This document shows positions 1 to 64,000 of a stretch of 64,000 bases of DNA, piece after piece. Origin of the DNA: Yuukianura sp. NJ FZ-2021 (lineage: Eukaryota); NCBI GenBank assembly GCA_046563655.1, contig JAJCTO010000015.1, forward strand, positions 62,001 through 126,000. Reading direction: 5' to 3'. A model generated the notes under the pieces. That model had not been told where the DNA came from, searched no databases, and saw only the letters and a list, made by a program, of their open reading frames with translations. Numbering within the stretch: position 1 is the stretch's first letter; every line of letters starts with the position of its first letter. Position numbers and translations under genes: made by a program.

Positions 1-3000
1 TGAAACAAATTTTCATAAAGAAAAGTAACGAGATGAGGGACGACACGGCAAGTGAAAGTGGGTTCCTGAAGTACTTTTATGAGGATCTCAAAAAGGTAGT
101 TGACTTTTACCTAGCATCGTTCCGGAATGCATTTCTTTTGAATTCTTTGTTTTAAAACTTGAATTTTCATAAATAAAGGTAACAAGATGAGGCACGACAC
201 AGCAAGTGAAAGTGCGTTCCTGTAGCACTTTTTATGAGGATTTCAAAAATGTAATTTACTTTCTGTTCATTCTCACATTTGCATGTTCATTCTCTCAAAT
301 TTAAGTCGTTTTCGACAAAATGGTGCTCGGCATTGCTCTGGGTGCCGTTTACCAACCCAAGATAAACTCCGAGGCAGTGCGGTTCATCCAGACTTTTAAG
401 CACACTCTAACCAGATTTAATGGCGATCTATCCACGCCAATCAAACTTGGGTTCCTGAAGTACTTTTCAGGAGGATTTCAGAAAAGTAACTCATTTTCAC
501 CCGGCATCGCTCCGAGTGGAGGTTCTTGAAACAAATTTTCATAAAGAAAAGTAACGAGATGAGGGACGACACGGCAAGTGAAAGTGGGTTCCTGTAGCAC
601 TTTTTATGAGGATCTCAAAAAGGTAGTTGACTTTTACCTAGCATCGTTCCGGAATGCATTTCTTTTGAATTCTTTGTTTTAAAACTTGAATTTTCATAAA
701 TAAAGGTAACAAGATGAGGCACGACACAGCAAGTGAAAGTGCGTTCCTGTAGCACTTTTTATGAGGATTTCAAAAATGTAATTTACTTTCTGTTCATTCT
801 CACATTTGCATGTTCATTCTCTCAAATTTAAGTCGTTTTCGACAAAATGGTGCTCGGCATTGCTCTGGGTGCCGTTTACCAACCCAAGATAAACTCCGAG
901 GCAGTGCGGTTCATCCAGACTTTTAAGCACACTCTAACCAGATTTAATGGCGATCTATCCACGCCAATCAAACTTGGGTTCCTGAAGTACTTTTCAGGAG
1001 GATTTCAGAAAAGTAACTCATTTTCACCCGGCATCGCTCCGAGTGGAGGTTCTTGAAACAAATTTTCATAAAGAAAAGTAACGAGATGAGGGACGACACG
1101 GCAAGTGAAAGTGGGTTCCTGTAGTACTTTTTATGAGGATCTCAAAAAGGTAGTTGACTTTTACCTAGCATCGTTCCGGAATGCATTTCTTTTGAATTCT
1201 TTGTTTTAAAACTTGAATTTTCATAAATAAAGGTAACAAGATGAGGCACGACACAGCAAGTGAAAGTGCGTTCCTGTAGCACTTTTTATGAGGATTTCAA
1301 AAATGTAATTTACTTTCTGTTCATTCTCACATTTGCATGTTCATTCTCTCAAATTTAAGTCGTTTTCGACAAAATGGTGCTCGGCATTGCTCTGGGTGCC
1401 GTTTACCAACCCAAGATAAACTCCGAGGCAGTGCGGTTCATCCAGACTTTTAAGTACACTCTAACCAGATTTAATGGCGATCTATCCACGCCAATCAAAC
1501 TTGGGTTCCTGAAGTACTTTTCAGGAGGATTTCAGAAAAGTAACTCATTTTCACCCGGCATCGCTCCGAGTGGAGGTTCTTGAAACAAATTTTCATAAAG
1601 AAAAGTAACGAGATGAGGGACGACACGGCAAGTGAAAGTGGGTTCCTGAAGTACTTTTCAGGAGGATCTCAAAAAGGTAGTTGACTTTTACCTAGCATCG
1701 TTCCGGAATGCATTTCTTTTGAATTCTTTGTTTTAAAACTTGAATTTTCATAAATAAAGGTAACAAGATGAGGCACGACACAGCAAGTGAAAGTGCGTTC
1801 CTGTAGCACTTTTTATGAGGATTTCAAAAATGTAATTTACTTTCTGTTCATTCTCACATTTGCATGTTCATTCTCTCAAATTTAAGTCGTTTTCGACAAA
1901 ATGGTGCTCGGCATTGCTCTGGGTGCCGTTTACCAACCCAAGATAAACTCCGAGGCAGTGCGGTTCATCCAGACTTTTAAGTACACTCTAACCAGATTTA
2001 ATGGCGATCTATCCACGCCAATCAAACTTGGGTTCCTGAAGTACTTTTCAGGAGGATTTCAGAAAAGTAACTCATTTTCACCCGGCATCGCTCCGAGTGG
2101 AGGTTCTTGAAACAAATTTTCATAAAGAAAAGTAACGAGATGAGGGACGACACGGCAAGTGAAAGTGGGTTCCTGTAGCACTTTTTATGAGGATCTCAAA
2201 AAGGTAGTTGACTTTTACCTAGCATCGTTCCGGAATGCATTTCTTTTGAATTCTTTGTTTTAAAACTTGAATTTTCATAAATAAAGGTAACAAGATGAGG
2301 CACGACACAGCAAGTGAAAGTGCGTTCCTGTAGCACTTTTTATGAGGATTTCAAAAATGTAATTTACTTTCTGTTCATTCTCACATTTGCATGTTCATTC
2401 TCTCAAATTTAAGTCGTTTTCGACAAAATGGTGCTCGGCATTGCTCTGGGTGCCGTTTACCAACCCAAGATAAACTCCGAGGCAGTGCGGTTCATCCAGA
2501 CTTTTAAGTACACTCTAACCAGATTTAATGGCGATCTATCCACGCCAATCAAACTTGGGTTCCTGAAGTACTTTTCAGGAGGATTTCAGAAAAGTAACTC
2601 ATTTTCACCCGGCATCGCTCCGAGTGGAGGTTCTTGAAACAAATTTTCATAAAGAAAAGTAACGAGATGAGGGACGACACGGCAAGTGAAAGTGGGTTCC
2701 TGAAGCACTTTTCATGAGGATCTCAAAAAGGTAGTTGACTTTTACCTAGCATCGTTCCGGAATGCATTTCTTTTGAATTCTTTGTTTTAAAACTTGAATT
2801 TTCATAAATAAAGGTAACAAGATGAGGCACGACACAGCAAGTGAAAGTGCGTTCCTGTAGCACTTTTTATGAGGATTTCAAAAATGTAATTTACTTTCTG
2901 TTCATTCTCACATTTGCATGTTCATTCTCTCAAATTTAAGTCGTTTTCGACAAAATGGTGCTCGGCATTGCTCTGGGTGCCGTTTACCAACCCAAGATAA

Positions 3001-6000
3001 ACTCCGAGGCAGTGCGGTTCATCCAGACTTTTAAGCACACTCTAACCAGATTTAATGGCGATCTATCCACGCCAATCAAACTTGGGTTCCTGAAGTACTT
3101 TTCAGGAGGATTTCAGAAAAGTAACTCATTTTCACCCGGCATCGCTCCGAGTGGAGGTTCTTGAAACAAATTTTCATAAAGAAAAGTAACGAGATGAGGG
3201 ACGACACGGCAAGTGAAAGTGGGTTCCTGAAGTACTTTTCAGGAGGATCTCAAAAAGGTAGTTGACTTTTACCTAGCATCGTTCCGGAATGCATTTCTTT
3301 TGAATTCTTTGTTTTAAAACTTGAATTTTCATAAATAAAGGTAACAAGATGAGGCACGACACAGCAAGTGGAAGTGCGTTCCTGTAGCACTTTTTATGAG
3401 GATTTCAAAAATGTAATTTACTTTCTGTTCATTCTCACATTTGCATGTTCATTCTCTCAAATTTAAGTCGTTTTCGACAAAATGGTGCTCGGCATTGCTC
3501 TGGGTGCCGTTTACCAACCCAAGATAAACTCCGAGGCAGTGCGGTTCATCCAGACTTTTAAGTACACTCTAACCAGATTTAATGGCGATCTATCCACGCC
3601 AATCAAACTTGGGTTCCTGAAGTACTTTTCAGGAGGATTTCAGAAAAGTAACTCATTTTCACCCGGCATCGCTCCGAGTGGAGGTTCTTGAAACAAATTT
3701 TCATAAAGAAAAGTAACGAGATGAGGGACGACACGGCAAGTGAAAGTGGGTTCCTGAAGTACTTTTCAGGAGGATCTCAAAAAGGTAGTTGACTTTTACC
3801 TAGCATCGTTCCGGAATGCATTTCTTTTGAATTCTTTGTTTTAAAACTTGAATTTTCATAAATAAAGGTAACAAGATGAGGCACGACACAGCAAGTGAAA
3901 GTGCGTTCCTGTAGCACTTTTTATGAGGATTTCAAAAATGTAATTTACTTTCTGTTCATTCTCACATTTGCATGTTCATTCTTTCAAATTTAAGTCGTTT
4001 TCGACAAAATGGTGCTCGGCATTGCTCTGGGTGCCGTTTACCAACCCAAGATAAACTCCGAGGCAGTGCGGTTCATCCAGACTTTTAAGTACACTCTAAC
4101 CAGATTTAATGGCGATCTATCCACGCCAATCAAACTTGGGTTCCTGAAGTACTTTTCAGGAGGATTTCAGAAAAGTAACTCATTTTCACCCGGCATCGCT
4201 CCGAGTGGAGGTTCTTGAAACAAATTTTCATAAAGAAAAGTAACGAGATGAGGGACGACACGGCAAGTGAAAGTGGGTTCCTGTAGCACTTTTTATGAGG
4301 ATCTCAAAAAGGTAGTTGACTTTTACCTAGCATCGTTCCGGAATGCATTTCTTTTGAATTCTTTGTTTTAAAACTTGAATTTTCATAAATAAAGGTAACA
4401 AGATGAGGCACGACACAGCAAGTGAAAGTGCGTTCCTGTAGCACTTTTTATGAGGATTTCAAAAATGTAATTTACTTTCTGTTCATTCTCACATTTGCAT
4501 GTTCATTCTCTCAAATTTAAGTCGTTTTCGACAAAATGGTGCTCGGCATTGCTCTGGGTGCCGTTTACCAACCCAAGATAAACTCCGAGGCAGTGCGGTT
4601 CATCCAGACTTTTAAGCACACTCTAACCAGATTTAATGGCGACCTATCCACGCCAATCAAACTTGGGTTCCTGAAGTACTTTTCAGGAGGATTTCAGAAA
4701 AGTAACTCATTTTCACCCGGCATCGCTCCGAGTGGAGGTTCTTGAAACAAATTTTCATAAAGAAAAGTAACGAGATGAGGGACGACACGGCAAGTGAAAG
4801 TGGGTTCCTGAAGTACTTTTCAGGAGGATCTCAAAAAGGTAGTTGACTTTTACCTAGCATCGTTCCGGAATGCATTTCTTTTGAATTCTTTGTTTTAAAA
4901 CTTGAATTTTCATAAATAAAGGTAACAAGATGAGGCACGACACAGCAAGTGAAAGTGCGTTCCTGTAGCACTTTTTATGAGGATTTCAAAAATGTAATTT
5001 ACTTTCTGTTCATTCTCACATTTGCATGTTCATTCTCTCAAATTTAAGTCGTTTTCGACAAAATGGTGCTCGGCATTGCTCTGGGTGCCGTTTACCAACC
5101 CAAGATAAACTCCGAGGCAGTGCGGTTCATCCAGACTTTTAAGCACACTCTAACCAGATTTAATGGCGATCTATCCACGCCAATCAAACTTGGGTTCCTG
5201 AAGTACTTTTCAGGAGGATTTCAGAAAAGTAACTCATTTTCACCCGGCATCGCTCCGAGTGGAGGTTCTTGAAACAAATTTTCATAAAGAAAAGTAACGA
5301 GATGAGGGACGACACGGCAAGTGAAAGTGGGTTCCTGAAGTACTTTTCAGGAGGATCTCAAAAAGGTAGTTGACTTTTACCTAGCATCGTTCCGGAATGC
5401 ATTTCTTTTGAATTCTTTGTTTTAAAACTTGAATTTTCATAAATAAAGGTAACAAGATGAGGCACGACACAGCAAGTGAAAGTGCGTTCCTGTAGCACTT
5501 TTTATGAGGATTTCAAAAATGTAATTTACTTTCTGTTCATTCTCACATTTGCATGTTCATTCTTTCAAATTTAAGTCGTTTTCGACAAAATGGTGCTCGG
5601 CATTGCTCTGGGTGCCGTTTACCAACCCAAGATAAACTCCGAGGCAGTGCGGTTCATCCAGACTTTTAAGTACACTCTAACCAGATTTAATGGCGATCTA
5701 TCCACGCCAATCAAACTTGGGTTCCTGAAGTACTTTTCAGGAGGATTTCAGAAAAGTAACTCATTTTCACCCGGCATCGCTCCGAGTGGAGGTTCTTGAA
5801 ACAAATTTTCATAAAGAAAAGTAACGAGATGAGGGACGACACGGCAAGTGAAAGTGGGTTCCTGTAGCACTTTTTATGAGGATCTCAAAAAGGTAGTTGA
5901 CTTTTACCTAGCATCGTTCCGGAATGCATTTCTTTTGAATTCTTTGTTTTAAAACTTGAATTTTCATAAATAAAGGTAACAAGATGAGGCACGACACAGC

Positions 6001-9000
6001 AAGTGAAAGTGCGTTCCTGTAGCACTTTTTATGAGGATTTCAAAAATGTAATTTACTTTCTGTTCATTCTCACATTTGCATGTTCATTCTCTCAAATTTA
6101 AGTCGTTTTCGACAAAATGGTGCTCGGCATTGCTCTGGGTGCCGTTTACCAACCCAAGATAAACTCCGAGGCAGTGCGGTTCATCCAGACTTTTAAGCAC
6201 ACTCTAACCAGATTTAATGGCGATCTATCCACGCCAATCAAACTTGGGTTCCTGAAGTACTTTTCAGGAGGATTTCAGAAAAGTAACTCATTTTCACCCG
6301 GCATCGCTCCGAGTGGAGGTTCTTGAAACAAATTTTCATAAAGAAAAGTAACGAGATGAGGGACGACACGGCAAGTGAAAGTGGGTTCCTGTAGTACTTT
6401 TTATGAGGATCTCAAAAAGGTAGTTGACTTTTACCTAGCATCGTTCCGGAATGCATTTCTTTTGAATTCTTTGTTTTAAAACTTGAATTTTCATAAATAA
6501 AGGTAACAAGATGAGGCACGACACAGCAAGTGAAAGTGCGTTCCTGTAGCACTTTTTATGAGGATTTCAAAAATGTAATTTACTTTCTGTTCATTCTCAC
6601 ATTTGCATGTTCATTCTCTCAAATTTAAGTCGTTTTCGACAAAATGGTGCTCGGCATTGCTCTGGGTGCCGTTTACCAACCCAAGATAAACTCCGAGGCA
6701 GTGCGGTTCATCCAGACTTTTAAGCACACTCTAACCAGATTTAATGGCGATCTATCCACGCCAATCAAACTTGGGTTCCTGAAGTACTTTTCAGGAGGAT
6801 TTCAGAAAAGTAACTCATTTTCACCCGGCATCGCTCCGAGTGGAGGTTCTTGAAACAAATTTTCATAAAGAAAAGTAACGAGATGAGGGACGACACGGCA
6901 AGTGAAAGTGGGTTCCTGAAGTACTTTTCAGGAGGATCTCAAAAAGGTAGTTGACTTTTACCTAGCATCGTTCCGGAATGCATTTCTTTTGAATTCTTTG
7001 TTTTAAAACTTGAATTTTCATAAATAAAGGTAACAAGATGAGGCACGACACAGCAAGTGAAAGTGCGTTCCTGTAGCACTTTTTATGAGGATTTCAAAAA
7101 TGTAATTTACTTTCTGTTCATTCTCACATTTGCATGTTCATTCTCTCAAATTTAAGTCGTTTTCGACAAAATGGTGCTCGGCATTGCTCTGGGTGCCGTT
7201 TACCAACCCAAGATAAACTCCGAGGCAGTGCGGTTCATCCAGACTTTTAAGCACACTCTAACCAGATTTAATGGCGATCTATCCACGCCAATCAAACTTG
7301 GGTTCCTGAAGTACTTTTCAGGAGGATTTCAGAAAAGTAACTCATTTTCACCCGGCATCGCTCCGAGTGGAGGTTCTTGAAACAAATTTTCATAAAGAAA
7401 AGTAACGAGATGAGGGACGACACGGCAAGTGAAAGTGGGTTCCTGAAGTACTTTTTATGAGGATCTCAAAAAGGTAGTTGACTTTTACCTAGCATCGTTC
7501 TGGAATGCATTTCTTTTGAATTCTTTGTTTTAAAACTTGAATTTTCATAAATAAAGGTAACAAGATGAGGCACGACACAGCAAGTGAAAGTGCGTTCCTG
7601 TAGCACTTTTTATGAGGATTTCAAAAATGTAATTTACTTTCTGTTCATTCTCACATTTGCATGTTCATTCTCTCAAATTTAAGTCGTTTTCGACAAAATG
7701 GTGCTCGGCATTGCTCTGGGTGCCGTTTACCAACCCAAGATAAACTCCGAGGCAGTGCGGTTCATCCAGACTTTTAAGTACACTCTAACCAGATTTAATG
7801 GCGATCTATCCACGCCAATCAAACTTGGGTTCCTGAAGTACTTTTCAGGAGGATTTCAGAAAAGTAACTCATTTTCACCCGGCATCGCTCCGAGTGGAGG
7901 TTCTTGAAACAAATTTTCATAAAGAAAAGTAACGAGATGAGGGACGACACGGCAAGTGAAAGTGGGTTCCTGTAGTACTTTTCAGGAGGATCTCAAAAAG
8001 GTAGTTGACTTTTACCTAGCATCGTTCCGGAATGCATTTCTTTTGAATTCTTTGTTTTAAAACTTGAATTTTCATAAATAAAGGTAACAAGATGAGGCAC
8101 GACACAGCAAGTGAAAGTGCGTTCCTGTAGCACTTTTTATGAGGATTTCAAAAATGTAATTTACTTTCTGTTCATTCTCACATTTGCATGTTCATTCTCT
8201 CAAATTTAAGTCGTTTTCGACAAAATGGTGCTCGGCATTGCTCTGGGTGCCGTTTACCAACCCAAGATAAACTCCGAGGCAGTGCGGTTCATCCAGACTT
8301 TTAAGCACACTCTAACCAGATTTAATGGCGATCTATCCACGCCAATCAAACTTGGGTTCCTGAAGTACTTTTCAGGAGGATTTCAGAAAAGTAACTCATT
8401 TTCACCCGGCATCGCTCCGAGTGGAGGTTCTTGAAACAAATTTTCATAAAGAAAAGTAACGAGATGAGGGACGACACGGCAAGTGAAAGTGGGTTCCTGA
8501 AGTACTTTTCAGGAGGATCTCAAAAAGGTAGTTGACTTTTACCTAGCATCGTTCCGGAATGCATTTCTTTTGAATTCTTTGTTTTAAAACTTGAATTTTC
8601 ATAAATAAAGGTAACAAGATGAGGCACGACACAGCAAGTGAAAGTGCGTTCCTGTAGCACTTTTTATGAGGATTTCAAAAATGTAATTTACTTTCTGTTC
8701 ATTCTCACATTTGCATGTTCATTCTCTCAAATTTAAGTCGTTTTCGACAAAATGGTGCTCGGCATTGCTCTGGGTGCCGTTTACCAACCCAAGATAAACT
8801 CCGAGGCAGTGCGGTTCATCCAGACTTTTAAGTACACTCTAACCAGATTTAATGGCGATCTATCCACGCCAATCAAACTTGGGTTCCTGAAGTACTTTTC
8901 AGGAGGATTTCAGAAAAGTAACTCATTTTCACCCGGCATCGCTCCGAGTGGAGGTTCTTGAAACAAATTTTCATAAAGAAAAGTAACGAGATGAGGGACG

Positions 9001-12000
9001 ACACGGCAAGTGAAAGTGGGTTCCTGTAGCACTTTTTATGAGGATCTCAAAAAGGTAGTTGACTTTTACCTAGCATCGTTCCGGAATGCATTTCTTTTGA
9101 ATTCTTTGTTTTAAAACTTGAATTTTCATAAATAAAGGTAACAAGATGAGGCACGACACAGCAAGTGAAAGTGCGTTCCTGTAGCACTTTTTATGAGGAT
9201 TTCAAAAATGTAATTTACTTTCTGTTCATTCTCACATTTGCATGTTCATTCTCTCAAATTTAAGTCGTTTTCGACAAAATGGTGCTCGGCATTGCTCTGG
9301 GTGCCGTTTACCAACCCAAGATAAACTCCGAGGCAGTGCGGTTCATCCAGACTTTTAAGTACACTCTAACCAGATTTAATGGCGATCTATCCACGCCAAT
9401 CAAACTTGGGTTCCTGAAGTACTTTTCAGGAGGATTTCAGAAAAGTAACTCATTTTCACCCGGCATCGCTCCGAGTGGAGGTTCTTGAAACAAATTTTCA
9501 TAAAGAAAAGTAACGAGATGAGGGACGACACGGCAAGTGAAAGTGGGTTCCTGTAGCACTTTTTATGAGGATTTCAAAAATGTAATTTACTTTCTGTTCA
9601 TTCTCACATTTGCATGTTCATTCTCTCAAATTTAAGTCGTTTTCGACAAAATGGTGCTCGGCATTGCTCTGGGTGCCGTTTACCAACCCAAGATAAACTC
9701 CGAGGCAGTGCGGTTCATCCAGACTTTTAAGCACACTCTAACCAGATTTAATGGCGACCTATCCACGCCAATCAAACTTGGGTTCCTGAAGTACTTTTCA
9801 GGAGGATTTCAGAAAAGTAACTCATTTTCACCCGGCATCGCTCCGAGTGGAGGTTCTTGAAACAAATTTTCATAAAGAAAAGTAACGAGATGAGGGACGA
9901 CACGGCAAGTGAAAGTGGGTTCCTGAAGTACTTTTCAGGAGGATCTCAAAAAGGTAGTTGACTTTTACCTAGCATCGTTCCGGAATGCATTTCTTTTGAA
10001 TTCTTTGTTTTAAAACTTGAATTTTCATAAATAAAGGTAACAAGATGAGGCACGACACAGCAAGTGAAAGTGCGTTCCTGTAGCACTTTTTATGAGGATT
10101 TCAAAAATGTAATTTACTTTCTGTTCATTCTCACATTTGCATGTTCATTCTCTCAAATTTAAGTCGTTTTCGACAAAATGGTGCTCGGCATTGCTCTGGG
10201 TGCCGTTTACCAACCCAAGATAAACTCCGTGGCAGTGCGGTTCATCCAGACTTTTAAGCACACTCTAACCAGATTTAATGGCGATCTATCCACGCCAATC
10301 AAACTTGGGTTCCTGAAGTACTTTTCAGGAGGATTTCAGAAAAGTAACTCATTTTCACCCGGCATCGCTCCGAGTGGAGGTTCTTGAAACAAATTTTCAT
10401 AAAGAAAAGTAACGAGATGAGGGACGACACGGCAAGTGAAAGTGGGTTCCTGAAGTACTTTTCAGGAGGATCTCAAAAAGGTAGTTGACTTTTACCTAGC
10501 ATCGTTCCGGAATGCATTTCTTTTGAATTCTTTGTTTTAAAACTTGAATTTTCATAAATAAAGGTAACAAGATGAGGCACGACACAGCAAGTGAAAGTGC
10601 GTTCCTGTAGCACTTTTTATGAGGATTTCAAAAATGTAATTTACTTTCTGTTCATTCTCACATTTGCATGTTCATTCTCTCAAATTTAAGTCGTTTTCGA
10701 CAAAATGGTGCTCGGCATTGCTCTGGGTGCCGTTTACCAACCCAAGATAAACTCCGAGGCAGTGCGGTTCATCCAGACTTTTAAGCACACTCTAACCAGA
10801 TTTAATGGCGATCTATCCACGCCAATCAAACTTGGGTTCCTGAAGTACTTTTCAGGAGGATTTCAGAAAAGTAACTCATTTTCACCCGGCATCGCTCCGA
10901 GTGGAGGTTCTTGAAACAAATTTTCATAAAGAAAAGTAACGAGATGAGGGACGACACGGCAAGTGAAAGTGGGTTCCTGTAGCACTTTTTATGAGGATCT
11001 CAAAAAGGTAGTTGACTTTTACCTAGCATCGTTCCGGAATGCATTTCTTTTGAATTCTTTGTTTTAAAACTTGAATTTTCATAAATAAAGGTAACAAGAT
11101 GAGGCACGACACAGCAAGTGAAAGTGCGTTCCTGTAGCACTTTTTATGAGGATTTCAAAAATGTAATTTACTTTCTGTTCATTCTCACATTTGCATGTTC
11201 ATTCTCTCAAATTTAAGTCGTTTTCGACAAAATGGTGCTCGGCATTGCTCTGGGTGCCGTTTACCAACCCAAGATAAACTCCGAGGCAGTGCGGTTCATC
11301 CAGACTTTTAAGTACACTCTAACCAGATTTAATGGCGATCTATCCACGCCAATCAAACTTGGGTTCCTGAAGTACTTTTCAGGAGGATTTCAGAAAAGTA
11401 GTTGACTTTCACCCGGCATCGCTCCGAGTGGAGGTTCTTGAAACAAATTTTCATAAAGAAAAGTAACGAGATGAGGGACGACACGGCAAGTGAAAGTGGG
11501 TTCCTGTAGCACTTTTTATGAGGATTTCAAAAATGTAATTTACTTTCTGTTCATTCTCACATTTGCATGTTCATTCTCTCAAATTTAAGTCGTTTTCGAC
11601 AAAATGGTGCTCGGCATTGCTCTGGGTGCCGTTTACCAACCCAAGATAAACTCCGAGGCAGTGCGGTTCATCCAGACTTTTAAGTACACTCTAACCAGAT
11701 TTAATGGCGATCTATCCACGCCAATCAAACTTGGGTTCCTGAAGTACTTTTCAGGAGGATTTCAGAAAAGTAACTCATTTTCACCCGGCATCGCTCCGAG
11801 TGGAGGTTCTTGAAACAAATTTTCATAAATAAAGGTAACAAGATGAGGCACGACACAGCAAGTGAAAGTGCGTTCCTGTAGCACTTTTTATGAGGATTTC
11901 AAAAATGTAATTTACTTTCTGTTCATTCTCACATTTGCATGTTCATTCTCTCAAATTTAAGTCGTTTTCGACAAAATGGTGCTCGGCATTGCTCTGGGTG

Positions 12001-15000
12001 CCGTTTACCAACCCAAGATAAACTCCGAGGCAGTGCGGTTCATCCAGACTTTTAAGCACACTCTAACCAGATTTAATGGCGATCTATCCACGCCAATCAA
12101 ACTTGGGTTCCTGAAGTACTTTTCAGGAGGATTTCAGAAAAGTAACTCATTTTCACCCGGCATCGCTCCGAGTGGAGGTTCTTGAAACAAATTTTCATAA
12201 AGAAAAGTAACGAGATGAGGGACGACACGGCAAGTGAAAGTGGGTTCCTGAAGTACTTTTCAGGAGGATCTCAAAAAGGTAGTTGACTTTTACCTAGCAT
12301 CGTTCCGGAATGCATTTCTTTTGAATTCTTTGTTTTAAAACTTGAATTTTCATAAATAAAGGTAACAAGATGAGGCACGACACAGCAAGTGAAAGTGCGT
12401 TCCTGTAGCACTTTTTATGAGGATTTCAAAAATGTAATTTACTTTCTGTTCATTCTCACATTTGCATGTTCATTCTCTCAAATTTAAGTCGTTTTCGACA
12501 AAATGGTGCTCGGCATTGCTCTGGGTGCCGTTTACCAACCCAAGATAAACTCCGAGGCAGTGCGGTTCATCCAGACTTTTAAGCACACTCTAACCAGATT
12601 TAATGGCGATCTATCCACGCCAATCAAACTTGGGTTCCTGAAGTACTTTTCAGGAGGATTTCAGAAAAGTAACTCATTTTCACCCGGCATCGCTCCGAGT
12701 GGAGGTTCTTGAAACAAATTTTCATAAAGAAAAGTAACGAGATGAGGGACGACACGGCAAGTGAAAGTGGGTTCCTGTAGCACTTTTTATGAGGATCTCA
12801 AAAAGGTAGTTGACTTTTACCTAGCATCGTTCCGGAATGCATTTCTTTTGAATTCTTTGTTTTAAAACTTGAATTTTCATAAATAAAGGTAACAAGATGA
12901 GGCACGACACAGCAAGTGAAAGTGCGTTCCTGTAGCACTTTTTATGAGGATTTCAAAAATGTAATTTACTTTCTGTTCATTCTCACATTTGCATGTTCAT
13001 TCTCTCAAATTTAAGTCGTTTTCGACAAAATGGTGCTCGGCATTGCTCTGGGTGCCGTTTACCAACCCAAGATAAACTCCGAGGCAGTGCGGTTCATCCA
13101 GACTTTTAAGCACACTCTAACCAGATTTAATGGCGATCTATCCACGCCAATCAAACTTGGGTTCCTGAAGTACTTTTCAGGAGGATTTCAGAAAAGTAAC
13201 TCATTTTCACCCGGCATCGCTCCGAGTGGAGGTTCTTGAAACAAATTTTCATAAAGAAAAGTAACGAGATGAGGGACGACACGGCAAGTGAAAGTGGGTT
13301 CCTGAAGTACTTTTCAGGAGGATCTCAAAAAGGTAGTTGACTTTTACCTAGCATCGTTCCGGAATGCATTTCTTTTGAATTCTTTGTTTTAAAACTTGAA
13401 TTTTCATAAATAAAGGTAACAAGATGAGGCACGACACAGCAAGTGAAAGTGCGTTCCTGTAGCACTTTTTATGAGGATTTCAAAAATGTAATTTACTTTC
13501 TGTTCATTCTCACATTTGCATGTTCATTCTCTCAAATTTAAGTCGTTTTCGACAAAATGGTGCTCGGCATTGCTCTGGGTGCCGTTTACCAACCCAAGAT
13601 AAACTCCGAGGCAGTGCGGTTCATCCAGACTTTTAAGCACACTCTAACCAGATTTAATGGCGATCTATCCACGCCAATCAAACTTGGGTTCCTGAAGTAC
13701 TTTTCAGGAGGATTTCAGAAAAGTAACTCATTTTCACCCGGCATCGCTCCGAGTGGAGGTTCTTGAAACAAATTTTCATAAAGAAAAGTAACGAGATGAG
13801 GGACGACACGGCAAGTGAAAGTGGGTTCCTGTAGCACTTTTTATGAGGATCTCAAAAAGGTAGTTGACTTTTACCTAGCATCGTTCCGGAATGCATTTCT
13901 TTTGAATTCTTTGTTTTAAAACTTGAATTTTCATAAATAAAGGTAACAAGATGAGGCACGACACAGCAAGTGAAAGTGCGTTCCTGTAGCACTTTTTATG
14001 AGGATTTCAAAAATGTAATTTACTTTCTGTTCATTCTCACATTTGCATGTTCATTCTCTCAAATTTAAGTCGTTTTCGACAAAATGGTGCTCGGCATTGC
14101 TCTGGGTGCCGTTTACCAACCCAAGATAAACTCCGAGGCAGTGCGGTTCATCCAGACTTTTAAGTACACTCTAACCAGATTTAATGGCGATCTATCCACG
14201 CCAATCAAACTTGGGTTCCTGAAGTACTTTTCAGGAGGATTTCAAAAAGGTAGTTGACTTTTACCTAGCATCGTTCCGGAATGCATTTCTTTTGAATTCT
14301 TTGTTTGGAAACAAATTTTCATAAAGAAAAGTAACGAGATGAGGGACGACACAGCAAGTGAAAGTGGGTTCCTGTAGCACTTTTTATGAGGATTTCAAAA
14401 ATGTAATTTACTTTCTGTTCATTCTCACATTTGCATGTTCATTCTCTCAAATTTAAGTCGTTTTCGACAAAATGGTGCTCGGCATTGCTCTGGGTGCCGT
14501 TTACCAACCCAAGATAAACTCCGAGGCAGTGCGGTTCATCCAGACTTTTAAGTACACTCTAACCAGATTTAATGGCGATCTATCCACGCCAATCAAACTT
14601 GGGTTCCTGAAGTACTTTTCAGGAGGATTTCAGAAAAGTAACTCATTTTCACCCGGCATCGCTCCGAGTGGAGGTTCTTGAAACAAATTTTCATAAATAA
14701 AGGTAACAAGATGAGGCACGACACAGCAAGTGAAAGTGCGTTCCTGTAGCACTTTTTATGAGGATTTCAAAAATGTAATTTACTTTCTGTTCATTCTCAC
14801 ATTTGCATGTTCATTCTCTCAAATTTAAGTCGTTTTCGACAAAATGGTGCTCGGCATTGCTCTGGGTGCCGTTTACCAACCCAAGATAAACTCCGAGGCA
14901 GTGCGGTTCATCCAGACTTTTAAGCACACTCTAACCAGATTTAATGGCGATCTATCCACGCCAATCAAACTTGGGTTCCTGAAGTACTTTTCAGGAGGAT

Positions 15001-18000
15001 TTCAGAAAAGTAACTCATTTTCACCCGGCATCGCTCCGAGTGGAGGTTCTTGAAACAAATTTTCATAAAGAAAAGTAACGAGATGAGGGACGACACGGCA
15101 AGTGAAAGTGGGTTCCTGAAGTACTTTTCAGGAGGATCTCAAAAAGGTAGTTGACTTTTACCTAGCATCGTTCCGGAATGCATTTCTTTTGAATTCTTTG
15201 TTTTAAAACTTGAATTTTCATAAATAAAGGTAACAAGATGAGGCACGACACAGCAAGTGAAAGTGCGTTCCTGTAGCACTTTTTATGAGGATTTCAAAAA
15301 TGTAATTTACTTTCTGTTCATTCTCACATTTGCATGTTCATTCTCTCAAATTTAAGTCGTTTTCGACAAAATGGTGCTCGGCATTGCTCTGGGTGCCGTT
15401 TACCAACCCAGGATAAACTCCGAGGCAGTGCGGTTCATCCAGACTTTTAAGCACACTCTAACCAGATTTAATGGCGATCTATCCACGCCAATCAAACTTG
15501 GGTTCCTGAAGTACTTTTCAGGAGGATTTCAGAAAAGTAACTCATTTTCACCCGGCATCGCTCCGAGTGGAGGTTCTTGAAACAAATTTTCATAAAGAAA
15601 AGTAACGAGATGAGGGACGACACGGCAAGTGAAAGTGGGTTCCTGTAGCACTTTTTATGAGGATCTCAAAAAGGTAGTTGACTTTTACCTAGCATCGTTC
15701 CGGAATGCATTTCTTTTGAATTCTTTGTTTTAAAACTTGAATTTTCATAAATAAAGGTAACAAGATGAGGCACGACACAGCAAGTGAAAGTGCGTTCCTG
15801 TAGCACTTTTTATGAGGATTTCAAAAATGTAATTTACTTTCTGTTCATTCTCACATTTGCATGTTCATTCTCTCAAATTTAAGTCGTTTTCGACAAAATG
15901 GTGCTCGGCATTGCTCTGGGTGCCGTTTACCAACCCAAGATAAACTCCGAGGCAGTGCGGTTCATCCAGACTTTTAAGTACACTCTAACCAGATTTAATG
16001 GCGATCTATCCACGCCAATCAAACTTGGGTTCCTGAAGTACTTTTCAGGAGGATTTCAGAAAAGTAACTCATTTTCACCCGGCATCGCTCCGAGTGGAGG
16101 TTCTTGAAACAAATTTTCATAAAGAAAAGTAACGAGATGAGGGACGACACGGCAAGTGAAAGTGGGTTCCTGAAGTACTTTTCAGGAGGATCTCAAAAAG
16201 GTAGTTGACTTTTACCTAGCATCGTTCCGGAATGCATTTCTTTTGAATTCTTTGTTTTAAAACTTGAATTTTCATAAATAAAGGTAACAAGATGAGGCAC
16301 GACACAGCAAGTGAAAGTGCGTTCCTGTAGCACTTTTTATGAGGATTTCAAAAATGTAATTTACTTTCTGTTCATTCTCACATTTGCATGTTCATTCTCT
16401 CAAATTTAAGTCGTTTTCGACAAAATGGTGCTCGGCATTGCTCTGGGTGCCGTTTACCAACCCAAGATAAACTCCGAGGCAGTGCGGTTCATCCAGACTT
16501 TTAAGTACACTCTAACCAGATTTAATGGCGATCTATCCACGCCAATCAAACTTGGGTTCCTGAAGTACTTTTCAGGAGGATTTCAGAAAAGTAACTCATT
16601 TTCACCCGGCATCGCTCCGAGTGGAGGTTCTTGAAACAAATTTTCATAAAGAAAAGTAACGAGATGAGGGACGACACGGCAAGTGAAAGTGGGTTCCTGT
16701 AGCACTTTTTATGAGGATCTCAAAAAGGTAGTTGACTTTTACCTAGCATCGTTCCGGAATGCATTTCTTTTGAATTCTTTGTTTTAAAACTTGAATTTTC
16801 ATAAATAAAGGTAACAAGATGAGGCACGACACAGCAAGTGAAAGTGCGTTCCTGTAGCACTTTTTATGAGGATTTCAAAAATGTAATTTACTTTCTGTTC
16901 ATTCTCACATTTGCATGTTCATTCTCTCAAATTTAAGTCGTTTTCGACAAAATGGTGCTCGGCATTGCTCTGGGTGCCGTTTACCAACCCAAGATAAACT
17001 CCGAGGCAGTGCGGTTCATCCAGACTTTTAAGTACACTCTAACCAGATTTAATGGCGATCTATCCACGCCAATCAAACTTGGGTTCCTGAAGTACTTTTC
17101 AGGAGGATTTCAGAAAAGTAACTCATTTTCACCCGGCATCGCTCCGAGTGGAGGTTCTTGAAACAAATTTTCATAAAGAAAAGTAACGAGATGAGGGACG
17201 ACACGGCAAGTGAAAGTGGGTTCCTGAAGTACTTTTCAGGAGGATCTCAAAAAGGTAGTTGACTTTTACCTAGCATCGTTCCGGAATGCATTTCTTTTGA
17301 ATTCTTTGTTTTAAAACTTGAATTTTCATAAATAAAGGTAACAAGATGAGGCACGACACAGCAAGTGAAAGTGCGTTCCTGTAGCACTTTTTATGAGGAT
17401 TTCAAAAATGTAATTTACTTTCTGTTCATTCTCACATTTGCATGTTCATTCTCTCAAATTTAAGTCGTTTTCGACAAAATGGTGCTCGGCATTGCTCTGG
17501 GTGCCGTTTACCAACCCAAGATAAACTCCGAGGCAGTGCGGTTCATCCAGACTTTTAAGTACACTCTAACCAGATTTAATGGCGATCTATCCACGCCAAT
17601 CAAACTTGGGTTCCTGAAGTACTTTTCAGGAGGATTTCAGAAAAGTAACTCATTTTCACCCGGCATCGCTCCGAGTGGAGGTTCTTGAAACAAATTTTCA
17701 TAAAGAAAAGTAACGAGATGAGGGACGACACGGCAAGTGAAAGTGGGTTCCTGTAGCACTTTTTATGAGGATCTCAAAAAGGTAGTTGACTTTTACCTAG
17801 CATCGTTCCGGAATGCATTTCTTTTGAATTCTTTGTTTTAAAACTTGAATTTTCATAAATAAAGGTAACAAGATGAGGCACGACACAGCAAGTGAAAGTG
17901 CGTTCCTGTAGCACTTTTTATGAGGATTTCAAAAATGTAATTTACTTTCTGTTCATTCTCACATTTGCATGTTCATTCTCTCAAATTTAAGTCGTTTTCG

Positions 18001-21000
18001 ACAAAATGGTGCTCGGCATTGCTCTGGGTGCCGTTTACCAACCCAAGATAAACTCCGAGGCAGTGCGGTTCATCCAGACTTTTAAGTACACTCTAACCAG
18101 ATTTAATGGCGATCTATCCACGCCAATCAAACTTGGGTTCCTGAAGTACTTTTCAGGAGGATTTCAGAAAAGTAACTCATTTTCACCCGGCATCGCTCCG
18201 AGTGGAGGTTCTTGAAACAAATTTTCATAAAGAAAAGTAACGAGATGAGGGACGACACGGCAAGTGAAAGTGGGTTCCTGTAGCACTTTTTATGAGGATC
18301 TCAAAAAGGTAGTTGACTTTTACCTAGCATCGTTCCGGAATGCATTTCTTTTGAATTCTTTGTTTTAAAACTTGAATTTTCATAAATAAAGGTAACAAGA
18401 TGAGGCACGACACAGCAAGTGAAAGTGCGTTCCTGTAGCACTTTTTATGAGGATTTCAAAAATGTAATTTACTTTCTGTTCATTCTCACATTTGCATGTT
18501 CATTCTCTCAAATTTAAGTCGTTTTCGACAAAATGGTGCTCGGCATTGCTCTGGGTGCCGTTTACCAACCCAAGATAAACTCCGAGGCAGTGCGGTTCAT
18601 CCAGACTTTTAAGTACACTCTAACCAGATTTAATGGCGATCTATCCACGCCAATCAAACTTGGGTTCCTGAAGTACTTTTCAGGAGGATCTCAAAAAGGT
18701 AGTTGACTTTTACCTAGCATCGTTCCGGAATGCATTTCTTTTGAATTCTTTGTTTTAAAACTTGAATTTTCATAAATAAAGGTAACAAGATGAGGCACGA
18801 CACAGCAAGTGAAAGTGCGTTCCTGTAGCACTTTTTATGAGGATTTCAAAAATGTAATTTACTTTCTGTTCATTCTCACATTTGCATGTTCATTCTCTCA
18901 AATTTAAGTCGTTTTCGACAAAATGGTGCTCGGCATTGCTCTGGGTGCCGTTTACCAACCCAAGATAAACTCCGAGGCAGTGCGGTTCATCCAGACTTTT
19001 AAGTACACTCTAACCAGATTTAATGGCGATCTATCCACGCCAATCAAACTTGGGTTCCTGAAGTACTTTTCAGGAGGATTTCAGAAAAGTAACTCATTTT
19101 CACCCGGCATCGCTCCGAGTGGAGGTTCTTGAAACAAATTTTCATAAAGAAAAGTAACGAGATGAGGGACGACACGGCAAGTGAAAGTGGGTTCCTGTAG
19201 CACTTTTTATGAGGATCTCAAAAAGGTAGTTGACTTTTACCTAGCATCGTTCCGGAATGCATTTCTTTTGAATTCTTTGTTTTAAAACTTGAATTTTCAT
19301 AAATAAAGGTAACAAGATGAGGCACGACACAGCAAGTGAAAGTGCGTTCCTGTAGCACTTTTTATGAGGATTTCAAAAATGTAATTTACTTTCTGTTCAT
19401 TCTCACATTTGCATGTTCATTCTCTCAAATTTAAGTCGTTTTCGACAAAATGGTGCTCGGCATTGCTCTGGGTGCCGTTTACCAACCCAAGATAAACTCC
19501 GAGGCAGTGCGGTTCATCCAGACTTTTAAGTACACTCTAACCAGATTTAATGGCGATCTATCCACGCCAATCAAACTTGGGTTCCTGAAGTACTTTTCAG
19601 GAGGATTTCAGAAAAGTAACTAATTTTTACCCTGCATCGCTCCGAGTGGAGGTTCTTTTGAATTATTTGTTTTAAAACTTGAATTTTCATAAAGAAAAGT
19701 AACGAGATGAGGGACGACACGGCAAGTGAAAGTGGGTTCCTGTAGCACTTTTTATGAGGATCTCAAAAAGGTAGTTGACTTTTACCTAGCATCGTTCCGG
19801 AATGCATTTCTTTTGAATTCTTTGTTTTAAAACTTGAATTTTCATAAATAAAGGTAACAAGATGAGGCACGACACAGCAAGTGAAAGTGCGTTCCTGTAG
19901 CACTTTTTATGAGGATTTCAAAAATGTAATTTACTTTCTGTTCATTCTCACATTTGCATGTTCATTCTCTCAAATTTAAGTCGTTTTCGACAAAATGGTG
20001 CTCGGCATTGCTCTGGGTGCCGTTTACCAACCCAAGATAAACTCCGAGGCAGTGCGGTTCATCCAGACTTTTAAGTACACTCTAACCAGATTTAATGGCG
20101 ATCTATCCACGCCAATCAAACTTGGGTTCCTGAAGTACTTTTCAGGAGGATTTCAGAAAAGTAACTCATTTTCACCCGGCATCGCTCCGAGTGGAGGTTC
20201 TTGAAACAAATTTTCATAAAGAAAAGTAACGAGATGAGGGACGACACGGCAAGTGAAAGTGGGTTCCTGAAGTACTTTTCAGGAGGATCTCAAAAAGGTA
20301 GTTGACTTTTACCTAGCATCGTTCCGGAATGCATTTCTTTTGAATTCTTTGTTTTAAAACTTGAATTTTCATAAATAAAGGTAACAAGATGAGGCACGAC
20401 ACAGCAAGTGAAAGTGCGTTCCTGTAGCACTTTTTATGAGGATTTCAAAAATGTAATTTACTTTCTGTTCATTCTCACATTTGCATGTTCATTCTTTCAA
20501 ATTTAAGTCGTTTTCGACAAAATGGTGCTCGGCATTGCTCTGGGTGCCGTTTACCAACCCAAGATAAACTCCGAGGCAGTGCGGTTCATCCAGACTTTTA
20601 AGCACACTCTAACCAGATTTAATGGCGATCTATCCACGCCAACCAAACTTGGGTTCCTGAAGTACTTTTCAGGAGGATTTCAGAAAAGTAACTCATTTTC
20701 ACCCGGCATCGCTCCGAGTGGAGGTTCTTGAAACAAATTTTCATAAAGAAAAGTAACGAGATGAGGGACGACACGGCAAGTGAAAGTGGGTTCCTGTAGC
20801 ACTTTTTATGAGGATCTCAAAAAGGTAGTTGACTTTTACCTAGCATCGTTCCGGAATGCATTTCTTTTGAATTCTTTGTTTTAAAACTTGAATTTTCATA
20901 AATAAAGGTAACAAGATGAGGCACGACACAGCAAGTGAAAGTGCGTTCCTGTAGCACTTTTTATGAGGATTTCAAAAATGTAATTTACTTTCTGTTCATT

Positions 21001-24000
21001 CTCACATTTGCATGTTCATTCTCTCAAATTTAAGTCGTTTTCGACAAAATGGTGCTCGGCATTGCTCTGGGTGCCGTTTACCAACCCAAGATAAACTCCG
21101 AGGCAGTGCGGTTCATCCAGACTTTTAAGTACACTCTAACCAGATTTAATGGCGATCTATCCACGCCAATCAAACTTGGGTTCCTGAAGTACTTTTCAGG
21201 AGGATTTCAGAAAAGTAACTCATTTTCACCCGGCATCGCTCCGAGTGGAGGTTCTTGAAACAAATTTTCATAAAGAAAAGTAACGAGATGAGGGACGACA
21301 CGGCAAGTGAAAGTGGGTTCCTGTAGCACTTTTTATGAGGATCTCAAAAAGGTAGTTGACTTTTACCTAGCATCGTTCCGGAATGCATTTCTTTTGAATT
21401 CTTTGTTTTAAAACTTGAATTTTCATAAATAAAGGTAACAAGATGAGGCACGACACAGCAAGTGAAAGTGCGTTCCTGTAGCACTTTTTATGAGGATTTC
21501 AAAAATGTAATTTACTTTCTGTTCATTCTCACATTTGCATGTTCATTCTCTCAAATTTAAGTCGTTTTCGACAAAATGGTGCTCGGCATTGCTCTGGGTG
21601 CCGTTTACCAACCCAAGATAAACTCCGAGGCAGTGCGGTTCATCCAGACTTTTAAGCACACTCTAACCAGATTTAATGGCGATCTATCCACGCCAATCAA
21701 ACTTGGGTTCCTGAAGTACTTTTCAGGAGGATTTCAGAAAAGTAACTCATTTTCACCCGGCATCGCTCCGAGTGGAGGTTCTTGAAACAAATTTTCATAA
21801 AGAAAAGTAACGAGATGAGGGACGACACGGCAAGTGAAAGTGGGTTCCTGTAGCACTTTTTATGAGGATCTCAAAAAGGTAGTTGACTTTTACCTAGCAT
21901 CGTTCCGGAATGCATTTCTTTTGAATTCTTTGTTTTAAAACTTGAATTTTCATAAATAAAGGTAACAAGATGAGGCACGACACAGCAAGTGAAAGTGCGT
22001 TCCTGTAGCACTTTTTATGAGGATTTCAAAAATGTAATTTACTTTCTGTTCATTCTCACATTTGCATGTTCATTCTCTCAAATTTAAGTCGTTTTCGACA
22101 AAATGGTGCTCGGCATTGCTCTGGGTGCCGTTTACCAACCCAAGATAAACTCCGAGGCAGTGCGGTTCATCCAGACTTTTAAGTACACTCTAACCAGATT
22201 TAATGGCGACCTATCCACGGCAATCAAACTTGGATTCCTGAAGTACTTTTCAGGAGGATTTCAGAAAAGTAACTCATTTTCACCCGGCATGGCTCCGAGT
22301 GGAGGTTCTTGAAACAAATTTTCATAAAGAAAAGTAACGAGATGAGGGACGACACGGCAAGTGAAAGTGGGTTCCTGAAGTACTTTTCAGGAGGATCTCA
22401 AAAAGGTAGTTGACTTTTACCTAGCATCGTTCCGGAATGCATTTCTTTTGAATTCTTTGTTTTAAAACTTGAATTTTCATAAATAAAGGTAACAAGATGA
22501 GGCACGACACAGCAAGTGAAAGTGCGTTCCTGTAGCACTTTTTATGAGGATTTCAAAAATGTAATTTACTTTCTGTTCATTCTCACATTTGCATGTTCAT
22601 TCTCTCAAATTTAAGTCGTTTTCGACAAAATGGTGCTCGGCATTGCTCTGGGTGCCGTTTACCAACCCAAGATAAACTCCGAGGCAGTGCGGTTCATCCA
22701 GACTTTTAAGTACACTCTAACCAGATTTAATGGCGATCTATCCACGCCAATCAAACTTGGGTTCCTGAAGTACTTTTCAGGAGGATTTCAGAAAAGTAAC
22801 TCATTTTCACCCGGCATCGCTCCGAGTGGAGGTTCTTGAAACAAATTTTCATAAAGAAAAGTAACGAGATGAGGGACGACACGGCAAGTGAAAGTGGGTT
22901 CCTGTAGCACTTTTTATGAGGATCTCAAAAAGGTAGTTGACTTTTACCTAGCATCGTTCCGGAATGCATTTCTTTTGAATTCTTTGTTTTAAAACTTGAA
23001 TTTTCATAAATAAAGGTAACAAGATGAGGCACGACACAGCAAGTGAAAGTGCGTTCCTGTAGCACTTTTTATGAGGATTTCAAAAATGTAATTTACTTTC
23101 TGTTCATTCTCACATTTGCATGTTCATTCTCTCAAATTTAAGTCGTTTTCGACAAAATGGTGCTCGGCATTGCTCTGGGTGCCGTTTACCAACCCAAGAT
23201 AAACTCCGAGGCAGTGCGGTTCATCCAGACTTTTAAGTACACTCTAACCAGATTTAATGGCGATCTATCCACGCCAATAAAACTTGGGTTCCTGAAGTAC
23301 TTTTCAGGAGGATCTCAAAAAGGTAGTTGACTTTTACCTAGCATCGTTCCGGAATGCATTTCTTTTGAATTCTTTGTTTTAAAACTTGAATTTTCATAAA
23401 TAAAGGTAACAAGATGAGGCACGACACAGCAAGTGAAAGTGCGTTCCTGTAGCACTTTTTATGAGGATTTCAAAAATGTAATTTACTTTCTGTTCATTCT
23501 CACATTTGCATGTTCATTCTTTCAAATTTAAGTCGTTTTCGACAAAATGGTGCTCGGCATTGCTCTGGGTGCCGTTTACCAACCCAAGATAAACTCCGAG
23601 GCAGTGCGGTTCATCCAGACTTTTAAGTACACTCTAACCAGATTTAATGGCGATCTATCCACGCCAATCAAACTTGGGTTCCTGAAGTACTTTTCAGGAG
23701 GATTTCAAAAAGGTAGTTGACTTTTACCTAGCATCGTTCCGGAATGCATTTCTTTTGAATTCTTTGTTTTAAAACTTGAATTTTCATAAATAAAGGTAAC
23801 AAGATGAGGCACGACACAGCAAGTGAAAGTGCGTTCCTGTAGCACTTTTTATGAGGATTTCAAAAATGTAATTTACTTTCTGTTCATTCTCACATTTGCA
23901 TGTTCATTCTCTCAAATTTAAGTCGTTTTCGACAAAATGGTGCTCGGCATTGCTCTGGGTGCCGTTTACCAACCCAAGATAAACTCCGAGGCAGTGCGGT

Positions 24001-27000
24001 TCATCCAGACTTTTAAGTACACTCTAACCAGATTTAATGGCGATCTATCCACGCCAATCAAACTTGGGTTCCTGAAGTACTTTTCAGGAGGATTTCAGAA
24101 AAGTAACTCATTTTCACCCGGCATCGCTCCGAGTGGAGGTTCTTGAAACAAATTTTCATAAAGAAAAGTAACGAGATGAGGGACGACACGGCAAGTGAAA
24201 GTGGGTTCCTGTAGCACTTTTTATGAGGATCTCAAAAAGGTAGTTGACTTTTACCTAGCATCGTTCCGGAATGCATTTCTTTTGAATTCTTTGTTTTAAA
24301 ACTTGAATTTTCATAAATAAAGGTAACAAGATGAGGCACGACACAGCAAGTGAAAGTGCGTTCCTGTAGCACTTTTTATGAGGATTTCAAAAATGTAATT
24401 TACTTTCTGTTCATTCTCACATTTGCATGTTCATTCTCTCAAATTTAAGTCGTTTTCGACAAAATGGTGCTCGGCATTGCTCTGGGTGCCGTTTACCAAC
24501 CCAAGATAAACTCCGAGGCAGTGCGGTTCATCCAGACTTTTAAGTACACTCTAACCAGATTTAATGGCGATCTATCCACGCCAATCAAACTTGGGTTCCT
24601 GAAGTACTTTTCAGGAGGATTTCAGAAAAGTAACTCATTTTCACCCGGCATCGCTCCGAGTGGAGGTTCTTGAAACAAATTTTCATAAAGAAAAGTAACG
24701 AGATGAGGGACGACACGGCAAGTGAAAGTGGGTTCCTGTAGCACTTTTTATGAGGATCTCAAAAAGGTAGTTGACTTTTACCTAGCATCGTTCCGGAATG
24801 CATTTCTTTTGAATTCTTTGTTTTAAAACTTGAATTTTCATAAATAAAGGTAACAAGATGAGGCACGACACAGCAAGTGAAAGTGCGTTCCTGTAGCACT
24901 TTTTATGAGGATTTCAAAAATGTAATTTACTTTCTGTTCATTCTCACATTTGCATGTTCATTCTCTCAAATTTAAGTCGTTTTCGACAAAATGGTGCTCG
25001 GCATTGCTCTGGGTGCCGTTTACCAACCCAAGATAAACTCCGAGGCAGTGCGGTTCATCCAGACTTTTAAGTACACTCTAACCAGATTTAATGGCGATCT
25101 ATCCACGCCAATCAAACTTGGGTTCCTGAAGTACTTTTCAGGAGGATTTCAGAAAAGTAACTCATTTTCACCCGGCATCGCTCCGAGTGGAGGTTCTTGA
25201 AACAAATTTTCATAAAGAAAAGTAACGAGATGAGGGACGACACGGCAAGTGAAAGTGGGTTCCTGAAGTACTTTTCAGGAGGATCTCAAAAAGGTAGTTG
25301 ACTTTTACCTAGCATCGTTCCGGAATGCATTTCTTTTGAATTCTTTGTTTTAAAACTTGAATTTTCATAAATAAAGGTAACAAGATGAGGCACGACACAG
25401 CAAGTGAAAGTGCGTTCCTGTAGCACTTTTTATGAGGATTTCAAAAATGTAATTTACTTTCTGTTCATTCTCACATTTGCATGTTCATTCTCTCAAATTT
25501 AAGTCGTTTTCGACAAAATGGTGCTCGGCATTGCTCTGGGTGCCGTTTACCAACCCAAGATAAACTCCGAGGCAGTGCGGTTCATCCAGACTTTTAAGCA
25601 CACTCTAACCAGATTTAATGGCGATCTATCCACGCCAATCAAACTTGGGTTCCTGAAGTACTTTTCAGGAGGATTTCAGAAAAGTAACTCATTTTCACCC
25701 GGCATCGCTCCGAGTGGAGGTTCTTGAAACAAATTTTCATAAAGAAAAGTAACGAGATGAGGGACGACACGGCAAGTGAAAGTGGGTTCCTGTAGCACTT
25801 TTTATGAGGATCTCAAAAAGGTAGTTGACTTTTACCTAGCATCGTTCCGGAATGCATTTCTTTTGAATTCTTTGTTTTAAAACTTGAATTTTCATAAATA
25901 AAGGTAACAAGATGAGGCACGACACAGCAAGTGAAAGTGCGTTCCTGTAGCACTTTTTATGAGGATTTCAAAAATGTAATTTACTTTCTGTTCATTCTCA
26001 CATTTGCATGTTCATTCTCTCAAATTTAAGTCGTTTTCGACAAAATGGTGCTCGGCATTGCTCTGGGTGCCGTTTACCAACCCAAGATAAACTCCGAGGC
26101 AGTGCGGTTCATCCAGACTTTTAAGTACACTCTAACCAGATTTAATGGCGATCTATCCACGCCAATCAAACTTGGGTTCCTGAAGTACTTTTCAGGAGGA
26201 TCTCAAAAAGGTAGTTGACTTTTACCTAGCATCGTTCCGGAATGCATTTCTTTTGAATTCTTTGTTTTAAAACTTGAATTTTCATAAATAAAGGTAACAA
26301 GATGAGGCACGACACAGCAAGTGAAAGTGCGTTCCTGTAGCACTTTTTATGAGGATTTCAAAAATGTAATTTACTTTCTGTTCATTCTCACATTTGCATG
26401 TTCATTCTTTCAAATTTAAGTCGTTTTCGACAAAATGGTGCTCGGCATTGCTCTGGGTGCCGTTTACCAACCCAAGATAAACTCCGAGGCAGTGCGGTTC
26501 ATCCAGACTTTTAAGCACACTCTAACCAGATTTAATGGCGATCTATCCACGCCAATCAAACTTGGGTTCCTGAAGTACTTTTCAGGAGGATTTCAGAAAA
26601 GTAACTCATTTTCACCCGGCATCGCTCCGAGTGGAGGTTCTTGAAACAAATTTTCATAAAGAAAAGTAACGAGATGAGGGACGACACGGCAAGTGAAAGT
26701 GGGTTCCTGTAGCACTTTTTATGAGGATCTCAAAAAGGTAGTTGACTTTTACCTAGCATCGTTCCGGAATGCATTTCTTTTGAATTCTTTGTTTTAAAAC
26801 TTGAATTTTCATAAATAAAGGTAACAAGATGAGGCACGACACAGCAAGTGAAAGTGCGTTCCTGTAGCACTTTTTATGAGGATTTCAAAAATGTAATTTA
26901 CTTTCTGTTCATTCTCACATTTGCATGTTCATTCTCTCAAATTTAAGTCGTTTTCGACAAAATGGTGCTCGGCATTGCTCTGGGTGCCGTTTACCAACCC

Positions 27001-30000
27001 AAGATAAACTCCGAGGCAGTGCGGTTCATCCAGACTTTTAAGTACACTCTAACCAGATTTAATGGCGATCTATCCACGCCAATCAAACTTGGGTTCCTGA
27101 AGTACTTTTCAGGAGGATTTCAGAAAAGTAACTCATTTTCACCCGGCATCGCTCCGAGTGGAGGTTCTTGAAACAAATTTTCATAAAGAAAAGTAACGAG
27201 ATGAGGGACGACACGGCAAGTGAAAGTGGGTTCCTGTAGCACTTTTTATGAGGATCTCAAAAAGGTAGTTGACTTTTACCTAGCATCGTTCCGGAATGCA
27301 TTTCTTTTGAATTCTTTGTTTTAAAACTTGAATTTTCATAAATAAAGGTAACAAGATGAGGCACGACACAGCAAGTGAAAGTGCGTTCCTGTAGCACTTT
27401 TTATGAGGATTTCAAAAATGTAATTTACTTTCTGTTCATTCTCACATTTGCATGTTCATTCTCTCAAATTTAAGTCGTTTTCGACAAAATGGTGCTCGGC
27501 ATTGCTCTGGGTGCCGTTTACCAACCCAAGATAAACTCCGAGGCAGTGCGGTTCATCCAGACTTTTAAGTACACTCTAACCAGATTTAATGGCGATCTAT
27601 CCACGCCAATCAAACTTGGGTTCCTGAAGTACTTTTCAGGAGGATTTCAAAAAAGTAGTTGACTTTTACCTAGCATCGTTCCGGAATGCATTTCTTTTGA
27701 ATTCTTTGTTTTAAAACTTGAATTTTCATAAATAAAGGTAACAAGATGAGGCACGACACAGCAAGTGAAAGTGCGTTCCTGTAGCACTTTTTATGAGGAT
27801 TTCAAAAATGTAATTTACTTTCTGTTCATTCTCACATTTGCATGTTCATTCTTTCAAATTTAAGTCGTTTTCTACAAAATGGTGCTCGGCATTGCTCTGG
27901 GTGCCGTTTACCAACCCAAGATAAACTCCGAGGCAGTGCGGTTCATCCAGACTTTTAAGTACACTCTAACCAGATTTAATGGCGATCTATCCACGCCAAT
28001 CAAACTTGGGTTCCTGAAGTACTTTTCAGGAGGATCTCAAAAAGGTAGTTGACTTTTACCTAGCATCGTTCCGGAATGCATTTCTTTTGAATTCTTTGTT
28101 TTAAAACTTGAATTTTCATAAATAAAGGTAACAAGATGAGGCACGACACAGCAAGTGAAAGTGCGTTCCTGTAGCACTTTTTATGAGGATTTCAAAAATG
28201 TAATTTACTTTCTGTTCATTCTCACATTTGCATGTTCATTCTTTCAAATTTAAGTCGTTTTCTACAAAATGGTGCTCGGCATTGCTCTGGGTGCCGTTTA
28301 CCAACCCAAGATAAACTCCGAGGCAGTGCGGTTCATCCAGACTTTTAAGCACACTCTAACCAGATTTAATGGCGATCTATCCACGCCAATCAAACTTGGG
28401 TTCCTGAAGTACTTTTCAGGAGGATTTCAGAAAAGTAACTCATTTTCACCCGGCATCGCTCCGAGTGGAGGTTCTTGAAACAAATTTTCATAAAGAAAAG
28501 TAACGAGATGAGGGACGACACGGCAAGTGAAAGTGGGTTCCTGTAGCACTTTTTATGAGGATCTCAAAAAGGTAGTTGACTTTTACCTAGCATCGTTCCG
28601 GAATGCATTTCTTTTGAATTCTTTGTTTTAAAACTTGAATTTTCATAAATAAAGGTAACAAGATGAGGCACGACACAGCAAGTGAAAGTGCGTTCCTGTA
28701 GCACTTTTTATGAGGATTTCAAAAATGTAATTTACTTTCTGTTCATTCTCACATTTGCATGTTCATTCTCTCAAATTTAAGTCGTTTTCGACAAAATGGT
28801 GCTCGGCATTGCTCTGGGTGCCGTTTACCAACCCAAGATAAACTCCGAGGCAGTGCGGTTCATCCAGACTTTTAAGTACACTCTAACCAGATTTAATGGC
28901 GATCTATCCACGCCAATCAAACTTGGGTTCCTGAAGTACTTTTCAGGAGGATCTCAAAAAGGTAGTTGACTTTTACCTAGCATCGTTCCGGAATGCATTT
29001 CTTTTGAATTCTTTGTTTTAAAACTTGAATTTTCATAAATAAAGGTAACAAGATGAGGCACGACACAGCAAGTGAAAGTGCGCTCCTGTAGCACTTTTTA
29101 TGAGGATTTCAAAAATGTAATTTACTTTCTGTTCATTCTCACATTTGCATGTTCATTCTTTCAAATTTAAGTCGTTTTCGACAAAATGGTGCTCGGCATT
29201 GCTCTGGGTGCCGTTTACCAACCCAAGATAAACTCCGAGGCAGTGCGGTTCATCCAGACTTTTAAGCACACTCTAACCAGATTTAATGGCGATCTATCCA
29301 CGCCAATCAAACTTGGGTTCCTGAAGTACTTTTCAGGAGGATTTCAGAAAAGTAACTCATTTTCACCCGGCATCGCTCCGAGTGGAGGTTCTTGAAACAA
29401 ATTTTCATAAAGAAAAGTAACGAGATGAGGGACGACACGGCAAGTGAAAGTGGGTTCCTGTAGCACTTTTTATGAGGATCTCAAAAAGGTAGTTGACTTT
29501 TACCTAGCATCGTTCCGGAATGCATTTCTTTTGAATTCTTTGTTTTAAAACTTGAATTTTCATAAATAAAGGTAACAAGATGAGGCACGACACAGCAAGT
29601 GAAAGTGCGTTCCTGTAGCACTTTTTATGAGGATTTCAAAAATGTAATTTACTTTCTGTTCATTCTCACATTTGCATGTTCATTCTCTCAAATTTAAGTC
29701 GTTTTCGACAAAATGGTGCTCGGCATTGCTCTGGGTGCCGTTTACCAACCCAAGATAAACTCCGAGGCAGTGCGGTTCATCCAGACTTTTAAGTACACTC
29801 TAACCAGATTTAATGGCGATCTATCCACGCCAATCAAACTTGGGTTCCTGAAGTACTTTTCAGGAGGATTTCAGAAAAGTAACTCATTTTCACCCGGCAT
29901 CGCTCCGAGTGGAGGTTCTTGAAACAAATTTTCATAAAGAAAAGTAACGAGATGAGGGACGACACGGCAAGTGAAAGTGGGTTCCTGTAGCACTTTTTAT

Positions 30001-33000
30001 GAGGATCTCAAAAAGGTAGTTGACTTTTACCTAGCATCGTTCCGGAATGCATTTCTTTTGAATTCTTTGTTTTAAAACTTGAATTTTCATAAATAAAGGT
30101 AACAAGATGAGGCACGACACAGCAAGTGAAAGTGGGTTCCTGTAGCACTTTTTATGAGGATTTCAAAAATGTAATTTACTTTCTGTTCATTCTCACATTT
30201 GCATGTTCATTCTCTCAAATTTAAGTCGTTTTCGACAAAATGGTGCTCGGCATTGCTCTGGGTGCCGTTTACCAACCCAAGATAAACTCCGAGGCAGTGC
30301 GGTTCATCCAGACTTTTAAGTACACTCTAACCAGATTTAATGGCGATCTATCCACGCCAATCAAACTTGGGTTCCTGAAGTACTTTTCAGGAGGATCTCA
30401 AAAAGGTAGTTGACTTTTACCTAGCATCGTTCCGGAATGCATTTCTTTTGAATTCTTTGTTTTAAAACTTGAATTTTCATAAATAAAGGTAACAAGATGA
30501 GGCACGACACAGCAAGTGAAAGTGCGTTCCTGTAGCACTTTTTATGAGGATTTCAAAAATGTAATTTACTTTCTGTTCATTCTCACATTTGCATGTTCAT
30601 TCTTTCAAATCTGAGTCGTTTTCGACAAAATGGTGCTCGGCATTGCTCTGGGTGCCGTTTACCAACCCAAGATAAACTCCGAGGCAGTGCGGTTCATCCA
30701 GACTTTTAAGTACACTCTAACCAGATTTAATGGCGATCTATCCACGCCAATCAAACTTGGGTTCCTGAAGTACTTTTCAGGAGGATTTCAGAAAAGTAAC
30801 TCATTTTCACCCGGCATCGCTCCGAGTGGAGGTTCTTGAAACAAATTTTCATAAAGAAAAGTAACGAGATGAGGGACGACACGGCAAGTGAAAGTGGGTT
30901 CCTGTAGCACTTTTTATGAGGATCTCAAAAAGGTAGTTGACTTTTACCTAGCATCGTTCCGGAATGCATTTCTTTTGAATTCTTTGTTTTAAAACTTGAA
31001 TTTTCATAAATAAAGGTAACAAGATGAGGCACGACACAGCAAGTGAAAGTGCGTTCCTGTAGCACTTTTTATGAGGATTTCAAAAATGTAATTTACTTTC
31101 TGTTCATTCTCACATTTGCATGTTCATTCTCTCAAATTTAAGTCGTTTTCGACAAAATGGTGCTCGGCATTGCTCTGGGTGCCGTTTACCAACCCAAGAT
31201 AAACTCCGAGGCAGTGCGGTTCATCCAGACTTTTAAGTACACTCTAACCAGATTTAATGGCGATCTATCCACGCCAATAAAACTTGGGTTCCTGAAGTAC
31301 TTTTCAGGAGGATCTCAAAAAGGTAGTTGACTTTTACCTAGCATCGTTCCGGAATGCATTTCTTTTGAATTCTTTGTTTTAAAACTTGAATTTTCATAAA
31401 TAAAGGTAACAAGATGAGGCACGACACAGCAAGTGAAAGTGCGCTCCTGTAGCACTTTTTATGAGGATTTCAAAAATGTAATTTACTTTCTGTTCATTCT
31501 CACATTTGCATGTTCATTCTTTCAAATTTAAGTCGTTTTCTACAAAATGGTGCTCGGCATTGCTCAATTTGCCGTTTACCAACCCAAGATAAACTCCGAG
31601 GCAGTGCGGTTCATCCAGACTTTTAAGCACACTCTAACCAGATTTAATGGCGATCTATCCACGCCAATCAAACTTGGGTTCCTGAAGTACTTTTCAGGAG
31701 GATTTCAGAAAAGTAACTCATTTTCACCCGGCATCGCTCCGAGTGGAGGTTCTTGAAACAAATTTTCATAAAGAAAAGTAACGAGATGAGGGACGACACG
31801 GCAAGTGAAAGTGGGTTCCTGTAGCACTTTTTATGAGGATCTCAAAAAGGTAGTTGACTTTTACCTAGCATCGTTCCGGAATGCATTTCTTTTGAATTCT
31901 TTGTTTTAAAACTTGAATTTTCATAAATAAAGGTAACAAGATGAGGCACGACACAGCAAGTGAAAGTGCGTTCCTGTAGCACTTTTTATGAGGATTTCAA
32001 AAATGTAATTTACTTTCTGTTCATTCTCACATTTGCATGTTCATTCTCTCAAATTTAAGTCGTTTTCGACAAAATGGTGCTCGGCATTGCTCTGGGTGCC
32101 GTTTACCAACCCAAGATAAACTCCGAGGCAGTGCGGTTCATCCAGACTTTTAAGTACACTCTAACCAGATTTAATGGCGATCTATCCACGCCAATCAAAC
32201 TTGGGTTCCTGAAGTACTTTTCAGGAGGATCTCAAAAAGGTAGTTGACTTTTACCTAGCATCGTTCCGGAATGCATTTCTTTTGAATTCTTTGTTTTAAA
32301 ACTTGAATTTTCATAAATAAAGGTAACAAGATGAGGCACGACACAGCAAGTGAAAGTGCGTTCCTGTAGCACTTTTTATGAGGATTTCAAAAATGTAATT
32401 TACTTTCTGTTCATTCTCACATTTGCATGTTCATTCTTTCAAATTTAAGTCGTTTTCTACAAAATGGTGCTCGGCATTGCTCAATTTGCCGTTTACCAAC
32501 CCAAGATAAACTCCGAGGCAGTGCGGTTCATCCAGACTTTTAAGCACACTCTAACCAGATTTAATGGCGATCTATCCACGCCAATCAAACTTGGGTTCCT
32601 GAAGTACTTTTCAGGAGGATTTCAGAAAAGTAACTCATTTTCACCCGGCATCGCTCCGAGTGGAGGTTCTTGAAACAAATTTTCATAAAGAAAAGTAACG
32701 AGATGAGGGACGACACGGCAAGTGAAAGTGGGTTCCTGTAGCACTTTTTATGAGGATCTCAAAAAGGTAGTTGACTTTTACCTAGCATCGTTCCGGAATG
32801 CATTTCTTTTGAATTCTTTGTTTTAAAACTTGAATTTTCATAAATAAAGGTAACAAGATGAGGCACGACACAGCAAGTGAAAGTGCGTTCCTGTAGCACT
32901 TTTTATGAGGATTTCAAAAATGTAATTTACTTTCTGTTCATTCTCACATTTGCATGTTCATTCTCTCAAATTTAAGTCGTTTTCGACAAAATGGTGCTCG

Positions 33001-36000
33001 GCATTGCTCTGGGTGCCGTTTACCAACCCAAGATAAACTCCGAGGCAGTGCGGTTCATCCAGACTTTTAAGTACACTCTAACCAGATTTAATGGCGATAT
33101 ATCCACGCCAATCAAACTTGGGTTCCTGAAGTACTTTTCAGGAGGATCCGGCATCGCTCCGAGTGGAGGTTCTTGAAACAAATTTTCATAAAGAAAAGTA
33201 ACGAGATGAGGGACGACACGGCAAGTGAAAGTGGGTTCCTGCTCAAAAAGGTAGTTGACTTTTACCTAGCATCGTTCCGGAATGCATTTCTTTTGAATTC
33301 TTTGTTTTAAAACTTGAATTTTCATAAATAAAGGTAACAAGATGAGGCACGACACAGCAAGTGAAAGTGCGTTCCTGTAGCACTTTTTATGAGGATTTCA
33401 AAAATGTAATTTACTTTCTGTTCATTCTCACATTTGCATGTTCATTCTTTCAAATTTAAGTCGTTTTCGACAAAATGGTGCTCGGCATTGCTCTGGGTGC
33501 CGTTTACCAACCCAAGATAAACTCCGAGGCAGTGCGGTTCATCCAGACTTTTAAGCACACTCTAACCAGATTTAATGGCGATCTATCCACGCCAATCAAA
33601 CTTGGGTTCCTGAAGTACTTTTCAGGAGGATTTCAGAAAAGTAACTCATTTTCACCCGGCATCGCTCCGAGTGGAGGTTCTTGAAACAAATTTTCATAAA
33701 GAAAAGTAACGAGATGAGGGACGACACGGCAAGTGAAAGTGGGTTCCTGTAGCACTTTTTATGAGGATCTCAAAAAGGTAGTTGACTTTTACCTAGCATC
33801 GTTCCGGAATGCATTTCTTTTGAATTCTTTGTTTTAAAACTTGAATTTTCATAAATAAAGGTAACAAGATGAGGCACGACACAGCAAGTGAAAGTGCGTT
33901 CCTGTAGCACTTTTTATGAGGATTTCAAAAATGTAATTTACTTTCTGTTCATTCTCACATTTGCATGTTCATTCTCTCAAATTTAAGTCGTTTTCGACAA
34001 AATGGTGCTCGGCATTGCTCTGGGTGCCGTTTACCAACCCAAGATAAACTCCGAGGCAGTGCGGTTCATCCAGACTTTTAAGTACACTCTAACCAGATTT
34101 AATGGCGATCTATCCACGCCAATAAAACTTGGGTTCCTGAAGTACTTTTCAGGAGGATCTCAAAAAGGTAGTTGACTTTTACCTAGCATCGTTCCGGAAT
34201 GCATTTCTTTTGAATTCTTTGTTTTAAAACTTGAATTTTCATAAATAAAGGTAACAAGATGAGGCACGACACAGCAAGTGAAAGTGGGTTCCTGTAGCAC
34301 TTTTTATGAGGATTTCAAAAATGTAATTTACTTTCTGTTCATTCTCACATTTGCATGTTCATTCTTTCAAATCTGAGTCGTTTTCGACAAAATGGTGCTC
34401 GGCATTGCTCTGGGTGCCGTTTACCAACCCAAGATAAACTCCGAGGCAGTGCGGTTCATCCAGACTTTTAAGTACACTCTAACCAGATTTAATGGCGATC
34501 TATCCACGCCAATAAAACTTGGGTTCCTGAAGTACTTTTCAGGAGGATCTCAAAAAGGTAGTTGACTTTTACCTAGCATCGTTCCGGAATGCATTTCTTT
34601 TGAATTCTTTGTTTTAAAACTTGAATTTTCATAAATAAAGGTAACAAGATGAGGCACGACACAGCAAGTGAAAGTGCGTTCCTGTAGCACTTTTTATGAG
34701 GATTTCAAAAATGTAATTTACTTTCTGTTCATTCTCACATTTGCATGTTCATTCTTTCAAATTTGAGTCGTTTTCGACAAAATGGTGCTCGGCATTGCTC
34801 TGGGTGCCGTTTACCAACCCAAGATAAACTCCGAGGCAGTGCGGTTCATCCAGACTTTTAAGTACACTCTAACCAGATTTAATGGCGATCTATCCACGCC
34901 AATCAAACTTGGGTTCCTGAAGTACTTTTCAGGAGGATCTCAAAAAGGTAGTTGACTTTTACCTAGCATCGTTCCGGAATGCATTTCTTTTGAATTCTTT
35001 GTTTTAAAACTTGAATTTTCATAAATAAAGGTAACAAGATGAGGCACGACACAGCAAGTGAAAGTGCGTTCCTGTAGCACTTTTTATGAGGATTTCAAAA
35101 ATGTAATTTACTTTCTGTTCATTCTCACATTTGCATGTTCATTCTTTCAAATTTAAGTCGTTTTCTACAAAATGGTGCTCGGCATTGCTCAATTTGCCGT
35201 TTACCAACCCAAGATAAACTCCGAGGCAGTGCGGTTCATCCAGACTTTTAAGCACACTCTAACCAGATTTAATGGCGATCTATCCACGCCAATCAAACTT
35301 GGGTTCCTGAAGTACTTTTCAGGAGGATTTCAGAAAAGTAACTCATTTTCACCCGGCATCGCTCCGAGTGGAGGTTCTTGAAACAAATTTTCATAAAGAA
35401 AAGTAACGAGATGAGGGACGACACGGCAAGTGAAAGTGGGTTCCTGTAGCACTTTTTATGAGGATCTCAAAAAGGTAGTTGACTTTTACCTAGCATCGTT
35501 CCGGAATGCATTTCTTTTGAATTCTTTGTTTTAAAACTTGAATTTTCATAAATAAAGGTAACAAGATGAGGCACGACACAGCAAGTGAAAGTGCGTTCCT
35601 GTAGCACTTTTTATGAGGATTTCAAAAATGTAATTTACTTTCTGTTCATTCTCACATTTGCATGTTCATTCTCTCAAATTTAAGTCGTTTCCGAAAAAAT
35701 GGTGCTCGGCATTGCTCTGGGTGCCGTTCACCAACCGAAGATAAACTCCGAGGCAGTGCGGTTCATCCAGACTTTTAAGTACACTCTAACCAGATTTAAT
35801 GGCGATCTATCCACGCCAATAAAACTTGGGTTCCTGAAGTACTTTTCAGGAGGATCTCAAAAAGGTAGTTGACTTTTACCTAGCATCGTTCCGGAATGCA
35901 TTTCTTTTGAATTATTTGTTTTAAAACTTGAATTTTCATAAATAAAGGTAACAAGATGAGGCACGACACAGCAAGTGAAAGTGCGCTCCTGTAGCACTTT

Positions 36001-39000
36001 TTATGAGGATTTCAAAAATGTAATTTACTTTCTGTTCATTCTCACATTTGCATGTTCATTCTTTCAAATTTAAGTCGTTTTCTACAAAATGGTGCTCGGC
36101 ATTGCTCAATTTGCCGTTTACCAACCCAAGATAAACTCCGGGGCAGTGCGGTTCATCCAGACTTTTAAGCACACTCTAACCAGATTTAATGGCGATCTAT
36201 CCACGCCAATCAAACTTGGGTTCCTGAAGTACTTTTCAGGAGGATTTCAGAAAAGTAACTCATTTTCACCCGGCATCGCTCCGAGTGGAGGTTCTTGAAA
36301 CAAATTTTCATAAAGAAAAGTAACGAGATGAGGGACGACACGGCAAGTGAAAGTGGGTTCCTGTAGCACTTTTTATGAGGATCTCAAAAAGGTTGTTGAC
36401 TTTTACCTAGCATCGTTCCGGAATGCATTTCTTTTGAATTCTTTGTTTTAAAACTTGAATTTTCATAAATAAAGGGTAACAAGATGAGGCACGACACAGC
36501 AAGTGAAAGTGCGTTCCTGTAGCACTTTTTATGAGGATTTCAAAAATGTAATTTACTTTCTGTTCATTCTCACATTTGCATGTTCATTCTCTCAAATTTA
36601 AGTCGTTTTCGACAAAATGGTGCTCGGCATTGCTCTGGGTGCCGTTTACCAACCCAAGATAAACTCCGAGGCAGTGCGGTTCATCCAGACTTTTAAGTAC
36701 ACTCTAACCAGATTTAATGGCGATCTATCCACGCCAATCAAAACTTGGGTTCCTGAAGTACTTTTCAGGAGGATCTCAAAAAGGTAGTTGACTTTTACCT
36801 AGCATCGTTCCGGAATGCATTTCTTTTGAATTATTTGTTTTAAAACTTGAATTTTCATAAATAAAGGTAACAAGATGAGGCACGACACAGCAAGTGAAAG
36901 TGCGCTCCTGTAGCACTTTTTATGAGGATTTCAAAAATGTAATTTACTTTCTGTTCATTCTCACATTTGCATGTTCATTCTTTCAAATTTAAGTCGTTTT
37001 CTACAAAATGGTGCTCGGCATTGCTCAATTTGCCGTTTACCAACCCAAGATAAACTCCGAGGCAGTGCGGTTCATCCAGACTTTTAAGCACACTCTAACC
37101 AGATTTAATGGCGATCTATCCACGCCAATCAAACTTGGGTTCCTGAAGTACTTTTCAGGAGGATTTCAGAAAAGTAACTCATTTTCACCCGGCATCGCTC
37201 CGAGTGGAGGTTCTTGAAACAAATTTTCATAAAGAAAAGTAACGAGATGAGGGACGACACGGCAAGTGAAAGTGGGTTCCTGTAGCACTTTTTATGAGGA
37301 TCTCAAAAAGGTTGTTGACTTTTACCTAGCATCGTTCCGGAATGCATTTCTTTTGAATTCTTTGTTTTAAAACTTGAATTTTCATAAATAAGGGTAACAA
37401 GATGAGGCACGACACAGCAAGTGAAAGTGCGTTCCTGTAGCACTTTTTATGAGGATTTCAAAAATGTAATTTACTTTCTGTTCATTCTCACATTTGCATG
37501 TTCATTCTCTCAAATTTAAGTCGTTTTCGACAAAATGGTGCTCGGCATTGCTCTGGGTGCCGTTTACCAACCCAAGATAAACTCCGAGGCAGTGCGGTTC
37601 ATCCAGACTTTTAAGTACACTCTAACCAGATTTAATGGCGATCTATCCACGCCAATAAAACTTGGGTTCCTGAAGTACTTTTCAGGAGGATCTCAAAAAG
37701 GTAGTTGACTTTTACCTAGCATCGTTCCGGAATGCATTTCTTTTGAATTCTTTGTTTTAAAACTTGAATTTTCATAAATAAAGGTAACAAGATGAGGCAC
37801 GACACAGCAAGTGAAAGTGAGATCCTGTAGCACTTTTTATGAGGATTTCAAAAATGTAATTTACTTTCTATTCATTCTCACATTTGCATGTTCATTCTTT
37901 CAAATCTGAGTCGTTTTCGACAAAATGGTGCTCGGCATTGCTCTGGGTGCCGTTTACCAACCCAAGATAAACTCCGAGGCAGTGCGGTTCATCCAGACTT
38001 TTAAGTACACTCTAACCAGATTTAATGGCGATCTATCCACGCCAATAAAACTTGGGTTCCTGAAGTACTTTTCAGGAGGATCTCAAAAAGGTAGTTGACT
38101 TTTACCTAGCATCGTTCCGGAATGCATTTCTTTTGAATTCTTTGTTTTAAAACTTGAATTTTCATAAATAAAGGTAACAAGATGAGGCACGACACAGCAA
38201 GTGAAAGTGCGTTCCTGTAGCACTTTTTATGAGGATTTCAAAAATGTAATTTACTTTCTGTTCATTCTCACATTTGCATGTTCATTCTTTCAAATTTGAG
38301 TCGTTTTCGACAAAATGGTGCTCGGCATTGCTCTGGGTGCCGTTTACCAACCCAAGATAAACTCCGAGGCAGTGCGGTTCATCCAGACTTTTAAGTACAC
38401 TCTAACCAGATTTAATGGCGATCTATCCACGCCAATAAAACTTGGGTTCCTGAAGTACTTTTCAGGAGGATCTCAAAAAGGTAGTTGACTTTTACCTAGC
38501 ATCGTTCCGGAATGCATTTCTTTTGAATTCTTTGTTTTAAAACTTGAATTTTCATAAATAAAGGTAACAAGATGAGGCACGACACAGCAAGTGAAAGTGC
38601 GTTCCTGTAGCACTTTTTATGAGGATTTCAAAAATGTAATTTACTTTCTGTTCATTCTCACATTTGCATGTTCATTCTTTCAAATTTGAGTCGTTTTCGA
38701 CAAAATGGTGCTCGGCATTGCTCTGGGTGCCGTTTACCAACCCAAGATAAACTCCGAGGCAGTGCGGTTCATCAAGACTTTTAAGTACACTCTAACCAGA
38801 TTTAATGGCGATCTATCCACGCCAATAAAACTTGGGTTCCTGAAGTACTTTTCAGGAGGATCTCAAAAAGGTAGTTGACTTTTACCTAGCATCGTTCCGG
38901 AATGCATTTCTTTTGAATTCTTTGTTTTAAAACTTGAATTTTCATAAATAAAGGTAACAAGATGAGGCACGACACAGCAAGTGAAAGTGCGTTCCTGTAG

Positions 39001-42000
39001 CACTTTTTATGAGGATTTCAAAAATGTAATTTACTTTCTGTTCATTCTCACATTTGCATGTTCATTCTTTCAAATTTGAGTCGTTTTCGACAAAATGGTG
39101 CTCGGCATTGCTCTGGGTGCCGTTTACCAACCCAAGATAAACTCCGAGGCAGTGCGGTTCATCCAGACTTTTAAGTACACTCTAACCAGATTTAATGGCG
39201 ATCTATCCACGCCAATCAAACTTGGGTTCCTGAAGTACTTTTCAGGAGGATTTCAGAAAAGTAACTCATTTTCACCCGGCATCGCTCCGAGTGGAGGTTC
39301 TTGAAACAAATTTTCATAAAGAAAAGTAACGAGATGAGGGACGACACGGCAAGTGAAAGTGGGTTCCTGTAGCACTTTTTATGAGGATCTCAAAAAGGTA
39401 GTTGACTTTTACCTAGCATCGTTCCGGAATGCATTTCTTTTGAATTCTTTGTTTTAAAACTTGAATTTTCATAAATAAAGGTAACAAGATGAGGCACGAC
39501 ACAGCAAGTGAAAGTGCGATCCTGTAGCACTTTTTATGAGGATTTCAAAAATGTAATTTACTTTCTGTTCATTCTCACATTTGCATGTTCATTCTTTCAA
39601 ATCTGAGTCGTTTTCGACAAAATGGTGCTCGGCATTGCTCTGGGTGCCGTTTACCAACCCAAGATAAACTCCGAGGCAGTGCGGTTCATCCAGACTTTTA
39701 AGTACACTCTAACCAGATTTAATGGCGATCTATCCACGCCAATCAAACTTGGGTTCCTGAAGTACTTTTCAGGAGGATTTCAGAAAAGTAACTCATTTTC
39801 ACCCGGCATCGCTCCGAGTGGAGGTTCTTGAAACAAATTTTCATAAAGAAAAGTAACGAGATGAGGGACGACACGGCAAGTGAAAGTGGGTTCCTGAAGT
39901 ACTTTTCAGGAGGATCTCAAAAAGGTAGTTGACTTTTACCTAGCATCGTTCCGGAATGCATTTCTTTTGAATTCTTTGTTTTAAAACTTGAATTTTCATA
40001 AATAAAGGTAACAAGATGAGGCACGACACAGCAAGTGAAAGTGCGTTCCTGTAGCACTTTTTATGAGGATTTCAAAAATGTAATTTACTTTCTGTTCATT
40101 CGCACATTTGCATGTTCATTCTCTCAAATTTAAGTCGTTTTCTACAAAATGGTGCTCGGCATTGCTCAATTTGCCGTTTACCAACCCAAGATAAACTCCG
40201 GGGCAGTGCGGTTCATCCAGACTTTTAAGCACACTCTAACCAGATTTAATGGCGATCTATCCACGCCAATCAAACTTGGGTTCCTGAAGTACTTTTCAGG
40301 AGGATTTCAGAAAAGTAACTCATTTTCACCCGGCATCGCTCCGAGTGGAGGTTCTTGAAACAAATTTTCATAAAGAAAAGTAACGAGATGAGGGACGACA
40401 CGGCAAGTGAAAGTGGGTTCCTGTAGCACTTTTTATGAGGATCTCAAAAAGGTAGTTGACTTTTACCTAGCATCGTTCCGGAATGCATTTCTTTTGAATT
40501 CTTTGTTTTAAAACTTGAATTTTCATAAATAAAGGTAACAAGATGAGGCACGACACAGCAAGTGAAAGTGCGATCCTGTAGCACTTTTTATGAGGATTTC
40601 AAAAATGTAATTTACTTTCTGTTCATTCTCACATTTGCATGTTCATTCTTTCAAATCTGAGTCGTTTTCGACAAAATGGTGCTCGGCATTGCTCTGGGTG
40701 CCGTTTACCAACCCAAGATAAACTCCGAGGCAGTGCGGTTCATCCAGACTTTTAAGTACACTCTAACCAGATTTAATGGCGATCTATCCACGCCAATCAA
40801 ACTTGGGTTCCTGAAGTACTTTTCAGGAGGATTTCAGAAAAGTAACTCATTTTCACCCGGCATCGCTCCGAGTGGAGGTTCTTGAAACAAATTTTCATAA
40901 AGAAAAGTAACGAGATGAGGGACGACACGGCAAGTGAAAGTGGGTTCCTGTAGTACTTTTCAGGAGGATCTCAAAAAGGTAGTTGACTTTTACCTAGCAT
41001 CGTTCCGGAATGCATTTCTTTTGAATTCTTTGTTTTAAAACTTGAATTTTCATAAATAAAGGTAACAAGATGAGGCACGACACAGCAAGTGAAAGTGCGT
41101 TCCTGTAGCACTTTTTATGAGAATTTCAAAAATGTAATTTACTTTCTGTTCATTCTCACATTTGCATGTTCATTCTCTCAAATTTATGTCGTTTTCGACA
41201 AAATGGTGCTCGGCATTGCTCAATTTGCCGTTTACCAACCCAAGATAAACTCCGAGGCAGTGCGGTTCATCCAGACTTTTAAGCACACTCTAACCAGATT
41301 TAATGGCGATCTATCCACGCCAATCAAACTTGGGTTCCTGAAGTACTTTTCAGGAGGATTTCAGAAAAGTAACTCATTTTCACCCGGCATCGCTCCGAGT
41401 GGAGGTTCTTGAAACAAATTTTCATAAAGAAAAGTAACGAGATGAGGGACGACACGGCAAGTGAAAGTGGGTTCCTGTAGCACTTTTTATGAGAATCTCA
41501 AAAATGTAATTTACTTTCTGTTCATTCTCACATTTGCATGTTCATTCTCTCAAATTTAAGTCGTTTTCGAAAAAATGGTGCTCGGCATTGCTGTGGGTGC
41601 CGTTTACCAACCCAAGATAAACTCCGAGGCAGTGCGGTTCATCCAGACTTTTAAGTACACTCTAACCAGATTTAATGGCGATCTATCCACGCCAATCAAA
41701 CTTGGGTTCCTGAAGTACTTTTCAGGAGGATCTCAAAAAGGTAGTTGACTTTTACCTAGCATCGTTCCGGAATGCATTTCTTTTGAATTCTTTGTTTTAA
41801 AACTTGAATTTTCATAAATAAAGGTAACAAGATGAGGCACGACACAGCAAGTGAAAGTGCGTTCCTGTAGCACTTTTTATGAGGATTTCAAAAATGTAAT
41901 TTACTTTCTGTTCATTCGCACATTTGCATGTTCATTCTCTCAAATTTAAGTCGTTTTCTACAAAATGGTGCTCGGCATTGCTGAATTTGCCGTTTACCAA

Positions 42001-45000
42001 CCCAAGATAAACTCCGGGGCAGTGCGGTTCATCCAGACTTTTAAGCACACTCTAACCAGATTTAATGGCGATCTATCCACGCCAATCAAACTTGGGTTCC
42101 TGAAGTACTTTTCAGGAGGATTTCAGAAAAGTAACTCATTTTCACCCGGCATCGCTCCGAGTGGAGGTTCTTGAAACAAATTTTCATAAAGAAAAGTAAC
42201 GAGATGAGGGACGACACGGCAAGTGAAAGTGGGTTCCTGTAGCACTTTTTATGAGGATCTCAAAAAGGTAGTTGACTTTTACCTAGCATCGTTCCGGAAC
42301 GCATTTCTTTTGAATTCTTTGTTTTAAAACTTGAATTTTCATAAATAAAGGTAACAAGATGAGGCACGACACAGCAAGCGAAAGTGCGATCCTGTAGCAC
42401 TTTTTATGAGGATTTCAAAAATGTAATTTACTTTCTGTTCATTCTCACATTTGCATGTTCATTCTTTCAAATCTGAGTCGTTTTCGACAAAATGGTGCTC
42501 GGCATTGCTCTGGGTGCCGTTTACCAACCCAAGATAAACTCCGAGGCAGTGCGGTTCATCCAGACTTTTAAGTACACTCTAACCAGATTTAATGGCGATC
42601 TATCCACGCCAATCAAACTTGGGTTCCTGAAGTACTTTTCAGGAGGATTTCAGAAAAGTAACTCATTTTCACCCGGCATCGCTCCGAGTGGAGGTTCTTG
42701 AAACAAATTTTCATAAAGAAAAGTAACGAGATGAGGGACGACACGGCAAGTGAAAGTGGGTTCCTGTAGTACTTTTCAGGAGGATCTCAAAAAGGTAGTT
42801 GACTTTTACCTAGCATCGTTCCGGAATGCATTTCTTTTGAATTCTTTGTTTTAAAACTTGAATTTTCATAAATAAAGGTAACAAGATGAGGCACGACACA
42901 GCAAGTGAAAGTGCGTTCCTGTAGCACTTTTTATGAGAATCTCAAAAATGCAATTTACTTTCTGTTCATTCTCACATTTGCATGTTCATTCTCTCAAATT
43001 TATGTTGTTTTCGACAAAATGGTGCTCGGCATTGCTCAATTTGCCGTTTACCAACCCAAGATAAACTCCGAGGCAGTGCGGTTCATCCAGACTTTTAAGC
43101 ACACTCTAACCAGATTTAATGGCGATCTATCCACGCCAATCAAACTTGGGTTCCTGAAGTACTTTTCAGGAGGATTTCAGAAAAGTAACTCATTTTCACC
43201 CGGCATCGCTCCGAGTGGAGGTTCTTGAAACAAATTTTCATAAAGAAAAGTAACGAGATGAGGGACGACACGGCAAGTGAAAGTGGGTTCCTGTAGCACT
43301 TTTTATGAGAATCTCAAAAATGTAATTTACTTTCTGTTCATTCTCACATTTGCATGTTCATTCTCTCAAATTTAAGTCGTTTTCGACAAAATGGTGCTCG
43401 GCATTGCTGTGGGTGCCGTTTACCAACCCAAGATAAACTCCGAGGCAGTGCGGTTCATCCAGACTTTTAAGTACACTCTAACCAGATTTAATGGCGATCT
43501 ATCCACGCCAATCAAACTTGGGTTCCTGAAGTACTTTTCAGGAGGATCTCAAAAAGGTAGTTGACTTTTACCTAGCATCGTTCCGGAATGCATTTCTTTT
43601 GAATTCTTTGTTTTAAAACTTGAATTTTCATAAATAAAGGTAACAAGATGAGGCACGACACAGCAAGTGAAAGTGCGTTCCTGTAGCACTTTTTATGAGG
43701 ATTTCAAAAATGTAATTTACTTTCTGTTCATTCGCACATTTGCATGTTCATTCTCTCAAATTTAAGTCGTTTTCTACAAAATGGTGCTCGGCATTGCTCA
43801 ATTCGCCGTTTACCAACCCAAGATAAACTCCGGGGCAGTGCGGTTCATCCAGACTTTTAAGCACACTCTAACCAGATTTAATGGCGATCTATCCACGCCA
43901 ATCAAACTTGGGTTCCTGAAGTACTTTTCAGGAGGATTTCAGAAAAGTAACTCATTTTCACCCGGCATCGCTCCGAGTGGAGGTTCTTGAAACAAATTTT
44001 CATAAAGAAAAGTAACGAGATGAGGGACGACACGGCAAGTGAAAGTGGGTTCCTGTAGCACTTTTTATGAGGATCTCAAAAAGGTAGTTGACTTTTACCT
44101 AGCATCGTTCCGGAATGCATTTCTTTTGAATTCTTTGTTTTAAAACTTGAATTTTCATAAATAAAGGTAACAAGATGAGGCACGACACAGCAAGTGAAAG
44201 TGCGTTCCTGTAGCACTTTTTATGAGAATCTCAAAAATGTAATTTACTTTCTGTTCATTCTCACATTTGCATGTTCATTCTCTCAAATTTAAGTCGTTTT
44301 CGACAAAATGGTGCTCGGCATTGCTGTGGGTGCCGTTTACCAACCCAAGATAAACTCCGAGGCAGTGCGGTTCATCCAGACTTTTAAGTACACTCTAACC
44401 AGATTTAATGGCGATCTATCCACGCCAATCAAACTTGGGTTCCTGAAGTACTTTTCAGGAGGATTTCAGAAAAGTAACTCATTTTCACCCGGCATCGCTC
44501 CGAGTGGAGGTTCTTGAAACAAATTTTCATAAAGAAAAGTAACGAGATGAGGGACGACACGGCAAGTGAAAGTGGGTTCCTGTAGCACTTTTTATGAGGA
44601 TCTCAAAAAGGTAGTTGACTTTTACCTAGCATCGTTCCGGAATGCATTTCTTTTGAATTCTTTGTTTTAAAACTTGAATTTTCATAAATAAAGGTAACAA
44701 GATGAGGCACGACACAGCAAGTGAAAGTGCGTTCCTGTAGCACTTTTTATGAGGATTTCAAAAATGTAATTTACTTTCTGTTCATTCGCACATTTGCATG
44801 TTCATTCTCTCAAATTTAAGTCGTTTTCTACAAAATGGTGCTCGGCATTGCTCAATTCGCCGTTTACCAACCCAAGATAAACTCCGGGGCAGTGCGGTTC
44901 ATCCAGACTTTTAAGCACACTCTAACCAGATTTAATGGCGATCTATCCACGCCAATCAAACTTGGGTTCCTGAAGTACTTTTCAGGAGGATTTCAGAAAA

Positions 45001-46402
45001 GTAACTCATTTTCACCCGGCATCGCTCCGAGTGGAGGTTCTTGAAACAAATTTTCATAAAGAAAAGTAACGAGATGAGGGACGACACGGCAAGTGAAAGT
45101 GGGTTCCTGTAGCACTTTTTATGAGGATCTCAAAAAGGTAGTTGACTTTTACCTAGCATCGTTCCGGAATGCATTTCTTTTGAATTCTTTGTTTTAAAAC
45201 TTGAATTTTCATAAATAAAGGTAACAAGATGAGGCACGACACAGCAAGTGAAAGTGCGTTCCTGTAGCACTTTTTATGAGGATTTCAAAAATGTAATTTA
45301 CTTTCTGTTCATTCGCACATTCGCATGTTCATTCTCTCAAATTTAAGTCGTTTTCTACAAAATGGTGCTCGGCATTGCTCAATTTGCCGTTTACCAACCC
45401 AAGATAAACTCCGGGGCAGTGCGGTTCATCCAGACTTTTAAGCACACTCTAACCAGATTTAATGGCGATCTATCCACGCCAATCAAACTTGGGTTCCTGA
45501 AGTACTTTTCAGGAGGATTTCAGAAAGTAACTCATTTTCACCCGGCATCGCTCCGAGTGGAGGTTCTTGAAACAAATTTTCATAAAGAAAAGTAACGAGA
45601 TGAGGGACGACACGGCAAGTGAAAGTGGGTTCCTGTAGCACTTTTTATGAGGATCTCAAAAAGGTAGTTGACTTTTACCTAGCATCGTTCCGGAATGCAT
45701 TTCTTTTGAATTCTTTGTTTTAAAACTTGAATTTTCATAAATAAAGGTAACAAGATGAGGCACGACACAGCAAGTGAAAGTGCGTTCCTGTAGCACTTTT
45801 TATGAGGATTTCAAAAATGTAATTTACTTTCTGTTCATTCGCACATTTGCATGTTCATTCTCTCAAATTTAAGTCGTTTTCTACAAAATGGTGCTCGGCA
45901 TTGCTCAATTTGCCGTTTACCAACCCAAGATAAACTCCGGGGCAGTGCGGTTCATCCAGACTTTTAAGCACACTCTAACCAGATTTAATGGCGATCTATC
46001 CACGCCAATCAAACTTGGGTTCCTGAAGTACTTTTCAGGAGGATTTCAGAAAAGTAACTCATTTTCACCCGGCATCGCTCCGAGTGGAGGTTCTTGAAAC
46101 AAATTTTAATAAAGAAAAGTAACGAGATGAGGGACGCCACGGCAAGTGAAAGTGGGTTCCTGTAGCACTTTTTATGAGGATTTCAAAAATGTAACTTACT
46201 TTCTGTTCATTCTCACATTTGCATGTTCATTCTCTCAAATTTATGTCGTTTTCGACAAAATGGTGCTCGGCATTGCTCAATGTGCCGTTTACCAAACCAA
46301 GATAAACTCCGAGGCAGTGCGGTTCATCCAGACTTTTAAGCACACTCTAACCAGATTTAATGGCGATCTATCCACGCCAATCAAACTTGGGTTCCTGAAG
46401 TA
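1..46402. repeat. Tandem satellite array, 527-bp unit (sub-repeats A 137 + B 155 + C 235 bp) with 372-bp (A+C) and 390-bp (B+C) variant units
   Basis: Identical ORFs recur every 527 bp (320, 847, 1374...). Shared TTCCTG box starts at 452, 589, 744 and 979 give spacings of 137/155/235. 372-bp steps (9279->9651) and 390-bp steps (917 = 527+390) appear further right. Runs off the left edge of the window. Confidence 0.99.
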
Positions 46403-46666
46403 CAGTGCTTTCAATTACCCCCAGTAAATGCTTTCCCTTGGGTGGGGAGGAAAATCTCTTTGCGCGCCGAAATTGCGCGGCAAGACCAACTGAAATAAAG
46501 AAAAACAAAACTTGCTTATCTCACTTTGTTCGTCCACCAGACTTAACTTTGAGATTTTAATTAGTTGTTTTTTGGTATAAACCAATTAGTTAAAGTGGTT
46601 GGGCTCCATCGATTGATCCTGACCCTTCACACAGCCTGTCATTCACCGCTTACTAAGGAAACCAAG

Positions 46667-46753
46667 GTAATTGAATTCGTAAATAACGAAATGTTGTTTG
46701 AGGAACCATAAAACCTGAAATTGAAAACTAATAATTTTTAATTTTTTTTTCAG
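46667..46753 (+). other. Putative 87-nt intron in the 5' UTR of the transposase (copy 1)
   Basis: AAG|GTAATT donor, CTAAT branch-like motif, T-tract and CAG acceptor ending 7 nt before the ATG. The signals are conserved in the diverged copy 2 (60632-60719, branch CTAAC). A TATAAA lies upstream at 46576-46581. Confidence 0.55.
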
Positions 46754-46760
46754 TTGAGGT

Positions 46761-47860
46761 ATGGCTGTTCCCTACTCCAAAAATCAACGAATCAAAATCG
46801 TCCAACTACGCTACCAGCATTTCCACGAATCCTACACGGACGTAATGCGTCGATACAACATTGATCCTGTTTCCATCAATCGTCCAATGATTTATTCCAA
46901 AGATGTCAAAGCGATTATTGAAAAATTTGAAGAAACTGGCTGTGTTGACTCGTCACACCGGACTAAAGGAAGCCGACCACTGACTGCTACTGACGAAAAT
47001 ACTTCAGCAGTTGTCCTAGCCGCTTTTGAAGCGGAACCCCACACAACAATAGGGAATGTGGCCTTGGAATGTGGAATCTCACCTGGCTCCGTACATAAGA
47101 TCGCAAAAAAATACAAGTACCGGCCGTACAAAGTTCGAGTACATCAGCAGCTTAAGCAGACTGACTATGTCAAACGAGTTCAATTTGCTCAAGATTTGAT
47201 ACCGAGAATGAACGCAGTACCGGACTGGGCGAAAAGGGTGGTTTTTAGTGACGAGGCAAAGGTACTGTTGAACGGAGTTTTTAATCGCCAGAATTATCGG
47301 TATTGGTCAAATGATAATCCCCACTGGCTGGCAGACTTGAAATCACAAGGTGCGCCAAAACTGGATTTATGGGTCGGATTCTTTGGGGACGAGGTCATTG
47401 GTCCATATTTCTTTCCGGGAAATGTGAATAGTTCAGCGTACCTTAACATGCTCCAAAATTACGCCTGCCCTGAAATTTTACGTTCCGCGACTCGACAAGG
47501 CATTCCACATCACGACATCATTTACCAGCAGGATGGGGCAAGTGTACACTGGGCAATAGTCGTAAGGAACTGGCTCAACGCAACGTTTCCAAACCGCTGG
47601 ATTGGTAGAGACGGTCCAATCGCATGGCCCCCGCGCAGTCCTGAGATGGCACCACTTGATTACTTTGGATTTGGGTTCATGCGCCAAAAAATTTTTTACC
47701 TCCTAGAGCTCAAACGATTCCTGATCTCCAAACTCGTGTCACACACTTTTTTAAAAATGAAATCACTGCCCAAATGCTGCGAAACGTTAGGCAAGGATTT
47801 TACGATCGTCTGCATCAGTGTTTGCAAGAGAATGGCCAACATTTCGAACATCTGCGTTAA
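46761..47860 (+). pseudogene. DD41D transposase, 1-bp frameshift near the C-terminus (366 aa if repaired)
   Basis: Motifs VVFSDEA, YQQDGASVH and WPPRSPEMAPLDY, with 41 residues between the 2nd and 3rd Asp. N-terminal HTH-like region. The T-run at ~47692 is T6 versus T7 in copy 2, shifting the C-terminal tail. Could be a homopolymer sequencing error. Confidence 0.88.
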
Positions 47861-48059
47861 CTGATTAACATTTAGAAGCTTACTGTGTGAATTAATTATT
47901 GAATGATAACTCTGATTTACAGTACAACTTTAATTCAACTCTAATTTGTTTCGTTTGATTAAAAAAAAATTTTTTGGAAGCCCGCGCAAAACTCGTCGTT
48001 TCCCGCCTTTTTTGTTTGAAATTGGAGAAAGCATTTACTAGGGGGAATTGAAAGCACTG

Positions 48060-51000
48060 TACTTTTCAGGAGGATTTCAGAAAAGTAACTCATTTTCACC
48101 CGGCATCTCTCCGAGTGGAGGTTCTTGAAACAAATTTTCATAAAGAAAAGTAACGAGATGAGGGACGACACGGCAAGTGAAAGTGGGTTCCTGTAGCACT
48201 TTTTATGAGGATCTCAAAAAGGTAGTTGACTTTTACCTAGCATCGTTCCGGAATGCATTTCTTTTGAATTCTTTGTTTTAAAACTTGAATTTTCATAAAT
48301 AAAGGTAACAAGATGAGGCACGACACAGCAAGTGAAAGTGCGTTCCTGTAGCACTTTTTATGAGGATTTCAAAAATGTAATTTACTTTCTGTTCATTCGC
48401 ACATTTGCATGTTCATTCTCTCAAATTTAAGTCGTTTTCAACAAAATGGTGCTCGGCATTGCTCTGGGTGCCGTTTACCAACCCAAGATAAACTCCGAGG
48501 CAGTGCGGTTCATCCAGACTTTTAAGTACACTCTAACCAGATTTAATGGCGATCTATCCACGCCAATCAAACTTGGGTTCCTGAAGTACTTTTCAGGAGG
48601 ATTTCAGAAAAGTAACTCATTTTCACCCGGCATCTCTCCGAGTGGAGGTTCTTGAAACAAATTTTCATAAAGAAAAGTAACGAGATGAGGGACGACACGG
48701 CAAGTGAAAGTGGGTTCCTGTAGCACTTTTTATGAGGATTTCAAAAATGTAATTTACTTTCTGTTCATTCTCACATTTGCATGTTCATTCTCTCAAATTT
48801 ATGTCGTTTTCGACAAAATGGTGCTCGGCATTGCTCAATGTGCCGTTTACCAACCCAAGATAAACTCCGAGGCAGTGCGGTTCATCCAGACTTTTAAGTA
48901 CACTCTAACCAGATTTAATGGCGATCTATCCACGCCAATCAAACTTGGGTTCCTGAAGTACTTTTCAGGAGGATTTCAGAAAAGTAACTCATTTTCACAC
49001 GGCATCTCTCCGAGTGGAGTTTCTTGAAACAAATTTTCAGAAAGAAAAGTAACGAGATGAGGGACGACACGGCAAGTGAAAATGGGTTCCTGTAGCACTT
49101 TTTATGAGGATCTCAAAAATGTAATTTACTTTCTGTTCATTCTCACATTTGCATGTTCATTCTCTCAAATTTATGTCGTTTTCGACAAAATGGTGCTCGG
49201 CATTGCTCAATGTGCCATTTACCAACCCAAGATAAACTCCGAGGCAGTGCGGTTCATCCAGACTTTTAAGTACACTCTAACCAGATTTAATGGCGATCTA
49301 TCCACGCCAATCAAACTTGGGTTCCTGAAGTACTTTTCAGGAGGATTTCAGAAAAGTAACTCATTTTCACCCGGCATCTCTCCGAGTGGAGGTTCTTGAA
49401 ACAAATTTTCATAAAGAAAAGTAACGAGATGAGGGACGACACGGCAAGTGAAAGTGGGTTCCTGTAGCACTTTTTATGAGGATTTCAAAAATGTAATTTA
49501 CTTTCTGTTCATTCTCACATTTGCATGTTCATTCTCTCAAATTTATGTCGTTTTCGACAAAATGGTGCTCGGCATTGCTCAATGTGCCGTTTACCAACCC
49601 AAGATAAACTCCGAGGCAGTGCGGTTCATCCAGACTTTTAAGTACACTCTAACCAGATTTAATGGCGATCTATCCACGCCAATCAAACTTGGGTTCCTGA
49701 AGTACTTTTCAGGAGGATTTCAGAAAAGTAACTCATTTTCACACGGCATCTCTCCGAGTGGAGTTTCTTGAAACAAATTTTCAGAAAGAAAAGTAACGAG
49801 ATGAGGGACGACACGGCAAGTGAAAATGGGTTCCTGTAGCACTTTTTATGAGGATCTCAAAAATGTAATTTACTTTCTGTTCATTCTCACATTTGCATGT
49901 TCATTCTCTCAAATTTATGTCGTTTTCGACAAAATGGTGCTCGGCATTGCTCAATGTGCCATTTACCAACCCAAGATAAACTCCGAGGCAGTGCGGTTCA
50001 TCCAGACTTTTAAGTACACTCTAACCAGATTTAATGGCGATCTATCCACGCCAATCAAACTTGGGTTCCTGAAGTACTTTTCAGGAGGATTTCAGAAAAG
50101 TAACTCATTTTCACCCGGCATCTCTCCGAGTGGAGGTTCTTGAAACAAATTTTCATAAAGAAAAGTAACGAGATGAGGGACGACACGGCAAGTGAAAGTG
50201 GGTTCCTGTAGCACTTTTTATGAGGATTTCAAAAATGTAATTTACTTTCTGTTCATTCTCACATTTGCATGTTCATTCTCTCAAATTTATGTCGTTTTCG
50301 ACAAAATGGTGCTCGGCATTGCTCAATGTGCCGTTTACCAACCCAAGATAAACTCCGAGGCAGTGCGGTTCATCCAGACTTTTAAGTACACTCTAACCAG
50401 ATTTAATGGCGATCTATCCACGCCAATCAAACTTGGGTTCCTGAAGTACTTTTCAGGAGGATTTCAGAAAAGTAACTCATTTTCACACGGCATCTCTCCG
50501 AGTGGAGGTTCTTGAAACAAATTTTCATAAAGAAAAGTAACGAGATGAGGGACGACACGGCAAGTGAAAGTGGGTTCCTGTAGCACTTTTTATGAGGATC
50601 TCAAAAAGGTAGTTGACTTTTACCTAGCATCGTTCCGGAATGCATTTCTTTTGAATTCTTTGTTTTAAAACTTGAATTTTCATAAATAAAGGTAACAAGA
50701 TGAGGCACGACACAGCAAGTGAAAGTGCGTTCCTGTAGCACTTTTTATGAGGATTTCAAAAATATAATTTACTTTCTGTTCATTCGCACATTTGCATGTT
50801 CATTCTCTCAAATTTAAGTCGTTTTCTACAAAATGGTGCTCGGCATTGCTCTGGGTGCCGTTTACCAACCCAAGATAAACTCCGAGGCAGTGCGGTTCAT
50901 CCAGACTTTTAAGCACACTCTAACCAGATTTAATGGCGACCTATCCACGCCAATCAAACTTGGGTTCCTGAAGTACTTTTCAGGAGGATTTCAGAAAAGT

Positions 51001-51278
51001 AACTCATTTTCACCCGGCATCGCTCCGAGTGGAGGTTCTTGAAACAAATTTTCATAAAGAAAAGTAACGAGATGAGGGACGACACGGCAAGTGAAAGTGG
51101 GTTCCTGTAGCACTTTTTATGAGAATCTCAAAAATGCAATTTACTTTCTGTTCATTCTCACATTTGCATGTTCATTCTCTCAAATTTATGTCGTTTTCAC
51201 ACAATGGTGCTCGGCATTGCTCAATTTGCCGTTTACCAACCCAAGATAAACTCCGGGGCAGTGCGGTTCATCCAGACT
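48060..51278. repeat. Satellite segment dominated by 372-bp (A+C) units, with 744-bp dimeric higher-order repeat
   Basis: ORF spacing of 372 bp (48704, 49076, 49448, 49820, 50192) with alternating variants (AVY...SHG versus AIY...SPG). Confidence 0.96.
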
Positions 51279-51695
51279 TGTAGCACCTCGTGCTACGTAA
51301 ACTGCCAAAAATGGCCTCAGACAAACGATCCGAGCACTGCCGGACTCATGCAACGAACTGAGGAACCAAAGAACACCAAATGAAACAACACGAAGACAAC
51401 ACAAAGACACGAAGACAAATAAATATAAAATATATTTATTTGTACAAAAGAATACAAAGTCTTCAGCTCATGCTGAGACAAACACCAAAAACCGACTGAC
51501 TGGCACAACTAGTCTCCAATACTCTCCTGCCTCTCCTCTAACACGCTAACTCTCTCAAAACTCGCGCTAAGCGCTAAACCCAATCTCACTAACGGCTAAA
51601 CTAAACCACTAACCTAACTACCCTAACCTAAGGCCACTCCCTAACCTCAAGGGGCAAACGACCCTAACCTAAAGGGGGAAAACCGGGGCACTTCA
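51279..51695 (-). repeat. 3' LTR (417 bp)
   Basis: Direct repeat of 58986-59400, differing by a few substitutions and 2 single-base indels. Minus-strand AATAAA at 51435-51440. Confidence 0.96.
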
Positions 51696-51708
51696 CCTTC
51701 CTCCTTCT
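51696..51708 (-). other. Polypurine tract
   Basis: Minus-strand AGAAGGAGGAAGG directly abuts the TG of the 3' LTR and overlaps the ORF3 stop codon. Confidence 0.9.
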
Positions 51709-53725
51709 AAAGATCGGGTTCCGGGGCATTCCTCGGGACACGATCTCCAACATCCTCAGCTTCTCGGGCTGCACGTTCTGCTTCTCGTTGCAAACGCTCC
51801 TCCTCAGCACGAATACGAAGATTCCGGCGACGATTCATGTTCAACCGTCGCCTGCGATGACGTCGTCTAGCTTCCTCTTCTGGCAGATGACGGAATCGGC
51901 AAAACATCACATCCGTATGCCGCTCGCTTCCACAGTGGGGACAGTTCCGCCGATCTCGCCGATCTCTTCGTTCGGCTGCAGCTACTACTTCCTGGGGCTC
52001 CTCCTCCATCGCAGCCATCACTTCCTGGGGATCTTCCTCTGGTACTTGTGGTTCGTAAACCACATTCGGATGGTCTTCTTGTGGTACTCCTACCACCTCG
52101 CGAAGGTCATCTTCAGAAACAGTGACAACCAACATGTCACCATCATCACTATCCATGAATTCCTCCACTGCACATTCCACTTCCACTTGAGATTCCTCTT
52201 CTTCCTCCTCCAATGGTTGGTCAGAAACATCTGACAAATCGGAAACATCCGATAAACCATCAATGTCAACAGGCACTGGAGCACTACTATTTACACTTTG
52301 GGAAGTTGTTTTACCAACTTCCGCCTCCATCCTGGCAATATCCTCTCTGGTGACTGGCGTATCCCAGTCAAAAACAGACAAATCCAGAGTCACTTTAGGC
52401 ACTGTAGCAGAACTATTTACACTTTTGGAAGTTGACTTAGCAACTTCCTGTTCCATTCTTTGTACATCTTCTTTAGTGATTGGTGTATCCCAATCAAACA
52501 CCGATAAATCCAAAGTCACTTTCTGCACCGTAGAAGTTGTAGCAGCAACTTCTGTGACTCCACCCACTACTTTAGTAGACACAAAAACTGCAAGTAGCAT
52601 CTCCAAATGACCAAATGACAAAACATTTTTGCCAATAACTCTCTCAATGTCCAACTTATTTTTAGGCCCTTCTTTGACCAATTGAGCACAAGTAACGTCA
52701 GCAATGACTTCTTTTGGTTGAACGTCCATCTCCCTGGCAACCAAGTCCCTCCAGCCAACAACTTGCTCCATCACACTTACACATAAAGTGGGCATGTCCA
52801 CTTTAGCCAGAATCTCACGGGCACTTAGATGAGGCTTAAACTTGTAGACTTTTAAGCACAAATCGTTACATAATTTGACAACCTCCTTCCACTTAACACT
52901 TTCACTATTGAAGTCATAACGTTTTTTCATGACTTCAAATACACGTAACAACAAATGCGAGTCACTTCTGGCGTACTGAATCATGTCTGGATGCATGTTT
53001 TGAACAGGGCGAATCCTAAAATCAGCCAATTGACAATCCTTGCGCACTGTCACACCAGGCAAGTAGTCACTAATCACTTTGTCCAGTCCACGTCCCTGAT
53101 GACCACCAAAGACAGAATCAACAATTTGAGTGTCAATTACACCCACGAAGAAGATTTGGTAGTGGAGCTGGAACATGAGCATGTCATTAACACTGCCATG
53201 CATAATCTTGACATAATTGCCATTGGAGAACACCTCACGTAACATCTGCATCTGAATAGGCACTTCAAATGGATCAATGATGAAATCCGATTCCTTGGTC
53301 GAAATCTGCAAGGAACAAACATAACGATCACGATAGCCCTTGTCATGACTAAACTCCATGTCCACACTGATTACTCGTTCGGCTCTCAACAAACCAAGCA
53401 TAACCATGAACTTTGCTTCCGTGTCGATAATGCGAATTGGCACTTGCAGTCTCTCATCCATAATCGGTTGTTTTGAAGGCTCCATCACTGCGTCCCACAA
53501 CCGAAAAACTTTCACTAACGACACATGAGGATGATATTTGTATGGGAATTCATCCCATGAATTCCGTTGAGCAGATTCAAATAAAAACATGTCCTTACGT
53601 TCCTGTGGACTCTTATCAGCAGTACCATACTTTAGTTCGCACTCACGTCTCTTCTTCCAGTAATCTTGAGTTTTCTTTTTCTTTCCACTGACTGGAACCA
53701 CATCACTAGCTACGGATGATGGCAT
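51707..53725 (-). CDS. ORF3: Rrp6/EXOSC10-like DEDDy 3'-5' exoribonuclease with HRDC domain and low-complexity C-terminal tail (672 aa from first ATG)
   Basis: ExoI ISVDME; CSLQISTKESDFIIDP (Rrp6: CLMQISTRTEDFIID); ExoII KIMHGSVND (KVFHGADSD); QLADFRIRP (QLADWRIRP); ExoIII YARSDSHLL (YARDDTHYL); HRDC WRDLVAREMD (WRDKTARRED). Uninterrupted frame, first ATG at 53725. Rrp6 motifs quoted from memory. Confidence 0.92.
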   Translation of the reverse strand: MPSSVASDVVPVSGKKKKTQDYWKKRRECELKYGTADKSPQERKDMFLFESAQRNSWDEFPYKYHPHVSLVKVFRLWDAVMEPSKQPIMDERLQVPIRIIDTEAKFMVMLGLLRAERVISVDMEFSHDKGYRDRYVCSLQISTKESDFIIDPFEVPIQMQMLREVFSNGNYVKIMHGSVNDMLMFQLHYQIFFVGVIDTQIVDSVFGGHQGRGLDKVISDYLPGVTVRKDCQLADFRIRPVQNMHPDMIQYARSDSHLLLRVFEVMKKRYDFNSESVKWKEVVKLCNDLCLKVYKFKPHLSAREILAKVDMPTLCVSVMEQVVGWRDLVAREMDVQPKEVIADVTCAQLVKEGPKNKLDIERVIGKNVLSFGHLEMLLAVFVSTKVVGGVTEVAATTSTVQKVTLDLSVFDWDTPITKEDVQRMEQEVAKSTSKSVNSSATVPKVTLDLSVFDWDTPVTREDIARMEAEVGKTTSQSVNSSAPVPVDIDGLSDVSDLSDVSDQPLEEEEEESQVEVECAVEEFMDSDDGDMLVVTVSEDDLREVVGVPQEDHPNVVYEPQVPEEDPQEVMAAMEEEPQEVVAAAERRDRRDRRNCPHCGSERHTDVMFCRFRHLPEEEARRRHRRRRLNMNRRRNLRIRAEEERLQREAERAAREAEDVGDRVPRNAPEPDL
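52278..52530 (-). repeat. 126-bp (42-aa) tandem duplication inside ORF3
   Basis: TVQKVTLDLSVFDWDTPITKEDVQRMEQEVAKSTSKSVNSSA followed by TVPKVTLDLSVFDWDTPVTREDIARMEAEVGKTTSQSVNSSA; nucleotide offset 126. Confidence 0.93.
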
Positions 53726-53785
53726 GATGGAAGTCAGGAAATGACTTCCAAAACAATGAAAAAGAACAACTGAACAGAGCACGTG

Positions 53786-56700
53786 TTAACTTCTGTATCC
53801 AGCGAGCGTGCGGTAGTTGAGCCGAACTTTTTTCCTCAAAGTTCTTCCTCCAGAGTTCGCTTCCTCCTCCGAGTCCGACCAATCCTCTGACTTAGTGGGA
53901 ATTTTCGGAACCGCAAACTGCGACGTGCGAACAGTATAAGGCTTCAACTCCGACACATGACGCTTTCCAAAATTAGTTTTTTCAGGCAATGTCACAAGTT
54001 TGAAGGTCACTGGGGTTAACACTTCACTAATTTGGTATGGACCAATGTAACGAGGATCTAATTTTTTCGCAATTCCTTTTGTCTGACAACGAATGATTTT
54101 TTATAAGCACTAAATCACCAACTTGAAAGTTTCCTTCTTGATGTTTAGAGTCATAATGCTTGATATTATGCTCATGTGCTTCTTCCATGTTCTTCCTCAC
54201 GAACTGAATAATTTCTTCCAATTGAGCAGGCAGAAGTCCTAACTTCCGGACTTCCCTGTCACCATCACTTTGTAAGTTCCTATCAAGGGGCAGCAGAATC
54301 TCACGACCTAAATTTAGTAACGCAGGAGTCACTTTAGTAGTCGAATGTACAGAAGTTCTAAGAGCCAATGCGAACTTCTGGAGATGCTGGTCCCATGATC
54401 TATGATTCTTGTCGACATAAGCCTGGAGCATAGGCTTAAGGTTCCGATTGACCCTTTCGACTGTGTTAGCTTGCGCATGGTACGGACTAACAGGCACATG
54501 GTTGATCTTCCAGACCTTGGCCATCTTAATCATCACTTTGGATAGAAATTGGCTTCCATTGTCCGACACAACTGTTTTCGGAGTACCATAACGACAAAAA
54601 ATTTCATCCACTAACACTTGCACAACTTTTTTCGATTTTGCTTTCCGCATCGGGAATAACTCCACCCACTTGGATAAATCGTCTTCCACGACGAACAAAT
54701 ACTCATTCTGATTTGAAGATCTCGGCAGTGGTCCCAGAAAATCAATGTAGATTTTCTCAAACACTTTAGTTGGAGGTGACACTGCTTGAAGTAATCCAAA
54801 GGGCTTGTAGTTGCAAGACTTGACCGCTTGACAAACTGGACACGATTTTACATAATCACTGATGTCCTTATTCATATTTTTCCAGAAAAATCTTCTCTTG
54901 ATTTTCACTTTTGTGGCTTTGATGCCAAGATGCGCTGCTTCTGGCACATCATGAAGTAACTTCATTATTTCGGGTATCATGACCCTTGGTACCACTGGCA
55001 CCTGAATGAGCTCACTTTTACGAGCTGAGGAACTGCTGAACTCTTTTTTGTCAACGTCCTCTAGAGTGATGTCGGAAGATTGAGGCCTCGTTTCCGCACA
55101 TCGCCCCTCGATAATGTCTCCGCAGAAACCATTATCGGAATAGAAGTCAAATCCCTTGACTTCTCTGCCTAGTACGCCATTCTTTAGGACGTAACTTTTA
55201 ACACTTTTACCACTTTCAATGTCACTGATCACTTTCACTAAATCAGGATCTTTTCGTTGTTCGTCTTTCATCTTCTGGATCGTAGGAGTATCAAACGACA
55301 GTAACGCCACTGCAGTTGGCGAGTACATGTACGCCGGGGAATCATCTTCAAAATCGAGATCCGCTTCATCGACAGGAACTGGAGCACGTGAAAGCGCGTC
55401 CGCCTCCACATTATCCTTCCCGGAGCGATGCTTGATCTCGACACCCCATGACTTGATCTCCGTATCCCACAAAGCCAATTTTGCTTTCCGCTCCTTCATC
55501 TTGTTGAGGAATGATAAGGCTTTGTTGTCAGTAATGATTGTGAACTTCTGACCTTCAATGTATTCTCTGAGCTTCCGGTAGGCCCAAATAATCGCGAACA
55601 ACTCTTTTTCATAAATGTGGTACCGAATTTCTGATTTTCGGAGTGTTTTACTGATGAACATCACTGGTCTCTCTACACCATTAATCACTTGAGTTAAGGC
55701 CGCACCTAACCCATAATTCGACGCATCACACTTTAGCAAAATCGGATGGTCGTAGTCAACTGCATGTAACATCACATCATTGCACATTGACTCTTTTAGT
55801 AACTGAAACGACTTCTCTTGCTCGTCACCCCAAACCCACGGTTGATTCTTTCTTAGAAGTCGGTACAGTGGCTCTGCCTTTGCAGCAAAATGTTCAATAA
55901 ATGGAGCATACCACTGAGTCATTCCATGGAAACTTTGAACTTCCTTGACGTTCTTCGGAGTAGGGAAATCCACTATGGCACTCACTTTTTTAGGACACTT
56001 TTGTAGACCATGTTCTGTCAAACGATGGCCCAACACATCAACCTCTCTCCTACAACACTGTAACTTTTGAGGACTAATGGTGAGTCCCGCCATCTTCAAC
56101 CTACTCAGCACTTTTTCTAAATGCACTAAATGTTCGTCCAGAGTCTTACTGAACAAAATGATATCGTCCATGTAGCACTTTGCAAACTTGGAGAATCCTT
56201 GGATGACTTTCCGCATCAACTGTTGACACGTCTTTGGACTATTTTTTAATCCGAATGGCATCACTAAAAACTCGTAGTGGCCATCTTGAGTCACGAACGC
56301 TGACTTTTCAACACTGTCCGGATGCAACTTGACTTGCCAATAACCTTTCGCAAGATCAATCACTGTGTACCAATAACCAGCAGGAATTGTGTGTAAAATG
56401 GAATGAGCACTTTCCATTGGCGCAGCATTCGTCTTCGTTTGTTGATTGAGCAACGTATAGTCCACACAGAGTCTCTTACTGCCGTCTTTCTTTGGTACCA
56501 CCACAACTGGAGCTGCATACGGTGACCTTGAAGGTCTGATTAGACCTTCCTTCAACATTTCTTGAATTTGATCATTGATGATCTTTTGCATTTCTGGTGA
56601 CCTTCTGTAAGGGTTCCTTGCCGGTGGACACCCTTCATCTTCTATCACATGATGAGTCAGGTCCGTCCTTCCCAACTTCCCATCACTCCGGACAACCGTT

Positions 56701-57239
56701 GGAAATTTCTCTAGGACACGCTGAACTCTCACTTGCACTTCACTATCTTGATTGTGACTTTCTGGTAAAGCCACTGAAAACAACGCAGTACCGGTTGTTT
56801 CTGTAGTGGAAGTCAATTTGAATTTCTGACTTCCATTGTCACCAAACCAAAACTCCTTACTTCTCAATCTAATTACAATGTCATTCTGAAAACAAAAATC
56901 AGAACCCAACACACACTTAACTGGCAACCCTTCCGCCACATAGAACTTCGACTTCAAAGTTCGACCACCAATTTTTATATACACAAAACAGAAGCCAATG
57001 AGACGCAGCTTCTGACTATTCATCATCGTTGTAGATTTATTTTTTAATGGAACTACAACTGACTTTAACTTTTCACATAACTTTACATCAATGAGTGACT
57101 GCGAACATCCCGTGTCGAAAATAGCCAAAAATTTCGAATCTTCATTCGCCACAGTCACAAAAGGAATTAAATCGTCCGAAACTTGAACTAAGGTAGGGTG
57201 AATGATGGACGACTTCTCATTCACCACTGCGCGTTTAAC
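53786..57239 (-). CDS. pol: Pol polyprotein (protease, RT, RNase H, integrase) with a frameshift at ~54077 before the GPY/F motif
   Basis: PR IFDTGCS; RT YMDDII; RNase H CDASNYGLGA, EKELFA, TDNKAL, ADALSR; IN H-H-C-C and IDFLGP, SDNGSQF, VERVNR. The +1 frame continues GIAKKLDPRYIGPYQISEVLTPVTF...RHVSELKPY to the stop at 53786. Confidence 0.95.
57169..57239 (-). promoter_or_regulatory. Putative -1 programmed ribosomal frameshift signal (G-UUA-AAC plus H-type pseudoknot)
   Basis: Slippery heptamer at 57239-57233 in gag phase, 7-nt spacer, 9-bp stem GGUGAAUGA/UCAUUCACC (57225-57197), and loop AAGUCGUCC complementary to downstream GGACGAUUU (57177-57169). Pol is in the -1 frame. Confidence 0.8.
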
Positions 57240-58743
57240 TTCTCATTAGAAGTCGACGCTTCATTCTTTTCAGGTGGCTCCTTCTTCTTCTTTGGAACTG
57301 GAGGTCCTTGAGGGACCTCCTCAGGAAATGACCCTAAAGCCAAACCAACACCTGATGGACACTGAAACTTACGATGCCCATAACCATTACACTTGAAGCA
57401 CTGAACATCACTTAAATCTTGCCGAGAGGTCTGACCTTGACCTCTGCCTTGACCACCACCACGATCACTGTCATTAGAAGAACCGCGATTACCACGGTAA
57501 CCGCCCTTTCCACGTGCAGATAATTCATTTTGAGGCTGCACTAAATTCTTGTCATAATTTGATTTTGAACTTTGACCTTGTGACTGGTCATTGGGTTGAG
57601 ATGAGGAATGTCCACTGTTCGGACTTCCATTACTTCCATTAGTCGGGGATTGATCACTGGAATAATTCTTGTAGCCATTTCCCTTGCCTTTCCAGTTTCC
57701 ACGGAAGCCATTATTTTTGGCTTCCTTCCCACGAATCCAATTATTTCCATTGGAAGTTCCAGCAGAACTTCCATTATTTGAATTAGTGGAATTATCATCT
57801 TTCTTGACTGACTCTGACTTTGAGTCGACCTTGACAATTGGAGGTAATCCGAATTTGTTTTTTGTGATTCTATCTTCTGCTGTCAAATTTGCATGTGCAA
57901 TTCGACATGCATCAAAAAGTGATTCCACTGTGTCAAACTGTTGAGTTCCTAGGGCTGTGCGAATCCTCGGATTCAAACCTAACTTTGCGCGTAGCACTGC
58001 ATCAGCCACTGACTCATGTGGATAAATTAATCTGGAGCACCGAACCACATCATACAAATAAAATTCAACAGACTCGTTGAACTGTTGTCTTCTTGTGTGC
58101 AGAAGCCTCGTTCGTTCTGCCACGTCCATCCAATTATCATATCTGTTGATAAAAGCATCTTTGAATCTGTCACTGTCACTAGGATGTGGTCTAGCCATGG
58201 TTGAGATTCTACTGGCAAGACCGTCTTCACAAGATAAAGAAACTGCCTCTGCTCGTGTCCTTGAGCAGTGAAGTAACGCTCTACTTCATTAAGGTAGCCT
58301 GCCGCTGACATCTTCTTTGGATCAAGACTCGGCACAGGCAATTTAGATGATAATGATGTGAACTTGATACTCTTCAATGCTGTTATCAATGCTTGGGTCT
58401 GACCAACTGGATCTGCCTCCGCAGGGGCTGGAGTCACCGCAGCGACTCCACCGGTCACCCTCTGAACTAATCTCTGCTCCACGCCGCGCACGGCATGGGC
58501 CACGGCCTCGGCCACTAATCTGTCCACTTCATCCTTGGTGTATGTTGCCATGGTTACAGATGAACCTGGGGCACTAACGATGATTTTTGGGGATGTACTT
58601 GGAGTCGGAATCTTACTTTCTTGACTTCGGAGAAACGGTCCTTCCGAATCTGATGTTGGACTAAGCTCTGGTAGCTTAAATGTCACTGTAGGATCAATTT
58701 CAAGATTTTTCAATTCTTTACTTACTGGTTTTTTGTCTGACAT
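57221..58743 (-). CDS. gag: Gag, split by a frameshift at ~58160-58180
   Basis: ORF 58743-58027 (YLNEVERYF...PWLDHIL) and ORF 58198-57221 (FKDAFINRY...RRQQFNESVEFY...) together form a retrotransposon capsid-like region. G/R/N-rich linker and CX2CX4HX4C knuckle CFKCNGYGHRKFQC. Confidence 0.88.
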
Positions 58744-58973
58744 GGAGTGGATCCAGTGGAAGTTGTTTCGGCAACTTCCTCCTTCTATGTACAGAATTTA
58801 CAGATGATCCACTTCAGAATTATGGCCACTTTCCTTTTGACCAAAGGTAACGTCCCCTCACGAACAATTACATGATGTCTTGATCCCACTTGACACAGAA
58901 TAAAAGTTTTTAAACACTCACCATGTGTTGTTACACCATTGTGACCTTTGACCTCAGCAGTAACACTCACAAA

Positions 58974-58983
58974 ACGGTCGCCA
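58974..58983 (-). other. Primer binding site, probably tRNA-Arg(UCG)
   Basis: TGGCGACCGT lies 2 nt inside the 5' LTR and is complementary to ...ACGGUCGCCA, the 3' end I recall for insect tRNA-Arg(UCG). tRNA identity not verified. Confidence 0.75.
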
Positions 58984-58985
58984 TG

Positions 58986-59400
58986 TGTAGCACCTCGTGC
59001 TACGTAAACTGCCAAAAATGGCCTCAGACAAACGATCCGAGCACTGCCGGACTCATGCAACGAACTGAGGAACCAAAGAACACCAAATGAAACAACACGA
59101 AGACAACACAAAGACTCGAAGACAAATAAATATAAAATATATTTATTTGTACAAAAGATACAAAGTCTTCAGCTCATGCTGAGACAAACACCAAAAACCG
59201 ACTGACTAGCACAACTAGTCTCCAATACTCTCCTGCCTCTCCTCTAACACGCTAACTCTCTCAAAACTCGCGCTAAGCGCTAAACCCAATCTCACTAACG
59301 GCTAAACTAAACCACTAACCTAACTACCCTAACCTAAGGCCACTCCCTAACCTCAAGGGCAATTGACCCTAACCTAAAGGGGGAAAACCGGGGCACTTCA
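58986..59400 (-). repeat. 5' LTR (415 bp)
   Basis: Direct repeat of 51279-51695 with TG...CA ends; followed on the minus strand by the PBS. Confidence 0.96.
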
Positions 59401-60371
59401 GACTTTTAAGCACACTCTAACCAGATTTAATGGCGATCTATCCACGCCAATCAAACTTGGGTTCCTGAAGTACTTTTCAGGAGGATTTCAGAAAAGTAAC
59501 TCATTTTCACCCGGCATCGCTCCGAGTGGAGGTTCTTGAAACAAATTTTAATAAAGAAAAGTAACGAGATGAGGGACGCCACGGCAAGTGAAAGTGGGTT
59601 CCTGTAGCACTTTTTATGAGGATTTCAAAAATGTAATTTACTTTCTGTTCATTCTCACATTTGCATGTTCATTCTCTCAAATTTATGTCGTTTTCGACAA
59701 AATGGTGCTCGGCATTGCTCAATGTGCCGTTTACCAACCCAAGATAAACTCCGAGGCAGTGCGGTTCATCCAGACTTTTAAGTACACTCTAACCAGATTT
59801 AATGGCGATCTATCCACGCCAATCAAACTTGGGTTCCTGAAGTACTTTTCAGGAGGATTTCAGAAAAGTAACTCATTTTCACACGGCATCTCTCCGAGTG
59901 GAGGTTCTTGAAACAAATTTTCATAAAGAAAAGTAACGAGATGAGGGACGACACGGCAAGTGAAAGTGGGTTCCTGTAGCACTTTTTATGAGGATCTCAA
60001 AAAGGTAGTTGACTTTTACCTAGCATCGTTCCGGAATGCATTTCTTTTGAATTCTTTGTTTTAAAACTTGAATTTTCATAAATAAAGGTAACAAGATGAG
60101 GCACGACACAGCAAGTGAAAGTGCGTTCCTGTAGCACTTTTTATGAGGATTTCAAAAATGTAACTTACTTTCTGTTCATTCTCACATTTGCATGTTCATT
60201 CTCTCAAATTTATGTCGTTTTCGACAAAATGGTGCTCGGCATTGCTCAATGTGCCGTTTACCAAACCAAGATAAACTCCGAGGCAGTGCGGTTCATCCAG
60301 ACTTTTAAGCACACTCTAACCAGATTTAATGGCGATCTATCCACGCCAATCAAACTTGGGTTCCTGAAGTA
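59401..60371. repeat. Satellite segment
   Basis: Same A/B/C sub-repeats, resuming at the TSD. Confidence 0.96.
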
Positions 60372-62027
60372 CAGTGCGTTCAATTACCCCCAGTAAATGC
60401 TTTCCCTTGGGTGGGGAGGAAAATCTCTTTGCGCGCCGAAATTGCGCGGCAAAACCAACTCACATAAAGAAAAACAAAACTTGTTATCTCACTTTGTTCG
60501 TCCAGCTGACTTAACTTTGAGATTTCAATTAGTTGTTTTTTGGTATAAACCAATTAATTAACGTGGTTGGGCTCCATCGTTGATCCTGATCCGTCACACA
60601 GTTTCACTCACCGCTTACTGAGGAAAACAAGGTAATTGAATTCGTAATTAACGAAATGTTGTTTGAGGAACCATAAAACCTTGAAATTGAAAACTAACAA
60701 TTTTTAATTGTCTTTTCAGTTGCGGTATGGCTGTTCCCTACTCCAAAAATCAACGAATTAAAATCGTCCAAATACGCTACCAGCATTTCAACGAATCTTA
60801 CACGGACGTAATGCATCGATACAACCTTGATCCTGCTTCCATCAATCGTCCAATGATTTATTCCAAAGATGTCAAAGTGATTATTGACAAATTTGAAGTA
60901 ACTGGCTGTGTTGACTCGTCACACCGGACTAAAGGAAGCCGACCACTGACTGCTACTGACGAAAATACTTCAGCAGTTGTCCTAGCCGCTTTTGAAGCGG
61001 AACCCCACACAACAATAGGGAATGTGGCCTTGGAATGTGGAATCTCACCTGGCTCCGTACATAAGATCGCAAAAAATACAAGTACCGGCCGTACAAAGTT
61101 CGAGTACATCAGCAGCTTAAGCAGACTGACTATGTCAAACGAGTTCAATTTGCTCAAGATTTGATACCGAGAATGAACGCAGTACCGGACTGGGCGAAAA
61201 GGGTGGTTTTTAGTGACGAGGCAAAGGTACTGTTGAACGGAGTTTTTAATCGCCAGAATTATCGGTATTGGTCAAATGATAATCCCCACTGGCTGGCAGA
61301 CTTGAAATCACAAGGTGCGCCAAAACTGGATTTATGGGTCCGATTCTTTGGGGACGAGGTCATTGGTCCATATTTCTTTCCGGGAAATGTGAATAGTGCA
61401 GCGTACCTTAACATGCTCCAATATTACGCCTGCCCTGAAATTTTACGTTCCGCGACTCGACAAGGCATTCCACATCACGACATCATTTACCAGCAGGATG
61501 GGGCAAGTGTACACTGGGCAATAGTCGTAAGGAACTGGCTCAACGCAACGTTTCCAAACCGCTGGATTGGTAGAGACGGTCCAATCGCATGGCCCCCGCG
61601 CAGTCCTGAGATGGCACCACTTGATTACTTTGGATTTGGGTTCATGCGCCAAAAAATTTTTTTACCTCCTAGAGCTCAAACGATTCCTGATCTCCAAAAT
61701 CGTGTCACACACTTTTTTAAAAATGAAATCACTGCCCAAATGCTGCGAAACGTTAGGCAAGGATTTTACGATCGTCTGCATCAGTGTTTGCAAGAGAATG
61801 GCCAACATTTCGAACATCTGCGTTAACTGATTAACATTTAGAAGCTTACTGTACGAATTAATTAGTGAATGGTAACTTTGATTTACAGTCCAACTTTAAT
61901 TGAACTTTAATTTGTTTCGTTTGATTAAAAAAAAATTTTTTTTAGAAGCCCGCGCAAAACTCGTCGTTTCCCGCCTTTTTTGTTTGAAATTGGAGAAAGC
62001 ATTTACTAGGGGGAATTGAAAGCACTG
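60372..62027 (+). mobile_element. DD41D Tc1/mariner-superfamily transposon, copy 2
   Basis: Same TIRs (one extra T>G change in the left TIR), TA duplication at 60370-60371 and 62028-62029, same target position in the satellite. Confidence 0.96.
60727..61826 (+). pseudogene. DD41D transposase, frameshift at the A-run ~61071-61076
   Basis: A6 versus A7 in copy 1 splits the gene into ORFs 60727-61164 and 61161-61826. Catalytic motifs are intact and the C-terminus ends ...ENGQHFEHLR. Confidence 0.88.
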
Positions 62028-64000
62028 TACTTTTCAGGAGGATTTCAGAAAAGTAACTCATTTTCACCCGGCATCTCTCCGAGTGGAGGTTCTTGAAACA
62101 AATTTTCATAAAGAAAAGTAACGAGATGAGGGACGACACGGCAAGTGAAAGTGGGTTCCTGTAGCACTTTTTATGAGGATCTCAAAAAGGTAGTTGACTT
62201 TTACCTAGCATCGTTCCGGAATGCATTTCTTTTGAATTCTTTGTTTTAAAACTTGAATTTTCATAAATAAAGGTAACAAGATGAGGCACGACACAGCAAG
62301 TGAAAGTGCGTTCCTGTAGCACTTTTTATGAGGATTTCAAAAATGTAATTTACTTTCTGTTCATTCGCACATTTGCATGTTCATTCTCTCAAATTTAAGT
62401 CGTTTTCAACAAAATGGTGCTCGGCATTGCTCAATGTGCCATTTACCAACCCAAGATAAACTCCGAGGCAGTGCGGTTCATCCAGACTTTTAAGTACACT
62501 CTAACCAGATTTAATGGCGATCTATCCACGCCAATCAAACTTGGGTTCCTGAAGTACTTTTCAGGAGGATTTCAGAAAAGTAACTCATTTTCACCCGGCA
62601 TCTCTCCGAGTGGAGGTTCTTGAAACAAATTTTCATAAAGAAAAGTTACGAGATGAGGGACGACACGGCAAGTGAAAGTGGGTTCCTGTAGCACTTTTTA
62701 TGAGGATTTCAAAAATGTAATTTACTTTCTGTTCATTCTCACATTTGCATGTTCATTCTCTCAAATTTATGTCGTTTTCGACAAAATGGTGCTCGGCATT
62801 GCTCAATGTGCCGTTTACCAACCCAAGATAAACTCCGAGGCAGTGCGGTTCATCCAGACTTTTAAGTACACTCTAACCAGATTTAATGGCGATCTATCCA
62901 CGCCAATCAAACTTGGGTTCCTGAAGTACTTTTCAGGAGGATTTCAGAAAAGTAACTCATTTTCACACGGCATCTCTCCGAGTGGAGGTTCTTGAAACAA
63001 ATTTTCATAAAGAAAAGTAACGAGATGAGGGACGACACGGCAAGTAAAAGTGGGTTGGTTCCTGTAGCACTTTTTATGAGGATCTCAAAAATGTAGTTGA
63101 CTTTTACCTAGCGTCGTTCCGGAATGCATTTCTTTTGAATTCTTTGTTTTGAAACTTGAATTTTCATAAATAAAGGTAACAAGATGAGGCACGAGACAGC
63201 AAGTGAAAATGGGTTCCTGTAGCACTTTTTATGAGGATTTCAAAAATGTAATTTACTTTCTGTTCATTCTCACATTTGCATGTTCATTCTCTCAAATTTA
63301 TGTCGTTTTCACACAATGGTGCTCGGCATTGCTCAATGTGCCGTTTACCAACCCAAGACAAACTCCGAGGCAGTGCGGTTCATCCAGACTTTTAAGTTCA
63401 CTCTAACCAGATTTAATAGCGATCTATCCACGCCAATCAAACTTGGGTTCCTGAAGTACTTTTCAGGAGGATTTCAGAAAAGCAAATCATTTTCACACGG
63501 CATCTCTCCGAGTGGAGGTTCTTGAAACAAATTTTCATAAAGAAAAGTAACGAGATGAGGGACGACACGGCAAGTGAAATTGGGTTCCTGTAGCACTTTT
63601 TATGAGGATTTCAAAAATGTAATTTACTTTCTGTTCATTCTCACATTTGCATGTTCATTCTCTCAAATTTATGTCGTTTTCACACAATGGTGCTCGGCAT
63701 TGCTCAATGTGCCGTTTACCAACCCAAGATAAACTCCGAGGCAGTGCGGTTCGTCCAGACTTTTAAGTACCCTCTAACCAGATTTAATGGCGATCTATCA
63801 ACGCCAATCAAACTTGGGTTCCTGAAGTACTTTTCAGGAGGATTTCAGAAAAGTAACTCATTTTCACCCGGCATCGCTCCGAGTGGAGGTTCTTGAAAGA
63901 AATTTTCATAAAGAAAAGTAACGAGATGAGGGACGACACGGCAAGTGAAAGTGGGTTCCTGTAGCACTTTTTATGAGGATTTCAAAAATGTAATTTACTT
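62028..64000. repeat. Satellite segment, most diverged units in the window
   Basis: Same sub-repeats with many private substitutions and a 4-bp duplication (gggttggtt at ~63056). Runs off the right edge. Confidence 0.96.

What the first reader, a model, noticed from the sequence alone, without database searches (positions are those of the whole stretch)
51707..53725. Gypsy retrotransposon carries a captured, catalytically intact Rrp6/EXOSC10-like exoribonuclease in the env slot
Seen: a 672-codon uninterrupted ORF between the integrase stop (53786) and the PPT, inside both LTRs and on the same strand as gag/pol, with no obvious signal peptide or TM segment, so not an env. Established: its motifs match the eukaryotic nuclear exosome nuclease Rrp6 specifically (LQIST..DFIID, HG...D, QLADxRIRP, YARxD, then HRDC WRD..AR..D), and the D-E-D-Y-D catalytic set is retained. 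The N-terminal PMC2NT (Rrp47/C1D-binding) domain appears absent and the C-terminus is replaced. Inference: an intronless host-gene capture that now travels with the element. Rrp6 degrades TE and heterochromatic transcripts, so it could be an anti-silencing factor (trimming piRNA/siRNA, decoying the exosome) or process the element's or the satellite's RNA. I recall DEDDy exonuclease ORFs being reported in bdelloid rotifer retroelements, so the general theme has precedent, but I do not know of an Rrp6+HRDC-type ORF3 with this tail in a satellite-embedded gypsy.
Basis: partly seen in the sequence, partly recalled or inferred. Interest (0 to 1): 0.93.

Follow-up and report, generated by a model that had tools for sequence, protein, structure and literature searches.

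The report
Gypsy retrotransposon encoding an Rrp6-like exonuclease
A jumping gene of the gypsy type, sitting in satellite DNA, carries behind its polymerase gene a seemingly working copy of a cellular RNA-trimming enzyme (Rrp6) joined to a zinc-knuckle tail, and the same extra gene recurs in related jumping genes, so it is an old, conserved accessory gene and not a one-off accident.

Summary
On the minus strand, a 672-codon ORF (53725..51707) fills the space between the pol stop (53788-53786) and the polypurine tract. It lies inside an 8.1-kb Ty3/gypsy element with 415/417-nt LTRs, a 4-bp target duplication and a PBS, inserted in a 372-bp satellite.

The protein is Rrp6/EXOSC10-like by sequence (PDB phmmer 4e-26; RNase D only 1e-5) and by predicted fold (Foldseek 2e-20, TM 0.70). 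It keeps all five DEDDy catalytic residues and an HRDC bundle. It lacks PMC2NT and the cellular C-terminal region.

New here: the "replaced" tail is not unique. About 25 relatives share the same layout: short N-terminus, EXO, HRDC, acidic Trp-containing linker, retroviral-type CCHC knuckle, basic tail. On EXO+HRDC columns alone they form one clade apart from cellular Rrp6 (SH-aLRT 99).

Four of four relatives with enough flanking DNA lie downstream of gag-pol in gypsy elements. Named members are from a springtail. The family is multi-copy in two organism labels.

The capture is therefore ancient and lineage-wide. This copy has frame breaks in gag and pol. Function is inferred only. The only precedent found in print is the RNase D-like DEDDy ORF3 of bdelloid rotifers.

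The parts
58986..59400 (-). 5' LTR (415 nt, TG..CA); target-site duplication AGTC at 59401-59404
58975..58983 (-). primer-binding-site-like TGGCGACCG, 2 nt after the LTR
   Evidence: read directly from the sequence; the tRNA was not identified
58916..58922 (-). GGTGAGT, the only strict splice-donor-like heptamer on the element's sense strand; lies in the leader between PBS and gag ATG (58743)
   Evidence: role as donor is inferred, no RNA data
58027..58797 (-). gag, first frame (matches residues 137-283 of the gag of locus L003); the frame breaks near 58165-58182
57221..58285 (-). gag, second frame, with CCHC zinc knuckle (matches L003 gag 266-481)
54027..57242 (-). pol: protease, RT, RNase H, integrase H2C2 and core; no dUTPase
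53786..54100 (-). integrase C-terminal SH3_Tf2-1/GPY-F module in a shifted frame, ending in TAA at 53788-53786; the break coincides with a short length difference from most other copies
51707..53725 (-). ORF3, 672 codons: Rrp6-like exonuclease accessory gene
53444..53725 (-). ORF3 residues 1-94: segment before EXO, homologous to the stretch of Rrp6 between PMC2NT and EXO (RPQ...HP motifs shared with cellular Rrp6); high pLDDT
52919..53434 (-). ORF3 residues 98-269: DEDDy EXO domain (D122, E124, D181, Y251, D255)
52571..52828 (-). ORF3 residues 300-385: HRDC helical bundle
   Evidence: Pfam 19.3 bits, below the 23.8 cut-off; confident helices; aligned with the EXO+HRDC cores of Rrp6
51986..52555 (-). 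ORF3 residues 391-580: acidic, mostly disordered linker (50 D+E against 10 K+R) with a 126-nt tandem duplication (52271-52533) giving two FDWDTP motifs
51899..51943 (-). ORF3 residues 595-609: CCHC zinc-knuckle-like CX2CX4HX5C (family consensus CX2CX4HX4C)
51749..51880 (-). ORF3 residues 616-659: long arginine-rich helix (block pLDDT 85-96 over residues 621-660)
51696..51708 (-). polypurine tract AGAAGGAGGAAGG, abutting the 3' LTR and overlapping the ORF3 stop codon
51279..51695 (-). 3' LTR (417 nt); target-site duplication AGTC at 51275-51278

Best explanation
ORF3 is a genuine accessory gene of a lineage of Ty3/gypsy LTR retrotransposons, conserved across that lineage. It descends from a eukaryotic Rrp6/EXOSC10 gene that was taken up long ago. 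Only part of the gene was kept: the stretch before EXO, the DEDDy EXO domain and the HRDC domain. The two parts that tie Rrp6 to its cellular partners are gone, namely PMC2NT (which binds Rrp47/C1D and through it Mtr4) and the C-terminal exosome-binding region. In their place stands an acidic linker with a conserved acidic-Trp motif, a retroviral nucleocapsid-type CCHC zinc knuckle and an arginine-rich helix. Shown here: identity, fold, retained catalytic residues, domain losses and gains, position in the element, recurrence in related elements, and multi-copy state. Inferred: the protein is an active 3'->5' exonuclease that works without the exosome and finds its substrate through its own knuckle and basic tail. 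It is probably made from a spliced subgenomic RNA, as env genes are. There is a donor-like GGTGAGT in the leader and a pyrimidine tract plus AG just before the ORF3 ATG. My best guess for its role (about 0.4) is that it travels with the element's RNA or Gag particle and trims RNA 3' ends there, whether genomic RNA, primer or RNase H leftovers. The main alternative is that it attacks host RNAs that silence the element (see rivals). The confidence of 0.72 refers to the identity and family-trait part, not to the role.
For: Sequence. Pfam DNA_pol_A_exo1 scores E 1.5e-26. PDB phmmer gives 13 Rrp6/EXOSC10 sequences at E 4e-26 to 4e-22; the next-best hits are a diDNase ancestor and RNase D, both near 1e-5.

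Fold. The AlphaFold2 model has pLDDT of at least 90 for 353 residues. All listed Foldseek PDB matches through rank 12 are Rrp6 catalytic cores (best E 1.8e-20, TM 0.70 over 324 columns); RNase D is rank 14. Viral-library matches are far weaker (best 3e-8).

Catalysis. D-E-D-Y-D is complete in the window and in 22 of 25 family rows.

Family. A full HMMER search gave 3961 hits. The best hit is 38% identical at E 2.4e-70. The top hits are 340-700-aa proteins that begin at their own N-terminus. A CCHC knuckle occurs in the last 200 residues of 18 of 25 family rows against 1 of 130 others. PMC2NT occurs in 0 of 22 family proteins against 25 of 55 others. A profile of cellular C-terminal regions hits 0 of 25 family proteins. 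On 279 EXO+HRDC columns alone, the 25 family rows form one side of a branch with SH-aLRT 99 (80 rows, LG+C20).

Context. In 4 of 4 metagenome contigs with enough upstream DNA (L002, L003, L004, L008) the relative sits after a gag and a PR-RT-RH-IN pol. L003 has terminal repeats. The springtail protein P0009 has an integrase SH3 piece in front of the exonuclease. The window pol is 43% identical to the L003 pol and 33% to the L008 pol. Among the best pol hits are two whose contig lengths equal those of L002 and L003, and springtail proteins.

Copies. 548, 680, 239 and 121 contigs from 4 runs lie on the element. All 30 bins are covered in three runs and 28 of 30 in the fourth, which carries another organism label. 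Of the 28 listed base differences inside ORF3, 13 are synonymous, against 21% expected (binomial p 0.003, or 0.049 if 30% is assumed).

Expression hints..
Against: No RNA run holding the element was found, so neither expression nor splicing is shown. No activity has been measured. This copy has frame breaks in gag and pol, so it is not itself autonomous, and its intact ORF3 could simply reflect its youth. Its knuckle has an off-consensus spacing, H-X5-C. Three of 25 family members have lost catalytic residues, among them the ORF3 of the otherwise intact-looking L003. The family rows have long branches, so part of the clade support could be long-branch attraction (warnings). The nearest non-family rows include alveolate Rrp6 proteins, so the donor lineage is unresolved. 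The synonymous excess rests on 28 best-supported differences out of several hundred and is only borderline under a transition-biased expectation. A strict donor heptamer in the leader is seen only in the window, not in L002, L003 or L004. The PBS looks like an ordinary tRNA 3'-CCA site, which gives no sign that the primer needs trimming.
Confidence: 0.72

Rival explanations
1. Counter-defence nuclease. The protein degrades or over-trims host small RNAs or antisense and surveillance transcripts aimed at the element, or it competes with the host exosome pathway that clears repeat transcripts.
For: An Rrp6 core freed from PMC2NT and from the exosome-binding tail could act on any accessible 3' end. 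The structural matches include small-RNA trimmers of the same fold (Nibbler, E 4e-10) and the piRNA factor EXD1. From general knowledge, some viruses use DEDD nucleases or RNases against host RNA-based immunity. The Drosophila paper on RRP6 and heterochromatic repeats was seen only as a listing and abstract start (PMC4577213).
Against: Nothing tested here bears on substrates. A nucleocapsid-type knuckle and an Arg-rich helix fit binding to the element's own RNA at least as well. Many animal small RNAs are 2'-O-methylated at the 3' end, which usually blocks such nucleases (general knowledge).
Confidence: 0.25
2. RNA-binding adaptor without catalysis. The fold is kept only to bind RNA, as in Maelstrom or EXD1, for example for export or packaging of genomic RNA.
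For: Three of 25 family members have lost one or more catalytic residues. The rotifer paper raises the same idea for its DEDDy ORFs (PMC5408684, passage read). An LTR element's extra protein needed for RNA export is known from the abstract of PMC10309623 (listing only).
Against: 22 of 25 members keep all five catalytic residues at 20-33% overall identity. That is hard to explain without selection on catalysis.
Confidence: 0.1
3. Recent, one-off capture of the host's own Rrp6 mRNA by this particular element or copy.
For: The ORF is intronless and lies between pol and the PPT, a usual place for captured sequence.
Against: The window's ORF3 aligns at only 19-25% identity to the 64 non-family rows of A3, and its best relatives are ORF3s of other gypsy elements. 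The layout is shared family-wide. ORF3 is covered in many diverged contigs from two organism labels.
Confidence: 0.03
4. ORF3 is expressed as a Pol-ORF3 fusion by read-through of the TAA at 53788-53786, since the integrase C-terminal frame and ORF3 share a frame in this copy.
For: The same frame, with a single stop between the two.
Against: In L002, L003, L004 and L008, ORF3 is in a different frame from pol and lies 77-537 nt downstream (stop-to-stop frames). The in-frame state is therefore 1 of 5, about what chance gives.
Confidence: 0.04

Closest known systems
Rrp6 / EXOSC10 (eukaryotic nuclear exosome 3'->5' exoribonuclease)
   Same: Best sequence and fold match. The pre-EXO segment, the DEDDy EXO domain with all five catalytic residues, and the HRDC bundle occur in the same order.
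   Different: No PMC2NT. No match to cellular C-terminal regions. Adds an acidic linker, a CCHC knuckle and an Arg-rich helix. Encoded inside a multi-copy retrotransposon. Forms a separate clade with long branches.
DEDDy-exonuclease ORF3 of bdelloid rotifer LTR retrotransposons (Juno, Vesta) and Athena/Terminon elements (Rodriguez, Kenefick and Arkhipova 2017, PMC5408684; passages read)
   Same: An enzymatic DEDDy exonuclease ORF3 downstream of pol instead of env, with no TM or coiled-coil. The TE-borne copies cluster with each other and not with cellular homologues. Function is unknown.
   Different: By the passages read, the rotifer ORFs are called RNase D-like, were assigned with HHpred, and have DEDD changed to DEED. 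Their carriers Juno and Vesta have a dUTPase between PR and RT. The word HRDC does not occur in that paper. Here Rrp6 is found by plain phmmer at 1e-26, DEDD is kept, HRDC and a CCHC knuckle are present, and no dUTPase is found in the window pol or in 4 related pols. Direct relatedness could not be tested, because no rotifer sequences were on hand and the alignments are 'available on request'.
RNase D (bacterial) and other DEDDy nucleases (WRN exo, Mut-7, Nibbler, EXD1)
   Same: Same EXO fold. RNase D also has HRDC.
   Different: Much weaker matches: RNase D phmmer 1.3e-5 and Foldseek 1e-13 at rank 14; Nibbler 4e-10; EXD1 2e-6.
Retroviral and errantiviral env genes (the usual ORF3 of gypsy-like elements)
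   Same: Position between pol and the PPT; probably expressed from a subgenomic RNA (inferred).
   Different: No signal peptide, TM segment or fusion-protein features. It is an enzyme of cellular origin.

Membership tests
Rrp6/EXOSC10 | DEDDy EXO domain closest to Rrp6, with the D-E-D-Y-D catalytic set | tested here: met
Rrp6/EXOSC10 | HRDC domain directly after EXO | tested here: met
   The Pfam hit is below the cut-off in the window (19.3 against 23.8 bits). The confident helical bundle aligns with Rrp6 EXO+HRDC cores. HRDC is above the cut-off in 9 of 22 family proteins.
Rrp6/EXOSC10 | N-terminal PMC2NT domain (binds Rrp47/C1D) | tested here: not met
   No PF08066 hit in the window ORF3 or in 0 of 22 relatives at E<=0.01, against 25 of 55 non-family rows at E<=1e-5.
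Rrp6/EXOSC10 | C-terminal region that binds the exosome core | tested here: not met
   A profile built from 54 cellular post-HRDC regions hits 0 of 25 family proteins at E<=10, and 40 of 64 cellular ones, which include its own training rows. The region is poorly conserved, so this is a weak test.
Rrp6/EXOSC10 | Cellular gene outside mobile elements | tested here: not met
   Lies between pol and the PPT, inside LTRs with a target duplication.
Ty3/gypsy LTR retrotransposon | LTRs (TG..CA), target-site duplication, PBS and PPT | tested here: met
Ty3/gypsy LTR retrotransposon | gag with CCHC knuckle; pol in the order PR-RT-RNase H-IN, with a GPY/F-SH3 integrase tail | tested here: met
   the gag and pol frames are each broken once in this copy.
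Rotifer-type DEDDy ORF3 retroelements (Juno/Vesta/Athena) | ORF3 downstream of pol encodes a DEDDy exonuclease | tested here: met
Rotifer-type DEDDy ORF3 retroelements (Juno/Vesta/Athena) | Carrier pol has a dUTPase between PR and RT (stated for Juno, Vesta and TelKA in PMC5408684) | tested here: not met
   No dUTPase hit in the window pol (E<=0.01) or in the pols of L002, L003, L004 and L008 (E<=0.001).
Rotifer-type DEDDy ORF3 retroelements (Juno/Vesta/Athena) | Sequence clustering with the rotifer ORF3 proteins | not testable with these tools
Retroviral/errantiviral env | Signal peptide, transmembrane anchor, fusion-protein fold | tested here: not met

The most novel reading that the evidence does not exclude
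A widespread and so far undescribed lineage of Ty3/gypsy elements exists in invertebrates; springtails are the only named hosts seen here. These elements carry their own exosome-independent Rrp6-type RNA exonuclease fused to a nucleocapsid-like zinc knuckle. They would use it as a transposon-encoded weapon against host RNA-based silencing or surveillance, by trimming small RNAs or shielding element transcripts from the nuclear exosome. That would make it an RNA-level counter-defence gene of a retrotransposon.
Probability: 0.2. Interest if true: 0.85.

Novelty: new variant of a known kind. Interest (0 to 1): 0.6.

Why it matters
Extra enzymatic genes in LTR retrotransposons are rare. In the library I searched, DEDDy exonuclease ORF3s are reported only from bdelloid rotifers. 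This finding shows a second, clearly Rrp6-derived form with a fixed and distinctive layout: EXO, HRDC, acidic Trp linker, CCHC knuckle and basic helix. It occurs in a different gypsy lineage and outside rotifers, at least in a springtail. The catalytic residues are conserved across deep divergence.

Rrp6 is the host enzyme that clears repeat-derived and aberrant nuclear RNAs. A transposon that carries a version stripped of its cofactor-binding parts is therefore a concrete, testable candidate for one of two roles: a new step in retroelement replication, or a transposon counter-measure against RNA surveillance and silencing.

It also gives annotators a recognisable marker for this element lineage. 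Gene callers currently label these proteins 'ribonuclease D' or '3'-5' exonuclease domain-containing protein'.

Tried and rejected
- No whole genome is held for the window. Copy census and proper dN/dS were therefore not possible. Only the crude count was made.
- The word-index homologue searches with ORF3 and with alignment A1 returned only two fungal Rrp6 proteins.
- Alignment A1 was too diverse for the locus search. A smaller alignment, A2, worked.
- No RNA holder is listed among the sequencing runs, so expression is untested.
- The protein atlas gave best scores of 0.88 to plant and algal Rrp6-like clusters, which is below 0.9 and so only a lead.
- Earlier-findings look-ups by sequence, by words and by genome returned nothing.
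- A strict GGTRAGT donor in the leader was not found in L002 or L004. In L003 it lies inside gag, and in L008 it lies after ORF3. The splicing model therefore rests on the window and on the acceptor-like tracts only.
- Env reading rejected: no signal peptide or TM segment.
- Pol-ORF3 read-through rejected as a general mechanism: in frame in 1 of 5 elements.
- The host organism could not be named. The best pol hit is 53% identical and unnamed, and the best named hits are from a springtail at 50% and 39%.
- The tRNA matching the PBS was not identified.
- The paper cited elsewhere for exonuclease domains in oomycete elements (PMC5348765) does not contain the word exonuclease by the listing.
Full report
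**1. The observation**

The window is mostly a 372/390-bp satellite. Between 51279 and 59400, on the minus strand, lies one LTR retrotransposon.
- The two LTRs (59400-58986 and 51695-51279) begin with TG and end with CA. They differ by 4 substitutions and 2 one-base indels over about 416 columns.
- They are flanked by a 4-bp duplication, AGTC, of a satellite monomer.
- A PBS-like TGGCGACCG follows the 5' LTR after 2 nt. A 13-nt purine run abuts the 3' LTR.
- Inside are gag (CCHC knuckle), pol (protease, RT, RNase H, integrase) and a third ORF.
- ORF3 is 692 codons stop-to-stop and 672 codons from the ATG at 53725.
- It begins 60 nt after the TAA that closes the integrase SH3/GPY-F frame. Its TAG overlaps the polypurine tract.
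- It has no signal peptide or membrane segment.

One addition: this copy's gag frame is broken near 58165-58182 and its pol frame between 54027 and 54100. At the second place most other copies differ by a short indel.

**2. What the protein is**

- Pfam finds the DEDDy exonuclease domain (E 1.5e-26) and a sub-threshold HRDC.
- Against all PDB sequences, 13 Rrp6/EXOSC10 entries from trypanosome, yeast and human score E 4e-26 to 4e-22. The next-best hits are a diDNase ancestor and RNase D, both near 1e-5.
- An AlphaFold2 model built on an 89-row alignment is confident from about residue 20 to 390.
- All listed Foldseek matches through rank 12 are Rrp6 catalytic cores (E 1.8e-20, TM 0.70 over 324 columns, i.e. 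EXO plus HRDC). RNase D is at rank 14.
- Viral-library matches are much weaker.
- D122, E124, D181, Y251 and D255 align with the Rrp6 catalytic set.
- The first 94 residues correspond to the Rrp6 stretch between PMC2NT and EXO.
- PMC2NT itself is absent.

**3. The tail is a family trait, not a private oddity**

A full HMMER scan of 1.84 billion representatives gave 3961 hits. The best ones are proteins of 340-700 aa that align from their own N-termini (P0005: 38% identity, E 2.4e-70).

Aligned together, they share five features:
- the short N-terminal segment;
- EXO;
- HRDC;
- an acidic linker with a recurrent acidic-Trp motif, duplicated in the window as FDWDTP;
- a CX2CX4HX4C zinc knuckle followed by a basic tail.

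Counts:

| Feature | Family | Other rows |
|---|---|---|
| CCHC knuckle in the last 200 residues | 18 of 25 | 1 of 130 |
| PMC2NT | 0 of 22 | 25 of 55 |
| HRDC at E<=0.01 | 13 of 22 | not counted |
| HRDC above the Pfam cut-off | 9 of 22 | not counted |
| Hit by a profile of cellular post-HRDC regions | 0 of 25 | 40 of 64 (includes training rows) |
| Hit by a profile of family tails | 20 of 25 (includes training rows) | 1 of 64 (P0091, which has a knuckle) |

Trees:
- FastTree on whole-length columns separates a 25-row clade from 130 other rows.
- IQ-TREE (LG+C20, short search) on only the 279 EXO+HRDC columns of 80 rows puts the 25 family rows on one side of a branch with SH-aLRT 99. The window is sister to P0005 (support 91).
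- For this tree I chose 55 of the 130 other rows to span the FastTree clades; the remaining 75 were left out.
- The family rows have long branches. The nearest other rows include alveolate Rrp6 proteins, from Theileria and Symbiodinium. The donor lineage is therefore unresolved, and some long-branch attraction cannot be excluded.
- The shared terminal architecture was not used in the tree, so it independently supports a single origin.

**4. The relatives are ORF3s of gypsy elements too**

A locus search returned 66 loci, of which 8 were strong.
- All four strong loci with enough upstream DNA (L002, L003, L004, L008) have an ORF1 of about 500 aa (L008's is cut at the contig end). A weak Retrotrans_gag hit is seen in L003 and L004.
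- Each has a pol of 1198-1259 aa with RT, RNase H and integrase; a protease hit is listed for L002, L003 and L004.
- Each then has the exonuclease ORF 77-537 nt downstream, in another frame.
- L003 has terminal direct repeats.
- The other four strong loci are short or degraded.
- Named family members are three gene models from the springtail Orchesella dallaii. One of them carries an integrase SH3 piece ahead of the exonuclease.
- The window pol is 43% identical to the L003 pol and 33% to the L008 pol.
- Among its best pol hits are two whose contig lengths equal those of L002 and L003, and springtail proteins. Equating those two hits with L002 and L003 is my inference from contig length.
- ORF3 diverges faster than pol (27% against 43% identity for L003).

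**5. Copies in the host**

- Four runs hold the element: three from one sample and one under another organism label.
- At 85% likeness or more, 548, 680, 239 and 121 contigs lie on it. All 30 bins are covered in three runs and 28 of 30 in the fourth. ORF3 bins have depths like those of pol.
- These are contigs, so depth is not a copy number.
- Several contigs skip 119-186 bases in the linker or HRDC part of ORF3 (table 5), so ORF3 length varies among copies.
- Of the 28 best-supported base differences listed inside ORF3, 13 are synonymous, against 21% expected for random changes (p 0.003; 0.049 if 30% is assumed).
- This is a crude sample; 751 further differences were not shown.
- Across the family, 22 of 25 rows keep all five catalytic residues at 20-33% identity. 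The exceptions are P0006 (the L003 ORF3), P0011 and P0024.

**6. How it probably works**

*Shown.* This is an Rrp6 catalytic core with its active site intact. It has lost both parts that connect Rrp6 to Rrp47/Mtr4 and to the exosome core, and it has gained a nucleocapsid-type knuckle and an arginine-rich helix.

*Inferred.*
- It is an autonomous 3'->5' exonuclease guided by its own nucleic-acid-binding tail.
- It may be made from a spliced subgenomic RNA. The only GGTGAGT on the sense strand lies in the leader. That pattern is not enriched in the window as a whole: 3 were found against 6.2 expected.
- All 5 elements examined have a pyrimidine-rich tract ending in AG within about 40 nt of the ORF3 ATG. 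This is a weak pattern in AT-rich DNA.

*Role.* I favour action on RNA in the element's own particle (about 0.4), because the added module is the kind that binds genomic RNA in Gag. A counter-silencing or surveillance role comes second (about 0.25), then a non-catalytic RNA-handling role (about 0.1). None of these was testable here. No RNA run was found, and the complex predictor was unavailable.

**7. Comparison with what is known**

- It works like Rrp6 but fails three membership features of the exosome subunit: PMC2NT, the C-terminal region, and cellular single-gene status.
- The nearest precedent in print is the RNase D-like DEDDy ORF3 of the bdelloid rotifer elements Juno and Vesta and of Athena/Terminons (PMC5408684; passages read).
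- Those are described as found by HHpred, with DEDD changed to DEED, in elements carrying a dUTPase. The paper does not mention HRDC.
- Here DEDD and HRDC are kept, a knuckle is present and no dUTPase is found.
- Two reviews mention only the rotifer case (PMC5718144, two passages; PMC6338049, one passage).
- Eight full-text searches turned up no description of an Rrp6+HRDC ORF3 in LTR elements.
- Repbase and Dfam could not be searched, and the library lacks most subscription journals, so prior description elsewhere is not excluded.
- Whether the rotifer ORFs and this family share one origin could not be tested. I did not open that paper's supplements; by the passage read, its alignments are available on request.

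**8. Verdict**

The capture is ancient, and the gene is the hallmark of a gypsy lineage, not an event of this copy.

It is a new variant of a known kind (LTR retrotransposons with a DEDDy exonuclease ORF3). It has a well-defined architecture and broader host range than reported, and it offers an attractive but untested link to RNA surveillance.

Noticed in passing
window 46758-47864 (+) and 60691-61826 (+): Two copies of a transposase-like ORF inserted in the satellite, 98% identical over 197 aa. The first is an open 368-codon frame; the second is split over two frames. Only weak helix-turn-helix Pfam hits were found. From recall, the C-terminal motifs look mariner/Tc1-like.
   Followed up: partly
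window 52271-52533 (-), ORF3 residues about 398-485: A 126-nt tandem duplication inside ORF3 gives two 42-aa repeats, each with FDWDTP. An acidic-Trp motif at this place in the linker recurs in most family members. What it binds is unknown.
   Followed up: partly
window about 58775-58790 (-): A second copy of the polypurine-tract-like AGAAGGAGGAAG lies in the 5' leader, upstream of the gag ATG.
   Followed up: no
window 1-51278 and 59401-64000: The whole window outside the inserts is a satellite with 372-bp and 390-bp monomer variants arranged in higher-order blocks. The retrotransposon inserted into a monomer with a clean 4-bp duplication.
   Followed up: partly
L003:6108-7757 (P0006): An element with open gag, pol and ORF3 frames and terminal repeats has the second catalytic residue of its ORF3 changed (E to G). 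At least some otherwise intact-looking elements therefore carry a probably inactive nuclease.
   Followed up: no
P0156 (named protein of the nematode Aphelenchoides besseyi, 1080 aa): A gene model that joins an Rrp6-like EXO+HRDC to an RNB (Rrp44/Dis3-type) domain. It falls with the cellular proteins, not with the transposon family, and may be a fused gene model.
   Followed up: no
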